Positions 1-51,633 of a stretch of 51,633 bases of DNA are shown piece after piece. The DNA is taken from the NCBI GenBank assembly GCA_902490095.1, contig CABUCQ010000001.1, positions 1 through 51,633 on the forward strand, written 5' to 3'. The first letter of the stretch is position 1, and each line of letters starts with the position of its first letter. The notes below the pieces were generated by a model. That model ran no database searches and had not been told where the DNA came from. It worked only from the letters and a program-made list of their open reading frames with translations. Origin of the DNA: an uncultured Collinsella sp. Its GTDB lineage: Bacteria > Actinomycetota > Coriobacteriia > Coriobacteriales > Coriobacteriaceae. The position numbers were made by a program, and so were the translations under genes.

Positions 1-2799
1 GCCGACGGCACCTCGACCATCCTTTCGGCTGAGGACATCGCGCACCTCACCGTGACGCAAAAACACGTTCGCTGCGGTCGCTGCTCCAACAACTGCCAGC
101 TCACCGTTAACGACTTTGGCGGCGGCAGGCGCTTCATTACCGGCAACCGCTGCGAGAAGGGCGCCGGCCACAAAAAGCAGAAGACCGAGGCCCCCAACCT
201 CTTCAAAAAGAAAAACGAGCTGCTCTTTAACCGCGAGGTGCTGAGCCCCGACGAGGCCCCGCGTGGCACCGTCGGCATCCCGCGCGCACTCAACATGTAC
301 GAGAACTATCCCTTCTGGCACGCGTTCTTTACGCGCTTGGGCTTTAGCGTGCAGCTATCTGACCAGTCGAGCAAAAAGACCTACCAGGCGGGCATCGAGT
401 CCATGCCGTCCGAGAGCGTGTGCTACCCGGCAAAGATGAGCCACGGCCATGTGATGAACCTTATCGACCGCGACGTCGACTTTATCTGGATGCCGTGCGT
501 GCGCTGGGAGCGCAAGGAGGACCCGACTGCCGGTAACTGCTATAACTGCCCCATCGTCATGAGCTACCCCACGGCGTTGGCACTCAACATCGACGAGATC
601 CGCGAGCAGAACATCGAGTTCCTGTATCCGTTTGTGCCCTATCACGACAAGACCGAGCTCAAGCGCCGTCTGTACCAGGTGCTCGCCGTCGACCGTGTGG
701 CCGATGCGCAAGCTGGTCGCGGTCGCGTGCGCGGACCCAAGATCACGCGCTCCGAGGTCGATGCCGCCGTCAACGCTGCCTTTGAGGCCGATGCGCGCTT
801 CCACGAGGATATCCAGACCATGGGCGAGGAGGCTCTTAAGTGGGTCGAGGACCACGGCGGCCACGGCATCGTACTCGCCGGCCGCCCCTACCATAACGAC
901 CCCGAGATCAACCACGCCCTGCCCGAGCTTATCTCGAGCTTTGGCTTTGCGGTCTTTACCGAGGATTCGCTCGCGCATCTGGTGAAGCCCGAGCGTCCGA
1001 TTCGCGTCGTCGATCAGTGGATGTATCACAGCCGCCTGTACGCCGTCGCCCGTTTTGTGACGATGCGCAACGACCTGGACCTGATTCAGCTCAACTCCTT
1101 CGGCTGCGGCTTGGACGCCCTGACCACCGACCAGGTGCAGGAGATTCTGGAAGCCAGCGGCAAGATCTATACCGTGCTCAAGATCGACGAGGTATCCAAC
1201 CTGGGCGCCGCGCGCATCCGCATTCGCTCGCTCATGGCCGCGCTCAAGGACCAGGAGGCCGAGCGCCTGGCAGAGGCCATGGCCGCGGGCGAGGCCTACG
1301 AGCAGGGCGATGCCGCGCCGGTGGCGCCCTCCACGGACGCTTCCGCGTTCGCGAGCCACAAGTATACGTTCGAGGCGCAGCGCGAGAGTGCCTCGACCGC
1401 ATGGCCCAAGGTACCCTTTACCGAGCAGATGCGCGAGGAGGGCTACACCATCCTGTGCCCGCAGATGGCGCCGATCCACTTTGACCTGGTCAAAGAGGTG
1501 TTCCGCGGTGCCGGCTACAACTTGGAGCTGCTGCCCTCGACCGACCATGACGCCGTCGAGGCGGGCCTGCGCTACGTGAACAATGACATCTGCTATCCGT
1601 CGATTCTGGTGACGGGCCAGATCATGGAGGCCATCGAGAGCGGTCGGTACGACCTGTCCAAGACGGCCGTGGTTATCAGCCAGACCGGCGGCGGCTGCCG
1701 TGCCACCAACTACATCGCGCTCATCCGCAAGGCCCTGCGCGAGAGCGGCCATCCCGAGATTCCGGTGATCTCGCTTTCAGCTGTGGCGCTCGGCGAGGAC
1801 AACCCCGGCTTTAAGATTACGCCGGCGCTGCTTAAGCAGGCAGTCTACGCGGTGCTCTTTGGCGACGTGATGATGCAGATGCTCTACCGCTGCCGCCCGT
1901 ACGAGGCCACGCCCGGCGCCGCCAACGCGCTCTACGAGGAGTACATGGCGCGCGCCCGCAAACTGGCGCCCAAATTCAACCGCCACAACTACACCAAGCT
2001 GTGCCGCGAGGCCATCCGTGCGTTCGACACCATGCCGCTTGCGGGCGAGGGCACCAAGCCGCGCGTGGGCGTGGTCGGCGAGATCCTGGTCAAGTTCCAT
2101 CCCACGGCCAACAACCACGTGGTCGACGTTATCGAGCGCGAGGGCTGCGAGGCCGTAGTACCGGGCCTGCTCGACTTCTTCCTGTACTCCATGAGCAACG
2201 CCGAGCTGCAGAAGGACGAGCTGGGAAGCTCTGCCACTACGCGCGCTGGTATGCAGGCGCTCATCAAGCTCGTGGACTGGATGCGCACGCCGGTGGAGGA
2301 GATGCTCGAGAAGTCCCGCCGCTTTGAGGCACCCGAGCGCATCGGCACCATGGCCGACAAGGCCCGTACGGTGCTTTCGGTGTGCAACAACATGGGCGAA
2401 GGCTGGCTGCTCACGGCCGAGATGCTCGACCTGATTGACCATGGCGCGCCCAACATTATCTGCACGCAGCCTTTCGCGTGCCTGCCCAATCACGTGGTGG
2501 GCAAGGCCGTGATCAAGGAGCTGCGCCGCCAGCACCCCGAGAGTAACATTGTCGCGGTGGACTACGACCCCGGTGCGTCTGAGGTCAACCAGCTCAACCG
2601 TATCAAGCTCATGATTAGCGTGGCCAAGGAGAACATGCGCGCCGGTAAGGGCTTTAAGCTCGAGAAGGTGGCGCCGCTCGCGATGGACGAGGTCACCGGC
2701 CAGATGCGTGCCCATGACGGCTGCGTGAGCTGCGGCTCGGTCGACGAGAGTGCCGTGGCGTCGGTCGCCAAGCGTCTGGGGCGCGGTATTAAGAAGTAG
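1..2799 (+). CDS. 2-hydroxyacyl-CoA dehydratase/activase-related fusion protein (DUF2229-type), 5'-truncated by the window edge
   Basis: Frame is open from base 1. Motifs CGRCSNNC..GNRCEKG, GIPRALNMYE, SESVCYPAK, NSFGCGLDA, QTGGGCRATNY and QPFACLPNH are typical of CoA-enzyme activase/dehydratase fusions. Confidence 0.8.
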   Translation, partial: ADGTSTILSAEDIAHLTVTQKHVRCGRCSNNCQLTVNDFGGGRRFITGNRCEKGAGHKKQKTEAPNLFKKKNELLFNREVLSPDEAPRGTVGIPRALNMYENYPFWHAFFTRLGFSVQLSDQSSKKTYQAGIESMPSESVCYPAKMSHGHVMNLIDRDVDFIWMPCVRWERKEDPTAGNCYNCPIVMSYPTALALNIDEIREQNIEFLYPFVPYHDKTELKRRLYQVLAVDRVADAQAGRGRVRGPKITRSEVDAAVNAAFEADARFHEDIQTMGEEALKWVEDHGGHGIVLAGRPYHNDPEINHALPELISSFGFAVFTEDSLAHLVKPERPIRVVDQWMYHSRLYAVARFVTMRNDLDLIQLNSFGCGLDALTTDQVQEILEASGKIYTVLKIDEVSNLGAARIRIRSLMAALKDQEAERLAEAMAAGEAYEQGDAAPVAPSTDASAFASHKYTFEAQRESASTAWPKVPFTEQMREEGYTILCPQMAPIHFDLVKEVFRGAGYNLELLPSTDHDAVEAGLRYVNNDICYPSILVTGQIMEAIESGRYDLSKTAVVISQTGGGCRATNYIALIRKALRESGHPEIPVISLSAVALGEDNPGFKITPALLKQAVYAVLFGDVMMQMLYRCRPYEATPGAANALYEEYMARARKLAPKFNRHNYTKLCREAIRAFDTMPLAGEGTKPRVGVVGEILVKFHPTANNHVVDVIEREGCEAVVPGLLDFFLYSMSNAELQKDELGSSATTRAGMQALIKLVDWMRTPVEEMLEKSRRFEAPERIGTMADKARTVLSVCNNMGEGWLLTAEMLDLIDHGAPNIICTQPFACLPNHVVGKAVIKELRRQHPESNIVAVDYDPGASEVNQLNRIKLMISVAKENMRAGKGFKLEKVAPLAMDEVTGQMRAHDGCVSCGSVDESAVASVAKRLGRGIKK

Positions 2800-2827
2800 T
2801 TGGCCTACTTCGAGCCGGATATAAGAC

Positions 2828-2865
2828 AAACGGGTGGTAGTCGTACCGGCTACCACCCGTTTTTG
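2828..2865 (+). terminator. Intrinsic terminator
   Basis: AAACGGGTGGTAG-loop-CTACCACCCGTTT followed by T residues, just after the stop codon. Confidence 0.75.
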
Positions 2866-2866
2866 C

Positions 2867-3105
2867 TGGACATATGTTGCGCAAATGATCTCGCTGCAGC
2901 CTTCCGTGGGCTTGCCCGATTTTTGGGCTGGCTCGGGCTTTGAAGACAAGTTATTGCAGGCCCAGGGCGATTTCTCGCTCAATGCGGGCCAGCACACTGT
3001 GACCTATTTGCCAAACGACGAGACGACCGCTACGGTCTGCCCATCGCCACCTACGAAATGGAAGCCGAGAAGTACATCTACCGCGTGTACAAGTACGAGC
3101 TGTAG
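2867..3105 (+). pseudogene. Possible frameshifted 3' gene remnant
   Basis: ...GDFSLNAGQHTVTYLPNDETTATV continues after a shift near 3037 as LPIATYEMEAEKYIYRVYKYEL* with host-like codons. No clear start or RBS. Confidence 0.3.
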
Positions 3106-3295
3106 CGCTGCGCTTAGGCTTGACCAATGGAGTATGAAAACACGCCGTTCGCCGATGCCCCCTCCGCGAGTGGCAGCCATATGGTTTGATGTTAGAAACA
3201 TATAGTTGTCGCCAGCCTGCTGGCGACGTTCCCCCTAATATCGGAGGTTCCAGGTATGTTTCACGCTCCGTTAAACAACTATCGGTTGGGCTAAC

Positions 3296-3745
3296 ATGGG
3301 TCGCCGTGCTATTTCGATAACCCTTGCAGTGGTCTGCCTGACTGTGCTCCTGGGCGCTACAGGGCTGTTTGCTATAAGCCGAGAAACGTCCTATATGCAG
3401 GAATGCGCTTCCGAAGGGTTTGCCATTGACGGTTACTATCGGGACGACAAGACGAGTCTGGAAACCCTGGCCTTTCTTGAAGAGGATAACCATCGGTGGC
3501 AACTGGTCGACAAAGACGGCACCTGCGTTGACGGGCAGTTTAAGCGTACGGACGATCCCAATATCCTGGTATTAAAGAAGGAAAACGGCGAAGAGTTCGG
3601 CACGGTTCACGTTGCATATATATCGCGCCGACGCAATCAAGGGCAGATTTACCTAATTAGAAATACTAAGGTGACCCGATTTTATCTTGTGTGCACCGAT
3701 CCAGCGTTTACGGTGGAGTCTGGCGATGTCGATCCGGACAGTTGA
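3296..3745 (+). CDS. Hypothetical membrane-anchored/secreted protein
   Basis: 149-aa ORF with an N-terminal basic+hydrophobic segment and a beta-rich body; lower GC than its neighbours. Confidence 0.65.
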   Translation: MGRRAISITLAVVCLTVLLGATGLFAISRETSYMQECASEGFAIDGYYRDDKTSLETLAFLEEDNHRWQLVDKDGTCVDGQFKRTDDPNILVLKKENGEEFGTVHVAYISRRRNQGQIYLIRNTKVTRFYLVCTDPAFTVESGDVDPDS

Positions 3746-3870
3746 TTCACGGCAATAAAACAGCGAGCGGGGCGCGGGTGTGAACTGTACTCCGCTATTT
3801 GCTCGTGTCCGTATCGCGTCTGCGCCTCGTCGTAACTTGCGTCCGTGCGAGCATTCATCCTGCGCCGGCA

Positions 3871-5010
3871 TCACTTCACATCGAACTCAACGCGATCGAG
3901 CTCGGACACGTTGAGGTCGATGAGCTTGCGGGCGACGTGGCGGTCGTGCGCCCCGAGCGCCTCGCTCGTTGTCACATGGGCGACAACCTCGCGCTCGACG
4001 ATGCCCTCTTCCTCGCCCTCGGCAGCCGAGGTCTCGACGGCGACGGTGTAATCCTTAAAGCCCGGCAGCACCGCGGCAAGTTCGCGCGTAGTTTCGGTGA
4101 CGCCATAGCCGTCCTGCACGCCGGCCTGCGCCGAGCCAATAGACCCCGCGGTCATAACGATGCAGGGGATGGCAAAGATCACCGTGCCCACAATAATGCG
4201 GCGGCGCACCTTGCGTGACAGCTCGTCGACCTCGGCATTTTCCTCGGCGGTCACAATGCCGTCGCCGTTGAGGTCGCGCTTGAGCGGCACACGCAAAAGA
4301 AGCAATACGGCTTCGGCCGCCAGCGCGATAAAGACGACGTTGATGCCAAACTCGTAGAGGGCTGAGAGGAACAGCGACCCGCTCGCGATGGCAATGCCAT
4401 AACCCGCCGCGCACAGGGGTGGCATGAGCGCGGTCGCCACGGCCACGCCGGCGATGAGCGTGGCGGGTTCCTGATCGCGCGAGTTGCCCAACCCGCCCGC
4501 AAAGCCGCCCGCGAGCGCGACGGCAAGGTCCCACACAGTCGGTGTCGAATTGTCGATGATGGCCGCCGTGGTGGTGCCAAGGGGCGAGAGCTTAAAGTAC
4601 AGCGTGGACGTGACCAGGCAAAAGACCATCTGCAGTGCGAGGCTGGCAATGGCCTCGACGGTGATCTCGCGGTCGAGCGTTGCAATACCGTATGCCATGG
4701 CAAGGACCGAGCCCATAAGCGGGCAGATGAGCATGGCGCCCACGATGGCAATGTCCGAATCGATATCGAGGCCGATGCTTGCGATGAGCATGGCGATGAT
4801 GAGGATACACAGGTGAGAGCCAGTCAGACGCGCGCCGTTTACAAAACGCTTGCGAATCACGTGGTAGGGCGCGCGACCCTCGCGAATGTTGAATGCGCGC
4901 TTGAGGAAGCGGGTGATGTTTTCCATGGCTTCGCTATGAGCGGGGCGGATGCCGTGACGCCGATGATGACGCTCGCGCAGTCGCTTGATCTGTTGTTTGT
5001 CGAGTTCCAT
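3871..5010 (-). CDS. DUF389 / TIGR00341-family membrane protein
   Basis: IASIGL..S.IAIVGAMLICPLMG, PTVWDLAVA and GVAVATALMPPLCAAGYG motifs. Start placed at MELDKQ behind a GAGGTG RBS. Confidence 0.85.
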   Translation of the reverse strand: MELDKQQIKRLRERHHRRHGIRPAHSEAMENITRFLKRAFNIREGRAPYHVIRKRFVNGARLTGSHLCILIIAMLIASIGLDIDSDIAIVGAMLICPLMGSVLAMAYGIATLDREITVEAIASLALQMVFCLVTSTLYFKLSPLGTTTAAIIDNSTPTVWDLAVALAGGFAGGLGNSRDQEPATLIAGVAVATALMPPLCAAGYGIAIASGSLFLSALYEFGINVVFIALAAEAVLLLLRVPLKRDLNGDGIVTAEENAEVDELSRKVRRRIIVGTVIFAIPCIVMTAGSIGSAQAGVQDGYGVTETTRELAAVLPGFKDYTVAVETSAAEGEEEGIVEREVVAHVTTSEALGAHDRHVARKLIDLNVSELDRVEFDVK

Positions 5011-5317
5011 GTCCACCTCGTTCCAGCGCGGTCCGCGCAACGCGCCCGTTGTCCTAACTCTACACCGTGGCGGGCGGGGTGTCTGTTGGATGCGGAATCC
5101 GATAGGGCGGATGACGCGGGAGCAAATGCAAATCACAGGCTCAATTCCATCCCGCGAGAATATGATGCACCAGCTCCTTCAAATGTGACGAAACTGTGAA
5201 GCACGAGAGCGTGAATTTCAAAAAATACGCTGGTCGCCAATGTTGCGCAACAGAATTCAAAAATCAGCTCCTATATTTTGAAGCGTATGGATACATCCGT
5301 GTCAAAGGGAGAAAGCC

Positions 5318-8300
5318 ATGGCAAACTACAGTCCACAACACTTTGAGCCTCGGGCCAAGGCCGTCAACGTCAAGGGCGTTGCCAACCGCGCCGTCGCAAC
5401 CGTTTTGACGGCGGGCCTCATCGCTCAGCCGCTCATGTCGCCGCTGGCGGCAATCGCCGCACCGTCAACCGATAACGGCGATTCTGTTCAGGGGGGGGGT
5501 AGTTCTGTAGAGAATACCGTTGCCGCCGGTAACCAAGCGGTCGTAAAGACGGCTGCCCAGCTGGCCGAGGAATCGGCAAAGCAGCTCAAGGACGCTCAGG
5601 CCGCCTACGATGCCGCCCAGAAGAAGGCCGACGCGGCGGGCCAGTCTCAAAAGCAGGCGCAGCAGCAAAAGAATCAGGCCTCGCAGGCTGTGAGCGACAA
5701 CGAAATCGAGCAGAACGCAGCAGAAGTCGCCGCGCTCCAGGAGAAGATTGACGAGCTCAAAGCCGCCGTCGAAAAGACCGAGCAGCAGCAGAAGAAGCTG
5801 GGCGACCTGAACGATCAGCTCGAACAGGCCAACAAGAGTGTCGAGGATAAGACCCAGGCGCTCAAGGACGCCAAGGCAAAGCAGGATGAGGCCAAGAAGG
5901 CCCTCGATGATGCCCAGGCCAAGCTCGAGGCCATGGGTATGGACGAGTACGAGGCCGCCAAGAAGGCCGTCGAGGACGCGCAGGCAAAGCTCGATGACGC
6001 CAATAAGGCCGTTGCTACTGCACAGGCCAATCTGGACCAGGCCAAGGCCGCCGAGGCCAGTGCTCAGCAGGAAAAGAAGGACACTGAGGCCGCTCTGACT
6101 TCCGCCCAGGCCAAGAAGCAGGAGACTGCCGCTGCTCTCGCAGTCGCAACCACCGCGCGCGATAACGCCCAGCAGAAGTTCAACCAGGCGCAGGCCGCGC
6201 TCGATGCTGCCGTCTCGGGTACGGGCGTCGACCTGAGTGCGCTTGAGGCCGCCAAGAACGCTGCTGCTGGTGAGCTCAAGACCGCGCAGGCGGAGCTCAA
6301 TTCCGCGACGGATGCCGACGCCACCGCACAGACAAATCTGCAGGCCGCCCAGGCTGCCGTCGCTGCCGAGCAGGAGAAGGCCAACGCCGCCAACGCTGCT
6401 GTGACATCTGCCCAGTCTGCATACGATGCGGCAAACAAGGAGTACAAGGACGCGGCCAGTAAGCGTGACGCTGCGAAGACGGCATACGAGCAGGCCCAAC
6501 AGACCGAGGCCGACAAGAAGGCTGAGTACGACCGACTCGTCGAGATTCGTCAGCAGAAGAGCAACGAGTTCGATCAGGCTCGTGCTGAAGTAACCGACGC
6601 GCACAATGCATACGACGCCGCAAACGCCGAGGTCGAGAAGCTTAACCAGCAGATTGCCGACCTCAAGTCGAACATGACCGTAGACCAGAATGTCATCAGC
6701 CAGGGCGTGCTCGGCTTCATGAATTACATCATCGGCGGCAGCCAGTTCACAGCCACACAGAAAAAGAACGCCCAGGAAGCCGTATCGATGCTGACCGGTG
6801 CCGCCGACAAGGCCGAATGGTATGACCAGTACGTCGATCAGGACATGTCTCGCGACACCAACCCGCTTTCCTTGGAGCAGATGCGCAACGCCTTGACATA
6901 TCTTGACACCCAGAACAACCTCCGCAAGGCGAACGGTCAGTCGGCACTCAGCGTCAGCCTCCGCATGACTGCGGCAGCCGCCCTTAATGTATCATATTCA
7001 TCGAACATCTGGGGACACTCGGGCTGCTACTGGGATAACGGTGAAAATCTTGCTGGCGGTGGCGGTGCATATACCGGCGGCGAGACCGAGGACACGCTTG
7101 GCTGGCCATATACCGGTCTCTACACCCAGGAGAAAGAGGCATTCGATAAGTACGTCGAACAGTATGGCGACGCACTTGGAAGCCATCGATATGATTCCAA
7201 CTATATCTACCAGCACTACAGCAGCATCTACCATGAGTGCGGGCACTATCTCAACATCATCGATGCCGGCACGAAGGCTATCGGCATCGCAACCGGTAGC
7301 GGTAAGAACACCGATTCCGAGGTGACCATCTTCGATTACAGCTCTTATGACAGTGAGGCTGATTTCTCTGTCTCTGAGTTCAAGAAGCTCCTGAACGACT
7401 ACATTGATTCCGCCTACAATGCAGGCGGCACGCAGGAGCAGAAAGAGCAGCTGAAGCAGCTTCAGAATAAGCTGGCAGAGGCGCAGAAGAACTTCGGGAC
7501 TGCCGGAACGGCTTATTCTAACGCATTGGATAAGCAAGAAAGCGCTCGCGACGCCTATACCGCGGCCGACACGAACGTGAACACCGCCAAGGGCGAGTAC
7601 GAGAAGGCTAAGTCCGGCACCGCCGCCGCGAAGACGGCATACGACGCCGCGAAGGACGCACTCGGCGGAATCGACATCGAGTCCCTCAAGCAGAACCTCG
7701 ATGCCGCCAAGGCCGAGGCCGCTACTGCCCAGGCGGCTCTCGATAAGGCAAACGCCACGCTTGCTGACAGCAAGACGAAGGCAGCCGAGGCCGCTGCTCA
7801 CAAGGCGAAGGTTCGCAGCGCCCGCGATGCCGCCAAGGCAAAGTCCGAACAGGCCAATGAGGCGTATGACAACGCCACGGTTTCGGTCAAGGACCTTGCT
7901 GCCAAGCGCGATGCCGCCCAAGCGGGCCTTGCGAATAAGCAGGGCTCGCTTGACGAGGCAAAGAAGGCCGACGATGCCGCCCAGGCTGGTGTAGACAAGG
8001 CCCAGGCCGCAGATGTCCAGGCCGCGACTGCTCTTTTGGACGCCAAGCAGGCGGTTGCCGCCAAGGCGCAGGCCCTGTCTGACGCACAGGCGAAGGCCAA
8101 GGCCGCCGAGGGCGAGCTGGCTACCGCGAACAAGGCCTTCGAGCGCTTCGCCGGCGCCCAGAAGGCGGTCGACGACGCCAAGGCCGCCTATGACGCCGCC
8201 GTCGCCGGTGTCGCCGATGCCCAGAAGCAGCTCGAGGCCGCCAACGAAGCCGTCGTCGATGCGACCTTCGAGATCGTCGAGGCCAAGGCCGAGCTTGCCA

Positions 8301-8773
8301 ACGACGAGGCGCTCAAGGCCGATCTTGAGGCTGTCGACCACAAGGCATCCCTTGCCGCGGGCACGACGGGCAACGAGAAGCTGGTCAAGCTGAACGCTGC
8401 CTACGCTCGCTATAAGGCCGCCGTCGATGCCGCCGCTGGCCTCAAGGCTGCTCTGAGCGATGCCGATGCCAAGCTGTCCGATGCCAACGACGCCTATGCC
8501 GCCGCGCTTGCCGAGCTCGGAGATGCCAAGGATGCCCTGGCTGCCGCTCAGGCCGAGTACGACAAGTATCATCCCAAGGCTGAGCCGCAGGCCAAGCCTC
8601 AGGTTGCGCAGGCTGCTGCAAAGGCCCCCGTTGCCAAGAAACAGGCTGCGCCTGCCGCGCTCGCCCAGACTGGCGACAATTCCGCGCTTGCGGGCGAGGT
8701 GTTCGTCATCGGCGGTGTGACGCTCGTGGCAGCGGGCGTGACGCTGGGCGATCGTCGTCGCAAGCAGATGTAG
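5318..8773 (+). CDS. Large sortase-anchored surface protein: signal peptide, Ala/Lys/Gln coiled coil, central CAP (SCP) domain, second coiled coil, LAQTG anchor
   Basis: Signal peptide ending AAIA. CAP motifs NNLRKANG..L, GH, GENLA and GHYLNII..TKAIGIA. C-terminal LAQTGD + hydrophobic helix + RRRKQM. AAGGGAG RBS. Confidence 0.85.
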   Translation: MANYSPQHFEPRAKAVNVKGVANRAVATVLTAGLIAQPLMSPLAAIAAPSTDNGDSVQGGGSSVENTVAAGNQAVVKTAAQLAEESAKQLKDAQAAYDAAQKKADAAGQSQKQAQQQKNQASQAVSDNEIEQNAAEVAALQEKIDELKAAVEKTEQQQKKLGDLNDQLEQANKSVEDKTQALKDAKAKQDEAKKALDDAQAKLEAMGMDEYEAAKKAVEDAQAKLDDANKAVATAQANLDQAKAAEASAQQEKKDTEAALTSAQAKKQETAAALAVATTARDNAQQKFNQAQAALDAAVSGTGVDLSALEAAKNAAAGELKTAQAELNSATDADATAQTNLQAAQAAVAAEQEKANAANAAVTSAQSAYDAANKEYKDAASKRDAAKTAYEQAQQTEADKKAEYDRLVEIRQQKSNEFDQARAEVTDAHNAYDAANAEVEKLNQQIADLKSNMTVDQNVISQGVLGFMNYIIGGSQFTATQKKNAQEAVSMLTGAADKAEWYDQYVDQDMSRDTNPLSLEQMRNALTYLDTQNNLRKANGQSALSVSLRMTAAAALNVSYSSNIWGHSGCYWDNGENLAGGGGAYTGGETEDTLGWPYTGLYTQEKEAFDKYVEQYGDALGSHRYDSNYIYQHYSSIYHECGHYLNIIDAGTKAIGIATGSGKNTDSEVTIFDYSSYDSEADFSVSEFKKLLNDYIDSAYNAGGTQEQKEQLKQLQNKLAEAQKNFGTAGTAYSNALDKQESARDAYTAADTNVNTAKGEYEKAKSGTAAAKTAYDAAKDALGGIDIESLKQNLDAAKAEAATAQAALDKANATLADSKTKAAEAAAHKAKVRSARDAAKAKSEQANEAYDNATVSVKDLAAKRDAAQAGLANKQGSLDEAKKADDAAQAGVDKAQAADVQAATALLDAKQAVAAKAQALSDAQAKAKAAEGELATANKAFERFAGAQKAVDDAKAAYDAAVAGVADAQKQLEAANEAVVDATFEIVEAKAELANDEALKADLEAVDHKASLAAGTTGNEKLVKLNAAYARYKAAVDAAAGLKAALSDADAKLSDANDAYAAALAELGDAKDALAAAQAEYDKYHPKAEPQAKPQVAQAAAKAPVAKKQAAPAALAQTGDNSALAGEVFVIGGVTLVAAGVTLGDRRRKQM

Positions 8774-8840
8774 CGTTTCGAGCGTAGATTCTGCAACGAA
8801 CTTCGGTTCATAGCAGGAACGCTTCGATAGCTTAACCGAT

Positions 8841-8886
8841 AAGGCCGGCGCGCTGTTAAACGCAGCGCGCCGGCCTTTCTTTGTTT
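8841..8886. terminator. Terminator between convergent genes
   Basis: AAGGCCGGCGCGCTG-loop-CAGCGCGCCGGCCTT followed by a T-rich tract. Confidence 0.75.
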
Positions 8887-8974
8887 CGATATCAAAAAGC
8901 CCGGTCAGCAGCCGCAGAAGCTACCGACCGGGCAAGCCGTAGGCAATATGGTTGCTGTCGAGCAGCTGCTCGAC

Positions 8975-10678
8975 TTAGCCCAGCAGGCTTAAGCCCACGG
9001 AGACAAACGCCAGGATAACGCCGACGATGGACTCGCCGCCGAGCAGGCCGCTGGCAACGACCAGACCCTGTTCCTGGAAGGCGGCGTCCTTGGCAGCTCT
9101 CTCCTCGTCGGAAAGACCAGCGGTGGCGTCGCGGTGGGCGGACCACTTGTCGTAGGCGAGCTTGACGCAGGAGCCCAGGAATGCCGTGAGTGACATGTAG
9201 AACGGCAGGTACACGCCCAGGCCGATCATCATGGCCGGAATGCCGAGCCAGTACATGACGATGCCGGCGATAAAGCCGCCAACGAACCACGGCACGCTCG
9301 GGATGCCCGAGACCATGGTGGCGACGACGCTTGCCTGCGCGGCAACAAAGCTCTTGTCGGGGCCAAAGGCGTCCGGGCCATAGGCGGTGACGAGCGCGAC
9401 CATGACGGCTGCGGCGACCAGGGCGCCCACGATGCCGCCGATGGCTTGGCCGATCCATTGCGCACGCGGGTTGGTGCCCAGCACGGCGCCGGCCTTAAAG
9501 TCGTTCATGACGTCGCCCGCAAGGCCGCACGCCACGGCAACGATGCCGGCGATAAAGAACAGCTTGACCTGAGCGATCTGTGCGAAGGCAGCCACGATGA
9601 GCATAACGATGAGGCCAAAGATTTCCATGGGGTCGATACCCGTCTGGCCGCAGCTCTGCGCGCTCATGATGGTGGTGACAAAGGTGAACAACGTGACGAT
9701 GACGGCCGGAACGGGGCCAAGGTCGAGCGCGATGGCAACGATTACGGCGATGGCGGCAGCGCCCAGGCCGATGATGCCGGCGTCGAGCTTAAGAGAGCCC
9801 GAGATAAGCGACTGCTCGTCGGTGTCGGTGGAGCTGTCGGCGGCAAGACCGCGGACGATACCGGCGACCTGCGGCAGGATGTCCTTGAGGACGACGGCGA
9901 CGCCAAAGCCCATCATAAGACCCATACCGAGGGATTTGACGATACCCTGCGCGGTCACAATATCGAACAGGCCAGCAGCGGTGCCGCCAACGATGATGCC
10001 AAAGTTGCCCAGCAGCGCGCCGGCAAACCAGAAGGCGACGGGGGCGAAGCCCACGAGGAAGCCGATGGACAGCAGCATGGGCGAGTTGTAGATGGCAAAG
10101 GTCACGCCGGGGATATTGAGCGTGCACAGCATACTGGGCACCACGCCCAGGGCGTCGCGCAGCACGCTGTAGATGCCTGCGATGGCCATGGAGCCAAAGA
10201 GCTGCTTACCGGTCTTGCCGCCGGCCTCGGTAGCACGTAGAGTCTGGGCAGCGGCGTTGCCGGTGGGGAACTCCAGCGCGGCGTCCACGATAAAGTGACG
10301 GTGGATGAGCGCTGTCGCTAGAAGGCCCAAGATGGTGCCGGCGAGCGCCACGATAAACATGTCGAGCCAGCTGATCTGGTCGGCATAGCCCAACATCCAG
10401 GCGCCCGGGATGGTAAACGCCAGGCCGCCGGCGACCATGGCGCCCGCAGACATGATGGTGTGGGTGACGTTGGCCTCGTTGAGGCTGGCGTTGCCCATGA
10501 GCTTAAGGAAGAACAGCGAAATGACGGCAGCGAAAATGATCGGCCAGGGGAGGGCGCCCATCTTGAGGGCGGTATAGGCCGAGCTTGCCGTGATGATCAC
10601 GCAGCCAAGGGCGCCGATGACGACGCCGCGCAGCGTGAGTTGACCGCGCATCGAGGTGCGGTTCGAGGGATTGCTCAT
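8975..10678 (-). CDS. OPT/YSL-family oligopeptide transporter
   Basis: QLTLRGVVIG, YTALKMG, NEANVTHTIMSAG, LEFPTG, DFKAG..LGTNPRAQ and ASGLLGGES motifs; AAGGAG RBS. Confidence 0.9.
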   Translation of the reverse strand: MSNPSNRTSMRGQLTLRGVVIGALGCVIITASSAYTALKMGALPWPIIFAAVISLFFLKLMGNASLNEANVTHTIMSAGAMVAGGLAFTIPGAWMLGYADQISWLDMFIVALAGTILGLLATALIHRHFIVDAALEFPTGNAAAQTLRATEAGGKTGKQLFGSMAIAGIYSVLRDALGVVPSMLCTLNIPGVTFAIYNSPMLLSIGFLVGFAPVAFWFAGALLGNFGIIVGGTAAGLFDIVTAQGIVKSLGMGLMMGFGVAVVLKDILPQVAGIVRGLAADSSTDTDEQSLISGSLKLDAGIIGLGAAAIAVIVAIALDLGPVPAVIVTLFTFVTTIMSAQSCGQTGIDPMEIFGLIVMLIVAAFAQIAQVKLFFIAGIVAVACGLAGDVMNDFKAGAVLGTNPRAQWIGQAIGGIVGALVAAAVMVALVTAYGPDAFGPDKSFVAAQASVVATMVSGIPSVPWFVGGFIAGIVMYWLGIPAMMIGLGVYLPFYMSLTAFLGSCVKLAYDKWSAHRDATAGLSDEERAAKDAAFQEQGLVVASGLLGGESIVGVILAFVSVGLSLLG

Positions 10679-10800
10679 ATAGAACTCCTTTGCGTATATC
10701 CGCTTCCCCCGGGAGCGCCGCTACGGATACGGCGCGGGAAGTCGGGTTACCAAGGGCCGCCGCGTGAGCTCGCAAACGACCGCGCACCAGTATAGCGGCA

Positions 10801-10927
10801 AGGTAGTCATTTTGGGACGGGGCTATTTTAGCTACCCTTTGACAGTCGACGAATTATTTGGGATTGGGGCAAATATCAACCGACATATTGGGGTAGCTAA
10901 AATAGCCCCGTCCCAAAATGACTACCT
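10801..10927. repeat. REPIN/MITE-like element with perfect 37-bp inverted arms
   Basis: AGGTAGTCATTTTGGGACGGGGCTATTTTAGCTACCC (10801-10837) is the exact reverse complement of 10891-10927. Confidence 0.9.
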
Positions 10928-10984
10928 GGGATGGCTGGTTCGGGTAGGCGATATACTGCTGGGCAGATGAAAGGAGCGCCGACG

Positions 10985-11836
10985 ATGCTTAATGGGTGCG
11001 CATATATATTGACGGTCGACGTGGGCAACACGTCCATTCGCTTTGGCCTGTTTGCCGAGGATTCGGCCGCGGCACAGGAATGTCCGCTTGCGACGTGCGA
11101 GATCACGACGCCGTCGAGCACCACAGCCGACGAGGCGCGCATGCGTCTCGTGCAGGTCATGGCTGCACTGGCGGCCGATGCGGGCATGCCGGGCGCGCTT
11201 GTGCCCGCGGCTGCTGTGCTGAGCTGCGTGGTCCCGGCGCTCGAGCGCCCGTGGAAAGCGGCGCTTTCCCGCACCTGCACGGGGCGCGTGCTCACGGTGG
11301 GGCCGGGACTTAAGACCGGCATGCCCGTGCACTACGACGATCCGGCCGAGATTGGTCCCGACCGCATCGCCGACGCCGTGGCGGCCCGTGCCGTCTACGG
11401 CTCTCCGTGCATCGTGATTGACCTGGGCACCACGACCAATATCGAGGTCATCGACGCGCGCGGTACCTTTGTGGGCGGCGTCATCGCGCCGGGTCTGGCG
11501 CTTGGCGCCCGTTCGCTTTCGGCGGCCGCGGCGCGTTTGCCTCAGGTCGAGCCCTCGGCGCCCACGCATGTGATCGGCCGCAACACGCGCGAGGCTATGC
11601 GCTCGGGCGTGGTCTTGGGCGAGGTGGCCCGCATCGACGGCATGCTCGACATGGTGCTCGCCGAGATGCGCGCGACCAAGGCCGCGGGGGAGGGCGACGT
11701 GCCCATCGTCATTACCGGCGACGATGCCGAGGCACTTGCTTCGCTGGTCGGTCATAGTCTGACGGTCGACGACGCGCTGACGTTGCGGGGTCTCGCCGAG
11801 CTCTACCGTATCAACCAAAAGCCCCGCCGCGTGTAA
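10985..11836 (+). CDS. coaX: Type III pantothenate kinase
   Basis: LTVDVGNT, SCVVP, IGPDRIAD, VIDLGTTT, GGVIAPG and ITGDDA motifs; AAGGAG RBS before the ATG at 10985. Confidence 0.9.
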   Translation: MLNGCAYILTVDVGNTSIRFGLFAEDSAAAQECPLATCEITTPSSTTADEARMRLVQVMAALAADAGMPGALVPAAAVLSCVVPALERPWKAALSRTCTGRVLTVGPGLKTGMPVHYDDPAEIGPDRIADAVAARAVYGSPCIVIDLGTTTNIEVIDARGTFVGGVIAPGLALGARSLSAAAARLPQVEPSAPTHVIGRNTREAMRSGVVLGEVARIDGMLDMVLAEMRATKAAGEGDVPIVITGDDAEALASLVGHSLTVDDALTLRGLAELYRINQKPRRV

Positions 11837-11920
11837 AGGTGAGGGCGCCGGTGGGACAAACGCCCCCACCTTTCACCTGCTACAATGGGTCAAACTATTG
11901 CGATTACGGAGGTGTCTGCC

Positions 11921-12445
11921 ATGTCGGACGATCTTCATCAAACTTCGTCAGGCAAGCGCCTGGACGTCATTAGCTGGGACGAGTTCTTTATGAGCGTGGC
12001 CATCGCCGCGCAGCGCCGCAGCAAGGACCCCAACACACAGGTGGGTGCGTGCATCGCCAACACCAACCACCGCATCCTTTCGGTGGGCTACAACGGTACG
12101 CCCTCGGCGCTCAACGACGACTTTTTCCCGTGGGGTACGAGCGACGACCCGCTGCAGGACAAGCACAACTACGTGGTCCATGCCGAGGCCAACGCCGTGC
12201 TCAACTACCGTGGCTCGCTCAAGGACCTCGAGGGTTCCACGGTCTACGTCACGCTGTTCCCGTGCCACGACTGCGCCAAGATTTTGGCGCAGGTGGGCGT
12301 GGGCGAGGTTGTCTACCTGGACAACAAGTACGCCGACACCGATGATGGACGCATCAGCCGCCGCATCCTCGACTCCTGTGGCATCAGCTACCGCCAGGTT
12401 ATCGTCGATGTTCATATCGGCACCGAGGGGCAGGCTCAGCAGTAG
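11921..12445 (+). CDS. dCMP deaminase family protein
   Basis: SWDEFFM, RSKDPNTQVGA, GYNG, HAEANA and PCHDC zinc motifs; GGAGG RBS. Confidence 0.92.
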   Translation: MSDDLHQTSSGKRLDVISWDEFFMSVAIAAQRRSKDPNTQVGACIANTNHRILSVGYNGTPSALNDDFFPWGTSDDPLQDKHNYVVHAEANAVLNYRGSLKDLEGSTVYVTLFPCHDCAKILAQVGVGEVVYLDNKYADTDDGRISRRILDSCGISYRQVIVDVHIGTEGQAQQ

Positions 12446-12472
12446 CGCGTGTCAATGCCAGCTGGCGGCAAA

Positions 12473-12505
12473 ACAGCCAAAAGAGACCCGTCCCAAATTG
12501 ACTAC
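12473..12505 (-). repeat. REP-like hairpin (GGGACGGG loop family)
   Basis: Reverse complement reads GTAGTCAATTTGGGACGGGTCTCTTTTGGCTGT, similar to the copies at 10801 and 46060. Confidence 0.75.
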
Positions 12506-12615
12506 TCGTGAAAGTCGCGTCTGCGCGCATGGACGGCTCGTGAGCGGGTACATGGCTGTAGTAACATAGCTTCTGTCCGCGGGCACGCCCGCGTTATTGT
12601 GAGAAAGGAGCCCCT

Positions 12616-12894
12616 GTGGCTGTTAACGAAGAGCTGCTTAAGAAGGTTCTTGAAGAGATTCGTCCCAACCTGCAGGCCGATGGCGGCGATATGGAGTATG
12701 TGGGCGTCGACGACGAGGGCGTCGTCAAGCTGGAGCTGCAGGGCGCCTGCGCCGGCTGCCCCATGAGCTCGCTGACCTTGTCTATGGGCATCGAGCGTAT
12801 CCTGAAGGAGCACGTGCCCGGCGTTACCCGTGTCGAGCAGGTCAATGCCTCCGGCGAGACCGACGACCTGTACGACGAGTACGCGCCGTTCTAA
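12616..12894 (+). CDS. NifU/Nfu-family Fe-S carrier
   Basis: IRPNLQADGGD and GACAGCP (CxxC); AAGGAG RBS. Confidence 0.92.
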   Translation: MAVNEELLKKVLEEIRPNLQADGGDMEYVGVDDEGVVKLELQGACAGCPMSSLTLSMGIERILKEHVPGVTRVEQVNASGETDDLYDEYAPF

Positions 12895-13003
12895 GATGCG
12901 AAAGCTGCGGACGGTACGCTCCGCATAGACGTTACGCCCAAATATGCGGCTGCGAGCGTAAGGCCCGCGGCCGCATTTGTATGTAGGGAGTAGGAGGGTC
13001 GAC

Positions 13004-13825
13004 ATGCTCAACGACTTCTACCATATGCTTGATCCCGTCGCGATTTCGGCGGGGCCTATCACGATTTACTGGTATGGTCTGGCCTATGTGGTCGGCGCCC
13101 TGCTCACGGCGGTTGTCATGTACCGCACACAGCGTCGCTGGGGCTTTAACATCACGATTGATGACCTGACGAGTGTCGTGGTCGGCGTGGTCTTTGGCCT
13201 CATTATCGGTGCGCGCCTGTTCTACGTCGTCTTTTACGGTGATGGCTACTACTGGGCGCACCCGCTCGAGATCTTTGCCACCAACGAGGGCGGCATGAGC
13301 TTCCATGGCGGCCTGGTGGGCGGCATTATCGGCGGCATCATCGTGTGCCGCATGTATAAGCTCGACGCATGGACTTTGGCAGACCTTGCCGTCATAGGCG
13401 CGCCGCTGGCCTTGTGCCTGGGCCGTTGTGCCAACTTTGTCAACGGAGAGCTGTGGGGCAAGCCGACCGATCTGCCCTGGGGTGTGGTTTTTGGCGGGAC
13501 TGCGGGCGATATGCCGCGTCACCCCTCCCAGCTCTACGAGGCATTTCTTGAGGGCATCGTGCTCTTTTGCATTCTGCAGGTGCTCAGCCGCAAAAAGCCG
13601 CTGCTGCCCCAGGGTACGTTTATGGGCGTGTTCGTGATGGGGTACGGCATCGTCCGCTTTCTCGTTGAGTTCGTGCGCGTGCCCGATGCCCAGCTGGGTT
13701 ATCTGCTGGGAGGCGTCATCACCATGGGCCAGCTGCTGAGTCTGCCGCTCGTGATCGCCGGCCTGGCGCTCATCATATTCGCCCGACACCGCAATCGCCC
13801 CCAGCGCATCTACCTCGACGCCTAA
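13004..13825 (+). CDS. lgt: Prolipoprotein diacylglyceryl transferase
   Basis: WYG, GARLFYV, GGMSFHGG, GRCANFVNGELWG and RHPSQLYE motifs. Confidence 0.95.
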   Translation: MLNDFYHMLDPVAISAGPITIYWYGLAYVVGALLTAVVMYRTQRRWGFNITIDDLTSVVVGVVFGLIIGARLFYVVFYGDGYYWAHPLEIFATNEGGMSFHGGLVGGIIGGIIVCRMYKLDAWTLADLAVIGAPLALCLGRCANFVNGELWGKPTDLPWGVVFGGTAGDMPRHPSQLYEAFLEGIVLFCILQVLSRKKPLLPQGTFMGVFVMGYGIVRFLVEFVRVPDAQLGYLLGGVITMGQLLSLPLVIAGLALIIFARHRNRPQRIYLDA

Positions 13826-13830
13826 CCAAG

Positions 13831-13946
13831 ACCACCACAAAGGGGACAGGCACCTTTGTGGTGGTTTGCTGGGCAACGATGACAGAACAGCAACGTTTCC
13901 CCAGATAAAACCTGCCAAAATAAACCTGTCCCTTTTTGGCAGGTTT
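13831..13946. repeat. Two facing REP-like hairpins (GGGACAGG loop) with different stems
   Basis: ACCACCACAAAGG-GGACAGGCA-CCTTTGTGGTGGT (13831-13865, +) and AAACCTGCCAAAA-TAAACCTGTCCC-TTTTTGGCAGGTTT (13908-13946, -). Confidence 0.8.
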
Positions 13947-13966
13947 CTAGAAAGGCTCTTTGGACT

Positions 13967-16150
13967 GTGAAGGATTCCGATCTCTCCACAACGGCTGCGC
14001 GCGACGCTGCCCGCATTGTCTGGTTTAAGCGCTACCCCGCCAAGCAGACGCTCATTGCATTTTTGCTCGCGCTGTTGGCGACCACGGCGTTTTCCATCGA
14101 TCCCGCCCCGGTGTCGAGCAACGCAGTCTTGGCGATTGACCCCAAAGCCTCGGGCATGCTGTACGTGTGCTACGAGGTGCTCCTCTCGTTTGCCGGCCAT
14201 ACCGACGCGGTCATGCTGCTTGCACTTGCCTGTCTGCTCACCTTGCCGTTTCGCTACGTGTTCTTTGGCCGTGGCGACACCTGGCGTCCATCGATCATTC
14301 TGCCGTCGCTGTTCTTCGCCATCTGCATGGTGTTCGGCCGCAGCTACGATCTCACCGACTCGGCCGAGATTGTCCTTGGCGACAAAGCCCGCATCATCTG
14401 CGCCTGGATTGGCGGCGCGGGCTGGATGCTCTTGGCGGTCGTTGCCTTCTACCTTGCCTTTGAGTGTCTAGATTGGCTGAGCTCTCGACGCATTCCGTTT
14501 TCGGAAGCGCACTTTGGCCGCGTATGGCGTGTGACTCACGCCGTGCTCTCGGTCCATCCCTTTGCCGGGCCCTTCCTGGTGCTTATGATCGCCTGGGCGC
14601 CCACGCTCGTCGCTTCGCTGCCTGGCCTTTTTATGGGAGATACGGGCGCGCAGATTCGCCAGTGGTTCAACTATCCCAACGGCACGAGCGACTATCTGCG
14701 CCTACTCAACCCCAACGTGCTGCTCAACGGGCATCATCCTGTAGTGCACACGGCCATTATCGGCTCGTGCGTTCAGCTGGGGCTTTCGCTGTTCAACAGC
14801 GCTAACGCGGGCCTCATCATCTATACCTGCGCTCAATTTGTCATCACGGCTGCCTGCATGGCCTATTCCATTTCGTCGCTGCGCAAACTGGGCGTGAGCC
14901 TGCCGGTTCGCGGTGCGATCCTGCTGTTCTTTGCGTTTATGCCGATGTTCTCTAACTACGCGGCGCTGCTCACCAAAGACGTGCTCTTTGCCGACGCGTT
15001 TTTGGTGCTGCTGGTACAGACCGTCAAGCTCGTGGCATGTGGCTTGCCCCGTCGTGATGCCAATGTCGAGCGAGCGGACGAGAAGGCCCCCGTGCTCTTT
15101 GCGCGCCACGACTGGCTGCTGCTCGCTCTGGGCGCCATGGGTTCCACGTTTCTGCGCAACGGCGGCCTGGTGTTTCCGCTGGCGGCATGCGTAATCGCGG
15201 CGGCGTTTTGCGTATGGGACGTGCATGTGGCTCGTCGTGCAGCCAAGCAGACTGGTGCTGCGCCTTCGGGCGCCATCCCGCGTTTTCGCTGGGTTGGCGT
15301 TCTCGCGGTGCTCGCGCTCTGCCTTGCCTCTAATATGTACTTCACCAAGGTCTTTATGCCGGCGCACGACATCACGCCTGGTTCCAAGCGCGAAATCCTT
15401 TCGATTCCGTTTCAGCAGACAGCTCGTTTCGTCCAAAAGCACGACGGCCTCAACTCGGGCGTCAACCCTACGGTTAAGGAGGACGGCACCATCGTGGAGG
15501 CTCCTTGCGACGGCTTGGTGACCGATGAGGAGCGCGCCGTGATCGACCGGGTGCTCAAGTACGAGAACCTGGGCCGCCGCTACAACCCCGACAAGTCCGA
15601 TGCCGTCAAGAACTGCTTTAACGAGTACGCCTCGCAGGAGGACATTGATGCCTATTTTGAGGTATGGGCCCAGATGTTTAAGAAGGATCCCGAGTGCTAT
15701 ATTTCGGCGCTTATCAATAACTACTATGGTTATTTTTATCCGAGCGCGCGCGATGCCTGGATCTACAGCACGGCGCGTAGTGCCGAGATCATGGCGCGTC
15801 CCGACAACCTCAAGTACTTCGACTTCCATCCGGTCGATAGCAAGGTTGTGCGCTGGTGCGACCACCTGATCAACCTGTATCGCGTGGCAGTACAACGCAT
15901 CCCGTTTATTTCGCTCACCATGAGCTCGGCCACCTATGTGTGGATCATGATCGCCGTGGTGGTCTATCTGCTGCGTCGCCATTCATGGCGTGCGCTGGCG
16001 ATCTGGGTGCCGCTGTTGGGCGTGCTCGCCGTGTGCCTGATTGGCCCGTGCAACGGCTCAACCTACATGCGCTACCTGTATCCGGTCATCGCCTGCATGC
16101 CCTTCGCCATCGGCGCCACCGTCACCCGCAGCGACTTCCTCTGGTCCTAA
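13967..16150 (+). CDS. DUF6020-like polytopic membrane protein (putative GT-C-type envelope glycosyltransferase/modifier)
   Basis: PG..MGDT..Q, NGHHPVVHT, KDVLF, LRNGG, SIPFQQTAR, YNPDKSDAVK and MRYLYP motifs; many TM segments. Confidence 0.75.
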   Translation: MKDSDLSTTAARDAARIVWFKRYPAKQTLIAFLLALLATTAFSIDPAPVSSNAVLAIDPKASGMLYVCYEVLLSFAGHTDAVMLLALACLLTLPFRYVFFGRGDTWRPSIILPSLFFAICMVFGRSYDLTDSAEIVLGDKARIICAWIGGAGWMLLAVVAFYLAFECLDWLSSRRIPFSEAHFGRVWRVTHAVLSVHPFAGPFLVLMIAWAPTLVASLPGLFMGDTGAQIRQWFNYPNGTSDYLRLLNPNVLLNGHHPVVHTAIIGSCVQLGLSLFNSANAGLIIYTCAQFVITAACMAYSISSLRKLGVSLPVRGAILLFFAFMPMFSNYAALLTKDVLFADAFLVLLVQTVKLVACGLPRRDANVERADEKAPVLFARHDWLLLALGAMGSTFLRNGGLVFPLAACVIAAAFCVWDVHVARRAAKQTGAAPSGAIPRFRWVGVLAVLALCLASNMYFTKVFMPAHDITPGSKREILSIPFQQTARFVQKHDGLNSGVNPTVKEDGTIVEAPCDGLVTDEERAVIDRVLKYENLGRRYNPDKSDAVKNCFNEYASQEDIDAYFEVWAQMFKKDPECYISALINNYYGYFYPSARDAWIYSTARSAEIMARPDNLKYFDFHPVDSKVVRWCDHLINLYRVAVQRIPFISLTMSSATYVWIMIAVVVYLLRRHSWRALAIWVPLLGVLAVCLIGPCNGSTYMRYLYPVIACMPFAIGATVTRSDFLWS

Positions 16151-16151
16151 C

Positions 16152-16184
16152 TTGGTGCATTGGGGTCAGGTTTCTTTGCACCAA
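16152..16184 (+). repeat. REP-like hairpin variant (GGGGTCAGG loop)
   Basis: TTGGTGCA-TTGGGGTCAGGTTTCTT-TGCACCAA directly after the stop codon. Confidence 0.55.
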
Positions 16185-16314
16185 AGGGGACATCATCACG
16201 ACGCCTTCATTTTGGGGTTTATCTCGCAGGCCAGTAGGTATATCATAACGACGTTTGTTTATATTGCCCGAGCATCTGCGCTGGGCTTTAGGTCGAAACC
16301 GATAGGAGACACGT

Positions 16315-17121
16315 ATGTCCGGACACTCTAAGTGGGCCACAACCAAGCATCGTAAGGGCGCGCAGGACGCCAAGCGTTCCGCCCTCTTCTCCAAGCTCAG
16401 CCGCAACATCACCGTTGCTGCCCGTCTCGGCGGTGACCCGCTGCCCGAGAACAACGCCAGCCTCGCCGCTGCCGTTGCCAAGGCCAAGGCTCAGTCCATG
16501 CCTAAGGACAAGATCAAGTCCGCTATCGACAAGGCTTTTGGCTCGGGTGCTGACGCCGCCGTCTACGAGAACATCGTGTACGAGGGCTACGGTCCCGCCG
16601 GTGTCGCCGTCTACGTCGACTGCCTGACCGACAACCGCAACCGTACCGCCGCTGATGTCCGTTCCGCCTTCTCCCACGCTGGTGGCAACCTGGGCACCTC
16701 CGGCTCCGTCGCCTTCCAGTTTGAGCGCAAGGGCCAGATCGTTGTTGCCAAGGAGATCCTGGACGAGAACGCCAAGAAGGAGACCATGATCGCCAACGGT
16801 GCTGCCGGTGACGAGGATGAGTTCATGATGGCCATCGCCGAGGCCGGTGGCGAGGACTACGAGGATGCCGGCGAGGAGTGGATCGTCTGGACTACTGCTA
16901 ACGAGGTCATGGCTGTCTCCAAGGCGCTCGAGGAGCAGGGCGTCCAGGTCAAGGGCTCCGAGACCACCATGGTCCCGACCACCCCGACCGAGGTCTCCGG
17001 CGCCGACGCCAAGAAGGTTCAGCGCCTCATCGACCGTCTTGAGGAGCTCGACGACGTCCAGGATGTTTACAGCACCATGGACATGACCGACGAGGTCATC
17101 GCTGCCCTCGAGGAGGAGTAG
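16315..17121 (+). CDS. yebC: YebC/PmpR-family protein
   Basis: MSGHSKWATTKHRK, YEGYGP and TDNRNRT motifs. Confidence 0.97.
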   Translation: MSGHSKWATTKHRKGAQDAKRSALFSKLSRNITVAARLGGDPLPENNASLAAAVAKAKAQSMPKDKIKSAIDKAFGSGADAAVYENIVYEGYGPAGVAVYVDCLTDNRNRTAADVRSAFSHAGGNLGTSGSVAFQFERKGQIVVAKEILDENAKKETMIANGAAGDEDEFMMAIAEAGGEDYEDAGEEWIVWTTANEVMAVSKALEEQGVQVKGSETTMVPTTPTEVSGADAKKVQRLIDRLEELDDVQDVYSTMDMTDEVIAALEEE

Positions 17122-17190
17122 CGCCCGCACGGGTTAAGCCGTGCATATCTGGGCATAATGAAGCGAGCATGCAAGCCTCGTGGAATAGAT

Positions 17191-17233
17191 GAGCCGGATC
17201 CGCGTGCGTAGAGCACCGGACCCGGCTCTTTTA
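17191..17233 (+). terminator. Intrinsic terminator
   Basis: GAGCCGGATCCG...CGGATCCCGGCTC followed by TTTT. Confidence 0.65.
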
Positions 17234-17287
17234 TAATGATGCGAACCGTTTTGTATTTCGAGTGCCGAGATTTGAAGGGAGCGCCAC

Positions 17288-17833
17288 GTGCGCGTACTCA
17301 AACGAGCCCTAGCGATTGTGTATCTTGCCGCCGCCATCGTGGCGCTGGGTACGCTTGTCTGCCAGTTTTGGGGGCCGTATACGTATCGCTTTATGCTGCT
17401 GATGCGCGACCCCATGCCGCGCATTGTCGTGACGGCATGCGGCGGAGTTGTGGCGATCGGCGTGCTGGTAAGCTTCTTCCGCCTGATGTTTGCTCGTCGC
17501 GAGCCGTCCTGTGTGCATCCGGCGGGGGAGCGCAATATCGAGGTCACGCTCGCGGCGCTTTCTTCGTGCGCTCGCACTGCGGCAGAGCGCGACGATCGCG
17601 TGATGGTCGAGCATGTCGAGGCCCGCGTCCAAGGCTCCGACGATTCGCACGTCCGATTTAAGGTCGAGGCTATCGCGCTTGACGATAAGGACGTGGCATC
17701 TCTGGCTACTGCGATGCAGCGGCGCATCGAGGAAGCTTGCGACACCATGCTTGGCACGCCGGGCACGACCGCACGCGTTCGTTTTTTGCCGTCCAAGACT
17801 ACCGTCCAGACCGTGGAGGTTTCCGGTGAGTGA
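17288..17833 (+). CDS. amaP: Alkaline shock response membrane anchor AmaP-like protein
   Basis: Two N-terminal TM helices plus an Asp23-like domain; first gene of the amaP-DUF2273-asp23 arrangement. Confidence 0.7.
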   Translation: MRVLKRALAIVYLAAAIVALGTLVCQFWGPYTYRFMLLMRDPMPRIVVTACGGVVAIGVLVSFFRLMFARREPSCVHPAGERNIEVTLAALSSCARTAAERDDRVMVEHVEARVQGSDDSHVRFKVEAIALDDKDVASLATAMQRRIEEACDTMLGTPGTTARVRFLPSKTTVQTVEVSGE

Positions 17834-18203
17834 TACCAATCAAGACAAGACCGCTCGTACGCCGCGCCTGACGATTGACCAGAGCGCCACGCCGGCGAAC
17901 GAACCTGTTGATTCCAAAGCAGAGGCAACCGAGTTACAAGACGCGGCAGCCGCGGATTTTGACGAGGCTATGGGTCTCATCAAGGGTACGGGCGCTGCCA
18001 TCTGGAGCTATGCCGTGCGTCATCCCAACACCACGCTTGGCGCCGTCGCTGGCTTTATCCTCGCCGTGTTGGTGCTCACGTTGGGCCTGTGGGACACGCT
18101 CGTCATTGCATTCTTCGTGCTGATCGGCGCCGTGATCGGCCAAATTCGCGACGGCGAAAACGGGATCGTCAACTTCTTCGGCCGTCTGTTTAGCGGCCGC
18201 TAA
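17826..18203 (+). CDS. DUF2273 small membrane protein
   Basis: HP..TLGAVAGFILAVLVLTLGLWDTL..IG..IG..RDG pattern; GTG start after GGAGG, overlapping the amaP stop. Confidence 0.8.
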   Translation: MSDTNQDKTARTPRLTIDQSATPANEPVDSKAEATELQDAAAADFDEAMGLIKGTGAAIWSYAVRHPNTTLGAVAGFILAVLVLTLGLWDTLVIAFFVLIGAVIGQIRDGENGIVNFFGRLFSGR

Positions 18204-18247
18204 TATGTATTCGACTGTCGCATCCGCGGCAGGCATAAGGAGGAACC

Positions 18248-18769
18248 ATGGCTTTTAATACGAAGGTCGATGTGGCCGATACCGAGCTCGAGGAGAACGA
18301 GGCGGCCGTCGCCGAAGCCGAGGATGTGACGCTCGAGGATGAGGCGCTCGTCGAGGCCGAGTCCGCCGATGACGCGGACGAGGATGATGAGGAAACAGAC
18401 GAGTCCGAGGACTCGCTGACCTATTCCAACGGTGTGATCGAGAAGATCGTCGCCATGGCCACCCGCGAGGTGCCGCACGTCCTGGGCATGAAGGGTAACC
18501 TTATGCACTTTGTGCAGGAGCAGTTTGGTGCCGAGAATCTGACCAAGGGCGTGACGGTTGAGGTCACCGATGACAATCGCGTGGTCGTCAACATCTCCGT
18601 CATTATCGAGTACGGCGCCTATGCGCCCGCGATCTTCGACGATGTCAAGGCACGTGTCACCGAGCGCCTTGCCGCGATGACCGGCCTTGAGGTGGCGGGC
18701 GTCAACCTGCGCATCGAGGACGTCATCACCCCCGAGGAGTACGAGCACCGCACCAGCCAGCACGAGTAA
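18248..18769 (+). CDS. asp23: Asp23/Gls24-family envelope stress protein
   Basis: LTYSNGVIEKI, KGVTVEV, IIEYG and MTGLEV..VN..IEDV motifs; acidic N-terminus. Confidence 0.92.
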   Translation: MAFNTKVDVADTELEENEAAVAEAEDVTLEDEALVEAESADDADEDDEETDESEDSLTYSNGVIEKIVAMATREVPHVLGMKGNLMHFVQEQFGAENLTKGVTVEVTDDNRVVVNISVIIEYGAYAPAIFDDVKARVTERLAAMTGLEVAGVNLRIEDVITPEEYEHRTSQHE

Positions 18770-18811
18770 CCTTCCAAAAAGGGACAGGTTTGTTTTGGCA
18801 GGCTTTATCTG
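18768..18811 (+). repeat. REP-like hairpin (GGGACAGG loop)
   Basis: AACCTTCCAAAAAGGGACAGGTTTGTTTTGGCAGGCTTTATCTG, near-identical to 44828 and to the reverse complement of 13902-13945. Confidence 0.85.
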
Positions 18812-18977
18812 CGAAAACGTTAAACGGCCGACCGCGCAAGCAAAAGCGTGGCCGGCCGTTATTTGTATGCCCCCCGATGTGGGCATACCGCTCGTCTAAC
18901 TAGGGGTTGCAATCGTCGCGTTCCGCGTTACCCTAATGGGCGCATTGTTTCCAAATTGTTAACGAGGGGTTGCCGTA

Positions 18978-20000
18978 ATGGCCGACGAGCACGAAACAGA
19001 AAGCAAGGCATGGGCGATTGAGGCCGCCGCGGCAGAGGCGGCATCGCGTGCTGCCGAGGAGGTGCATCGTCCTCCCGTGGTGCCGATGGAGCGCGTGGTT
19101 GATCGCACCGATATCGAGCGCGGCGAGCGTGTCGGTCAAAAGCGCAGCCAGGAGCCGGGCTTCCCGCGCTTTTTTGCCGAGCTCAATCTGGGCCTGATTC
19201 TTACGGCCTTCGCCATCGTTGCGTTTAAAACCCCTAATCACTTTGCTTTTGGCGGCACCTCGGGCGTGTCGGTCATTCTGTCCACGCTGTTCCCGACCCT
19301 GCCCGTCGGCGTTTTTATGTGGATTATCAACGCGGTTCTCGTCGTCTTGGGCTTTATCTTTTTGGAGCGCAAGGCGATTCTTTGGAGCGTCTTCGCCTCG
19401 TTTGCGCTTTCGGCCTATGTTTCGCTGTTTGAGCTCTTTATCCCGACTGATGTCTCGATGACGGGCGATATGTGGCTTGACCTGTGCTTTGCCGTGATCC
19501 TGCCGGCGCTCGGCAGCGCCATTGTCTTTGATATTGGCGCCTCGACGGGCGGCACGGACATTCTCGCTATGATCCTCAAACGCCGCACCACGCTCGAGAT
19601 TGGTCGCGCACTGCTGTTGGTCGATATCGGCATCGTGGCCATCGCGGCCTTTTTGTATGGCCCGCGTGTCGGTCTGTATTGCGTGCTCGGCCTGTTTGCC
19701 AAGACGCTTGTGGTCGACAAGGCCATCGAGAGCATTCACCTTCGTAAGGTCTGCACAGTCATTTGTTCCGAGCCCCTTAAGGTCGAGGAGTTTATCGTCA
19801 AGCATCTCAACCGCACGGCGACCATCAGCCGCGGTTACGGTGCCTTCTCGGGCAAGTGCGTGACGGTGATCATGAGCGTGCTGAGCCGTCGCGAGGCCGT
19901 GCAACTGCGCCGCTATGCGCGCGAGGTCGATCCGGGTGCCTTTATCACGATTGTCGACAGCTCCGAGATCGTCGGCAAGGGCTTCCGCGGAACGAACTAG
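18978..20000 (+). CDS. YitT-family membrane protein (with C-terminal DUF2179-type domain)
   Basis: PNHFAFGGTSG, GASTGGTDI and DPGAFITI..SSEIVGKGF motifs. Confidence 0.9.
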   Translation: MADEHETESKAWAIEAAAAEAASRAAEEVHRPPVVPMERVVDRTDIERGERVGQKRSQEPGFPRFFAELNLGLILTAFAIVAFKTPNHFAFGGTSGVSVILSTLFPTLPVGVFMWIINAVLVVLGFIFLERKAILWSVFASFALSAYVSLFELFIPTDVSMTGDMWLDLCFAVILPALGSAIVFDIGASTGGTDILAMILKRRTTLEIGRALLLVDIGIVAIAAFLYGPRVGLYCVLGLFAKTLVVDKAIESIHLRKVCTVICSEPLKVEEFIVKHLNRTATISRGYGAFSGKCVTVIMSVLSRREAVQLRRYAREVDPGAFITIVDSSEIVGKGFRGTN

Positions 20001-20149
20001 CACAGACGTATTCAACGAACCGCCTGCTGGCGCCGTGTACCTTGCAAATCGGTCATCTTTGAGTATTTGACCCCACATTGGGCAATAATGATGCTAAAGA
20101 CAACGTTTGCGATCCAAGTGATTCGTTCAAGATACGAAGGGATGATTCT

Positions 20150-21367
20150 ATGTTCTGCTCGCAGTGCGGCGCCCCCATGGGCGATAACGACAAGTTCTGC
20201 GGCGTGTGTGGTGCTCCTAATGCCGGTGCCGCTGGCCCCGCTCCCCAGGGACAGCCTCAGCCCCAGCAGTTTGTTCCGCAACCGCCCGTGGCGAATGCGC
20301 CAAAGGGCTGTGTGGCTCAGGCGTTCCAAGATATGACCAAGACTCCGGGCGTGCTTCAGCGTGTATGCCAAATCGCGTTTTTGCCGGCGCTGATTTGCGT
20401 TGTGTCAGTGCTCGTGTTGTTTATTCCCGTTATTGGCGGCATTGCGGCTGCCATCGGCTTTTTGGCAGCTTGCATTGCGAGCGTGTGCGGTTCCGGCTTT
20501 GGCATCGAGTGGGGTCGCGATCTGTCGCTTAAGATCGATGACGGCATGGATCGTCCGCTGATGCGTTCCACGTCGTTTGGTCTCGGAGTCTTTTCGAGCG
20601 TTATTTCGGTCGTGCTCGAGGTTATCGCTGCCATTCCCGTTATCGGTGTAGTGCTTTCGCTGGTGGAGGGCGTGGTAATTGGCGCTGCGGGCTCGTATTC
20701 TTATTACGGTTCTTATGCGCTCGAGGCTGCGCTGTTCGGTTCGCTTGGCCTGCTTGTCCTGGCGCTAATTGCCTCGGCGATTCTGGGTGTCTTCTTTAAG
20801 ATGTTCGCCGACATCGCCGTGATGCACTTTGCGGTGACCGGGCGTGTCGAGAGCGCGTTTTCGCTCGATAAGGTCTGGGCGGCGTTTAAGCACAACAAGA
20901 CCAAGCTGTTCTGTGCTTCGTTCCTTCCCGAGTTTTTGACGGGCCTGGTCGCCAACGTTGTCACATGGATCTTGACGGTCGTCTTTGGCGCCATTGCCTC
21001 TGTCGGTATGTATAGCTACTACTATCGTCCTACGGGTATTGAGGCAATTGTTACCGGCGGTGGCGTCACGCTCGCGCTGTTCTTGGTGCTGGTCGCTTTC
21101 GTCACCGTATTTCTTACGGTCTTTGGCAAGATGCTCAAGCACCGTGCCGTTGGCTATTGGGTTGCACGTTATGCAAGCGAGTGGGCCGACGAGGACAAGG
21201 ACGACGTCCTGACTTTTGTATTGCCCTTCGAGAAGAAGTCCGCTCCCTCGGGTTACAGCGCTCCGGATGCCGAGCCCGCACCTGAGTCCGAGCCCAAGCC
21301 TGAGCCGGCACCTGCACCTGAGTCGGCGTCCGAGCCAAGCTCCGACGAGGAACCTCAGGACGAGTAG
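20150..21367 (+). CDS. Zinc-ribbon membrane protein (DUF4013-like) with Pro/Glu-rich tail
   Basis: MFCSQCG...DKFCGVCG zinc ribbon, multiple TM helices, EPAPE-like repeats at the C-terminus. Confidence 0.75.
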   Translation: MFCSQCGAPMGDNDKFCGVCGAPNAGAAGPAPQGQPQPQQFVPQPPVANAPKGCVAQAFQDMTKTPGVLQRVCQIAFLPALICVVSVLVLFIPVIGGIAAAIGFLAACIASVCGSGFGIEWGRDLSLKIDDGMDRPLMRSTSFGLGVFSSVISVVLEVIAAIPVIGVVLSLVEGVVIGAAGSYSYYGSYALEAALFGSLGLLVLALIASAILGVFFKMFADIAVMHFAVTGRVESAFSLDKVWAAFKHNKTKLFCASFLPEFLTGLVANVVTWILTVVFGAIASVGMYSYYYRPTGIEAIVTGGGVTLALFLVLVAFVTVFLTVFGKMLKHRAVGYWVARYASEWADEDKDDVLTFVLPFEKKSAPSGYSAPDAEPAPESEPKPEPAPAPESASEPSSDEEPQDE

Positions 21368-21375
21368 TCATGCCG

Positions 21376-21408
21376 TCTGCCATTTGGGGACGGGGTAGAA
21401 ATAGTAGA
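21376..21408 (+). repeat. Degenerate REP-like hairpin (GGGACGGG loop)
   Basis: TCTGCCATTT-GGGGACGGGGTAG-AAATAGTAGA just after the stop codon. Confidence 0.55.
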
Positions 21409-21426
21409 AATAGCGCTTGAAGAATG

Positions 21427-21464
21427 AGCGGGGGCGGACGTGTCGAAACGTCCGCCCCCGCTTT
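21427..21464. terminator. Terminator between convergent genes
   Basis: AGCGGGGGCGGACG-loop-CGTCCGCCCCCGCT. Confidence 0.75.
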
Positions 21465-21507
21465 GACATCGCGATGTGGCTATGACTGCGAGATGCCAGC
21501 GAATCGA

Positions 21508-22971
21508 TTACTCGTCGTGCTTCTCCTCACGGCGTGCAGCAGCGCGTGCGTCGTGGATGCCCTTGATCGCGGCATGGCGAGCCGTTCGGGCATCATGGAT
21601 GGCGTCGCGAGCCTCGGCGGTCGTCGCCTTGGCAGAGCGCAACTTGGCGGCCAGATCGGGGTTGGTTTCGGCGACCGCGGTAATCGCGGGGCCGTCGAGC
21701 TCCTCTTGCGTGGGCTCGGCCAAAAAGTCGATAGCATACTGGGCGGCCACCATGGAGCCCTTTGCCAGCACGGTCTCGTCGATCTTGTAGAAGCAGGAAT
21801 GTTGGGCGTACGTGGCGCCAATCTTGGGGTTGCGCGTACCTACAAAGGCGAGCACGCCCGGTACGCGACGCAGGTACTCCGAAAAATCCTCGCCCGAAAG
21901 CGTGCCGCGATAATGGCCTTGGCCGGCGGGGCCCAGACACTTAATTACAGCCTGACGGCAGCGCTCGCTCGAGGCCGCGTCGTTTTCGACCTTGTAGTTG
22001 GCGATGGTGTAGTCGGTGAGCTCTGCCTCGGCGCCCAAGGCGGCCGCGGTATGCTCCACGATGCGGCGCATGAGCTCCGGCATTTCCTCGTGGGTCGAAT
22101 CGCCGTAGGTGCGCACCGTGCCGGCGAGGTAGGCCGTGCCGGCGATAACGTTGCGTGCGGTGCCGCCGTGCAGCTCGCCGACGGTGATGACAGCCGGCTC
22201 GTAGGGGCTGATCTCGCGCGAGACGATGGTCTGCAGGGCGTTGACGATCTCTGCGGCCACCATAACGGCGTCGTGACCGCGCTGGGGCATGGCGCCGTGG
22301 CACGAGGTGCCGCGTACGTCGATACGGAACCAGTCGGTATTGGCCATGCGCGGTCCGGGCTCGCAGCTCACGGTGCCGGCGTCGACCTCGCTCCAGATGT
22401 GCGCGGCGTAGGCGCCATCGACGCCGTCGAGCACACCCGTGCCGATCATGAGCTTGGCGCCCTGGCCGTTTTCCTCGCTGGGCTGGAAGACGATGCGGAC
22501 TTCGCCGTGGATGTCGTCGGTCATATGGCGCAGGATCTGCAGCGTTCCGAGCATCATGGCGATATGGCAGTCGTGGCCGCAGGCGTGCATGCAGCCCTCG
22601 TTGACGCTGGCGAACTCCTCGCCGGTCTGCTCGGTGACGGGCAGGGCGTCGATGTCGGCGCGCAGCAGGATGCGGCGGCGTGGCGTGCCGTCCTCGCGGT
22701 AGGCATCCGGCGCGGTACCGCGAAGCGTTGCCACCAAGCCGGTCTTGAGCGGACGCTCGTAGGGGATATTCATGGCGTCGAGCTGGTTGGCGATGTCGGA
22801 GGTCGTGCGCTCCTCGGCAAGGCTCAGCTCCGGGTGCTTATGGAAGTGCCGGCGCTGCTTGATGATATATGGTTCAAACTCGGTAGCGATATCTTTGATG
22901 GCTGCGGTGACGTCGTCAGCCGCGCGAGCCTCGGTCGCCGCCATAATCTGCTGTGCCTTGGTCTTCGTCAT
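21508..22971 (-). CDS. M20D-family amidohydrolase (aminoacylase/hippurate-hydrolase-like)
   Basis: RRHFHKHPELS..E, LRADIDALP, MHACGHDCH, FQPSEE and GEDFS motifs; start MTKTKA behind an AAGGAG RBS. Confidence 0.9.
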   Translation of the reverse strand: MTKTKAQQIMAATEARAADDVTAAIKDIATEFEPYIIKQRRHFHKHPELSLAEERTTSDIANQLDAMNIPYERPLKTGLVATLRGTAPDAYREDGTPRRRILLRADIDALPVTEQTGEEFASVNEGCMHACGHDCHIAMMLGTLQILRHMTDDIHGEVRIVFQPSEENGQGAKLMIGTGVLDGVDGAYAAHIWSEVDAGTVSCEPGPRMANTDWFRIDVRGTSCHGAMPQRGHDAVMVAAEIVNALQTIVSREISPYEPAVITVGELHGGTARNVIAGTAYLAGTVRTYGDSTHEEMPELMRRIVEHTAAALGAEAELTDYTIANYKVENDAASSERCRQAVIKCLGPAGQGHYRGTLSGEDFSEYLRRVPGVLAFVGTRNPKIGATYAQHSCFYKIDETVLAKGSMVAAQYAIDFLAEPTQEELDGPAITAVAETNPDLAAKLRSAKATTAEARDAIHDARTARHAAIKGIHDARAAARREEKHDE

Positions 22972-23139
22972 GGTCGATTTGCTCCTTGCTGGGTTGATCG
23001 CAAAATCGTACAGGCTCTCTCCAGTATGCCACCTGCCGCTAGGGCTGGTAAAGTTGCCGTTTGCCGCTTGGGGTTTTGTTACAAGGGCGGGGGAGTACAC
23101 TCGGGGGTGTTGAATTTCCTGCCAGAGATGGGGATGCCC

Positions 23140-24777
23140 ATGCAACATATCGATCGGATTATCCGCTCCAAGAACGTCTTTACCGCGCAAGACGGCATCG
23201 ATACCACCCGCGAGCTGGCGATTGCCATCGCAGGCGACCGTATCGTCGCAGTCGGTGCGCCCGATGACGTGATCGCCGCCGCTCCTGCCGCTACGTCGGT
23301 TATCGACTACGGCGAGCAGTTTGTCTGCCCCGGTTTCCATGACGCTCATCTGCACTTCTTCCATACCTCGGTCGGTTCCTCGCCGTACATGCTCATGGAT
23401 ATGGGCACGTCCGAGGCGGCGCTGGTGCAACATGCGCTCGAGTTTTCCCAGGACCTGCCCGACGACGCTTGGGTTGTGACGCAGGGCTGGCGCGACTACC
23501 GTTGGGACCCGCCCGAGCATCCTACCAAGGCGTCGCTCGATGTGGCATTCCCCGATCGTCCCTGTGTTATGTATTCGGGCGACGGGCACACGCTGTGGCT
23601 CAACAGCCGCGCACTCGATGCACTCGGCGTCACGCGCGACAGCGAGCCACCAGCGGGCGGTAGCTACGACAAGGACGCAAACGGCGAGCTCACGGGTATT
23701 GCTCACGAGGCGGCTGCCATGCAGCTGCTACCGCGCTGCCTTGAGTGGCTGGGCGAGGATCGCATCGCAAGCGCTTACGCCGATCAAATGAGGCGGATGG
23801 CCGAGCAGGGCATCACCTCGATATGCGATATGTCGCTCATGCCCATGCCGGGCTGCGATTTTATCCGCGACGACGTCTACGACAAACTGCAGGCAGCCGG
23901 CAAGTTGGGCATCCGAGCCCATTTGTTTCCCACGCTGCTGGATGACCAATCGCGCTTGGAAGAGCTGCAGGTACGTTACGCGAACAACGCGCTGCTTTCG
24001 GCGCCAGGCTTTAAGCAGTTCTTCGACGGCGTGTCGAGCGAACACACGGCCTATCTCACCGAGCCCTATACCAACCCGCGCTTCCCGGGCGATCAAGGTC
24101 GCCTGACGGTTCCTGCCGAGCGCATGCGCAAGCTGGTTCTGGCGGCCGCGGAGCGCGGCCATACCGTGCGCATCCACGTCATCGGCGACGGTGCGATTCA
24201 TGCCGCGCTGGATATCTTCGAGGAGGCCGCCGACCTGTACGGCCTGCCCCAGCACGGCCATAACACGCTCGAGCACCTGGAGAACCTCTTGCCCGAGGAC
24301 ATCGATCGTCTACGCAAGCTTAACGTCGTTGCCTCGAGCCAGCCCTGTCACATTACACTCGACCCGGGCGGCCCCGAGCGCGATCTGGGCCTGGAACGCA
24401 GCCGCATCATGTGGCCGTTTGCGACCTATAAGCAGCGCGGCATCCGCCAAGCCTTCGGCACCGATAGCCCCATCACAGCTGTTACAAGCATGAACGTGCT
24501 CTACACGGCTATCACGCGCCAGGATCCCAAAAGCCACTGGCCCGAGGGCGGCTGGTTACCGAGCGAGCGCATCGATGCAGCAACAGCCCTGCGCAACTAC
24601 ACCCTGGGCAGCGCCTATGCAGCGGGCGACGAGCAAAACCTCGGCAGCTTGGAGCCCGGCAAGTATGCCGACCTGGTAGTCCTGGACCAAAACCCGCTCA
24701 CCATCGACCCCCAAGAGCTCCAGGCTACCAAGGTTCAGACCACCTACCTGGCAGGTAACTTGATTTACGAGCGCTAA
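23140..24777 (+). CDS. Amidohydrolase_3 (YtcJ-like) metal-dependent hydrolase
   Basis: PGFHDAHLH, KQFFDG, IHVIGD, LEH, FGTDSP and GSLEPGKYADLVVLD motifs. Start approximate (23128/23134/23140). Confidence 0.88.
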   Translation: MQHIDRIIRSKNVFTAQDGIDTTRELAIAIAGDRIVAVGAPDDVIAAAPAATSVIDYGEQFVCPGFHDAHLHFFHTSVGSSPYMLMDMGTSEAALVQHALEFSQDLPDDAWVVTQGWRDYRWDPPEHPTKASLDVAFPDRPCVMYSGDGHTLWLNSRALDALGVTRDSEPPAGGSYDKDANGELTGIAHEAAAMQLLPRCLEWLGEDRIASAYADQMRRMAEQGITSICDMSLMPMPGCDFIRDDVYDKLQAAGKLGIRAHLFPTLLDDQSRLEELQVRYANNALLSAPGFKQFFDGVSSEHTAYLTEPYTNPRFPGDQGRLTVPAERMRKLVLAAAERGHTVRIHVIGDGAIHAALDIFEEAADLYGLPQHGHNTLEHLENLLPEDIDRLRKLNVVASSQPCHITLDPGGPERDLGLERSRIMWPFATYKQRGIRQAFGTDSPITAVTSMNVLYTAITRQDPKSHWPEGGWLPSERIDAATALRNYTLGSAYAAGDEQNLGSLEPGKYADLVVLDQNPLTIDPQELQATKVQTTYLAGNLIYER

Positions 24778-25032
24778 GTATTCATGCCGTACCGTTATGC
24801 GCGGCTCGGGCAGCCTTTTTGGGATAGCGCTCGAGCCGCGTTTGCGTTTTGGTGGGGATCCGCCATGAGCGTCCCTGCTCTGTTGGATTTGGGTGCGGGG
24901 CGGAGGTGCTGCTGCCCCGCGCTCAATTTGGACACCAGCAATGCTATCTCTTGGTGTTTTGCATACTTCCCATTACAGATTGCATAAAAAGGCTGGGATG
25001 TCCTTCCTGATCCTGATGTACCCCCGCCCGTG

Positions 25033-25270
25033 CCGTGCAAAAAACGGAGTATTCAGCACCGCGAGCTCTGCCGGTGCCGCTGCGGCTGAGTAACGTTGCG
25101 GAGATTGACGTCATTTTGGGCTCCGGTACGGCGCGAAGCATGCCTTTTTGTCCTGGCGGGGTTTGCCTGCCGACTCAAATCGCCGGTCGAAGGCGTCCTT
25201 GGGACCAATATGGTGTGTCCGGCGTGTATGCAGCCGTCCTGGCTTGCTGAATACTCCCAAAAATGCACGG
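25033..25270. repeat. MITE-like element with imperfect 26-bp terminal inverted repeats
   Basis: CCGTGCAaaaaacGGAGTATTCAGCA (25033-25058) versus TGCTGAATACTCCcaaaaaTGCACGG (25245-25270). Confidence 0.6.
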
Positions 25271-25347
25271 TGCTCCCCAGGGGACCCGTGCACGCAACGA
25301 AAACCATGCCCATGTCGCTATCCGCATCGCCATTTTGCTGCACTGAC

Positions 25348-25558
25348 TTTTCTGAATGCCGGGCTCGAATTAGTTAACCTGCCTCCCGTGTGGCTCCGGA
25401 GGGGCGGGGCATAAGGTTTATCGCGAGTTCCGCACGAGCCGAAAGCCGCTTAATGTGGCCTTCGTGCGAGCAGGACTGCCCGAGCAGGAAACCTTATGCC
25501 CCGCCCCTCCGGAGCCACACGGGAGCCACCGCTAAGTTATCCCCCGGCATTCAGAAAA
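25348..25558. repeat. Nested inverted-repeat element (16-bp outer + 37-bp inner perfect arms)
   Basis: 25348-25363 pairs with 25543-25558; 25383-25419 pairs with 25489-25525. Confidence 0.9.
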
Positions 25559-25695
25559 TCTAAGTGCCAAAAAATAAGATTTTTTGACTCCGTGTTGTAT
25601 AACCCGCCATTCGTGGGTACCATTCAACGCGTACGCAAACAAAAAGGGTTAATTCGCGTGGTATAACCGCGCGGCCCAAAAAGGAGGAGACAAGC

Positions 25696-25989
25696 ATGTC
25701 GTCTTTGAAGCCGCTTGCAGATCGTGTTCTGGTCAAGCCCGACGAGGCCGAGCAGAAGACCGCTTCTGGTCTGTATATCGCCAGCAACGCTCAGGAGAAG
25801 CCGCAGCGTGGCACCATCGTTGCCGTTGGCGCCGGCAAGGTCAACGACAAGGGTGAGCGCATCCCCATGGACGTCAAGGTCGGTGACGTTGTCATCTACG
25901 GTAAGTTCGGTGGCAACGAGGTCAAGGTCGACGGCGAGAAGTATCTGCTGATGCGCGCCGACGACATCTACGCTATCGTCGAGGCCTAG
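25696..25989 (+). CDS. groES: Co-chaperonin GroES
   Basis: [18 protein letters not shown] and EKPQRG motifs. Confidence 0.98.
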
Positions 25990-26007
25990 TCTCGTCGGAA
26001 TCTCTGA

Positions 26008-27723
<1,716 letters not shown>

Positions 27724-27749
27724 GGCCGACAAGGTCTAGAACTCCCACC

Positions 27750-27894
27750 GGGAATCCGGGGGCGGGACGGGGACTTCTCTCCGGAACGTCCTCGGACATG
27801 CAAAGAGGCTCCGCATCGCGCTTCGCGCTGCGGAGCCTCTTTGCGTCCTGCGGAATATTCCGGAGAGAAGTCCCCGTCCCGCCCCCGGATTCCC
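27750..27894. repeat. REPIN-like long palindrome with perfect 37-bp arms and a central hairpin
   Basis: 27750-27786 is the reverse complement of 27858-27894. Arms contain GGGACGGG. Central GCAAAGAGGCTCCGCA...TGCGGAGCCTCTTTGC stem. Confidence 0.9.
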
Positions 27895-28096
27895 TGCGTT
27901 TACGGCCTTGAGGTCGGCGTGGGCGGAGATCGTGGCTGATGGGGATACGTGTCCCGGTCGCTGTTTCGCGGCTTTGCCGCGAAAGGCGCGTTACTTTGGG
28001 ACGGGTGGGGAACGTGGTTGTTGCGGTAACTGGTCCCCGCCATAAATTACCCATGGCATACTTGCGCGAAAGCCTACTGGTGCTACACTTGCAATT

Positions 28097-28285
28097 GCTG
28101 TTTCAGGGCGGGGTGAAATTCCCCACTGGCGGTAAATCGGGCGGTGCCAAAGGGGCGCCGTGGTGCAGGCGAGACGCCTGCGGCCGAGCCGATGAGTCCG
28201 CGACCCGTGTGTGCGTTGGTTCGCATGCCGGCTGAACTGGTGAGATTCCAGTACCAACGGTTAGAGTCCGGATGAAAGAGGCAGG
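28097..28285 (+). ncRNA. FMN (RFN) riboswitch
   Basis: CAGGGCGGGGTGAAATTCCCCACTGGCGGT...AGTCCGCGA...GAACTGGTGAGATTCCAGTACCAACGGTTAGAGTCCGGATGAAAGA consensus. The 3' strand of P1 overlaps the RBS of the next gene. Confidence 0.93.
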
Positions 28286-28292
28286 TGATCTT

Positions 28293-28883
28293 ATGTCTGA
28301 ACAGTCGCAGCATATCCATTTTGAGAACACGAATAGGTGGAGCACCAAACAGCTCGTTACCATGGCGCTGATGTGCGCCTTGGGTGCCCTGTTTATGTAC
28401 GTGCAGCTGCCCATCCTTCCTTCGGCGCCGTTTTTGACGTATGACCCGTCGCTGGTGCCGGCGATGGTGTGCGGGTTTGCGTACGGTCCTAGTGCCGGCA
28501 CCGCTGTTGCCGCTATGGCTATCGTTATCCATGCGCTCACCACGGGTGACTGGGTCGGTGCGCTTATGAACTTGGTTGCCACGCTGGGCTATATTCTGCC
28601 CGCGGCTATCGTTTACCAGAAGATGCACACCTATAAGGGTGCCGTGATTGGCCTGGTGCTCGGCGTCATTGCCGCTACAGCGCTGTCTATGGTCGCAAAC
28701 CTTACCATTGGCGTATGGTTCTGGTATGGCTCGGTCGATGTGATCGCCCCGCTCATGATTCCTGCCGTACTGCCGTTCAACCTTATCAAGACCGTGCTTA
28801 ACTCGGTATTGACGCTTGCGGTGTACAAGGCGGTTTCCAACCTCATCACGCCTAAAAAGGACCAGGTCAAAGGCCGCGCATGA
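28293..28883 (+). CDS. ribU: ECF transporter S component, riboflavin-specific (RibU-like)
   Basis: STKQLVTMAL, PFLTYDPSLVP..GP and PFNLIK motifs; directly under the FMN riboswitch. Confidence 0.8.
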   Translation: MSEQSQHIHFENTNRWSTKQLVTMALMCALGALFMYVQLPILPSAPFLTYDPSLVPAMVCGFAYGPSAGTAVAAMAIVIHALTTGDWVGALMNLVATLGYILPAAIVYQKMHTYKGAVIGLVLGVIAATALSMVANLTIGVWFWYGSVDVIAPLMIPAVLPFNLIKTVLNSVLTLAVYKAVSNLITPKKDQVKGRA

Positions 28884-30784
28884 TTGAGTGTCGGGGCGTT
28901 TCCTTTAGTTATGACGGTGCCGCACCGGCGCTCGACGGCGTCGATCTGAACATCGAGGACGGGGAGTTTTTCTGCATCCTCGGTGGCAATGGGTCGGGCA
29001 AGTCGACGTTTGCCAAGCATCTGAATGCGCTGTTGCAGCCCGATGCGGGCACGGTACGCATCAACGGCATGGATGCGTCCGACCCCGAGCTGGTCTACGA
29101 CATTCGTTCGACCGCGGGCATGGTATTCCAGAATCCCGACGACCAGCTGGTGGCAACGCTTGTCGAAGATGACATTGCGTTTGGTCCCGAAAACCTAGGC
29201 GTGCCATCGGCGCAAATTGCGCAGCGCGTACGCGAGGCGCTGAAGGGCGTGGGCCTGGTGGGCTTTGAGCACCACGAGACCCATGCGCTTTCGGGCGGCC
29301 AAAAGCAGCGCGTGGCGCTTGCCGGCGTGCTTGCCATGGAACCGCGCGTGCTCATATTGGACGAGGCTTCCTCGATGCTTGATCCGCGTGGGCGCAAGGG
29401 CCTCATGAAGGCTTGCCGCGCGTTGCACGATCGCGGCATGACCATCGTGATGATTACGCACTTTATGGAAGAGGCCGCCGAGGCCGATCGTGTCGCGGTG
29501 TTTCGGGCGGGGCATGTTGCCATGCTGGGTACGCCCGAGGAGATTCTGACGCGGGCGAATGAACTCGCTCAGCTCAACCTGGATATGCCGGCGTCGTGCT
29601 GCTTAGGTAGGACACTTCGTGCGAAGGGCGTGCCCGTTTGCGCGCAGGTACGTGAGGCGGATATGGTCGCCGAGATTGCGCAGACTTATGCCGAGCGAAG
29701 TGGGGCAGGCACCGCGGGGCAGTCTTCCGCATCCCAGTTGGAAATCGCTGACGGCACTGTTCCGGTAGACAACGAGGGCAACGCGTCGGAGCCCGTCATA
29801 GAGCTATCCCATGTTTCGTACAGTTATTCGCTCAGTCCGCGCGAGCGCCACCGCTGGCACAAGCGCTCGGCCACTGCGGACAAATCGAACAAACAGGCTC
29901 TCTGGGGAAACGACCCAAGCAGCCCGTGGGCGCTGCGCGATGTATCGCTGACGGTGCGTCGCGGCGAGTTCCTGGGCTTGGCAGGTCATACCGGTTCGGG
30001 TAAGTCGACGCTGGTCCAGCATCTCAACGGTTTGATTCGCCCCCAGGAGGGATCCGTTCGCGCGCTGGGGCTCGATCTGTCAAACAAGAAAGACGCCGCC
30101 GCGGTTAAGGCCAAGGTCGGCGTGGTGTTTCAATATCCTGAGCGTCAGCTGTTTGCCGAAACCGTGGCGCAGGACGTGGCGTTTGGTCCGCATAACCTTG
30201 GCTTGCCGCAAGATGAAGTCGACCGTCGTGTCGAGTCATCGCTCTCACGCGTGGGCCTCGACCTTTCCACGGTCGGCGACAAGAGTCCCTTTGAGCTTTC
30301 GGGCGGCCAGCAGCGCCGCGTGGCATTCGCCGGCGTGCTCGCCATGGAGCCCGAAGTCCTGGTGCTCGATGAACCCATGGCGGGGCTCGATCCGGCTGCG
30401 CGCAGGGATTTCCTAGGGCTCATCGATCGACTCCATCGCGAGGGCCTGACCGTTGTCATGGTTTCGCACAGCATGGATGACCTGGCCAATTGCTGCGACC
30501 GTATCGTCGTAATGAACGAAGGTGCGGTGTTTGCCGAGGGAACCCCCGCTCAGGTGTTTGCGCATGCGGATGAGCTTAAATCAATCGGCTTGGGTGTTCC
30601 CGCTGCCCAGCGCATGGCGCTGGCGCTTGCGAAGGCAGGCGTGCCGCTGCGCTTTGACGGCCTTTATACGGTTGAGTCGCTGGCAGACGAGTTGGTGGAC
30701 CTGCTAATCGGTCGCTCGGGCGGTCCTTCTAACGTCGCGGACATTGCTAAATCCAAGACGGTCGCGCGAGAGGAGGGCTGCTAA
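28880..30784 (+). CDS. ecfA: ECF transporter fused double ATPase (EcfA-EcfA')
   Basis: Two Walker A motifs (GGNGSGKST, GHTGSGKST), FQNPD/FQYPE Q-loops and LSGGQ twice. Confidence 0.92.
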   Translation: MIECRGVSFSYDGAAPALDGVDLNIEDGEFFCILGGNGSGKSTFAKHLNALLQPDAGTVRINGMDASDPELVYDIRSTAGMVFQNPDDQLVATLVEDDIAFGPENLGVPSAQIAQRVREALKGVGLVGFEHHETHALSGGQKQRVALAGVLAMEPRVLILDEASSMLDPRGRKGLMKACRALHDRGMTIVMITHFMEEAAEADRVAVFRAGHVAMLGTPEEILTRANELAQLNLDMPASCCLGRTLRAKGVPVCAQVREADMVAEIAQTYAERSGAGTAGQSSASQLEIADGTVPVDNEGNASEPVIELSHVSYSYSLSPRERHRWHKRSATADKSNKQALWGNDPSSPWALRDVSLTVRRGEFLGLAGHTGSGKSTLVQHLNGLIRPQEGSVRALGLDLSNKKDAAAVKAKVGVVFQYPERQLFAETVAQDVAFGPHNLGLPQDEVDRRVESSLSRVGLDLSTVGDKSPFELSGGQQRRVAFAGVLAMEPEVLVLDEPMAGLDPAARRDFLGLIDRLHREGLTVVMVSHSMDDLANCCDRIVVMNEGAVFAEGTPAQVFAHADELKSIGLGVPAAQRMALALAKAGVPLRFDGLYTVESLADELVDLLIGRSGGPSNVADIAKSKTVAREEGC

Positions 30785-31584
30785 TGGAGGCGTTTTCGTT
30801 TGGCAGCTACTATCCCGGCGATAGTGCGATCCACCGCCTAGACCCGCGAACTAAGTTGCTCTTGGGCTTTGTGTTTCTGATCACGACGCTCACAGTCAGC
30901 AGCTTCCGCGGACTGGTCCCGGTCGCAATCTTCGTTGTCCTGATCTATACCGTGTCCCGGGTGCCGTTGCGCCGGGTCCTATCATCGATGGCGCCGCTGC
31001 TGGCAATCGTCGTCGTGGTCGCGGTGCTCAACTTGTTTACCGATCAGAGTGGGCGCATCTTGTGGCAGCTCGGCTTTCTGCAGATAAGCGAGGGCTCGCT
31101 GCGTTCTGCGGCGTTTATGGCGTGCCGCCTGACCCTGATGATGGCCGGCATGAGCGCCATTACGCTCACCACCCCCACGCTCGACCTCACCGCGGGCTTT
31201 GAGCATCTGCTCGCACCGTTTGCGCGCGTGGGGCTCCCTGCGCATGAGCTCGGCATGATCATGGGTATCGCGTTGCGCTTTATGCCGCAGTTCGCCACCG
31301 AGATGAAGCAGACGGCGGACGCGCAGGCAAGCCGCGGCGCGCGCGTGACGTGCGGTCCGCTCGGCGGCGTGCGTATGCTCGGCAGTGTGGCGATTCCGCT
31401 GTTCACGGGCGTGTTCCGTCATGCCGAGACGCTTTCGGCCGCCATGGATGCCCGTTGCTATCATGGCGAGCAGGGCCGCACACGTTTGCATGCGCTTGCA
31501 TTTGGCCGCAGCGATGCGTTGGCGGCGGTGGTGACGGCGTTGCTGCTCATCTGCGTCATCGTCATCAATCTTCAACTTGTTTAG
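30784..31584 (+). CDS. ecfT: ECF transporter T component
   Basis: HRLDPRTKL, ALRFMP, AQASRG and AMDARCY motifs. Confidence 0.93.
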   Translation: MEAFSFGSYYPGDSAIHRLDPRTKLLLGFVFLITTLTVSSFRGLVPVAIFVVLIYTVSRVPLRRVLSSMAPLLAIVVVVAVLNLFTDQSGRILWQLGFLQISEGSLRSAAFMACRLTLMMAGMSAITLTTPTLDLTAGFEHLLAPFARVGLPAHELGMIMGIALRFMPQFATEMKQTADAQASRGARVTCGPLGGVRMLGSVAIPLFTGVFRHAETLSAAMDARCYHGEQGRTRLHALAFGRSDALAAVVTALLLICVIVINLQLV

Positions 31585-31614
31585 GCGCGATTCGAGCGCA
31601 AGAAAGGGGTCCCT

Positions 31615-32061
31615 ATGACCGACAACGACCGCACGGCTCAGCTTGAGCGCGCCTGTTCGTATCTCAGGCGCATTCCGGCGTGGTATCTGGCCACGACCGA
31701 TGTGGCCGACGGGTATCAGCCTCGCGTGAGGCCGTTTTCATTTGCCATGGTCGATGACGGTAAGCTGTGGTTTTGCACATCGCGCGACAAGGATGTGTGG
31801 GCGGAGCTGAGTGCGAATCCCAAGTTTGAACTCTCGGGCTGGAAGCCGGGGGAATGTTGGATCGTGTTGACCGGCGAGGCCGCACTTGAGGACGACGCAG
31901 TTGCGAGCGACAAGGTGCGTCAAGCGGGTTTTAAGCACATGGTGGGCATCGGCGAGGAACACGAGAGCGCCAACGACGGCCGCCTTGCGTTCTTCTCGGT
32001 CCGCAACATCGCCGCGCGGTTCTGCGATATCGACGGCAGCGAGGAGCGCCTGGAGCTCTAG
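31615..32061 (+). CDS. Pyridoxamine 5'-phosphate oxidase-like FMN-binding split-barrel protein
   Basis: YLAT..QPRVRPF, LWFCT..KDVW.EL..NP.FE motifs. Confidence 0.85.
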   Translation: MTDNDRTAQLERACSYLRRIPAWYLATTDVADGYQPRVRPFSFAMVDDGKLWFCTSRDKDVWAELSANPKFELSGWKPGECWIVLTGEAALEDDAVASDKVRQAGFKHMVGIGEEHESANDGRLAFFSVRNIAARFCDIDGSEERLEL

Positions 32062-32105
32062 CTCACACAAACCAGGCTCCCAAACTAGCTAGTACAGGAG
32101 GAAAC

Positions 32106-32516
32106 GTGGACGGATTGAATACGGTTTTGGAGTATTTGACGTCGGTGCCGGCGTGGTATCTGGCGACAAGCGTGGACGGGCAGCCACATGTGCGTCCGTT
32201 CTCGTTTGCACAGATTCAGGACGGCAAGCTGTGGTTTGTGACGGCGCGCACCAAAGATGTGTGGCAAGAGCTTCTGCAAAACCAGCGCTTTGAGGCCACG
32301 AGTTGGTGGCCGGGCCATGGTTGGTTGATCCTGCGCGGGCGTGCGGGGCTGGAAGACCGGGCTTCGAGTGAAATGCGCGAGGCCGGTTGGAAGCATCTTG
32401 AGCGCCTGGGCGAGCACTATGAGGGGCCTAACGACCCCATGCTCGTCTTCTTTAGCGTCGAGGATCCCGAGGCTTTTATCTGCAATCACGACGAATGGGT
32501 GCCGGTCGAGCTCTAG
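32106..32516 (+). CDS. Pyridoxamine 5'-phosphate oxidase-like protein (tandem paralog)
   Basis: PAWYLATSVDGQPHVRPFSFA, KLWFVTARTKDVWQEL; clear similarity to the upstream gene. Confidence 0.85.
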   Translation: MDGLNTVLEYLTSVPAWYLATSVDGQPHVRPFSFAQIQDGKLWFVTARTKDVWQELLQNQRFEATSWWPGHGWLILRGRAGLEDRASSEMREAGWKHLERLGEHYEGPNDPMLVFFSVEDPEAFICNHDEWVPVEL

Positions 32517-32555
32517 CCAGCTGGCTCATCCTAACAACTTAGTTTTCGCATGGGC

Positions 32556-32606
32556 GGGCCCCGTGTTGCCCGGCACCGTAAGGAGTGCCGGTCAATACGG
32601 GGCCCG
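32556..32606. terminator. Long hairpin / probable terminator
   Basis: GGGCCCCGTGTTG.CCGGCAC-loop-GTGCCGG.CAATACGGGGCCC. Confidence 0.55.
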
Positions 32607-32651
32607 CTCCATTTGTCAATTCCTTCAAGCGAATGTGTCGGGAATGTTTCA

Positions 32652-32688
32652 ATGCATGAATATGCAAGCCATTTACGTATTCATGCAT
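32652..32688. promoter_or_regulatory. Tandem ARG boxes (ArgR operators)
   Basis: TGCATGAATATGCA (32653-32666) and TACGTATTCATGCA (32674-32687) upstream of argC resemble the actinobacterial TGCATnnnnATGCA box. Confidence 0.7.
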
Positions 32689-32773
32689 CTTTTGGTGCTA
32701 AAGTTTCAACCCACTTCATAACGACCGCTGCGAAATGCGCATCGGTGCATAAATCGCAGACAAGGAGTCTGAT

Positions 32774-33844
32774 ATGTCTTTGAAGGTTGGAATCGTCGGC
32801 GCGGCTGGATATGCCGGAGCCGAGCTCATTCGCCTCGTGCTCGGTCATCCCGAGTTTGAACTTGTCGCCATTACGTCCAACGCCGATGCCGGCCAGCCGT
32901 TGTCTGCGGTGTACCCGAGCTTCACCGGCGTAAGCGATCTTGTCTTCACGACGCATGATGCCCCCGAGCTCAAGAACTGCGACGCGGTATTTTTGGCCGT
33001 GCCGCACACCGCCGCCATGGCGCAGGTGCCCGCCCTGCTTGCCGCAGACGTTTCCTGCTTTGATCTTTCGGCCGATTACCGCCTGAGCGATCCGGCCGTG
33101 TTTGAGGCATGGTATGCCGCCGAGCACACGAGCCCCGAGCTACTCAAGACACGTGCCTTCGGCCTGCCCGAGCTGTTCTGCCAGGACTTGGAGACCGCTG
33201 CTTCCAGCCATGCTGCTGGCAGGCCCGTGTTGGTCGCCTGCGCCGGCTGCTATCCCACCGCAACGAGCCTTGCCGCCGCGCCTGCCGTGCGCGCCGGCTG
33301 GGTTGCCCAGAGCGGCCCCGTGATCGTTGACGCTATCAGCGGTGTAACGGGTGCCGGTAAGTCCTGCAACGCCCGTACGCATTTTTGCAGCGCGGACGAA
33401 AACCTGGAGGCCTATGGCGTGGGCAAGCATCGTCACACGCCCGAAATCGAGCAGATCTTGGGCCTAACCGATCGCGTCGTCTTTACCCCGCACCTGGCAC
33501 CGCTCAAGCGCGGTCTGCTCTCTACGGTGACGATGCCGCTTACGCCGCAGGCTATCGATACCTTGACCCTTGAGGACGTTGTCGACCATTACAAGCAGTT
33601 CTACGCCGGTCGAACCTTCGTGCGCGTACTCGATGCCGGCCAGCAGCCCAAGACGGCTTCGGTCGTCGGCACCAACGCCGCCCAGATCGGCCTCGCGCTC
33701 AACAAGCGCGCGGGCGTTCTGGTGGCTACGGGCGCCATCGACAATCTGTGCAAGGGTGCAGCAGGCCAGGCGGTCCAGTGCGCCAACATCGTCTTTGGTT
33801 TTGACGAGCGACGAGGCTTGCCCACAGTGGCGTGCCCGGTGTAG
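32774..33844 (+). CDS. argC: N-acetyl-gamma-glutamyl-phosphate reductase
   Basis: GAAGYAG, DLSADYR, GCYPT, SGVTGAG and DNLCKGAAGQAVQ motifs. Confidence 0.97.
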   Translation: MSLKVGIVGAAGYAGAELIRLVLGHPEFELVAITSNADAGQPLSAVYPSFTGVSDLVFTTHDAPELKNCDAVFLAVPHTAAMAQVPALLAADVSCFDLSADYRLSDPAVFEAWYAAEHTSPELLKTRAFGLPELFCQDLETAASSHAAGRPVLVACAGCYPTATSLAAAPAVRAGWVAQSGPVIVDAISGVTGAGKSCNARTHFCSADENLEAYGVGKHRHTPEIEQILGLTDRVVFTPHLAPLKRGLLSTVTMPLTPQAIDTLTLEDVVDHYKQFYAGRTFVRVLDAGQQPKTASVVGTNAAQIGLALNKRAGVLVATGAIDNLCKGAAGQAVQCANIVFGFDERRGLPTVACPV

Positions 33845-33978
33845 CACATTCGATTGTTAGCGATTTGGTAGTCGGGCATCGAGTGGGGCGCCACTCCTAA
33901 GCTGGTCTCATGATTGTGGCTGGCATGGCGCACCAACCGATGCCCATTTTTTGTTTGATATAAGGAGTCATAAAGACG

Positions 33979-35247
33979 ATGAATGCTGAGCAGTTCGATA
34001 TCAAAATTCGTGCCGTAGAGGGCGGCGTAACGGCGGCAGCCGGCTTTAAGGCCGCGGGTATTCATGCCGGATTCCGCAAGAATCCCGAGCGCTTGGATTA
34101 CGCGCTTGTCGTGCCCGATAAGCCCTGTCCCGGCGCCGGCGTGTTTACGACCAACCGCTTTTGCGCAGCGCCTGTGCAGGTGAGCCGCGCCAATCTGGGC
34201 GGCGCCGACAAGGGCTATGGCATCATCGCCGGTGTTTCTATCAACTCCGGCAACGCCAACGCCGCCACGGGTGAGACCGGTCTTGCCTGCGCGCGCGAGA
34301 CCTGCAACATCGCCTCGCAGGTCATCGGCTGCGAGCCCCAGCAGATTCTGGTCGCCTCCACGGGTGTAATTGGTCAGATTCTGCCGATTGACACGTTTGA
34401 GACTGCCGTTCCTGCCGCCTACGAGGCGCTCTCCGCCCACGGTGGCGCCGATGCCGCCCGCGCTATCATGACGACCGACACGCACTCCAAGGAGTATGCC
34501 GTGTGTTACCGCAGCGAGGCCGCGGGGCACGCAGGCAATGCCTATACGGTGGGCGGTATGTGCAAGGGCTCGGGCATGATCATGCCCAACATGGCAACCA
34601 TGATCGCGGTCATCACTACCGATGCCCCCGTCGAGCCGGAGGCGCTCCATGCCCTGTTGCTCTCCACCGTCAAACAGACCTTCAACAAGGTAACGGTCGA
34701 TTCCGACACCTCGACTAACGACACCTGCATCATGCTTGCCTCCGGCGCCGCTGCCGCAGATGCCGAGCCTATTGTCGAGGGCTCTGACGCCTTCGACGAG
34801 CTAGCCTTTGCCGTGCATGAGGTGTGCGAGAGCCTGGCGCGCAACATCGCCGCAGATGGCGAGGGCGCATCCAAGCTCGTGACGGTTAACGTCACCGGCG
34901 CCGTGAACGACGAGGAGGCCGATATCGCCGCTCGTGCCGTCGCCAACTCGCCGCTCGTCAAGACCTGCATTGCCGGCCACGATTGCAACTGGGGCCGCGT
35001 TGCCATGGCGCTCGGTAAGTGCGGCGTGCAGTTTAACCAAGAAGATGTGTCCATCGACATGATGGGTATGCCCGTCTGTCGCGATGGCCTGACGGTCCCC
35101 TTCGATGAGGACGAAGCCCTGCGACGTTTTGAGGCGCCCGAGATTGTGATCTCGGCAGACCTGGGTGCAGGGGACGCGGCGACCACCGTGTGGACTTGCG
35201 ACCTCACGCACGAGTACATCTCCATTAACGGTGACTACCGTTCCTAG
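33979..35247 (+). CDS. argJ: Ornithine acetyltransferase / N-acetylglutamate synthase
   Basis: NSGNANA, STGVIG, IMTTDT, KGSGMIMPNMATM, DTSTND and DGEGA motifs. Confidence 0.97.
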   Translation: MNAEQFDIKIRAVEGGVTAAAGFKAAGIHAGFRKNPERLDYALVVPDKPCPGAGVFTTNRFCAAPVQVSRANLGGADKGYGIIAGVSINSGNANAATGETGLACARETCNIASQVIGCEPQQILVASTGVIGQILPIDTFETAVPAAYEALSAHGGADAARAIMTTDTHSKEYAVCYRSEAAGHAGNAYTVGGMCKGSGMIMPNMATMIAVITTDAPVEPEALHALLLSTVKQTFNKVTVDSDTSTNDTCIMLASGAAAADAEPIVEGSDAFDELAFAVHEVCESLARNIAADGEGASKLVTVNVTGAVNDEEADIAARAVANSPLVKTCIAGHDCNWGRVAMALGKCGVQFNQEDVSIDMMGMPVCRDGLTVPFDEDEALRRFEAPEIVISADLGAGDAATTVWTCDLTHEYISINGDYRS

Positions 35248-35328
35248 ACTCCCGATGTGCCGTGCATCCCGCTGCAATCTCGGGCAACGAGGTACGGCGC
35301 GATAGCTAAACGAAAGACGAGGCAGACT

Positions 35329-36309
35329 ATGAAGTTCGCACGCGATTGTCGCTCGAGCGAATCCAACGAAGTTACCGCGCAGCTGCTGTTCGAGGCGCTG
35401 CCGTGGATTAAGAACCTGACCGGTAAGACGGTCGTTATCAAGTACGGCGGTGCCGCCATGGTCGACGAGCAGCTGCGTCGTGACGTGATGAGCGACATCG
35501 TCCTGCTCAAGATTATCGGCATGCGCCCTGTTATCGTGCACGGCGGCGGCAAGGCCATCAACGAGGCGCTCAGCCACTACGACATCCCCGTCGAGTTTAA
35601 GAACGGCCAGCGCGTGACTACGCCTGCCACCATGGATATCGTGCGCGAGGTGCTGGGCGGCAAGGTCAATCAGGAGCTGGTCGCGGCGCTCAACCACCAC
35701 GGCAACCTGGCCGTGGGCGTGTCCGGTAGCGACGCCGGTACCCTTATCGCCGAGCCACTCGACCCAGAGCTCGGCCGCGTAGGCAAGGTCACGCACGTCA
35801 ACACCGACTATATCGAGCGTTTGCTCGACAGCGAGTACATTCCCGTTATCGCCACGGTCGCGGCGGGGGAGGACGGTGGCTTCTTCAACATCAACGCCGA
35901 TACCGCCGCCGGCGCCGTTGCAGCGGCGCTTCATGCGCACAAGGCGATTTTTTTGACCGATGTCGATGGTCTGTACAAGGACTTTAGCGACAAGGATTCG
36001 CTTATCTCCAACCTGACGCTCGATGAGGTCAATGAGATGCTCTACGGCGGCGAAGTCGACAAGGGCATGATTCCCAAGCTACGCGCCGCTGTCGATGCGC
36101 TTGCCGCCGGTGTGTTCCGCGCGCACATCATCAACGGCACCACGCCGCATTCGCTGCTCCTGGAGCTGCTGACCGATGCCGGCGTCGGCACCGTGATCCA
36201 CTCCACCGAGACGGCTTACGAGTTCGATACGCATCCGCACCCGCTTTCGACGTTTGCGGCGCGCCTGACCGAGAACCTCGACGAGGTCGAGAAGCTCCAG
36301 ACGGTCTAG
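35329..36309 (+). CDS. argB: Acetylglutamate kinase
   Basis: VIKYGGAAM, VHGGG, NINAD and GMIPK motifs. Confidence 0.96.
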   Translation: MKFARDCRSSESNEVTAQLLFEALPWIKNLTGKTVVIKYGGAAMVDEQLRRDVMSDIVLLKIIGMRPVIVHGGGKAINEALSHYDIPVEFKNGQRVTTPATMDIVREVLGGKVNQELVAALNHHGNLAVGVSGSDAGTLIAEPLDPELGRVGKVTHVNTDYIERLLDSEYIPVIATVAAGEDGGFFNINADTAAGAVAAALHAHKAIFLTDVDGLYKDFSDKDSLISNLTLDEVNEMLYGGEVDKGMIPKLRAAVDALAAGVFRAHIINGTTPHSLLLELLTDAGVGTVIHSTETAYEFDTHPHPLSTFAARLTENLDEVEKLQTV

Positions 36310-36378
36310 CCGACCCGCGGTCGTCGCGTCCCTGCACCCATAGCCCTGCGCCGTACGGCGCCCAACGAAAGGCATCCC

Positions 36379-37662
36379 ATGTCACTTGCAACTCAACAAT
36401 CGCTCGAATCCCATTACGTTATGCATACCTTTGGCCGCTCTCCGGTCGAGTTTGTCGAGGGTCACGGCATGAAGCTCACCGGCGACGATGGCCGTGAGTA
36501 CCTCGACTTTCTTGCCGGCATCGGCGTGTGCAGCCTAGGTCATGGCGACCCGGCTGTGCTCTCGGCGCTCGAGGCACAGACCAAAAAGCTCATGCATGTC
36601 TCCAATTACTTCTACATCGAGCAGCGCGGACAGGTCGCGGCGCTGCTGTCCAAGCTTGCTAACGACGACGTAGATGGTGCGCGCGTGCTTGCCGATGCCA
36701 TTGTCGCCGGCGATGAGACCACGGCAGCTGCTCTTGGTGCCCCGGCTGCGGATGAGCAGGTTTGGGAGACCTTCTTTGCCAACTCTGGCGCCGAGGCCAA
36801 CGAAGGCTCGATGAAGCTCGCGCGCCTGTACGCCAAGCGTGCCGGTAATGGCGGTAACACCATCGTGTGCATGCGCGGCGGCTTCCACGGCCGTACGCTC
36901 GAGACCATTGCCGCCACCATGCAGGATTGGCTGCAGGACAGCTTCCGCCCGCTGCCGGGTGGCTTTGTGGCCTGCACGCCCAACGATGTGGATGAGCTGC
37001 GTGCGATCTTTAAGCAGCTGGGGAGCGAAATTTGTGCCGTGATGCTCGAGCCGATCCAGGGTGAGAGCGGTGTGCATCCCATGACCGAGGAGTTTATGGC
37101 GGCAGCGCGCGACTTGGCGCACGAGGTGGGTGCCGTGCTTATCGCCGACGAGGTCCAGTGCGGCATCTTCCGCTCTGGCAAGCCATTTGCATTCCAAACC
37201 TATGGCGTGGAGCCCGACATTATGAGCCTTGCCAAGGGCATTGCCGATGGCGTGCCCATGGGTGCCGTAGTGGCAAAGAAGGAGATTGCCGACGTGTTTA
37301 AGCCGGGGGACCACGGCTCGACCTTTGGCGGTAGCTGCTTGGCCGTCGCGGCGTGCGCCGCGACGCTCTCCGCGCTCGTGCGCGGCGATTATGCCGACCA
37401 TGCTGCCAAGGTGGGCGCCTATATGGAGGCAAAGCTCGCCAAGCTGCCGCACGTGACCGAGGTACGTGGCCGCGGCTTGATGCTCGGCTGTGATTTGGAT
37501 GATGCCGCGGGCGACGCGCATGATGTTGTTGCCCGCGCGCTGGCCGCCGGTGCCGTGATCAACGCTACGGGTGCGCATACGCTGCGTTTCCTGCCGCCAC
37601 TTGTCTGCGAGGAAGCCGACGTGGACAGCCTGATCGAGATACTGTCGGGTGTTTTGGGCTAA
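36379..37662 (+). CDS. argD: Acetylornithine aminotransferase
   Basis: NSGAEANE, FHGRT, EPIQGE, DEVQCG, AKG and HGSTFGG motifs. Confidence 0.95.
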   Translation: MSLATQQSLESHYVMHTFGRSPVEFVEGHGMKLTGDDGREYLDFLAGIGVCSLGHGDPAVLSALEAQTKKLMHVSNYFYIEQRGQVAALLSKLANDDVDGARVLADAIVAGDETTAAALGAPAADEQVWETFFANSGAEANEGSMKLARLYAKRAGNGGNTIVCMRGGFHGRTLETIAATMQDWLQDSFRPLPGGFVACTPNDVDELRAIFKQLGSEICAVMLEPIQGESGVHPMTEEFMAAARDLAHEVGAVLIADEVQCGIFRSGKPFAFQTYGVEPDIMSLAKGIADGVPMGAVVAKKEIADVFKPGDHGSTFGGSCLAVAACAATLSALVRGDYADHAAKVGAYMEAKLAKLPHVTEVRGRGLMLGCDLDDAAGDAHDVVARALAAGAVINATGAHTLRFLPPLVCEEADVDSLIEILSGVLG

Positions 37663-37778
37663 CGCGGCGCAATAACTCAATTTTGACCGGGTTCCGGACT
37701 GCGGACGTGCCCTATGCGGCATGATTCAGCGGTCTGGAACCCGTTTTGCCTTAGATTTGCTAAGGCAGGGAGACCTGC

Positions 37779-37995
37779 TGGTCAAAAAACATCAAATATG
37801 AGTACTGCTACCGATTTGATAGCAGCAATTTTGGACTAATAAGGCCAGATAGCAAGTCGAAATGGCGATGAAAGCATGATTTTGATCCAACTGTTAGTCC
37901 TTATAATGGACATATGTTGCGTAACTTAAGCAAATACTATCTTTTTATATGTTGCAAACAAAGTAGCAGTACTCATTTTTGCCATTTTTTGACCA
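37779..37995. mobile_element. AT-rich MITE-like element with 33-bp imperfect terminal inverted repeats
   Basis: 37779-37811 versus 37963-37995 match at 29/33 positions as reverse complements; interior is AT-rich and non-coding. Confidence 0.65.
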
Positions 37996-38015
37996 CGGCC
38001 TTTGCGATAGATGTG

Positions 38016-38292
38016 CTGGCGGGTTCGAATCCCTCTGCGATGGGCCCAAAAAAGAAAGGCTCCCATTGCTGGGAGCCTTTCAAATCAGTGGTGGGCGATG
38101 AGGGATGTCCGCGTGCGGCTGGCGCCGCCCGCTTCCGCTTCGGGCCTGCGGCCCTCGCGTGCTGCGCTGGAAAACGCTTCGCGTTTCCTCAGCTCCGCAC
38201 CCTGGCGGGTTCGAATCCCATGCGCTGGGCCCAAACAAAAAACGGTCCCCTTGCGAGGACCGTTTCCAATTCAGTGGTGGGCGATGAGGGAT
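38016..38292 (-). repeat. tRNA-linked tandem repeat (186-bp period) duplicating the tRNA-Val 3' end and terminator
   Basis: CTGGCGGGTTCGAATCCC at 38016 and 38202; TCAGTGGTGGGCGATGAGGGAT at 38085 and 38271; each unit has its own hairpin + U-tract. Confidence 0.85.
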
Positions 38293-38350
38293 TCGAACCC
38301 CCAGCCTTGTGCGTGTAAAGCACCTGCGCTAACCGTTGCGCCAATCGCCC
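38275..38350 (-). tRNA. tRNA-Val (TAC)
   Basis: Reverse complement GGGCGATTGGCGCAACGGTTAGCGCAGGTGCTT-TAC-ACGCACAAGGCTGGGGGTTCGAATCCCTCATCGCCCACCA; cloverleaf with CCA end. Confidence 0.96.
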
Positions 38351-38537
38351 GTGCGGAGAGAGTATAGCAAAACAATCGCCCCATTCACCTCATATCCATT
38401 AAAGGTAACTCGCGCGTGTCACAGCGGAGCTGATTCAGTTGAGATTGCCTGAACATTCCGCCCCTCTTTACGCCCTCGGGTATACTCAAAAGCTACTGAT
38501 TCGATTTGATGCCCAGCAACAGCAGAGGGGATAGTAT

Positions 38538-40418
38538 ATGTGCGGTTTTGTCGGTTTTGTCGGTGGGACGGATAACCAATCCGAGGTGCTCACCAAGATG
38601 ATGGACCGCATCGTCCATCGCGGTCCCGACATGGGCGGCCAGTTTATCGATGGCCGCGTTGCCCTCGGCTTCCGCCGCCTGTCGATCCTCGACCTGACCG
38701 AGGCCGGCGCTCAGCCCATGGCCAATGAGGACGGCAGCGTCGTCATTGTCTTCAACGGCGAGATCTACAACTTCCAAGAACTCCGTTCCGAGCTCGAGGC
38801 CAAGGGCTACAAGTTCCACTGCGGCGCCGACACCGAGAGCCTCCTGCACGGCTACGAGGAGTGGGGCGAGGCCGTCCTCGATCGCCTGCGCGGTATGTAC
38901 GCCTTCGTCATCTGGGACAAAAAGAAGAATAAGCTTTTTGGCGCCCGCGACATCTTTGGCATCAAGCCGCTCTATTACTATCCCATGGCCGATGCGGGCG
39001 ACGGCGCTCCGGGCGTGCTCTTTGGTTCCGAGATCAAGAGCTTCCTGGACTACCCGCACTTCCACAAGGCGGTCAACAAAAAGGCTCTGCGTCCGTACAT
39101 GACGCTGCAGTATTCGGCGACTGAGGAGACCTTCTTCGAGGGTGTCTACAAGCTGCCGCCGGCGCACTACTTTACCGTCGATATCTCGACCGGCAAGATG
39201 AACATCGAGCGCTACTGGGATTGCGATTACTCTGCCGTCGAGAAGCCGTTCGAAGAGTATGTCGATGAGCTGGACGAGGTCGTGCACGAGAGTGTCGAGG
39301 CCCATCGCATCGCCGACGTCAAGGTCGCGTCGTTCCTCTCCGGCGGCGTCGACTCCAGCTATATTGCCGCTTGCCTCATGCCCGACAAGACCTTCTCGGT
39401 GGGCTTTGACTACAAGAACTTCAACGAGACCAACTACGCCAAGGAGCTTTCCGATAAGCTCGGCGTCGAGAACGTCCGCAAGATGATTACCGCCGACGAG
39501 TTCTTCGGTGCGCTTGAGGATATCCAGTATCACATGGACGAGCCGCAGTCCAACCTGTCTTCTGTGCCGCTGTGGTTCTTGGCCGAGATGGCCCGCAAGG
39601 ACGTCACCGTCGTGCTTTCGGGCGAAGGCGCCGACGAACTCTTTGGCGGCTACGCCTACTACGAGGACACGGTCCCGGTCCGCAAGTACAAAAAGATGGT
39701 GCCGCTGCCCATCCGTCGCGCGCTCGGTAACCTGGCGCTGCATATGCCGTACTTCAAGGGACATAACTTCCTGGTCAAGGGTGCCGAGATCCCTGAGAAG
39801 TCGTTCCTGGGACAGGCTCTGGTATGGCCGGAGCGCGAGGTCGACGGCGTGCTCAAGCCCGAGTACAACACCGGCGATGGCGCCTTCGAGCTCGCTGCAC
39901 CCATCTACGCACGCGTGAAGGGTCAGCCCGAACTGGTCAAGAAGCAGTACCTGGACATGAACATGTGGCTCCCGGGCGACATTCTGCTCAAGGCCGACAA
40001 GATGTGCATGGCGCACTCGCTGGAGCTGCGCGTGCCCTTCCTGGACCGCAAAGTCATGGAGTTCGCCGAGCACATTCCCGATCGCTACCGCATCAACGAG
40101 AACGGCAACAAGCAGGTACTCCGCCACGCTGCCAACAAGTCGCTGCCCGATGAGTGGGCCACCCGTCCCAAGGTGGGCTTCCCGGTGCCGATTGTCTACT
40201 GGCTGCGCGAGCAAAAGTGGTACGACTATGTCAAGGAGTACTTCACCGCGCCGTGGGCAAGCGAGTTCTTCGATACCGACGAGCTCATGCACCTGCTCGA
40301 TCTGCACTTTGCGGGCAAGGGCGATTTCCAGCGCAAGATCTATACGCCGCTCGTGTTCCTGGTGTGGTACAAGCGCTTCTTTATCGACGAGGGCCAGCCT
40401 TCTGTTCAGGCTGCCTAG
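38538..40418 (+). CDS. asnB: Asparagine synthase (glutamine-hydrolysing) / AsnB-type amidotransferase
   Basis: MCG N-terminus, HRGPD, FNGEIYN, LSGGVDSS, SGEGADELFGGY and LELRVPFLD motifs. Confidence 0.95.
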   Translation: MCGFVGFVGGTDNQSEVLTKMMDRIVHRGPDMGGQFIDGRVALGFRRLSILDLTEAGAQPMANEDGSVVIVFNGEIYNFQELRSELEAKGYKFHCGADTESLLHGYEEWGEAVLDRLRGMYAFVIWDKKKNKLFGARDIFGIKPLYYYPMADAGDGAPGVLFGSEIKSFLDYPHFHKAVNKKALRPYMTLQYSATEETFFEGVYKLPPAHYFTVDISTGKMNIERYWDCDYSAVEKPFEEYVDELDEVVHESVEAHRIADVKVASFLSGGVDSSYIAACLMPDKTFSVGFDYKNFNETNYAKELSDKLGVENVRKMITADEFFGALEDIQYHMDEPQSNLSSVPLWFLAEMARKDVTVVLSGEGADELFGGYAYYEDTVPVRKYKKMVPLPIRRALGNLALHMPYFKGHNFLVKGAEIPEKSFLGQALVWPEREVDGVLKPEYNTGDGAFELAAPIYARVKGQPELVKKQYLDMNMWLPGDILLKADKMCMAHSLELRVPFLDRKVMEFAEHIPDRYRINENGNKQVLRHAANKSLPDEWATRPKVGFPVPIVYWLREQKWYDYVKEYFTAPWASEFFDTDELMHLLDLHFAGKGDFQRKIYTPLVFLVWYKRFFIDEGQPSVQAA

Positions 40419-40530
40419 CCTCGGCTTACGAACGCCTGCGCGTAACGGCTCCTCCGGGAGCCGTTTTTGCGTGGGTGCGTTTCAGTTACTATAAAAACCG
40501 TCCCTGCCAAATGGCTGAGAAAGGTGAAAG

Positions 40531-42093
40531 ATGCACCATTCGGATTCCGCGACCGTGACCACGGTCGATACGCTTGCCAAGCTTCTCGACGTGTGCGGCG
40601 AGCTGCGCGCATCAGAGCAGGTTGACGAGCGTGCCGTGACCGGCTGCTCGTTTGATTCGCGCGTGGTCTCGGCAGGTGACGTATTCTTTTGCAAAGGTGC
40701 TGCCTTTAAGCCCGCGTTTTTGAGCATGGCGCTCGATGCGGGCGCCGTCGCATTTGTGTGCGAGGAGTCGCTGGTCGAGTCTCTGGAGCCGCTGGCGCAG
40801 GAGAGCGGTGCTGCGATGCTGGTTGTTGATAGTGTTCGCACGGCCATGGCCCTGTTGCCGCCGGAGGTCTACGACCGTCCTGACCACGACGTCAAGATCG
40901 TGGGCATCACCGGCACCAAGGGAAAGACCACGGCCGCTTTTATGCTCCAGTCCATCATCAAGGCGGCGGGCGAGTCCTGCGGCATGATCGGCTCGGTGAG
41001 TACCGACGATGGTATCGAGTGCTACGAGAGCACCAACACCACGCCCGAGGCCCCCGAGGTTTGGCGCCATATCGCCAACTGCCGCACGTCCGGTCGCCAG
41101 TCCATGGTCATGGAGGTCTCGAGCCAGGCGCTCAAGTACCAACGCGTCGAGAATCTGCCGTTTGACGTGGCGTGCTTCCTCAACATCGGCCGCGACCACA
41201 TCTCGCCGATCGAACACCCCACGTTTGAGGATTATTTTGAGAGCAAACTCAGGATCTTTGACCAGGCAAAGACCGCCGTGGTGAATCTAGGCACCGAAGA
41301 GGTTGACCGTGTGCTAGAGGCAGCGTCGACGGCCGAGCGCTTGGTGACCGTTGGCGTCGAGCATCCCGAGGCAAGTCTGTGGGCGAGCGACGTACGCATG
41401 GTCGGCTTTAGCATCGAGTTCAACTTGCATGGCTTGTGTGCCGACGAGTCCGAGGCGGGGGAGAAGGTCCTGCTGGGTATCGCGGGCGACTTTAACGTGG
41501 AGAACGCGCTGGTCGCTATCGCCGCTGCGCGCGAGATCGGCATCGGTATCGATGCCATCAAGAAGGGCCTCTCAAAACTGCGTGTGCCGGGCCGTATGGA
41601 GGTCGTGGAGTCGAAGGACGGCCGCGTGATTTGTGTCGTCGACTACGCGCACAACCAGCTTTCGTTCCGCTCGCTTTTCTCGTCGGTCAAGCGCGCGTTT
41701 CCCGCTAGTCCGGTCATTGCGGTGTTTGGCGCTGCCGGCGGCAAGGCGCAGGAGCGCCGCGAGCAGCTTCCGCGCGAGGCCGCACCGTATTCCGACCTGA
41801 TGATCTTTGCCAATGAGGACCCGGCTCACGAGGACCCGATGAAGGTCTGTCGCGAGCTTGCCGAGCATGTTCCCGACGATACGCCGAACAAGATCATCCT
41901 CGACCGCGAAGCCGCTGTGCATGCGGCGTTCAAGGCGGCGCGCGAGGAGTACGTCAACCCCGATGCTCCCACCATTGTCTTGCTGCTGGCAAAGGGTGAC
42001 GAGGAGCTCATGCACGTGGGCGACGAGTTCGTGCCCATCGAGAGCGACCTTTCGCTGGCCAATCGCCTGATCGATGTTACCCAGTTTGACTAA
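40531..42093 (+). CDS. murE: UDP-N-acetylmuramyl-tripeptide synthetase (MurE-like Mur ligase)
   Basis: DSR, GITGTKGKTT, NTTPE, MEVSSQ, VPGRME and DYAHN motifs; the substrate loop reads NEDP rather than DNPR. Confidence 0.85.
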   Translation: MHHSDSATVTTVDTLAKLLDVCGELRASEQVDERAVTGCSFDSRVVSAGDVFFCKGAAFKPAFLSMALDAGAVAFVCEESLVESLEPLAQESGAAMLVVDSVRTAMALLPPEVYDRPDHDVKIVGITGTKGKTTAAFMLQSIIKAAGESCGMIGSVSTDDGIECYESTNTTPEAPEVWRHIANCRTSGRQSMVMEVSSQALKYQRVENLPFDVACFLNIGRDHISPIEHPTFEDYFESKLRIFDQAKTAVVNLGTEEVDRVLEAASTAERLVTVGVEHPEASLWASDVRMVGFSIEFNLHGLCADESEAGEKVLLGIAGDFNVENALVAIAAAREIGIGIDAIKKGLSKLRVPGRMEVVESKDGRVICVVDYAHNQLSFRSLFSSVKRAFPASPVIAVFGAAGGKAQERREQLPREAAPYSDLMIFANEDPAHEDPMKVCRELAEHVPDDTPNKIILDREAAVHAAFKAAREEYVNPDAPTIVLLLAKGDEELMHVGDEFVPIESDLSLANRLIDVTQFD

Positions 42094-42200
42094 TGAACCA
42101 TGATGGCGGCGGCGCCCTGAGTGCGCTGTCGCCATAAGCGTGTTCCCTCAATCAAAACATGCCGTCCAAGTCCAAACCCTTCTACGTAAACGGAGTAACC

Positions 42201-43112
42201 ATGTCCTACAATACCCTGCCGACCGTCGCTGAGCTTTCGGGCGAGATGCGCGAGCGCTTGGCCAAGGTCAAGTACGTCTTTACCGACCTGGATGCCACGA
42301 TGCTCGCACCCGGCTCGTGCGTGCTGCGCGACAACGACGGCAACCCCTCGACCAAACTCGTCGAGGCCGTCGTGGCGCTCGCTCGCGCTGGTATTCAGGT
42401 GGTTCCCACCTCGGGCCGCAACCGTACCATGATCCACGAGGATGCGCGCGTGCTCGGCCTCAACTCCTACATCGGCGAGATGGGCGGCCTGGTCATGTAC
42501 GACCTCAAAGCCAACGATTGGGAGTATCTGACCGGCGACATGCCCTACGACTCCTCTTGCGGCCTCACGCCGCACCAGGTGATCGAGCAGACCGGCGTGT
42601 GCGAGAAGATCCTCGCCCGCTGGCCGCACAAGATCGAGTATCACAACGACATGTCGACCGGCTACAAGTACCGTGAGGTCACCGTCGGCATGCGCGGCGA
42701 TGTGCCCGACGATGAGGTTCAGGCCATCCTGGACGAGGCCGGCTGCGGTCTGATCTGGGCTTGCAACGGCCATCTGACTCACCTGTCCAAGCCGACGACG
42801 CTCGAGCTCGATCGCGTCGAGGACGGTCGCGCATTCAACATCAACCCCGCGGGCCTCAACAAGGGCGTCGCTATTGCGCGCTTCTGCGAGCACCTAGGGA
42901 TCGAGCGCGAGGAGACGTTGGCGCTCGGCGATTCCGAGTCCGATTTCTACATGGCCGATCACGTGGGCACGTTCTGCCTGGTCGAGAATGGCCTGACGAG
43001 CGCCGGCGCGCCCGAGTTCCTGGCTGCCTGCGAGAACGCTTTCGTTACGCGCGGCAAAATTGTCGACGGTTGGGCGGCGACGGCAGAGCTGCTGGTCGCG
43101 GCGCGTTCGTAG
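42201..43112 (+). CDS. HAD-superfamily hydrolase (Cof/IIB-like)
   Basis: FTDLDATML, PTSGR, NKGVA and LGDSESD motifs; GGAG RBS before 42201. Confidence 0.85.
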   Translation: MSYNTLPTVAELSGEMRERLAKVKYVFTDLDATMLAPGSCVLRDNDGNPSTKLVEAVVALARAGIQVVPTSGRNRTMIHEDARVLGLNSYIGEMGGLVMYDLKANDWEYLTGDMPYDSSCGLTPHQVIEQTGVCEKILARWPHKIEYHNDMSTGYKYREVTVGMRGDVPDDEVQAILDEAGCGLIWACNGHLTHLSKPTTLELDRVEDGRAFNINPAGLNKGVAIARFCEHLGIEREETLALGDSESDFYMADHVGTFCLVENGLTSAGAPEFLAACENAFVTRGKIVDGWAATAELLVAARS

Positions 43113-43163
43113 CGCGGCGTCGCCGCACGTGGACATGTCTTTTCGAGAGAGACTGGTGAGGTA

Positions 43164-44048
43164 ATGTCCGATATCGAGAATCCGGCAGGCGACACGCGCC
43201 CGATTGGCGTGTTCGATTCTGGTTTGGGCGGTCTGACGGTTGCGCGCGCGATTGCGACGGCGTTGCCGCACGAGTCCGTCTACTACTTTGGTGACACCAA
43301 GCGCTGCCCCTACGGCACGCGCACCGAGGATGAAGTGCGCTCGTTTGCGTTGCAGGCGGGTCGTTGGCTTTCGAAGCACGACGTCAAGATTATGGTCATC
43401 GCCTGCAACACGGCGACCGCTGCGGCCTTGCGTTTGGCCCAGCAGGTGCTCGACGTTCCCGTGATCGGCGTGATCGCGCCGGGTGCCCGTGCAGCAATCA
43501 ACAGCACGCGTACGCGTCGCGTGGGCGTGCTCGCTACCAACCTCACCATTCGCTCGGGCGCCTACACGCGCGCCATTCAGGATCTAGATGCCGGCGTCGA
43601 TGTATACGGCTGTCCTGCCTCGAGCTTTGTCGAGGTTGTCGAACACGAGCTCGCCTCGGGTGCACATCTGCAGGAACAGTGGCTTGAGAACGAGGACATC
43701 TTCGATACGCCTGCCGTGCGTGCGCTGGTGGGTGCCACGGTTGAGCCGCTGCGCGACCACGGTATCGACACCGTGGTGCTCGGCTGTACGCATTTCCCGC
43801 TGTTGGTGGGACCTATCCGCCATGCGCTGGGGCCTGGGGTGCGCGTCGTGAGCTCCGCCGAGGAGACCACGCGCGAGCTGACCGATATCCTCACGCGCCG
43901 CGAGCAGCTGGCGGGCGACGCCGCCGAGCCGCAGCATCGTTTTGCCACGACGGCCGATAACATTGCCGAGTTTGCGGTGGCGGGTAGCTTTATCTTTGGC
44001 CAGCCGCTCAAGAGCATTGAGCATATCGATATCGACGAACTGAAATAG
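43164..44048 (+). CDS. murI: Glutamate racemase
   Basis: FDSGLGGLTV, PYG, ACNTAT and LGCTHFP motifs. Confidence 0.96.
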   Translation: MSDIENPAGDTRPIGVFDSGLGGLTVARAIATALPHESVYYFGDTKRCPYGTRTEDEVRSFALQAGRWLSKHDVKIMVIACNTATAAALRLAQQVLDVPVIGVIAPGARAAINSTRTRRVGVLATNLTIRSGAYTRAIQDLDAGVDVYGCPASSFVEVVEHELASGAHLQEQWLENEDIFDTPAVRALVGATVEPLRDHGIDTVVLGCTHFPLLVGPIRHALGPGVRVVSSAEETTRELTDILTRREQLAGDAAEPQHRFATTADNIAEFAVAGSFIFGQPLKSIEHIDIDELK

Positions 44049-44103
44049 ATACAAGGTCACCGACCAAAGGCTCACTTTCACCTTTTGCCGAAAGGATATT
44101 TCT

Positions 44104-44829
44104 ATGGAGTATATGCAGGTCAACCGCGCCAACGGCCGTGCCGCCAATGAGCTGCGCCCCGTCAAGCTCACTCGTGGCGTCATGAAGCACGCCCACGGCT
44201 CGTGTTTGGCCGAGTTCGGTGACACGCGCGTGCTGTGCGCCGCCACTATCGAGGAGGGCGTGCCGGGCTGGCGAAAGGGAGCTAAGGCCGGCTGGGTGAC
44301 CGCGGAATACGCCATGCTGCCGGCGTCGACCGGCAAGCGCTGCAAGCGCGAGCACGCCAACCGCAAGGGCCGCTCCATGGAGATCGAGCGCCTCATCGGT
44401 CGCAGCCTGCGTACCGTCGTCAATATGAAGGCACTCGGCGAGTACACCGTTACCGTCGACTGCGACGTGATTCAGGCCGATGGCGGCACGCGTACAGCGA
44501 GCATCACCGGCGCCTGGGTGGCGCTGCGCGACGCCCTCGCCATGTGGGTCGAGGCGGGCAAGATCGAGCGCATCCCGCTTATCGGCCAGGTGGCTGCCAT
44601 CTCCATGGGCGTTGCCGACGGCAATACGCTGCTTGACCTCGATTATTCCGAGGACAGCCATGCCGAGGTCGACATGAACCTCGTCGCCACCGACACCGGC
44701 GAGATGATCGAGCTCCAGGGCACCGGCGAGCAGGCGCCCTTTGACCGCAAACGCCTCAACGCCCTGCTCGACCTGGGCGACAAGGGTATCGCCGAGCTCA
44801 TCGAGCTTCAGCGCCAAGCCATCGCCTAA
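44104..44829 (+). CDS. rph: Ribonuclease PH
   Basis: GWVTAEYAMLP, EIERLIGRSLR and QADGGTRTASITG motifs. Confidence 0.97.
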   Translation: MEYMQVNRANGRAANELRPVKLTRGVMKHAHGSCLAEFGDTRVLCAATIEEGVPGWRKGAKAGWVTAEYAMLPASTGKRCKREHANRKGRSMEIERLIGRSLRTVVNMKALGEYTVTVDCDVIQADGGTRTASITGAWVALRDALAMWVEAGKIERIPLIGQVAAISMGVADGNTLLDLDYSEDSHAEVDMNLVATDTGEMIELQGTGEQAPFDRKRLNALLDLGDKGIAELIELQRQAIA

Positions 44830-44870
44830 CCTGCCAAAAGGGACAGGTTTATTTTGGTAGGTTTTATCTG
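44828..44870 (+). repeat. REP-like hairpin (GGGACAGG loop)
   Basis: AACCTGCCAAAAGGGACAGGTTTATTTTGGTAGGTTTTATCTG, overlapping the rph stop codon. Confidence 0.85.
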
Positions 44871-44969
44871 CTGAAATGCTGCGTTGAAAGGTCCGATCGC
44901 CTGAGAGGGGAGAGGTCAAGTGCCCAAACGCCCCTCACGCGGCTTGCTATAGAGACAAGGAGGCCAGTC

Positions 44970-45611
44970 ATGGCACTTGAGAAGATTGACATCGACACCC
45001 TCGACCCGGCGGCGACCATCGTCGTGGCAACGGGCAACGCCCATAAGCTCACCGAGATCGAGGCCATTTTGGGCAAGGTCATGCCCGAGGTGCGCTTTGT
45101 GGCGCTCGGCCAGCTGGGTGATTTTGAGGATCCCGAGGAAAACGGCACGACGTTTTTGGAGAACGCCATCATCAAGGCCCAAGCCGCGGTTGAGGAGACG
45201 GGCCTTATGGCCATTGCCGACGATTCGGGCTTGGTCGTCGACGCGCTGGACGGTGAGCCCGGTGTGTATAGCGCGCGCTATGCGGGCGTGCACGGCGACG
45301 ATGCCGCCAACAACGCCAAGCTTCTCGTTAACCTGGAAGGCGTGGCAGATGAGGACCGCACCGCGCGCTTTATGAGCGTCGTCGCGCTCATCGACACGGA
45401 CGGTCTGGTTACCTATGGCGAGGGCGCCTGCGAGGGCGTTATCGCGCACGAGGGCCGCGGCGATCACGGCTTTGGCTACGACCCGCTGTTCCTGCCGGTC
45501 GACACGCCGGGCAAGACCATGGCCGAGCTCACGGCGGACGAGAAGAACGCCATCAGCCATCGATTCCATGCGCTCGAGCACCTATCCGCCAAACTGACGG
45601 GCGAGGAGTAG
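44970..45611 (+). CDS. rdgB: dITP/XTP pyrophosphatase (HAM1 family)
   Basis: ATGNAHK, ADDSGL, PGVYSARY, GFGYDP and KNAISHR motifs. Confidence 0.96.
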   Translation: MALEKIDIDTLDPAATIVVATGNAHKLTEIEAILGKVMPEVRFVALGQLGDFEDPEENGTTFLENAIIKAQAAVEETGLMAIADDSGLVVDALDGEPGVYSARYAGVHGDDAANNAKLLVNLEGVADEDRTARFMSVVALIDTDGLVTYGEGACEGVIAHEGRGDHGFGYDPLFLPVDTPGKTMAELTADEKNAISHRFHALEHLSAKLTGEE

Positions 45612-45614
45612 GCC

Positions 45615-46061
45615 GTGCGTGCGGTGGTGCAGCGCGTACTCAACGCCGGCGTGACGGTCGACGGCGAGTGCGTGGGCCGCATTGGACGCGGCTACCTGGT
45701 GCTGCTGGGTGTGGGCCATGGCGATACGCGTGCCGAGGCCGATAAGCTGTGGGGCAAGCTCCGCGGACTGCGCATCAACGAGGACGAGAACGGCAAGACC
45801 AACTTGGCGCTTGCCGATGTCGACGGTGAGGTGCTCGTGGTGTCGCAGTTCACGCTGTTCGCTGACTGCCGCCACGGTCGCCGCCCATCGTTTACGGATG
45901 CCGGCGCACCCGATGTTGCCAACGAGCTCTACGAGTACTTCCTGACGCTTGTGCACGAGGACGTTGAGCATGTGGCGCACGGTATCTTTGGCGCCGACAT
46001 GAAGGTCGACCTCGTCAACGACGGCCCCTTCACCATCGTCTTGGACACCGATAGTCTGTAA
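45615..46061 (+). CDS. dtd: D-aminoacyl-tRNA deacylase
   Basis: MRAVVQRV, VSQFTL, GRRPSF and NDGPFT motifs. Confidence 0.96.
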
Positions 46062-46096
46062 GTAGTCAATTTGGGACGGGGCTTATTTAGCTACTT
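46060..46096 (+). repeat. REP-like hairpin (GGGACGGG loop)
   Basis: AAGTAGTCAATTTGGGACGGGGCTTATTTAGCTACTT overlapping the dtd stop codon; close to the 10801 arm. Confidence 0.85.
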
Positions 46097-46191
46097 GCGT
46101 ATGGTCACAACAGGGTGCTATAGTATTAGAGTTTTGTCTATCTTAGGGGTATTATCCCCTTTTTGAATTGCACCTTCTGGAGGCCCTGTTC

Positions 46192-46488
46192 ATGGAAGAG
46201 ATGGAAGTCAATCACGTCGACGACATCCACGAGAAGCTGACCGATATGGTGGGCGATCGCGTCAAGGTTAAGGCCAACATGGGCCGTACCCGCGTCGTCG
46301 AGCGCATGGGCACCATCAAGAGCGTCCACCCGGCCGTCTTCATTGTCGAGGTTGACGAGCGTCGTGGCCGCAAGTCGCGTCAGTCCTACCAGTATATCGA
46401 TGTGCTCACCGGTCAGGTCGAGCTGTTCGACCCCGAGAGCGGCGAGCATATCTTTACCCCGCTCGGCAATCAGCTCGAGGAGCATTAA
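46192..46488 (+). CDS. veg: Veg-family protein
   Basis: VG.RVKVKAN.GR....ERMG.I...HPAVFIVEV...RQSYQYIDVLT motif; adjacent to ispE as in Firmicutes. Confidence 0.85.
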   Translation: MEEMEVNHVDDIHEKLTDMVGDRVKVKANMGRTRVVERMGTIKSVHPAVFIVEVDERRGRKSRQSYQYIDVLTGQVELFDPESGEHIFTPLGNQLEEH

Positions 46489-46490
46489 CG

Positions 46491-47387
46491 GTGACCGATC
46501 GGTCCCTGACTCTTTCCGCGCCGGCAAAGATTAACCTCTACCTGGGGGTTCATACCGAGCGCGATGACCGCGGCTACCACAGGGTCGATTCCCTGATGGC
46601 GGCCGTCGGTCTTTCCGATACCGTGACGGTCACGCCGGCGCAGGCGCTGACCGTCCAGACGGTTCCGGCATCAGATTTTCCCATGCAAAAGAATACGGCG
46701 TATCGGGTTGCGGTTGCTATGGCCGAGCATTATGGTCGCGAGGCAAACATCTGCGTGACGATTGAGAAGCGCATTCCATTGTGCGCCGGCTTGGGCGGCC
46801 CCTCGACGGATGCGGCCGCGGTCATTGTCGCCTTGGCAGAGCTCTGGGGCATTGATCGCACCGACCCAGCGCTCGACGATATTGCGCGGGGCATTGGTGC
46901 TGACGTCCCGTTCTTTTTGCACGCGAGTCCTGCGTTCTACGTAGGTGGGGGAGACGTGCTGGCAACTGAGTACCCCGCGCTGCCCGCGACGCCCGTCGTG
47001 CTGGTCAAGCCGCGCGAGGCAAGCGTTTCGACAATTGAAGCCTATCGACGTTTTGACGAGGCCCCGGTGCCTGCGGACAAGCCCGGCGCGATAGCTTCTG
47101 CCTTGCGTGCTGGTGATGCCGAGACGGCATATGCACTCATCCATAATAATCTGGGTGTCATTTCCGCACAGATGGAGTCGCAGATTCAAACGGTCCTCGA
47201 CTGGCTGCGTAAACAGGACGGAACCGTTGCTGTAGATGTGTGCGGATCGGGTGCCTGCTCGTTTGCCATTTGCGACACCGCTGCCACGGTCGAAAGGCTT
47301 GCCGATGCTGCCCAGCAAAATGGCTGGTGGGCCTGCGCGACTGAGCTTATTCCCAACACGGTTCAAATCGACGCGCCAAAGAAATAA
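46491..47387 (+). CDS. ispE: 4-diphosphocytidyl-2-C-methyl-D-erythritol kinase
   Basis: APAKINLYL, KRIPLCAGLGGPSTDAA, IGADVPFF and GSGA motifs. Confidence 0.93.
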   Translation: MTDRSLTLSAPAKINLYLGVHTERDDRGYHRVDSLMAAVGLSDTVTVTPAQALTVQTVPASDFPMQKNTAYRVAVAMAEHYGREANICVTIEKRIPLCAGLGGPSTDAAAVIVALAELWGIDRTDPALDDIARGIGADVPFFLHASPAFYVGGGDVLATEYPALPATPVVLVKPREASVSTIEAYRRFDEAPVPADKPGAIASALRAGDAETAYALIHNNLGVISAQMESQIQTVLDWLRKQDGTVAVDVCGSGACSFAICDTAATVERLADAAQQNGWWACATELIPNTVQIDAPKK

Positions 47388-47436
47388 AAATTTCTCTAGC
47401 ACGCGGCGAAAATCTTTGTTACTATAGTCGAGCTAA

Positions 47437-47513
47437 CGGGTTGTGGCTCAGTTTGGTAGAGCACTGCGTTCGGGACGCAGGGGTCGCTGGTTCAAATCCA
47501 GTCAACCCGACCA
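47437..47513 (+). tRNA. tRNA-Pro (CGG)
   Basis: CGGGTTGTGGCTCAGTTTGGTAGAGCACTGCGTT-CGG-GACGCAGGGGTCGCTGGTTCAAATCCAGTCAACCCGACCA. Confidence 0.97.
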
Positions 47514-47523
47514 GAGCATGAGG

Positions 47524-47552
47524 AGGGACCGCTTCTTGCGGTCCCTTTTTTT
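47524..47552 (+). terminator. Intrinsic terminator after tRNA-Pro
   Basis: AGGGACCGC-TTCTT-GCGGTCCCT followed by a T run. Confidence 0.8.
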
Positions 47553-47625
47553 AGCTAGTGTTGTGATACCGCGATACCCGCGGTATACTCATTCGAGCTT
47601 GTCTCGCTGTATTGTGGAGGTCTAC

Positions 47626-47901
47626 ATGTTTGGACTGAGGGCTCCTGAGCTCATCATTATTCTCGTCGTTGTCCTGATTATCTTCGGGCCCAAGAACCTG
47701 CCGAAGCTCGGCAAGTCCCTCGGCTCTACCGTCAAGAATATCCGTGAGGGTATGGAGGGCGACGATAAGGCCGAGACCAAGCAGGCCGAGGAGGTCGTGG
47801 TCGAGCAGTCCGAGGAGGACAAGGAGATCGCTGAGCTCGAGGCCAAGCTCGCTGCTGCCAAGAAGAAGCAGGCAGAGGACAGCGACGCGGACGCAGAGTA
47901 G
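47626..47901 (+). CDS. tatA: Twin-arginine translocase TatA/TatE subunit
   Basis: MFGL..PELIIILVVVLIIFGPKNLPKLGKSLG; GGAGG RBS. Confidence 0.92.
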   Translation: MFGLRAPELIIILVVVLIIFGPKNLPKLGKSLGSTVKNIREGMEGDDKAETKQAEEVVVEQSEEDKEIAELEAKLAAAKKKQAEDSDADAE

Positions 47902-47926
47902 TCCCATCCCTTTGGGGTGAGCACCT

Positions 47927-47960
47927 GACCGGCTTGCCCGCAGGCTAGCCGGTCTTTTTC
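47927..47960 (+). terminator. Intrinsic terminator
   Basis: GACCGGCT...AGCCGGTC followed by TTTTT. Confidence 0.7.
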
Positions 47961-48007
47961 GTTTTGTTGACAGTTGATTGTTTGATCAGAGTTGGGGAGA
48001 TATCCGT

Positions 48008-48478
48008 ATGGACGCAAGCCAGATCGTACTGACCGCTGAGGGCCGCCAGAAGCTCGTCGAGGAGCTCGCTTGGCGTGAGGGCGATTACGCCAAGGAGATC
48101 GTCGAGGACATCAAGGAAGCCCGCGCGTTCGGCGACCTTTCGGAGAACTCCGAGTACGACGCCGCTAAGGACAAGCAGGCCCAGAACGCCGCTCGTATTG
48201 CCGAGATCCAGGCCATCCTCGCCAACGCTCAGGTTGCTGCCACCACGGGCGACCTGACCGTCTCCATCGGTTCCACCGTTTCGCTGATTGATCCCAACGG
48301 CGAGGTCATGGAAGTCACGCTCGTCGGTACCACCGAGACCAACTCGCTCGAGCACAAGATTTCCAACGAGTCTCCGGTCGGTCACGCCATCATCGGTCAC
48401 GGCGAGGGCGACTCCGTCGAGGTCGTTACGCCTTCCGGCAAGACTCGCGTCTACACCATCGCCAAGATCGCACGCTAG
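48008..48478 (+). CDS. greA: Transcription elongation factor GreA
   Basis: LTAEG..KL.EEL, GDLSENSEYDAAK and ISNESPVG motifs. Confidence 0.96.
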   Translation: MDASQIVLTAEGRQKLVEELAWREGDYAKEIVEDIKEARAFGDLSENSEYDAAKDKQAQNAARIAEIQAILANAQVAATTGDLTVSIGSTVSLIDPNGEVMEVTLVGTTETNSLEHKISNESPVGHAIIGHGEGDSVEVVTPSGKTRVYTIAKIAR

Positions 48479-48557
48479 ACCACGGTCCCGCGTAAAGGTA
48501 TGTTTTCGCTCCCTGGGACCGAATCCTGGGGAGCGTTTTAGTTTGAGGAGCTAACTT

Positions 48558-50522
48558 ATGGCAGAGAACCAGAACGCCGCCGATCAGGCATCGACGCTCA
48601 ACGACGAGCGCGCCACCCGCCTGGCCAAGCGCGCCGCCCTGTTCGAGGCGGGCCAGAACCCCTATCCCGAGCACTCTGAGCTTGAGGACTACGTCGCCGA
48701 TATCGAGACTAAGTACGCCGAGCTTGCCGATGGCGAGGACACCGAGGACGTCGTGAAGATCGCCGGCCGCGTGGTCGCCAAGCGCGGCCAGGGCAAGATA
48801 ATGTTCATCGTCGTGCGCGATGCGACTGCCGAGATTCAGCTGTTCTGCCGCATCAACGACATGGACGAGGCTGCCTGGAATACGCTCAAGGCCCTCGACC
48901 TGGGCGACATCCTGGGCGTGACCGGCGTGGTCGTGCGCACCCAGCGCGGCCAGCTTTCCGTTGCCCCTAAGAGCGCGACCCTGCTTTCCAAGGCCGTTCG
49001 TCCACTGCCCGAGAAGTTCCACGGTCTTTCCGACAAGGAGACCCGCTATCGCCAGCGCTATGTCGACCTGATCGCCAACGACGACGTTCGCGAGACCTTC
49101 CGTAAGCGTTCGCAGATTCTCTCTACCTTCCGTCGCTTTATGGAGTCCGACGGTTACATGGAGGTCGAGACCCCCATCCTGCAGACCATCCAGGGCGGCG
49201 CTACCGCCAAGCCGTTCATTACCCACTTCAACGCGCTCGATCAGGAGTGCTACCTGCGTATTGCCACCGAGCTCCATCTCAAGCGCTGCATCGTCGGTGG
49301 TTTTGAGCGCGTGTTCGAGATCGGCCGCATCTTCCGTAACGAGGGCATGGACCTTACCCACAACCCCGAGTTCACCACGATGGAGGCCTACCGTGCCTTC
49401 TCAGACCTCGAGGGCATGAAGGCGCTCGCCCAGGGTGTCATTAAGGCGGCTAACAAGGCCATCGGCAACCCCGAGGTCATCGAGTACCAGGGCCAGACCA
49501 TCGACCTTTCTGGTGAGTGGGCCAGCCGTCCCATGACCGACATCGTCTCCGACGTGCTCGGCAAGCAGGTCACCATCGACACGCCGGTCGAGGAGCTTGC
49601 TGCCGCCGCGCGCGAGAAGGGCCTGGAGATCAAGCCCGAGTGGACTGCTGGCAAGATCATCGCCGAGATTTACGATGAGCTGGGCGAGGACACCATCGTC
49701 AACCCGACGTTCGTGTGCGATTACCCCATCGAGGTCAGCCCGCTTGCCAAGCGTTTTGAGGACGACCCGCGCCTGACGCACCGCTTTGAGCTGGTTATTG
49801 CCGGTCACGAGTACGCCAACGCGTTCTCCGAGCTCAACGACCCGGTCGACCAGGCCGAGCGCTTTGCCGCCCAGATGGCCGAGAAGGCCGGCGGTGACGA
49901 CGAGGCCATGGAGTATGACGAGGATTACGTGCGCGCCCTCGAGTACGGTATGCCTCCCGCGGGCGGCATCGGCATCGGTATCGACCGCGTGGTCATGCTG
50001 CTCACCAACCAGGCTTCTATCCGCGACGTGCTGCTGTTCCCGCACATGAAGCCCGAGAAGGGTTTCCAGTCCGGTGCCGCTGCCGCCAAGGCTGCCGAGG
50101 CCGGCAACGCCGCGAGCCCGTTCGTTAAGTCGCTTAAGCCCACGCTCGATTACTCCAAGATCGCCGTTGAGCCGCTGTTTGAGGAGTTCGTCGACTTTGA
50201 TACCTTCTCCAAGAGCGACTTCCGCGCTGTGAAGGTCAAGGCATGCGAGGCCGTCAAGAAGTCCAAGAAGCTGCTGAACTTTACGCTCGACGACGGCACC
50301 GGCACCGACCGCACCATCCTCTCCGGTATTCACGAGTACTACGAGCCCGAGGACCTGGTCGGTAAGACCCTGCTCGCCATCACCAATCTGCCTCCGCGCA
50401 AGATGATGGGCATCCCCAGCTGCGGCATGCTGATCAGCGCTGTCCACGAGGAGGAGGGCGAGGAGCGCCTCAACCTGATCCAGCTCGATGCTTCCATCCC
50501 CGCCGGCGCAAAGATGTGCTAA
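48558..50522 (+). CDS. lysS: Lysine-tRNA ligase (class II) with extra C-terminal tRNA-binding OB domain
   Basis: YRQRYVDL, YLRIATELHLKR, FRNEG and YGMPPAGGIGIGIDR motifs. C-terminal DFDTFSKSDFR...RTILSGI...NLPPRKMMG..SCGML resembles the MetRS C-terminal/Trbp111 domain. Confidence 0.97.
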   Translation: MAENQNAADQASTLNDERATRLAKRAALFEAGQNPYPEHSELEDYVADIETKYAELADGEDTEDVVKIAGRVVAKRGQGKIMFIVVRDATAEIQLFCRINDMDEAAWNTLKALDLGDILGVTGVVVRTQRGQLSVAPKSATLLSKAVRPLPEKFHGLSDKETRYRQRYVDLIANDDVRETFRKRSQILSTFRRFMESDGYMEVETPILQTIQGGATAKPFITHFNALDQECYLRIATELHLKRCIVGGFERVFEIGRIFRNEGMDLTHNPEFTTMEAYRAFSDLEGMKALAQGVIKAANKAIGNPEVIEYQGQTIDLSGEWASRPMTDIVSDVLGKQVTIDTPVEELAAAAREKGLEIKPEWTAGKIIAEIYDELGEDTIVNPTFVCDYPIEVSPLAKRFEDDPRLTHRFELVIAGHEYANAFSELNDPVDQAERFAAQMAEKAGGDDEAMEYDEDYVRALEYGMPPAGGIGIGIDRVVMLLTNQASIRDVLLFPHMKPEKGFQSGAAAAKAAEAGNAASPFVKSLKPTLDYSKIAVEPLFEEFVDFDTFSKSDFRAVKVKACEAVKKSKKLLNFTLDDGTGTDRTILSGIHEYYEPEDLVGKTLLAITNLPPRKMMGIPSCGMLISAVHEEEGEERLNLIQLDASIPAGAKMC

Positions 50523-50525
50523 CTA

Positions 50526-50552
50526 GTTACGCGGTTCTACGAACCGCGTAAC
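50526..50552. terminator. Hairpin after lysS
   Basis: GTTACGCGGTTC-TAC-GAACCGCGTAAC perfect stem; no strong U-tract. Confidence 0.5.
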
Positions 50553-50565
50553 GGCTCGACGCTGC

Positions 50566-50664
50566 GCGGGCCGCATTTGGACAACCTGACGTTCAACTTC
50601 AAGGGCGCGACCAGAAGGTCAGCGCCCTTTCGTTTCACGTCACCTTGTCACAAATGCGGCCCGC
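50566..50664. repeat. Nested palindromic element adjoining the IS110 end
   Basis: GCGGGCCGCATTTG (50566-50579) pairs with CAAATGCGGCCCGC (50651-50664), with further internal stems. Confidence 0.7.
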
Positions 50665-50739
50665 TCGCTCATATGACCCAATCCGCTGTCAAGAGCCACA
50701 ATGGCCCCGCCGACCGCTTGCAATCGGTCGGCGGGGCCT

Positions 50740-50935
50740 GCCGTTGAACCCGTCCCGGTCCGCCCCCGGCATGTCGTCGACGCCTTCGGCTCAGTCTCAT
50801 ATCCGCGGATACCGCTCCGGCGGCCCGCAATCCTCTCCTTCGGCGGGGCTCCCCAAGTCTGACTTCGCGCATGCGGCCGCTGCCGCGCGCACAGCGAGAA
50901 CGGGGGTGTCCCCGAAGGCTGCCCGGCTCGCCGGG
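50740..50935 (-). ncRNA. Putative bridge RNA / seekRNA in the IS110 3' non-coding region
   Basis: Structured region downstream of the transposase containing ATATGAG (identical to the element end) and CTCGCT (matching the insertion flank). Boundaries approximate. Confidence 0.6.
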
Positions 50936-50948
50936 ACGGGGGCTATGT

Positions 50949-51578
50949 CTATTCGCCGGCCTCCCGGCACATCGCGCCGAGGGCCCACAGCCACCTCACG
51001 AGCTCGGCGGCGGTGGCGGCGTTCGCCTTCGCCTGGGGCATGCCCCTGGCGAGCATCTCCTCGCGGCGCCGGAGCAGGCGCTCGGAACCCTTCCTCCCGT
51101 GCATCCTCACCTCGAGCGGGACGCCGCTGCCCTTGGGCATCAGCTTCGGCTGGTGGCCGGCCTGGGCGTAGCTCCAGGACCCCTCGACAGCCAGCCTCCT
51201 GACGAGCGCGTTGCCGGCCCCGCTGATCCCGCCGAGGCGCACGGAGTCCGCGCTCGACCTCTGCTTCGGGGCGAGGCCGAAGTAGGACGTCACCTGCCTG
51301 CCGGAGCGGAACCTCGAGAAGTCGCCGACCTCGGACGCGAAGGCGGCGGCGAGCGCGAACCCGCACCCCTTGATCGACTGGAGCGCCTCGACCTCCGCCG
51401 AGAGGGGGCCCGCCGCGACGGCGGCCCTGTACTCGGCGAGGAGGTCGTCGCGCGTCTCGGCGGCCGCCTCGACCTCGTTCCTCAGCGCCGCAAGCGCCCG
51501 GATGCCGCCGTCGTCGGCGGGGTGTATGCCGTCGAGCCACCTGAGGAAGCCGTACGTCCAGTACCTCCGGGGGTTGGC
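50949..51578 (-). pseudogene. IS110-family transposase/recombinase, C-terminal part, interrupted at its 5' side
   Basis: LQSIKGCG..LA..F.SEVGDFSRF.SGRQVTSYFGLAP.QRSS....RLGGIS.AGN..VRRL.VE. The N-terminal DEDD domain is absent and the sequence changes character at 51579. Confidence 0.85.
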
Positions 51579-51633
51579 TGTTAGCGTCAATCTATTTTTC
51601 ACCAGTTTCGCTAAACAGGCGCGCCGTTCGCGC
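51579..51633. mobile_element. Probable terminal inverted repeat of an IS21-family element (runs off the window)
   Basis: TGTTAGCGTCAATCTATTTTTCACCAGTTT begins exactly where IS110 coding character stops; TG-start and layout resemble IS21 ends. Confidence 0.5.

Follow-up and report, generated by a model that had tools for sequence, protein, structure and literature searches.

The 281-nt non-coding region on the 3' side of the transposase gene of a Collinsella IS110-family element (minus strand, 50668-50948) has the IS1111 layout, and most likely encodes a seekRNA, or bridge RNA, of about 200 nt that chooses where the element inserts. The window, the whole stretch of 51,633 nt that was analysed, is an entire contig (C1) of a 204-contig assembly. 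The ends of the element, an empty target site, the co-variation of guides with targets and with the element end, and a loop-hairpin-loop architecture were all observed. The mechanism is the seekRNA or bridge-RNA one, as far as it is described in the published accounts (PMC11187229; PMC11208160), and is not surprising to a specialist. What is new is a well-documented Collinsella element of that mechanism that targets a repeat of its host.

According to this model, the DEDD recombinase of the element would use the RNA to choose the insertion site. In the first internal loop, TTCTCGCT would pair with the top strand of the core and the right flank, and AAGTCAG(AC) with the bottom strand of the left flank and the core. 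Together, these two target guides would specify ...AAGTC-AG-CGAG..., the edge of a REP-like long-hairpin unit. In the second loop, ATATGAG(AC) would read the junction of the excised circle as a donor guide. From the published biochemistry of the family, we infer that the region acts as an RNA, co-transcribed with the transposase and bound by it. The features are listed below in window coordinates.

50525-50667, no strand: target, one long-hairpin (REP-like) repeat unit directly after the lysS stop (BLAST copies; compensatory changes)
50668-50669, minus: core dinucleotide AG (CT on the plus strand), single in empty sites and flanking the element on either side after insertion
50672-50685, minus: right subterminal inverted repeat CGGATTGGGTCATA, with the left-end partner TATGACCCAATCCG
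50687-50692, minus: TTGACA, a -35-like hexamer 17 nt before the core (sequence)
50703-50738, minus: strong 14-bp hairpin (14+8+14) after the RNA domain, without a U-tract (self-match, RNAalifold)
50741-50943, minus: predicted seekRNA or bridge-RNA domain of about 200 nt, with a closing stem at 50943-50920 and about 50771-50741
50794-50802, minus: candidate donor guide ATATGAG then AC, ATATGAGAC, equal to the right end, the core and the first two bases of the left end
50804-50829, minus: hairpin of the second (donor) loop (RNAalifold columns 124-132/139-149)
50857-50865, minus: 3' target guide (B-guide) AAGTCAG then AC, equal to the left flank, the core and the first two bases of the element (AAGTC-AG-AC)
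50867-50892, minus: hairpin between the two target guides (RNAalifold columns 62-70/75-85)
50893-50900, minus: 5' target guide (T-guide) TTCTCGCT, with CTCGCT complementary to the top strand of the core and right flank (AG-CGAG)
50949-51578, minus: C-terminal fragment of the IS110-family transposase, stop included, corresponding to residues 162-373 of a 373-aa protein
51579-51633, minus: one end of a different multi-copy element, probably IS21 family (55-mer common to contigs C19 and C123; contig end)

Family and layout of the element

Full copies of the Collinsella element carry both PF01548 and PF02371, the pair of domains by which the IS110 family is recognised. In L022, a relative with a full-length open reading frame, these domains scored 41.9 and 73 bits, and the NCBIfam model NF033542 ('IS110 family RNA-guided transposase') scored 199.5 bits against its cut-off of 140 bits. 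The non-coding DNA amounts to 281 nt 3' of the transposase versus 128 nt between the left end and the GTG start, as is typical of the IS1111 group. The 14-bp subterminal inverted repeats, TATGACCCAATCCG and CGGATTGGGTCATA, lie 4 nt and 2 nt inside the ends and fall within the 7-17 bp of that group, and insertion is site- and orientation-specific with a shared core dinucleotide. These domains, the NF033542 score, the subterminal repeats and the downstream non-coding region bear out the initial annotation, which had placed the element in the IS110 family with an IS1111-type layout.

The order of the guides agrees with this assignment at the sequence level. The T-guide (50900-50893) lies 5' of the B-guide (50865-50857), the same order was seen in the related families examined, and the top-strand target match is described as 5' of the bottom-strand match in IS1111 seekRNAs (PMC11187229). 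On the other hand, the position of the IS1111 motif GL-P----S(t)G reads GLAPKQRSSA, with Ser-Ala aligned to the Ser-Gly of ISCro4, and the transposase of full copies has 364-373 aa versus the 330-350 aa reported for IS1111 transposases (PMC11187229). Judged by its sequence, the element is thus of the IS1111 type, except for the Ser-Ala at the Ser-Gly position and a slightly longer protein.

Ends, core and empty site

Copies with different flanks, when aligned, gave the layout flank-AG|ACAC-TATGACCCAATCCG...transposase...non-coding...CGGATTGGGTCATA-TG|AG-flank. All left junctions read ...AG-ACAC, and the right junctions listed read CATATG-AG-CGA, with L111 (AG-TGA) as the sole exception. On the opposite strand the core is CT, which is known from the IS110 family. 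Since the AG at 50669-50668 is common to the element and its target, the element proper ends with ...CATATG at 50670. The end had first been placed at 50668; this boundary was correct, with the refinement that its last two bases belong to the core shared with the target.

The left end of this copy was found on contig C19 of the same assembly, where the flank reads ...GGTTGAGCATAAGTC-AG / ...GGCGCCGCAGGTTGAGCATAAGTC-AG, that is, AAGTC-AG. A far flank resembling CT-GACTT had been predicted from the candidate guides, and the flank on C19 is what that prediction called for. Of the 13 positions of the complete predicted target, TTCTCG-CT-GACTT, 11 agree with the real one, CGCTCG-CT-GACTT. The unique DNA to the left of the C19 end shares a contig with the 3' end of lysS in relatives, at a distance of about 130-350 nt; by this synteny, a single lysS-proximal insertion has C19 on one side and the window on the other.

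Orthologous regions of relatives provided the empty site. In two of the five regions fetched (L194 and L196), the sequence reads ...CATAAGTC-AG-CGAGCGGG... with a single AG, and the same repeat unit is unoccupied, ...GGTTGAGCATAAGTC-AG-CGAGCGGGTCGCATTTG...; the other three differ in repeat content there. The empty sites in these two relatives therefore fix the ends of the element exactly.

As a separate observation, families with the ends AGACGATATGAG...CTCATATT (loci L129-L168) always show AG as the left dinucleotide, while the right one varies among AG, AA and AC. This variation implies that donor and target cores need not be identical, or that the crossover points are offset.

Proposed target guides and their co-variation with the flanks

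Every coordinate and string on which the initial annotation had relied was present on the minus strand. The plus strand at 50662-50669 reads CGCTCGCT, and only 6 contiguous bases of the window's own T-guide match its flank. To relate guides and flanks, the guide region was parsed in 87 of 102 loci from Collinsella genomes. The 73 complete non-coding regions comprised 44 unique ones, with a mean identity of 97%, and their variable bases cluster in the first guide, in the loop of the hairpin between the guides, in the second guide and in one further pair of blocks.

Before the combinations were counted, entries identical in guide and 14-nt flank were reduced to one. On the right side, the variable T-guide base and the fourth base of the right flank occurred as C/G in 14 combinations, U/A in 16, U/G in 5 and C/A in 3 (n=38; Fisher p=8e-4). 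Thirty of the 38 unique combinations thus show the base changing with the right flank, and five more are U-G, which would be compatible as wobble pairs between RNA and DNA. On the left side, 22 sites with GAC-type B-guides carry A and 2 carry T, while GTC-type guides face A in 5 and T in 16 (Fisher p=3.4e-6, n=45). Both p values overstate independence, since the copies are related to one another. The 2x2 table omits three of the 48 combinations (GTC/AAT, GCC/GCC and AAC/GAC), among which GCC/GCC is a third matching state. Over all 48, the B-guide triplet equals the flank triplet in 36 and does not match it in 12. Watson-Crick disagreement at the variable positions amounts to 8 of 38 combinations on the right side and 7 of the 45 tested on the left. 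Counted as short motifs, the two B-guide site types each occur 55 times in this genome, and site availability therefore does not explain the association. Thus TTCTCGCT (50900-50893) and AAGTCAG (50865-50859), which had been proposed as target guides, do covary with their flanks at the significance given above.

The pattern of variation also bears on whether the region could code for a small protein, either through a 67-aa open reading frame (50669-50872, minus strand) or through overlapping long frames. Open frames are indeed present, as is expected at such G+C richness. However, single-base indels that break the frame occur among near-identical copies (alignment columns 7, 104, 186 and 207), and the variation is clustered at the guide positions rather than patterned by codons. 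We give this explanation next to no credence.

To gauge how often such matches arise by chance, we shuffled the 254 nt that precede TTGACA 200,000 times while preserving their composition. CTCGCT was contained in 4.6% of the shuffles, AAGTCAG in 0.6% and ATATGAG in 0.2%; CTCGCT and AAGTCAG in the observed order and spacing appeared in 0.0015%, and all three motifs together in none. The 6-of-8 match of the first guide, taken alone, is at the chance level, with about 1.2 expected per region by our estimate. The caution that the short matches could individually be accidental was therefore justified for the 6-of-8 match, but it does not extend to the set of three motifs.

Co-variation across families

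We searched 301 genomes of the class with the protein; matches came from 72 of them, in 18 of 114 genera. We fetched 40 relative loci, with transposases 29-43% identical, and an exact-seed search recovered subterminal inverted repeats in 34 of 41 loci, of which three misdetections were dropped. Of the 20 distinct non-coding regions that were left, 17 entered a permutation test, the selection being made after the regions had been viewed: L161 and L162 duplicate the family of L159, and in L168 an insertion shifts the guides beyond the scanned interval. The score was the length of the longest matches between bases 30-140 of a non-coding region and its own junctions, as compared to the junctions of the others. 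The mean was 13.0 for own junctions versus 9.84 across families, and the observed total was not attained in any of 20,000 permutations.

The layout is constant among these families: a guide complementary to the top strand is followed by a hairpin and then by a guide equal to the left flank, the core and the first bases of the element. Guide pairs in relatives include GTCATCCT / CTCAGAC, CCGTCCC / GACAAAGAC and TTGCCCT / CGTAGAA. The alignment of homologous regions, which had been suggested as a check, thus yielded the association both in the 87 parsed loci and in the 17 families. On the level of sequence, this guide-flank co-variation within and across families supports a programmable system.

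We weighed these data against the view that the short matches reflect chance or the shared ancestry of element and flank, the region being only a structured end with a transcription stop and transposase-binding sites. The matches are individually short, RNA from the region was not observed, and related copies inflate the statistics, all of which would suit such a view, as would the chance-level match of the first guide. It is contradicted by the left flank, which had been deduced from the RNA in advance; by the variation in a 97% conserved region, which falls mainly in the guides and tracks the flanks; and by the permutations and shuffles, none of which reproduced the observation. The view was already disfavoured, and we consider it very improbable.

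The donor motif

The internal ATATGAG (50802-50796) is identical to the terminal ATATGAG (50674-50668), as the initial annotation had stated. Together with the following AC, it matches 9 contiguous bases of the deduced circle junction, and it is invariant in 44 of 44 unique copies. Because it equals the deduced junction of the excised circle, we interpret ATATGAG(AC) as a probable donor guide. The homologous motif of relatives is preceded by a conserved ...CCGCGG hairpin, whose motif (A/G)TGCGG...CCGCGG recurs in the related families, and it changes with the right end: ATATGAG accompanies CATATG-AG, ATATTAA or ATATTAG accompanies CATATT-A(A/G), ATTTAAG accompanies CATATA-AG, and ATATCAG accompanies CATATC-A. 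At one position G, T, A and C all occur, each time matching the right end, and the donor guide proposed at the outset thus follows that end through four bases.

Even if the target guides are real, ATATGAG(AC) might be a conserved structural or protein-binding element, the donor ends being read by the protein via the subterminal repeats; its likeness to the end would then stem from common descent from a palindromic ATAT-rich end sequence. In keeping with this, a search by eye across the families gave no convincing 5' donor guide complementary to the left end; ACGAAATG in the RNAs of some relatives resembles their left end ACGATATG and was not interpretable. In addition, a short seekRNA with the target loop alone is described as sufficient for ISEc11 movement (PMC11187229), and long subterminal repeats are the defining trait of the IS1111 group and could serve protein recognition. 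The four states in which the motif tracks the right end and the 9 contiguous junction bases matched in the window nevertheless argue against it, and we judge it unlikely.

We therefore retain the donor-guide reading for the 3' side of the loop. At the sequence level, a 3'-side guide is recognisable in the donor loop; a full two-strand loop of the IS621 type could not be recognised, since no left-end partner guide was found across the families and two haplotypes of the loop (5' strand and hairpin loop) occur in copies or sub-lineages with identical ends. These linked haplotypes, GAGAGGATTG...CCGGAG and GAATGGAGTG...ACAGAA, occupy 50835-50826 and 50820-50815 (alignment columns 118-123 and 133-138). 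In the 44-copy alignment, the two co-varying blocks showed no consistent pairing with each other and no partner that explains their linkage.

Each of the two 3'-side guides, AAGTC-AG-AC and ATATG-AG-AC, extends past the core to include the element's first two bases. This raises the tentative possibility, which we hold to be less probable than not, that the RNA reads its DNA partners asymmetrically in this branch of the IS1111 group, with the left end read by the protein via the subterminal repeat and without an RNA guide. A single RNA could then recognise three junctions: that between element and flank on the left (for excision), that of the circle (as the donor) and the left one newly formed by insertion. 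Such asymmetry, if true, would be a mechanistic difference from the symmetric four-guide bridge RNA of IS621, and the 87 natural copies would map mismatch tolerance at single guide positions.

Predicted fold, promoter and transcripts

The RNAalifold consensus of the 44 unique copies has a closing stem and two outer stems around an internal loop that holds both target guides, with an inner hairpin between them; further on come a second hairpin, the donor motif and then the hairpin at 50738-50703. The inter-guide hairpin contains one compensatory pair, CG in 39 copies and AU in 5. With copies this alike, co-variation lends only thin support to the fold, at 2 of 83 pairs. The single-sequence fold has z=-3.2. 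When nine diverged families were folded separately, the inner hairpin and its enclosing outer stem appeared in eight of them; in these minimum-free-energy folds, the two guides pair in part with one another. An Rfam scan of 50000-51633 matched no family and gave only three noise matches to microRNA models (E 0.4-0.75).

The region ends with ...TTGACA-GCGGATTGGGTC-ATATGAG at 50668, and TTGAC stands just 5' of the right inverted repeat in 31 of 31 correctly bounded loci of relatives. The deduced circle junction, TTGACA-N18-GACACT, is the sole promoter candidate and has a weak -10. A scan of 50560-51100 for consensus promoters and terminators gave none. The hairpin at 50703-50738 had been suggested to end the RNA; a strong hairpin is indeed present there and may do so, but it received no terminator call and lacks a U-tract. 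The scan result fits the published proposal of co-transcription with the transposase from a junction promoter (PMC11187229). Contigs from two transcriptomic and two metagenomic runs, the RNA status of the latter being guessed, cover parts of the region, among them 50740-50864 (X4, 100% identical, depth 30) and 50800-51575 (X2). These contigs give neither strand nor ends and may derive from carried-over DNA, and we did not count them as evidence of transcription.

Comparison with known systems

Durrant et al. (2024, PMC11208160) predict that 93% of IS1111 elements have a bridge RNA in their right end. As far as they are described by Siddiquee et al. (2024, PMC11187229), the IS1111-family seekRNA elements ISEc11, ISPa11 and ISKpn4 share with the present element the DEDD transposase, the PF02371 C-terminal domain, the subterminal repeats and the long downstream non-coding region, as well as two short target matches in the same order that overlap at the insertion point. 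Natural retargeting between relatives is also common to them, seen here at single-base resolution among repeat variants. On the same description, the present element differs in its Actinomycetota host, its Collinsella long-hairpin repeat target, its 364-373 aa and its Ser-Ala where the family motif has Ser/Thr-Gly, and its RNA is predicted from sequence.

Compared with the published description of the IS621 bridge RNA, the two internal loops, the target on both strands around a CT core and the donor circle junction are alike, whereas the RNA here is placed downstream of the transposase instead of upstream, its guides come in reverse order and only one donor-side guide is recognised. The protein is only weakly similar to those of IS621 and ISCro4 (E=0.005 and 1e-5), in the C-terminal domain only. 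ISPpu9 of Pseudomonas putida, an IS110-family element in repetitive extragenic palindromic sequences with the Ssr9 small RNA gene downstream (PMC12288879), is likewise an element in repeats with an RNA region 3' of the transposase; its host and repeats are unrelated to those here, a comparison made with a brief description of that system.

RNA-guided recombinases are under development as tools for genome insertion, and the present guide variants, which track variants of the host repeat, offer raw material on their specificity and mismatch tolerance. Moreover, the guides were read from the raw sequence alone and then confirmed by the predicted far flank and the empty site.

The transposase of this copy and the interrupting element

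The minus-strand transposase frame runs off the contig end and terminates at the TAG at 50951-50949. In the window piece, which is 95% identical to residues 162-373 of a full-length relative, Pfam finds only PF02371; the DEDD/RuvC half is absent. Contig C19 carries the left end and residues 1-111. An IS21-like end abuts residue 111 on C19, in inverted orientation, and residue 162 in the window, which leaves about 174 nt of the transposase unaccounted for (residues 112-161 absent). Interrupted by the IS21-like element and without these residues, the copy is defective and unable to move by itself; its guide module is intact.

The last 55 bases of the contig (51579-51633) equal the end of C19 (C19:23801-23855) and the start of C123 (C123:1-55). 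Since the three contigs share these bases and then diverge, 51579-51633 is the end of another multi-copy element. In the relative locus L177 this end adjoins an IstB gene (PF01695, 236.7 bits), and the interrupting element therefore probably belongs to the IS21 family. The L181 copy of the interrupting element carries istB as well, and no second end was recognisable within 3.2 kb. The same end abuts a second IS110-family gene on C123, and related ends interrupt this transposase elsewhere, in another genome (locus L020) and in the metagenome run X1 (a loose end at window position 51274). Repeated insertion of one element into another, or rearrangement, could lie behind these IS21-like ends.

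Distribution in Collinsella and the target repeat

The element is abundant in Collinsella, a common gut genus. In a nucleotide search, 34 of 61 related genomes had matches; among the 36 other Collinsella genomes the number was 32. Some of these matches are to the flanking repeat only. Scanning public genomes with the protein as guide, we confirmed 474 relatives, of which the 80 best are at least 93% identical and, going by their record titles, come from Collinsella, uncultured Coriobacteriaceae or uncultured bacteria. Searching the literature for Collinsella together with IS110, judged by titles and the starts of abstracts, gave no paper on the element, which may nevertheless already be catalogued in ISfinder or in supplementary tables of the published work.

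The element matches listed for 11 contigs all stop at contig ends, indicating that Collinsella assemblies break at these elements, which explains the assembly breaks. We had considered 'solo' right-end fragments as miniature elements and rejected them, since all 11 that were fetched proved to be contig ends. One locus (L028, G007:C82) combines an open full-length transposase frame with a 128-nt deletion in the non-coding region that takes out the second target guide and the whole donor loop, which makes it a natural 'guide-less' copy. The genome of the window (G000) also holds pieces of at least two other IS1111-type families, as well as two additional left ends from a sub-type of the present Collinsella element; these other pieces and left ends, most of them at contig ends, lie at C86:9-380, C123:100-870, C26:185-439, the starts of C164 and C204, C148:4347 and C151:3967.

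BLAST found copies of the target repeat on 17 other contigs of the assembly. When aligned, they show compensatory changes in the stems, and the loop GACCTTCTGGTC and the flanks AGCGAGCGGG / CGCGCAGCGTCG are conserved. The REP-like repeats measure about 145-200 nt and are placed after gene ends, for example at C58:2997-3140, C33:10788-10933 and C15:25557-25720, and a second perfect hairpin, GTTACGCGGTT...AACCGCGTAAC, lies 3' of the repeat. The lysyl-tRNA synthetase frame before the insertion (48558-50522, plus strand) encodes 654 aa, about 150 aa above the usual length, with a C-terminal extension. Loci L129-L132 belong to a related family whose target is another Collinsella repeat, ...GTGCCGGCAC-A(A/G)-AAGGAACGTCCCC.
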